Source: a virus
Reading direction: 5' to 3' (one strand)
Length of the DNA: 11,283 nt
Virus genome (UHGV): UHGV-1552661
Below are positions 1 to 11,283 of this stretch, piece by piece. Positions within the stretch are counted from its first letter, which is position 1, and each line of letters opens with the position of its first letter. Under the pieces are notes generated by a model. That model was not told the DNA's origin. It did not search any database and saw only the letters and a list, made by a program, of their open reading frames with translations. The position numbers and the translations under genes are program-made.

Positions 1-22
1 CGGAGATGTGTATAAGAGACAG
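1..22 (+). other. Sequencing-adapter remnant: 3' end of Illumina Nextera read-2 adapter including the 19-nt Tn5 mosaic end AGATGTGTATAAGAGACAG
   Basis: Positions 1-22 read CGGAGATGTGTATAAGAGACAG, matching from memory the 3' end of the Nextera transposase adapter (...GGGCTCGG + AGATGTGTATAAGAGACAG). The ATG at position 6 that opens the six-frame ORF lies inside this adapter and is therefore artefactual. Confidence 0.85.
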
Positions 23-23
23 G

Positions 24-383
24 GAATTTGTTAAATCTAAGAAAACTTATAATATGAAACTAGGCGGTATCGGTGGCTTCCCAAAACATAACACAGCGGG
101 TGCTAAAAATGGATTTTACGGTAAATCTCATTCGCGTGAAACTAGATTGAAAATTAGCATTAAATCGTCTAGAAAAAGAGGGCCTAGAGGGCCTAGAGGT
201 AAAACTCTGAAGATGTGTGGCGCCAATAACCCAAGGTATGGCAAAATAGCCCCTAATGCTAAATCTGTTATTATCAACGGCGTTTTATATAAAAGTATTA
301 AAATCGCAGCTAAAGCTCTTAATATAAATTATAGTACCTTAAAGGGGCGAGTTAAAGCGGGGTATTATAAATGTCAGGATTAA
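24..383 (+). CDS. 5'-truncated homing endonuclease (I-TevI/Seg-like GIY-YIG family), C-terminal DNA-binding region only; catalytic domain lies upstream of the contig start
   Basis: Open frame continues from the first native codon (24) with no upstream stop; first native Met is at 54. Translation contains a NUMOD3-like motif [17 protein letters not shown] and a second partial one GANNPRYGK. The C-terminus [30 protein letters not shown] resembles the C-terminal helix-turn-helix of I-TevI (pattern I.DGV.F....AA.....S...V.YRVK, recalled from memory). No GIY-YIG motif is present in the window. Stop TAA at 381-383. Confidence 0.6.
178..198 (+). repeat. Short GC-rich tandem repeat (9-nt unit GGCCTAGAG x2, preceded by GAG) encoding RGPRGPRG in the endonuclease linker
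   Basis: gagGGCCTAGAGGGCCTAGAGgt read directly at 178-200; a GC-rich island in an otherwise AT-rich context. Confidence 0.6.
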
Positions 384-664
384 GTTATGATAAGTGTGTT
401 ACTGCTGGCCATGAAGCGTGGCCTCCAACAGTTGTGAATGCTACGCAAAGTAAAGTATTCACTGGAGGAATTGCTGTTCTAGTAGAAGGCGATCCAATTA
501 CAGAACATACAGAAATTAAAAAGCCATATGAAACACATGGCGGAGTGACACAACCCAGAACTTCTAAGGTATATGTCACTGGAAAGAAAGCTGTTCAAAT
601 GGCTGATCCAATATCATGTGGTGATACTGTGGCTCAGGCATCATCTAAAGTATTCATTAAATAG
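371..664 (+). CDS. 5.4: Baseplate central spike tip protein, PAAR-repeat family (T4 gp5.4-like), 97 aa
   Basis: ATG at 371 preceded by a G-rich RBS (GCGGGG, about 9 nt spacer). The 97-aa length and the position immediately upstream of gene 6 match T4 gp5.4. Internal duplicated segment [12 protein letters not shown] / [12 protein letters not shown] with conserved His and Cys residues is typical of PAAR-like spike tips. Confidence 0.85.
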
Positions 665-672
665 GATTTAAA

Positions 673-2655
673 ATGGCAAATACCCCTGTAAATTATCAAT
701 TAACAAGAACAGCAAATGCTATTCCCGAGATATTCGTCGGGGGTACGTTTGCTGAAATAAAACAAAACCTCATTGAATGGCTTAATGGCCAAAATGAATT
801 TTTGGATTATGATTTTGAAGGCTCAAGATTAAACGTTCTGTGTGACCTTTTGGCTTATAATACGCTGTACATTCAGCAGTTTGGTAATGCTGCTGTATAT
901 GAAAGCTTTATGCGTACTGCTAACTTACGAAGCTCAGTTGTTCAAGCTGCACAAGATAACGGATATTTACCTACTTCAAAATCCGCTGCGCAAACCGAAA
1001 TTATGTTAACATGCACCGACGCATTGAATAGGAATTACATTACAATTCCTCGCGGAACTCGCTTTTTAGCATATGCAAAAGATACTTCTGTTAATCCATA
1101 TAACTTCGTTTCTACCGAAGACGTTATTGCTATTCGTGATAAAAATAACCAATATTTTCCGCGTTTAAAATTGGCCCAGGGACGTATAGTAAGAACTGAA
1201 ATCATTTATGATAAATTAACACCTATTATCATTTATGATAAAAATATTGATAGAAACCAGGTTAAATTATATGTTGATGGAGCGGAATGGATTAACTGGA
1301 CGAGAAAGTCAATGGTTCATGCTGGTTCAACATCAACGATTTACTATATGCGTGAAACTATTGATGGAAACACTGAATTCTATTTTGGTGAAGGTGAAAT
1401 TTCTGTTAATGCTTCTGAAGGAGCTTTGACTGCTAATTATATTGGAGGTCTTAAACCTACTCAGAACTCTACGATTGTTATTGAGTACATTAGTACTAAT
1501 GGTGCTGACGCGAACGGAGCAGTCGGATTTTCATACGCAGACACATTAACAAATATAACTGTCATCAATATTAATGAAAATCCAAACGGTGACCCAGATT
1601 TTGTTGGGGCAGATGGAGGCGGTGATCCAGAAGATATTGAGCGTATTCGCGAATTGGGTACTATTAAACGCGAAACCCAGCAACGATGCGTAACTGCGAC
1701 TGACTATGATACATTCGTTTCAGAGAGATTTGGTTCTATTATTCAAGCTGTTCAAACTTTCACTGATTCTACTAAACCCGGGTATGCATTTATTGCTGCT
1801 AAACCTAAATCAGGACTGTATTTAACTACTGTACAGCGTGAAGATATTAAAAATTATCTCAAAGACTATAATTTAGCTCCTATTACGCCATCAATTATTT
1901 CTCCTAATTATCTTTTTATTAAGACTAATTTAAAAGTCACATATGCTTTAAATAAACTGCAAGAATCCGAACAGTGGCTTGAAGGTCAAATAATTGATAA
2001 AATTGATCGCTATTATACCGAAGATGTAGAAATTTTTAACTCATCTTTCGCTAAATCTAAGATGTTAACATATGTAGATGATGCAGATCATTCTGTCATT
2101 GGTTCATCAGCGACTATTCAAATGGTTCGTGAAGTACAAAACTTCTATAAAACGCCTGAAGCGGGTATTAAATACAATAATCAAATAAAAGATCGTTCTA
2201 TGGAATCTAATACGTTTTCATTTAATTCTGGACGAAAGGTTGTAAATCCTGATACTGGTTTAGAAGAAGATGTATTATATGACGTTCGTATAGTATCAAC
2301 AGACCGAGATTCTAAAGGAATTGGTAAAGTTATTATTGGTCCATTTGCTTCTGGCGATGTTACAGAAAATGAAAACATTCAGCCGTATACAGGCAACGAT
2401 TTTAACAAATTAGCAAATTCTGATGGACGCGACAAATACTATGTTATCGGTGAAATAAATTATCCGGCTGACATGATTTATTGGAATATCGCTAAAATTA
2501 ATTTAACATCTGAAAAATTTGAGGTTCAGACTATTGAATTATATTCTGACCCAACCGATGATGTTATCTTTACCCGTGACGGTTCACTGATTGTATTTGA
2601 AAATGATTTACGTCCACAATACTTAACTATCGATTTGGAGCCTATATCACAATGA
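673..2655 (+). CDS. 6: Baseplate wedge subunit gp6, 660 aa
   Basis: Long ORF starting 8 nt after the 5.4 stop, with RBS AGGA upstream. Length 660 aa equals T4 gp6; synteny 5.4-6-7-8. Stop overlaps the gene 7 start (ATGA at 2652-2655). Confidence 0.9.
   Translation: MANTPVNYQLTRTANAIPEIFVGGTFAEIKQNLIEWLNGQNEFLDYDFEGSRLNVLCDLLAYNTLYIQQFGNAAVYESFMRTANLRSSVVQAAQDNGYLPTSKSAAQTEIMLTCTDALNRNYITIPRGTRFLAYAKDTSVNPYNFVSTEDVIAIRDKNNQYFPRLKLAQGRIVRTEIIYDKLTPIIIYDKNIDRNQVKLYVDGAEWINWTRKSMVHAGSTSTIYYMRETIDGNTEFYFGEGEISVNASEGALTANYIGGLKPTQNSTIVIEYISTNGADANGAVGFSYADTLTNITVININENPNGDPDFVGADGGGDPEDIERIRELGTIKRETQQRCVTATDYDTFVSERFGSIIQAVQTFTDSTKPGYAFIAAKPKSGLYLTTVQREDIKNYLKDYNLAPITPSIISPNYLFIKTNLKVTYALNKLQESEQWLEGQIIDKIDRYYTEDVEIFNSSFAKSKMLTYVDDADHSVIGSSATIQMVREVQNFYKTPEAGIKYNNQIKDRSMESNTFSFNSGRKVVNPDTGLEEDVLYDVRIVSTDRDSKGIGKVIIGPFASGDVTENENIQPYTGNDFNKLANSDGRDKYYVIGEINYPADMIYWNIAKINLTSEKFEVQTIELYSDPTDDVIFTRDGSLIVFENDLRPQYLTIDLEPISQ
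1201..1242 (+). repeat. 15-nt exact direct repeat ATCATTTATGATAAA (1201-1215 and 1228-1242) inside gene 6, 27-nt offset, encoding IIYDK...IIYDK
   Basis: Read directly from the sequence; in-frame 9-codon periodicity suggests a local duplication or a repeated structural motif. Confidence 0.5.
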
Positions 2656-5600
2656 CAGTAAAAGCACCTTCAGTCACTAGTCTCAGAATTTCCAAGTTAT
2701 CCGCAAATCAGGTGCAAGTACGCTGGGATGACGTTGGTGCTAATTTCTACTATTTTGTAGAAATCGCTGAGACAAAAACGGACTCGGGGGAAAATCTCCC
2801 GAGCGATCAATATCGTTGGATTAATTTAGGATATACTGCAAATAACAGCTTCTTTTTTGATGATGCTGATCCATTAACAACATACATTATTAGAGTAGCC
2901 ACAGCTGCGCAAGATTTTGAGCAGTCTGATTGGATTTATACCGAAGAGTTTGAAACTTTTGCTACGAATGCTTACACATTTCAAAACATGATTGAAATGC
3001 AATTAGCCAATAAATTCATTCAGGAAAAATTTACTCTTAACAATTCTAATTATGTCAATTTTAATAATGACACTATAATGGCTGCATTGATGAATGAATC
3101 GTTTCAATTCAGCCCATCATATGCTGATGTCTCATCAATTAGTAATTTTATTATTGGTGAAAATGAATACCATGAAATACAGGGTTCTATTCAACAAGTA
3201 TGTAAGGATATTAATCGAGTTTATTTGATGGAATCAGAAGGGATTCTATATCTTTTTGAGCGTTATCAACCCGTGGTTAAAGTATCTAATGATAAAGGAC
3301 AAACCTGGAAAGCTGTAAAGCTCTTCAATGACCGTGTAGGATATCCTTTATCTAAGACAGTATATTACCAATCTGCGAACACAACATACGTTCTAGGATA
3401 CGACAAGATTTTCTACGGCCGTAAATCTACTGATGTTAGATGGTCAGCTGATGATGTCAGATTTAGTTCGCAAGATATAACATTCGCTAAACTTGGCGAC
3501 CAATTACATCTAGGATTTGATGTAGAAATTTTTGCGACTTACGCGACTTTACCTGCGAATGTATACCGCATTGCAGAAGCTATTACTTGCACCGATGATT
3601 ACATTTACGTTGTCGCCAGAGACAAAGTTAGATACATAAAAACAAGTAATGCACCTATAGATTCTGATCCATTATCTCCAACATATTCGGAAAGGCTTTT
3701 TGAACCTGATACCATGACTATAACCGGAAATCCTAAAGCAGTATGCTATAAAATGGATTCTATCGGTGATAAAGTTTTTGCTCTTATTATTGGTGAAGTT
3801 GAAACATTAAATGCTAATCCTAGAACATCAAAAATAATTGATTCTGCTGATAAGGGAATATATGTTTTAAATCATGACACAAAAACATGGAAAAGAGTTT
3901 TTGGCAACACTGAAGAAGAAAGAAGACGTATTCAACCGGGGTACGCGAATATGTCAACTGATGGTAAATTAGTTTCTCTATCTTCGAGTAATTTTAAATT
4001 TTTAAGTGATAACGTTGTTAATGATCCTGAAACTGCAGTAAAATACCAGTTAATCGGTGCCGTTAAATATGAATTTCCTCGTGAATGGTTAGCTGATAAG
4101 CATTATCATATGATGGCATTTATAGCAGATGAAAAGTCTGATTGGGAAACTTTTACGCCTCAGCCAATGAAATACTATGCAGAACCATTCTTTAACTGGT
4201 CTAAAAAATCTAACACACGGTGTTGGATAAACAACTCTGATAGAGCTGTAGTAGTTTATGCTGATTTAAAATACACTAAAGTTATTGAAAATTTTCCAGA
4301 AACATCTCCAGATAGATTAGTTCATGAATACTGGGATGACGGCGATTGCACTATAGTAATGCCAAATGTTAAATTCACTGGATTTAAAAAATATGCATCT
4401 GGGATGCTTTTCTATAAAGCCTCCGGTGAAATAATTTCTTACTATGATTTTAACTATCGTGTGAGAGATACAGTAGAAATTATTTGGAAGCCAACTGGAA
4501 TATTTTTAAAAGCATTTTTACAAAACCAAGAGCATGAAACTCCTTGGTCGCCTGAAGAAGAGCATGGATTAGCTGACCCTGATTTAAGACCATTGATTGG
4601 CACAATGATGCCTGATTCTTATTTACTACAAGATTCGAATTTTGAGGCATTTTGCGAAGCATATATTCAGTATCTTTCTGATGGATATGGAACTCAGTAT
4701 AACAATTTACGAAATTTAATTCGTAATCAGTATCCACGAGAAGAGCATGCATGGGAATATTTGTGGTCAGAGATATATAAAAGAAACATTTATTTGAACG
4801 CGGATAAGCGAGATGCTGTTGCAAGATTTTTTGAATCACGTAGCTATGATTTTTATTCTACTAAAGGAATTGAAGCATCATACAAGTTTCTTTTTAAAGT
4901 TCTTTATAATGAAGAAGTTGAAATTGAAATTGAATCTGGGGCTGGTACTGAATATGACATAATCGTTCAATCTGATTCTTTGACTGAAGATTTAGTAGGA
5001 CAAACGATTTATACAGCCACAGGAAGATGTAATGTTACTTATATAGAAAGAAGTTATTCTAATGGTAAATTGCAATGGACCGTAACTATTCATAATCTTT
5101 TGGGAAGATTAATTGCTGGTCAAGAAGTTAAAGCAGAAAGACTCCCTAGTTTTGAAGGCGAAATTATTCGTGGAGTTAAAGGAAAGGATTTGCTTCAAAA
5201 CAATATAGACTATATTAATAGAAGTAGATCATACTATGTAATGAAAATTAAATCCAATTTACCTTCTTCCCGCTGGAAATCTGACGTTATTCGTTTTGTT
5301 CATCCAGTAGGATTTGGATTTATAGCAATTACCCTTTTAACGATGTTTATTAATGTTGGTTTAACTCTTAAACATACAGAGACTATAATTAATAAATACA
5401 AAAACTATAAATGGGATTCTGGATTGCCTACTGAATATGCTGATAGAGTAGCTAAATTAACTCCAACCGGTGAAATTGAGTATGATTCAGTAACAGGCGA
5501 AGCAATTTATGAGCCTGGCCCAATGGCTGGTGTAGAATATCCTCTTCCTGATGACTATAATGCTGAAAATAATAATTCAATATTTCAAGGTCAATTGCCG

Positions 5601-5750
5601 TCTGAACGACGTAAATTAATGAGTCCCCTATTTGATGCTTCTGGAACAACATTTGCGCAATTTAGGGATTTAGTTAATAAACGTCTAAAAGATAATATAG
5701 GAAATCCAAGAGACCCTGAAAATCCAACACAGGTTAAAATAGATGAATGA
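2652..5750 (+). CDS. 7: Baseplate wedge subunit gp7, 1032 aa
   Basis: ORF of 1032 aa, identical in length to T4 gp7. Start overlaps the gene 6 stop (ATGA); RBS GGAG about 11 nt upstream. Stop TGA at 5748-5750 overlaps the gene 8 start. Confidence 0.9.
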   Translation: MTVKAPSVTSLRISKLSANQVQVRWDDVGANFYYFVEIAETKTDSGENLPSDQYRWINLGYTANNSFFFDDADPLTTYIIRVATAAQDFEQSDWIYTEEFETFATNAYTFQNMIEMQLANKFIQEKFTLNNSNYVNFNNDTIMAALMNESFQFSPSYADVSSISNFIIGENEYHEIQGSIQQVCKDINRVYLMESEGILYLFERYQPVVKVSNDKGQTWKAVKLFNDRVGYPLSKTVYYQSANTTYVLGYDKIFYGRKSTDVRWSADDVRFSSQDITFAKLGDQLHLGFDVEIFATYATLPANVYRIAEAITCTDDYIYVVARDKVRYIKTSNAPIDSDPLSPTYSERLFEPDTMTITGNPKAVCYKMDSIGDKVFALIIGEVETLNANPRTSKIIDSADKGIYVLNHDTKTWKRVFGNTEEERRRIQPGYANMSTDGKLVSLSSSNFKFLSDNVVNDPETAVKYQLIGAVKYEFPREWLADKHYHMMAFIADEKSDWETFTPQPMKYYAEPFFNWSKKSNTRCWINNSDRAVVVYADLKYTKVIENFPETSPDRLVHEYWDDGDCTIVMPNVKFTGFKKYASGMLFYKASGEIISYYDFNYRVRDTVEIIWKPTGIFLKAFLQNQEHETPWSPEEEHGLADPDLRPLIGTMMPDSYLLQDSNFEAFCEAYIQYLSDGYGTQYNNLRNLIRNQYPREEHAWEYLWSEIYKRNIYLNADKRDAVARFFESRSYDFYSTKGIEASYKFLFKVLYNEEVEIEIESGAGTEYDIIVQSDSLTEDLVGQTIYTATGRCNVTYIERSYSNGKLQWTVTIHNLLGRLIAGQEVKAERLPSFEGEIIRGVKGKDLLQNNIDYINRSRSYYVMKIKSNLPSSRWKSDVIRFVHPVGFGFIAITLLTMFINVGLTLKHTETIINKYKNYKWDSGLPTEYADRVAKLTPTGEIEYDSVTGEAIYEPGPMAGVEYPLPDDYNAENNNSIFQGQLPSERRKLMSPLFDASGTTFAQFRDLVNKRLKDNIGNPRDPENPTQVKIDE

Positions 5751-6747
5751 TTCAAGTGTTATCTATCGTGCGATAGTTACTTCAAAATTTAGAACAGAAA
5801 AAATGTTGAATTTTTATAATTCAATTGGGAGTGGTCCGGATAAAAACACTATCTTTATCACATTTGGAAGATCAGAACCGTGGTCATCAAATGAAAATGA
5901 GGTGGGCTTTGCCCCACCTTATCCAACCGATTCTGTATTAGGCGTAACTGACATATGGACGCATATGATGGGAACAGTAAAGGTTCTTCCATCAATGCTT
6001 GATGCAGTTATTCCTCGTCGAGATTGGGGAGATACTAGATATCCGGATCCGTATACATTTAGAATTAACGATATTGTAGTGTGTAACTCAGCTCCTTACA
6101 ACGCTACTGAATCAGGCGCAGGCTGGTTAGTATATCGTTGTTTAGATGTTCCTGATACTGGAATGTGTTCAATCGCATCTTTAACTGATAAGGATGAATG
6201 CCTTAAATTAGGCGGAAAATGGACACCTTCTGTTAGGTCAATGACTCCTCCTGAAGGTCGAGGAGATGCTGAAGGAACAATTGAACCTGGGGACGGGTAT
6301 GTATGGGAATATCTTTTTGAGATTCCGCCTGATGTATCTATAAATAGATGCACGAATGAATATATCGTGGTTCCTTGGCCTGAGGAATTAAAAGAAGACC
6401 CGACTAGATGGGGATATGAAGATAATCTCACTTGGCAACAAGATGATTTTGGATTAATTTACCGGGTTAAGGCAAATACTATCCGTTTTAAAGCATATTT
6501 AGATTCAGTTTATTTTCCTGATGCTGCATTGCCAGGAAATAAAGGATTTAGACAAATATCAATAATCACGAATCCTCTTGAAGCTAAAGCTCATCCAAAT
6601 GACCCAAACGTTAAAGCTGAAAAGGATTATTATGACCCAGAAGATTTAATGAGGCATTCGGGCGAAATGATTTATATGGAAAATAGGCCACCTATTATTA
6701 TGGCAATGGATCAAACAGAAGAAATCAATATTCTGTTTACATTTTAA
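5743..6747 (+). CDS. 8: Baseplate wedge subunit gp8, 334 aa
   Basis: ORF of 334 aa (T4 gp8 length) beginning MNDSSVIYRAIV. ATG at 5743 overlaps the gene 7 stop by 8 nt. Followed by the only intergenic gap, which contains a terminator. Confidence 0.9.
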   Translation: MNDSSVIYRAIVTSKFRTEKMLNFYNSIGSGPDKNTIFITFGRSEPWSSNENEVGFAPPYPTDSVLGVTDIWTHMMGTVKVLPSMLDAVIPRRDWGDTRYPDPYTFRINDIVVCNSAPYNATESGAGWLVYRCLDVPDTGMCSIASLTDKDECLKLGGKWTPSVRSMTPPEGRGDAEGTIEPGDGYVWEYLFEIPPDVSINRCTNEYIVVPWPEELKEDPTRWGYEDNLTWQQDDFGLIYRVKANTIRFKAYLDSVYFPDAALPGNKGFRQISIITNPLEAKAHPNDPNVKAEKDYYDPEDLMRHSGEMIYMENRPPIIMAMDQTEEINILFTF

Positions 6748-6752
6748 ATTAA

Positions 6753-6780
6753 GGGAGCCCATGGGCTCCCTTTTTTCTTT
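6753..6780 (+). terminator. Rho-independent terminator after gene 8: perfect 18-nt palindrome GGGAGCCCATGGGCTCCC (7-bp GC-rich stem, CATG loop) followed by TTTTTTCTTT
   Basis: Palindrome at 6753-6770 is its own reverse complement; a T-run at 6771-6780 follows immediately; it sits 6 nt after the gene 8 stop codon. Confidence 0.75.
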
Positions 6781-6787
6781 ATAAATA
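6780..6787 (+). promoter_or_regulatory. T4-type late promoter core TATAAATA upstream of gene 9
   Basis: Exact TATAAATA at 6780-6787, 25 nt upstream of the gene 9 ATG and followed by RBS AAGGA (about 6800-6804). T4 late promoters (gp55-dependent) consist essentially of this 8-mer at about -10. Confidence 0.6.
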
Positions 6788-6811
6788 TTATAAACTCATA
6801 AGGAAACCGCT

Positions 6812-7678
6812 ATGTTCATTCAAGAACCAAAGAAATTGATTGATACCGGCGAAATTGGTAACGCTTCTACTGGTGATATCTTATTCGACGGTGGTAATAA
6901 AATTAATAGTGATTTTAACGCAATTTATAATGCGTTTGGCGATCAGCGTAAAATGGCAGTAGCAAATGGCACCGGAGCTGATGGTCAAATTATCCATGCT
7001 ACTGGATATTATCAAAAACACTCTATTGCTGAGTATGCAACTCCGGTGAAAGTTGGCACTAGACATGATATTGATACCTCTACTGTAGGTGTTAAAGTTA
7101 TTATTGAAAGAGGCGAACTCGGCGATTGTGTTGAATTCATTAACTCTAATGGATCAATATCAGTTACTAATCCTTTAACAATTCAAGCTATTGATTCAAT
7201 TAAAGGTGTTTCAGGTAATTTAGTAGTAACTAGCCCATATAGTAAAGTAACTTTACGCTGTATTTCATCTGATAATTCTACATCGGTTTGGAATTATTCT
7301 ATTGAAAGTATGTTTGGACAAAAGGAATCACCAGCTGAAGGTACATGGAATATTTCTACATCCGGATCAGTTGATATTCCACTATTTCATCGCACTGAAT
7401 ACAATATGGCTAAATTGTTAGTTACGTGCCAATCGGTAGATGGAAGAAAAATTAAAACGGCAGAAATAAATATTCTTGTAGATACTGTTAATTCAGAAGT
7501 CATTTCTTCTGAATACGCTGTCATGCGGGTTGGAAATGAAATAGAAGAAGACGAAATCGCTAATATTGCATTTAGTATTAAAGAAAATTATGTAACGGCA
7601 ACTATAAGTTCTTCAACTGTCGGTATGAGAGCAGCAGTTAAAGTTATCGCTACGCAGAAAATCGGGGTGGCTCAATAA
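6812..7678 (+). CDS. 9: Baseplate wedge protein gp9 (long tail fibre attachment socket), 288 aa
   Basis: 288-aa ORF (T4 gp9 length) with RBS AAGGA 7 nt upstream. Stop TAA overlaps the gene 10 start (TAATG at 7676-7680). Confidence 0.9.
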   Translation: MFIQEPKKLIDTGEIGNASTGDILFDGGNKINSDFNAIYNAFGDQRKMAVANGTGADGQIIHATGYYQKHSIAEYATPVKVGTRHDIDTSTVGVKVIIERGELGDCVEFINSNGSISVTNPLTIQAIDSIKGVSGNLVVTSPYSKVTLRCISSDNSTSVWNYSIESMFGQKESPAEGTWNISTSGSVDIPLFHRTEYNMAKLLVTCQSVDGRKIKTAEINILVDTVNSEVISSEYAVMRVGNEIEEDEIANIAFSIKENYVTATISSSTVGMRAAVKVIATQKIGVAQ

Positions 7679-9483
7679 TGAAACAAAATATTAATATCGG
7701 TAATGTTGTAGATGATGGTACCGGTGACTACCTGCGTAAAGGTGGTATAAAAATAAATGAAAACTTTGATGAGCTTTATTACGAGCTTGGTGATGGAGAT
7801 GTTCCATATTCAGCCGGTGCCTGGAAAACTTATAATGCTTCATCAGGACAAACATTAACGGCAGAATGGGGAAAATCATATGCTATTAACACTTCATCTG
7901 GAAGAGTAACTCTACAACTTCCTAAAGGAACCGTTAATGATTATAATAAAGTAATTAAAGCTAGGGATGTATTTGCAACATGGAATGTTAATCCAGTTAC
8001 TCTAGTAGCCGCTTCTGGTGATACTATTAAAGGATCATCGTCATCAGTTGAAATTAATGTTCAATTTAGCGATTTAGAGTTAGTTTATTGTGCTCCAGGA
8101 CGTTGGGAATATGTCAAAAACAAACAAATTGACAAAATTATTAGTTCAGATATTAGTAATGTAGCACGTAAAGAATTTTTAGTCGAAGTTCAAGGACAAA
8201 CAGACTTTTTAGATGTTTTCCGCGGAACTAGCTATAATGTTAATAACATCCGAGTAAAACACCGTGGTAATGAATTATATTACGGCGATGTATTTAGTGA
8301 AAACAGTGACTTTGGCTCTCCTGGGGAAAATGAAGGAGAATTGATTCCTCTTGATGGATTTAATATTAGGTTAAGACAGCCTTGTAATATTGGTGACACT
8401 GTTCAAATTGAAACATTTATGGATGGTATATCACAATGGAGAAGTTCATATACAAGACGCCAAATAAAAGTATTAGATTCAAAATTAACGTCAAAAACTT
8501 CTTTAGAAGGAAGTATTTACGTTACTGATTTATCAACAATGAAATCAATTCCATTCTCTGCATTTGGATTAATTCCTGGAGAACCTATTAATCCTAATTC
8601 TCTTGAAGTTCGTTTTAATGGAATTTTACAACAACAAGCTGGAACAGCAGGATATCCTCTGTTTTTGTGTGAAGGTGCTAACTCAGATACGCAAGCAGGA
8701 TGTATATCTCTTGGTGGTGAATGGAAAGAATCGAACACAGATTATTCTATAGAATATGAAGATGGAAAACCTGCCAGTCTTTTATTTGATAGAAAATTTG
8801 AATCAGGTGATATAATCGTTATAACATGGTTTAATAATGATTTAGGAACTCTTTTAGAAAAAGATGACATTATTGAATTAACTGATGACCGTTATGTTAG
8901 TAAAGGATCATCTACTGAAGTTACTGGGGATGTAGCCTTAACAGATTTTGATAAAATCGGTTGGCCAAATGTTGAAAAAGTTGATTCTTATACTAGAACG
9001 TATAATTCAATATCATCTATTTTCGACAGCATTTATCCTGTTGGTTCAATTTATGAAAATGCTATAAACCCAAATAATCCGGTGACTTATATGGGATTTG
9101 GTTCATGGAAATTATTTGGTAAAGGACAAGTTTTAGTAGGATGGAATGATGATGTTACGGATCCAAACTTTGCTTTAAACAATAATGATTTAGATTCTAG
9201 CGGAAATCCTTCACATACTGCCGGTGGAACAGTTGGTACAACATCAGTAACGCTTGAAAACGCAAATCTTCCTGCGACTAAAACTGATGAAAGAGTTTTA
9301 ATTGAAGACGAAAATGGATCAGTTATTATTGGAGGATGTCAATATGACCCAGACGAAACTGGTCCTATATATACAAAATATCGTGAAGACTACGCAACAA
9401 CAAACTCTTCACATACTCCTCCTACTAATATTAGTAATATTCAACCGTCTATTACTGTATACCGTTGGATAAGGATTGCATAA
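7678..9483 (+). CDS. 10: Baseplate wedge subunit and tail pin gp10, 601 aa
   Basis: 601-aa ORF (T4 gp10 recalled as about 602 aa). N-terminal motif is shared with gp9. RBS GGGGTGG upstream. Stop TAA 9481-9483 overlaps the gene 11 ATG (9483-9485). Confidence 0.9.
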
Positions 9484-10142
9484 TGAGTTTACTTAATAAT
9501 AAAGCGGGAGTTATTTCCCGCTTAGCAGATTTTCTTGGTTTTAGAACTAAGAAAAATGATATTTCGGTTATGAATAATCAGCCGGTAGGCGCTGTAACAA
9601 TTTCACAAATAGCAAAAGGTTTTTATGACTCAAATGTAGAATCTGCTATCAATGATGTTAGAAATATGGCAGAGCAACAGGTTGGAGCTGTATTAATTAA
9701 TATAAGCGGCGTATCTCCTACTGGCGTGCAACAAACCGACTATTGGTCATTTGAAGGAACTGTTACTGATACTTCAGCCAAACCAGGTGACCCAGTTATT
9801 GTTAACATGTTTGGTATTCCAGTTAAAGCTACTAATGGAATGACTTCAATTGAATTTACTAGTGCTGTTAGAACAGCTCTACAGGAAATGGTTGTAAAAT
9901 TTATTGCAATTGATTCATTTGAAGACCATCCTACTATAGGGAATAAAATACAAGTTAAGTATTTAGATAACCAAGAACATATCTTAGAGCAATACTCTGA
10001 TAAAGGAATTACTTTCAAACAAGAAATAATTTCTCCTTCTAAACCCGGGTATGGAACTTGGCAATTATTAGGTGCGCAAACTGTTACGCTAGATAGTCAT
10101 ACACAACCTACAGTATTTTATTATTTTGAGAGAATAGCATGA
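9483..10142 (+). CDS. 11: Baseplate wedge subunit and tail pin gp11 (short tail fibre attachment), 219 aa
   Basis: Start chosen at ATG 9483 ([20 protein letters not shown]) rather than the six-frame start at 9465, because 9483 gives 219 aa (T4 gp11 length), has RBS AAGGA about 7 nt upstream, and avoids an 18-nt overlap with gene 10. Stop TGA 10140-10142 overlaps the gene 12 ATG. Confidence 0.9.
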
Positions 10143-11283
10143 GTAACAATACATATCAGCACGTATCAAATGAATCAAAATATGTTAAATTCGATCCCAC
10201 TGGATCGAATTTTCCTGGCACTGTTACGACAGTACAGTCTGCATTATCAAAAATAAGTAATATCGGCGTAAATGGTATTCCTGATGCAACTATGGAAGTT
10301 AAAGGAATAGCAATGATTGCATCAGAGCAAGAGGTTTTAGATGGAACAAATAATTCTAAAATCGTTACACCAGCTACATTAGCAACAAGATTATTGTATC
10401 CAAATGCTACTGAAACTAAATATGGTTTAACGCGCTATTCAACAAATGAAGAAACATTAGAAGGCTCAGATAATAATTCATCAATAACGCCGCAAAAACT
10501 GAAATACCATACTGATGATGTGTTCCGAAATAGATATTCATCTGAGTCATCAAACGGGGTTATTAAAATATCATCTACGCCTGCAGCTTTGGCTGGTGTC
10601 GATGATACTACGGCGATGACTCCGTTGAAAACCCAAAAACTTGCAATAAAATTAATTTCACAAATAGCTCCTTCCGAAGATACTGCATCAGAATCTGTGA
10701 GAGGTGTAGTTCAATTATCTACTGTTGCGCAAACTCGTCAAGGAACTCTCCGCGAAGGATATGCAATTTCCCCATATACCTTTATGAATTCTGTTGCAAC
10801 ACAAGAATATAAGGGTGTTATACGTCTAGGAACACAAGCAGAAATTAATAATAATTTGGGGGATGTTGCAGTAACAGGTGAAACACTAAATGGTCGAGGA
10901 GCTACCGGTTCTATGCGTGGGGTAGTAAAATTAACGACGCAAGCTGGTATTGCTCCTGAAGGTGATAGCTCTGGGGCATTAGCCTGGAACGCAGATGTAA
11001 TTAATACTCGTGGTGGACAAACTATTAATGGTTCTTTAAATTTAGATCATCTTACAGCAAACGGAATTTGGTCGCGCGGCGGAATGTGGAAAAATGGCGA
11101 TCAACCTGTTGCCACTGAAAGATATGCGTCCGAAAGAATTCCAGTTGGGACTATTATGATGTTTGCAGGTGATTCAGCACCTCCTGGTTGGCTTATGTGC
11201 CATGGTGGAACCGTGTCAGGTGACCAATTTCCTGATTATAGAAACGTAGTTGGAGGAAGATTTGGTGGGGATTGGAATAATCC
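10139..11283 (+). CDS. 12: Short tail fibre protein gp12, 3'-truncated at the window end (N-terminal ~381 codons)
   Basis: ATG at 10139 (ATGA overlap with the gene 11 stop); frame stays open to the window end. Translation starts [20 protein letters not shown] and carries about six tandem fibre repeats (G-[VI]-x-[KRQ]-[LI]-[ST]-T type, e.g. [54 protein letters not shown]). Not in the supplied ORF track because it has no stop within the window. Confidence 0.9.

Follow-up and report, generated by a model that had tools for sequence, protein, structure and literature searches.

The first 22 nt of the window, by which we mean the whole 11,283-nt stretch of viral DNA analyzed here (UHGV virus genome UHGV-1552661), are almost certainly a library-preparation artifact (probability of about 97%), i.e., Nextera adapter sequence left in place by tagmentation and failed trimming. 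Adapter identity, the exact junction, the reading frame across it, the native upstream sequence of relatives, and the inward-pointing geometry at the contig terminus were all read directly from the sequences compared. The remaining 11 kb belong to a T4-like phage, and the adapter supplies a false start to the truncated homing endonuclease gene segC with which the contig begins. The features at this end of the window are as follows.

1 to 22, plus strand: Nextera Tn5ME-B remnant, synthetic and nonphage; 22/22 match to GTCTCGTGGGCTCGGAGATGTGTATAAGAGACAG, present at this locus in no T4-like genome
4 to 22, plus strand: hyperactive Tn5 mosaic end (ME), 19 nt, joined to the insert at its 3' end; one exact match, none in 200 shuffles
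6 to 383, plus strand: chimeric ORF of 125 amino acids; MCIRD from the adapter, R from the chimeric codon at 21 to 23, then SegC residues 80 to 198
23 to 383, plus strand: native 3' fragment of segC; ungapped identity to, and segC/homing endonuclease annotation in, the reference genomes

RESULTS

The window starts with the end of Nextera adapter B

The window opens with CGGAGATGTGTATAAGAGACAG (positions 1 to 22), and GGAATTTGTTAAATC... follows directly at the junction. Anchored at the 3' end, this 22-mer agrees at 22 of 22 positions with the 3'-terminal stretch of the Nextera Read-2/i7-side adapter Tn5ME-B (GTCTCGTGGGCTCGGAGATGTGTATAAGAGACAG), in agreement with the original prediction that the contig begins with the 3' end of a Nextera adapter. 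The window holds 22 of the adapter's 34 nt, with the 3' end of the ME joined to the insert, as in the adapter, at the contig terminus. The 19-nt ME itself (AGATGTGTATAAGAGACAG) occurs as one exact copy in the window (4 to 22, plus strand, 19/19) and was recovered in none of 200 dinucleotide-preserving shuffles of the window, even when up to 3 mismatches were tolerated. Because both matches are exact and the shuffles produced none, the correspondence between positions 1 to 22 and the adapter is confirmed as real, located at these coordinates, and far beyond chance.

Picelli et al. 2014 (PMC4248319) give the oligonucleotide sequences of Tn5ME-A and Tn5ME-B. The ME is a hyperactive, synthetic substitute for the wild-type Tn5 ends, engineered as a hybrid of the natural 19-bp OE and IE ends, and Nextera kits attach free ME adapters to the 5' ends of target DNA (PMC4248319). 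A literature text search retrieved 3,293 papers in which both Nextera adapter sequences are printed; the Nextera trimming sequence is CTGTCTCTTATACACATCT.

Four other candidate sources were rejected on mismatches. Positions 1 to 22 differ at 3 positions from adapter A (the Read-1 adapter, TCGTCGGCAGCGTC plus ME), at 3 from the natural Tn5 OE (CTGACTCTTATACACAAGT), at 4 from the IE (CTGTCTCTTGATCAGATCT), and at 2 from an EZ-Tn5 <KAN-2>-type end, the last being the weaker comparison. The natural Tn5/IS50 ends are the parents of the hybrid ME, but the distances to OE and IE exclude a natural Tn5 insertion. The call of adapter B over other ME-bearing constructs is made by only 3 nt outside the ME: CGG at positions 1 to 3, immediately 5' of the ME, corresponds to the adapter B end (...GGGCTCGG), whereas the adapter A end (...GCAGCGTC) would give GTC, accounting for 3 mismatches.

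The remainder of the window is collinear with T4-like genomes

Once past the adapter, the window (23 to 11283) runs collinear with Tequatrovirus (T4-like) genomes through segC, gene 5.4, and genes 6 to 12. The best match is Shigella phage SHFML-26 (97.8% identity over 19 to 11283); coverage of the window reaches 80% or more in 638 phage records. Transfer of features from NC_031011.1, combined with the ORF list, yielded the following gene map, in which all genes lie on the plus strand.

Up to 383, plus strand: segC, 3' part
371 to 664, plus strand: gene 5.4 (PAAR)
673 to 2655, plus strand: gp6
2652 to 5750, plus strand: gp7
5743 to 6747, plus strand: gp8
6812 to 7678, plus strand: gp9
7678 to 9483, plus strand: gp10
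9483 to 10142, plus strand: gp11
10139 to 11283, plus strand: gp12, first 381 codons

At the 3' end, alignment to the references holds up to and including base 11283, and a search for a reverse-complement adapter remnant there found none.

The segC locus varies among members of Tequatrovirus. In VEc20, GADU22, KK4, and vB_EcoM_112, the match to the window sets in only at position 367, shortly ahead of the gene 5.4 start (371), a presence/absence pattern that fits segC being a mobile homing endonuclease gene. In a mixed sample, such polymorphism could contribute to an assembly break at this point. Among the relatives is also a record named Pseudomonas phage vB_PSGBLB0006 (PV654520.1; listed host, P. 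aeruginosa ATCC 9027), which is 97.5% identical to the window over 19 to 11283. The host assignment of this record looks doubtful, and contamination or mislabeling is possible.

Native sequence begins at position 23, within segC codon 79

In ungapped comparison, homology to T4, BCPEco_001, and SHFML-11 begins exactly at window position 23, which corresponds to the junction 80431|80432 of NC_000866.4, inside segC codon 79. Upstream of this point, only 7 of 22 positions match T4, and base-by-base inspection showed that T4, BCPEco_001, and SHFML-11 carry ...GTCACAGA / CAGAGGCAGAAATAGTCACAGA 5' of the junction, not adapter. The prediction that native sequence sets in at about position 23, inside a gene, is thus borne out.

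BLAST places the boundary slightly differently. Coverage of window positions 1 to 1200 is 80% or more in 37 records, in every one of which the alignment starts at position 19, and no T4-like record among the GenBank phages aligns to positions 1 to 18. The native sequence at the junction reads ...AAATAGTCACAG-A-GGAATTTG... (ACAG-A-GGAATT); the BLAST start at 19 arises because this chance native ACAG, together with a 1-nt gap, lets four adapter bases align. A native start at position 19 was rejected, since it needs a 1-nt gap right after a 4-nt match while an ungapped alignment fits perfectly from 23. Homology to T4-like genomes only after position 22, as predicted, therefore holds for ungapped alignment, with BLAST beginning earlier through the 1-nt gap. 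When the first nine native bases (GGAATTTGT) are set against the weak target preference of Tn5, GNTYWRANC, the leading G alone fits, too little to be informative.

The first ORF joins adapter codons to a segC fragment

Codon 79 of segC contributes only its third base, at window position 23, and codon 80 opens at position 24. The ATG within the ME (6 to 8) shares its frame with segC, and the ORF from 6 to 383 is a chimera because the junction falls inside codon 79: codon 21 to 23, AGG, encodes R and combines AG of the adapter with a native G, where the native codon is GAG (Glu79). After MCIRDR, the ORF continues as EFVKSKK...YKCQD*, and full-length homologues of SegC have ...AEIVTE-EFVKSKK at this point. 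As had been proposed, neither the Met at position 6 nor the MCIRDR that it opens is therefore native, the sixth residue being contributed by the chimeric codon. The frame stays open up to the contig edge (codon 3 to 5 is GAG), and therefore a gene caller reports either the false ATG or a 5'-partial gene with adapter-encoded residues.

Membership in SegC follows from sequence identity together with synteny as in T4, where segC lies between 5.1 and 5.4; in the window, 5.4 and then gp6 to gp12 come after the ORF. Intact segC encodes about 198 amino acids (PV295200.1, KX130861.1), and window positions 24 to 383 correspond to residues 80 to 198 of this T4-like protein, identical in alignment to those of BCPEco_001 and SHFML-11. 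Like SegC, the window part carries NUMOD3 and I-TevI-type DNA-binding motifs. Pfam scored NUMOD3 above cutoff in the window ORF (29.8 bits) and I-TevI_DNA-bd just below its 27-bit cutoff (25.0 bits); a full-length homologue adds SegE_GIY-YIG (27.2 bits; cutoff, 25) and, below cutoff, GIY-YIG at residues 8 to 82. Pfam detected no GIY-YIG catalytic domain in the window ORF; in homologues, it sits at residues ~8 to 82, past the contig end. Its absence is due to truncation of the gene by the assembly and is not a property of the phage. On these domain assignments, the 125-residue product is a C-terminal DNA-binding fragment with a fabricated N terminus.

Comparison with T4 SegC (NP_049761.1 plus gene 5.3) brought out a peculiarity of the T4 reference. 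In NC_000866.4, the same ORF is split by a 1-nt difference into a 140-residue segC and a separate gene 5.3, whereas the window, BCPEco_001, and SHFML-11 are collinear with one continuous 198-codon frame. A single C is missing from NC_000866.4 (around positions 764 to 780 of the locus) in a tandem 9-bp repeat whose window counterpart is GGGCCTAGAGGGCCTAGA (181 to 198). Given this missing C, the segC/5.3 split is either a strain frameshift or an error in the reference sequence. Other T4 records (e.g., HM137666.1 T4T and MT984581.1) list segC and 5.4 without 5.3.

The adapter-phage junction is absent from five collections

The case that would speak for a native origin, i.e., the 22-mer contiguous with the downstream phage sequence in other records, was sought in five collections and not found. 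Exact-pattern scans of IMG/VR, JGI metagenomes, and GTDB species genomes returned no adapter-phage junction. With window positions 1 to 45 as the BLAST query, no record reached 80% query coverage among either 50,697 GenBank phage records or 5,426 complete E. coli genomes, and the junction was absent from the latter.

ME-like sequence as such occurs in 6 of the 5,426 complete E. coli genomes, including EPI300 and two MG-phbCAB strains, all three evidently engineered or laboratory strains. The MG-phbCAB strains carry it at 12 and 16 places, and the copies in EPI300 and MG-phbCAB presumably derive from engineered Tn5-type integrations. The E. coli record NZ_LR882052.1 matches window positions 1 to 23, CGG included; adapter may have been left in this "complete" chromosome.

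The same adapter marks the ends of other public contigs

Nextera adapter remnants are common in public data. The exact 22-mer occurs in at least 120 IMG/VR contigs, and among the IMG/VR matches listed, 122 of 123 occurrences sit no more than 54 nt from a locus end, facing inward. True contig ends account for 121 of the 123 listed, the exception among the 122 locus ends being L088. In the other public contigs listed, a median of 25 further nt separates the 22-mer from the contig end. By eye, about two thirds of the listed IMG/VR contigs come from data set 3300045988, an excess that suggests a trimming failure specific to that data set. Two IMG/VR loci (L012 and L077) carry the 22-mer at both ends, an arrangement that could be mistaken for inverted terminal repeats. 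The sole clearly internal case among the matches listed is at positions 3701 to 3722 of L020 (IMGVR_UViG_3300010234_000504), a 190-kb contig in which the reverse-complement adapter runs on to ...CCGAGCCCACGAGAC and then into unrelated sequence, which suggests a chimeric assembly join.

The adapter also matches 128 GenBank phage records, and in 82 of these the match spans 80% or more of the adapter. The first 30 nt of NC_049385.1 (Peduovirus P22H4) are the same Nextera adapter, and its first coding sequence (16..156; YP_009877124.1) takes a GTG within the ME as its start and reads VYKRQGKAL.... That record thus takes its false start from the GTG of the ME; in the window, the ATG of the ME plays this part, and segC is the gene affected. 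Salmonella phage SW9 (NC_049459.1 / MK972711.1) has the window 22-mer at positions 9 to 30, so that its record, like NC_049385.1, apparently opens with these 30 nt of adapter.

In NC_054919.1 (Escherichia phage vB_EcoM_G4507, T4-like), a complete i7 primer lies inside gp5 (~76676 to 76759 of the record), in the order poly-T, CAAGCAGAAGACGGCATACGAGAT (P7), CAGCCTCG (index), GTCTCGTGGGCTCGG, and ME, its last 22 nt being those of window positions 1 to 22. As a consequence of this internal primer, gene 5 is annotated there as two "baseplate hub subunit and tail lysozyme" coding sequences. The T4-like records G10400, G4500, and KAW1E185, from the same series, have the full 34-mer internally. The warning that a false start codon and N terminus would propagate on deposition is well founded, the RefSeq records NC_049385.1 and NC_054919.1 showing the same defect. 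We searched the literature for work that charts Nextera adapter contamination systematically across public assemblies and found nothing specific.

DISCUSSION

Read-through of a short tagmented fragment, followed by failed trimming, is the history that we infer for positions 1 to 22, together with the reason why the assembler stopped there; it builds on established tagmentation chemistry (PMC4248319). Tn5 loaded with Nextera adapters would have tagmented the phage DNA, and one insertion would have joined Tn5ME-B to the phage strand directly before window base 23. If the resulting fragment was shorter than the read length, a Read-1-type read would have run through from the far side into the B adapter; no read begins with adapter, and reverse-complemented adapter appears at the end of a read if the read is longer than its insert. 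Such a read would have ended ...CAAATTCC|CTGTCTCTTATACACATCTCCG, the reverse complement of window positions 1 to 30. The reverse complement of positions 1 to 40, TTAGATTTAACAAATTCC|CTGTCTCTTATACACATCTCCG, does resemble a Read-1 sequence passing through a short insert into the B adapter. Adapter trimming may then have been skipped or incomplete, e.g., run against the wrong adapter set, and the assembler would have extended the contig end with the untrimmed tail, which would appear as forward adapter at the 5' terminus. A mechanism of this kind places the adapter at a contig terminus with its ME pointing inward. The ATG of the ME (AG-ATG-TG) falls in the segC frame by chance, with a probability of 1 in 3, and it is this coincidence that creates the false start and the six-residue false N terminus.

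The best-surviving alternative is still very improbable. It posits a physical laboratory transposon or cassette flanked by MEs and inserted in segC codon 79 of the phage or of a subpopulation, with the contig breaking inside it; the contig would then come from an engineered or mutagenized T4-like phage and would not reflect a trimming failure. The ME does end commercial and custom mini-Tn5 elements, and the complete genomes of EPI300 and MG-phbCAB strains contain ME copies. An insertion in segC would also be tolerable, the gene being nonessential in that several Tequatrovirus genomes lack it. Against this, the CGG outside the ME is that of adapter B, the EZ-Tn5 <KAN-2>-type end differs at two bases, and the terminal, inward geometry is the artifact pattern seen in the 121 of 123 occurrences among the IMG/VR matches listed. 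Moreover, a contig that stops 22 nt into foreign sequence looks like a read tail and not like an insertion covered by reads.

Less probable again is a two-step PCR of the kind used for 16S, in which an overhang (GTCTCGTGGGCTCGGAGATGTGTATAAGAGACAG) fused to a locus primer (GGAATTTGTT...) would make the contig a long amplicon. Adapter overhangs are widely used, and amplicon studies are frequent among the papers that print both adapter sequences, but it is hard to see why anyone would amplify 11.3 kb from segC to midway through gene 12. At the far end, no remnant of adapter A is present, and the window stops mid-gene at an arbitrary point, aligned to the references through its last base.

An origin of the 22 nt in the phage itself or in natural IS50/Tn5, with the likeness to the adapter due to chance or descent, can be set aside with practical certainty and is refuted as far as sequence comparison allows: the alignment of ACAG (19 to 22) to native sequence through a 1-nt gap speaks for it, but with uniform base frequencies the probability of meeting all 22 nt exactly at one given position is ~6e-14 (4^-22), none of the 200 shuffles produced the ME, the natural ends are 3 (OE) and 4 (IE) bases away, all 37 records align only from position 19, the three relatives checked base by base differ upstream (T4 matching at 7 of 22 ungapped positions), and among 5,426 complete E. 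coli genomes ME-like sequence occurs in 6 and the junction in none.

Read as an untrimmed Nextera adapter, positions 1 to 22 are a technical artifact, a matter of routine cleanup and no biological feature, and the importance of the finding is limited to data hygiene. Adapter remnants are a well-known class of contaminant, and adapter and vector screens are built to catch them. Such tails make unrelated contigs look spuriously alike and may be misread as terminal repeats. Deposited as it is, the contig would contribute 22 nt of synthetic sequence and a 125-residue "protein" with a false Met and the N terminus MCIRDR. This ORF passes for a complete small gene, when it is really the C-terminal part of a 198-residue GIY-YIG homing endonuclease. 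The cure is to trim positions 1 to 22 and to annotate 23 to 383 as a 5'-partial segC without a start codon, translated from position 24.

Follow-up and report, generated by a model that had tools for sequence, protein, structure and literature searches.

The closest described system to the locus studied here is segC of bacteriophage T4. In a review table segC is listed as a free-standing gene of the GIY-YIG type, inserted at 5.1/5.3, for which homing has been demonstrated (Edgell et al. 2010; PMC2988022), and the review cites Shcherbakov et al. (Genetics 2002, 162:543) for SegC homing. In the same review segC appears as a promoter-less cassette that overlaps the upstream ORF by 20 bp, and the other Seg endonucleases as distinct genes that occupy other T4 loci and have other targets (PMC2988022). 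The domain families PF19835 and PF07460 are common to SegC, to SegA, SegB and SegD to SegG, and to the wider SegE_GIY-YIG/NUMOD3 family.

I-TevI, which is encoded by the T4 td intron (PDB entries 1i3j, 1ln0 and 1mk0), resembles SegC in its layout, with the GIY-YIG domain at the N-terminus and a linker leading to a C-terminal helix-turn-helix (HTH) DNA-binding module. The two proteins are only ~20–22% identical, however, and SegC is free-standing whereas I-TevI is intron-encoded. They differ also in the linker, where I-TevI has a Cys4 zinc finger and SegC carries a NUMOD3 motif in its place. The ORF described below has two cysteines, and therefore no Cys4 zinc finger of the kind found in I-TevI.

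Identity and domains of the gene at the contig edge

The window, by which we mean the whole stretch of 11,283 nt that was analysed, opens with part of such a gene. We identify bases 23–383 as the 3' 60% of T4 segC, the free-standing GIY-YIG homing-endonuclease gene, cut by the contig end, and put the probability of this reading at about 95%. The features of this part of the window are listed here with their coordinates and strand.

1–22, no strand assigned: tail of the Illumina Nextera Read-2 transposase adapter, consisting of CGG and the 19-nt mosaic end; non-phage
23–383, plus strand: 3' part of segC, encoding SegC residues 80–198, in frame from base 24, with the TAA stop at 381–383
99–158, plus strand: NUMOD3 DNA-binding motif (Pfam PF07460, ORF residues 26–45)
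180–197, plus strand: tandem 9-bp repeat, GGGCCTAGA x2, in a low-confidence linker; with the next GGT it encodes RGPRGPRG
240–359, plus strand: I-TevI-like C-terminal DNA-binding module with helix-turn-helix (Pfam PF20987, ORF residues 73–112)
367–383, plus strand: right edge of the segC insertion, from which point (ATAAATG onward) the sequence is common to segC-less phages
371–664, plus strand: gene 5.4, encoding the PAAR spike-tip protein (Pfam PAAR_motif, 38.8 bits), the conserved right-hand neighbour

The translation of bases 24–383 is free of stops for 119 aa before the terminal TAA. It is identical at 119/119 aa to the SegC cluster representative in a collection of 5.8 billion proteins (P0001), and the DNA is identical at 344/344 nt (bases 23–366) to segC of phage T4T and of Shigella phage SHFML-26. 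In T4T (HM137666) the gene has 198 codons and lies between 5.1 and 5.4 (protein ADJ39869). Whether this ORF corresponds to T4 segC or to a different insertion had been left undecided in the original prediction, which was made from the sequence alone; the protein and DNA identities settle the question in favour of segC. The window ORF also matches PHROG 314, annotated as “homing endonuclease” (E 7.7e-18). A megablast of window 23–700 against 50,697 phage records matched 516 of them, and the full-length matches, which cover the order segC (or homing endonuclease), 5.4 and 6, are all from T4-like phages (Tequatrovirus). The name segC is given to the gene in T4, T4T, RB55 and RB59, and relatives otherwise carry it as “homing endonuclease”. 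Over the whole 11.3-kb window the best match is SHFML-26 (97.8%); the carrier phage is not T4 itself.

T4 SegC, which appears in NC_000866 as segC (T4p148) plus “5.3” (T4p149), is the same gene with the same 13-nt overlap with gene 5.4, but the window holds only residues 80–198. The split annotation is explained by a 1-bp gap in the T4 reference record (NC_000866.4 / AF158101) at the position of window 192, inside the 9-bp repeat, which divides the gene there into a 140-aa “segC” followed by “5.3”. In contrast to this record, the window has a continuous frame through the repeat, as do T4T and most records. Two engineered or mutant T4 records have a segC span of 345 instead of 348 bases. In the AlphaFold model of full-length SegC this flexible Arg/Gly/Pro linker, which separates the two DNA-binding modules, has a pLDDT below 50 at residues 134–142.

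The ORF had been predicted to carry the DNA-binding modules of a GIY-YIG homing endonuclease, and both modules are supported. NUMOD3 scores 30.0 bits against a Pfam cut-off of 20.4 (E 4.9e-07); the motif quoted in the prediction is present at ORF residues 33–45, and the structure model has a helix in the NUMOD3 region, at SegC residues 117–130. The C-terminal module is matched by I-TevI_DNA-bd (PF20987) with 25.1 bits (E 1.6e-05), which is 1.9 under the cut-off of 27, and this module was therefore examined further. The family is very large: an exhaustive HMMER search with full-length SegC over protein cluster representatives matched 19,726 of them at E<=0.001, mostly via the N-terminal domain, and only a handful of relatives align along the whole SegC length, C-terminal module included. 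While phmmer of full-length SegC against PDB sequences gave no match, I-TevI could be reached with a profile built from 18 relatives aligned across the whole SegC length. This profile matched only three PDB sequences, namely 1i3j, the DNA-binding domain of I-TevI (E 0.013, over the C-terminal 64 positions), and 1ln0/1mk0, its catalytic domain (E 0.059).

The AlphaFold model has a mean pLDDT of 81, and its C-terminal block (residues 160–197; pLDDT ~90) consists of two short strands and helices at 171–178 and 182–190. The top four Foldseek matches of the model in the PDB are to the I-TevI catalytic domain (probability 1.00, TM 0.60–0.62) and to the I-TevI DNA-binding domain (1i3j_A, 0.99), and those beyond the top four are noise. 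The E-values of the PDB profile and Foldseek matches are just ~0.01–0.06. The sub-threshold Pfam score, the profile matches and the fold matches are thus each modest but agree with one another, and we consider an I-TevI-type C-terminal HTH to be present.

Pfam finds no catalytic domain within the window, as had been predicted. In full-length T4T SegC, SegE_GIY-YIG (PF19835) occupies residues 9–82 (26.4 bits against a cut-off of 25), and the window starts at residue 80. Judged from intact relatives, the GIY-YIG catalytic domain of this copy would therefore lie almost wholly upstream of the contig edge, within the ~79 missing codons.

Insertion site, distribution and mobility

The placement of the ORF immediately upstream of gene 5.4 is confirmed by the PAAR match at 371–664, and the gene is so annotated in T4 and T4T. 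In many phage records gene 5.4 is called a “phospholipase”, which looks like a propagated mis-annotation. To the right of the segC site lie gene 5.4 and then gene 6 (673–2655), while the expected left neighbour, 5.1, falls outside the contig. Gene 5.4 starts inside segC, and the final codons and stop codon of segC come from DNA that is also present at the empty site. The matches of segC-less records accordingly start at query position 345, which is window 367 (some at 348). At the empty site gene 5.1 abuts 5.4 in RB32, T2 and GADU22, with the RB32/T2 junction reading ...CCATAAATGTCAGG, and ATAAAT bounds the segC insertion on both sides. Across the remainder of the window (genes 5.4, 6, 7, 8, 9, 10, 11 and part of 12), synteny with SHFML-26 is preserved.

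A query restricted to segC (window 23–370), in a search sensitive to roughly 65–70% identity, found the segC part in 39 records, 37 of them full length and nearly all at least 99.7% identical. Set against the 516 records that match the 5.4/6 region, these 37 amount to ~7%, and among T4-like genomes segC is thus present in a minority, with 5.1 abutting 5.4 elsewhere. The original prediction had singled out the interval between gene 5 and gene 5.4 for comparison, and its claim of a variably present accessory locus in an otherwise core window, here one of baseplate genes, holds up: the gene occurs sporadically, at a single site between conserved genes, and relatives have a clean empty site.

The segC part has 0 mismatches in 344 nt, compared with 96–99% identity for the flanking structural genes of the same genomes. 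At a background divergence of ~2.5% we estimate that ~8–9 differences would be expected in segC. On sequence comparison, such perfect identity in diverged flanks fits recent homing. Outside the window, immediately to the left of the insertion, 8 substitutions between segC-carrying T4T and segC-less T2 and RB32 cluster in the last 35 nt of gene 5.1, which is otherwise nearly identical. This divergence beside the insertion presumably keeps the carrier's own DNA uncut.

Several observations concern the neighbourhood and the relatives of this copy. For gene 5.4 the nearest genome is SHFML-26, but window 665–1500 (the 5' part of gene 6) is 99.5% identical to the segC-less GADU22 and 96.9% to the segC-carrying SHFML-26. 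The DNA adjoining the segC site on the right is thus locally mosaic, a pattern that would be consistent with tracts of co-conversion or recombination. Further along, window 7679–11283 (genes 10, 11 and 12) has ~82%, 70% and 66% identity to T4T, against 97–99.7% to SHFML-26, in a simple global alignment in which indel effects are possible; on this alignment, open as it is to such effects, the tail-pin and short-tail-fibre genes appear to be of a non-T4 type.

The 5.1/5.4 site of a T4-like metagenomic contig (L014, positions 3001–3582; Logan ERR2029884) holds a diverged allele of segC (P0002), which encodes 193 aa and is 92% identical across the part present in the window. The segC element thus exists at this site in a non-identical form too. 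A second candidate, an apparent SegC relative with “74% identical” sequence (P0003), does not qualify as a natural homologue. The contigs that encode it are T4 DNA with T in place of every sense-strand C (260/260, 165/165 and 151/151 positions at loci L011–L013; Logan SRR24798469, SRR24798471 and SRR24798472), and look like T4 control DNA, converted by bisulfite or an enzyme, that went through assembly and gene calling.

The contig end and alternative readings

Bases 1–22 (CGGAGATGTGTATAAGAGACAG) are, by string match, the last 22 nt of GTCTCGTGGGCTCGGAGATGTGTATAAGAGACAG, which we take to be the Illumina Nextera Read-2 transposase adapter. These bases have no alignment to T4, T4T or SHFML-26, and alignment is perfect from base 23 on, so that base 23 is the first native phage base. 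With phage sequence directly against adapter, the contig end is an artefact of the library, and it is because the contig stops in this untrimmed adapter that the first ~79 codons, with the catalytic domain, are missing. The program-listed ORF 6–383 starts at an in-frame ATG (6–8) inside the adapter, and is therefore an adapter/phage chimera. From this ATG an automatic gene caller would give a false 125-aa protein beginning MCIRDR.

The ORF had been described as a “remnant” truncated by the contig edge. The truncation stands, but “remnant” is misleading, because the frame is open to the edge and does not differ from intact genes. If it were a true genomic remnant, segC would have lost its catalytic 5' part and would persist as a DNA-binding-only pseudogene, or as a short protein made from an internal ATG. 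Such a product could start at the in-frame ATG at 54–56, the window does lack a catalytic domain, and a shortened 135-aa segC is annotated in one engineered T4 mutant record (MZ375356). Yet the phage sequence ends directly at the adapter, which marks a library artefact and no genomic boundary, and the frame stays open right up to that point. A decaying gene would also be expected to carry changes, whereas this one has 0 differences over 344 nt from intact genes, and the gene tables of the natural carriers SHFML-26, T4T, SP21535 and contig L014 give a gene of 193–198 codons. We regard a genomic remnant as very improbable. The chance is slimmer still that the unseen 5' part differs from that of T4, either through a swapped or lost catalytic domain or through a DNA-binding-only product that is made from the ATG at 54 and functions in repression or site protection; if this were true, the C-terminal half would have been reused for something other than homing. 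We can find no place at all for the reading that the ORF ends some unrelated conserved protein and merely resembles endonuclease DNA-binding modules. Apart from the HTH match, which taken alone is under the Pfam threshold, nothing was found in its favour, and annotated segC genes with a GIY-YIG N-terminus in complete genomes match the DNA at 100% identity.

For the break itself, the original prediction had offered either assembly failure at a polymorphic endonuclease locus or an arbitrary break. The former would arise if the sample mixed segC-carrying and segC-less phages, so that the assembler stopped at the polymorphic locus. The gene is indeed polymorphic among close relatives (~7% of matching records), and mosaicism exists, with the 5' part of gene 6 nearer to a segC-less phage. 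In a mixture, however, a fork would be expected at the insertion junctions (366/367, and ~230 nt left of base 23), and the break instead lies mid-segC, ~230 nt from the left junction and 344 nt from the right one. The adapter at 1–22 moreover explains the dead end by itself. Assembly failure at the locus is thus unlikely, if somewhat less so than a genomic remnant, and the arbitrary break is favoured, given the 22 nt of adapter at the contig start and a break position away from the junctions. A read with adapter at the tip of the contig is enough, on technical grounds, to account for the dead end, although low coverage or other causes are possible. We accordingly return to the reading of the gene as ordinary segC cut by the contig end, whose unseen 5' part in this phage is presumably intact.

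Proposed homing and the significance of this copy

Expression signals in and around the gene were sought in two ways. A scan of window 1–800 for sigma-70 promoters and terminators gave sites no more numerous than in shuffled sequence, and the T4 late-promoter consensus TATAAATA is absent in and next to segC. This lack of promoter signal fits the promoter-less cassette of the review (PMC2988022). Elsewhere in the window, an exact TATAAATA is found at 6780–6787, in the 64 bp that separate genes 8 and 9, and a second one inside gene 8 (6339–6346); two in the window is no more than chance.

A homing mechanism for this copy may be proposed on the basis of its family and of what is published for T4 SegC. 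During mixed infection, SegC would use its C-terminal half (NUMOD3 and HTH) to bind a genome that lacks segC at the empty 5.1/5.4 junction, where its tethered GIY-YIG domain would introduce a double-strand break. With the segC-carrying genome as template, recombinational repair would then transfer segC, together with flanking markers close by, to the recipient. A literature search on the SegC cleavage site (ets1) gave unrelated papers only. The enzyme is probably active in this phage.

This copy of segC is already known and ordinary, and there is nothing new in it. Its value for annotation is that the adapter should be trimmed and the gene labelled “segC, 5'-partial”, neither “pseudogene” nor “remnant”. 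The biological weight is small, as segC is a catalogued and experimentally studied mobile gene of T4 to which this copy is identical. The locus is nevertheless a clean textbook example of the homing signature, in which a perfectly conserved insert sits between diverged flanks.
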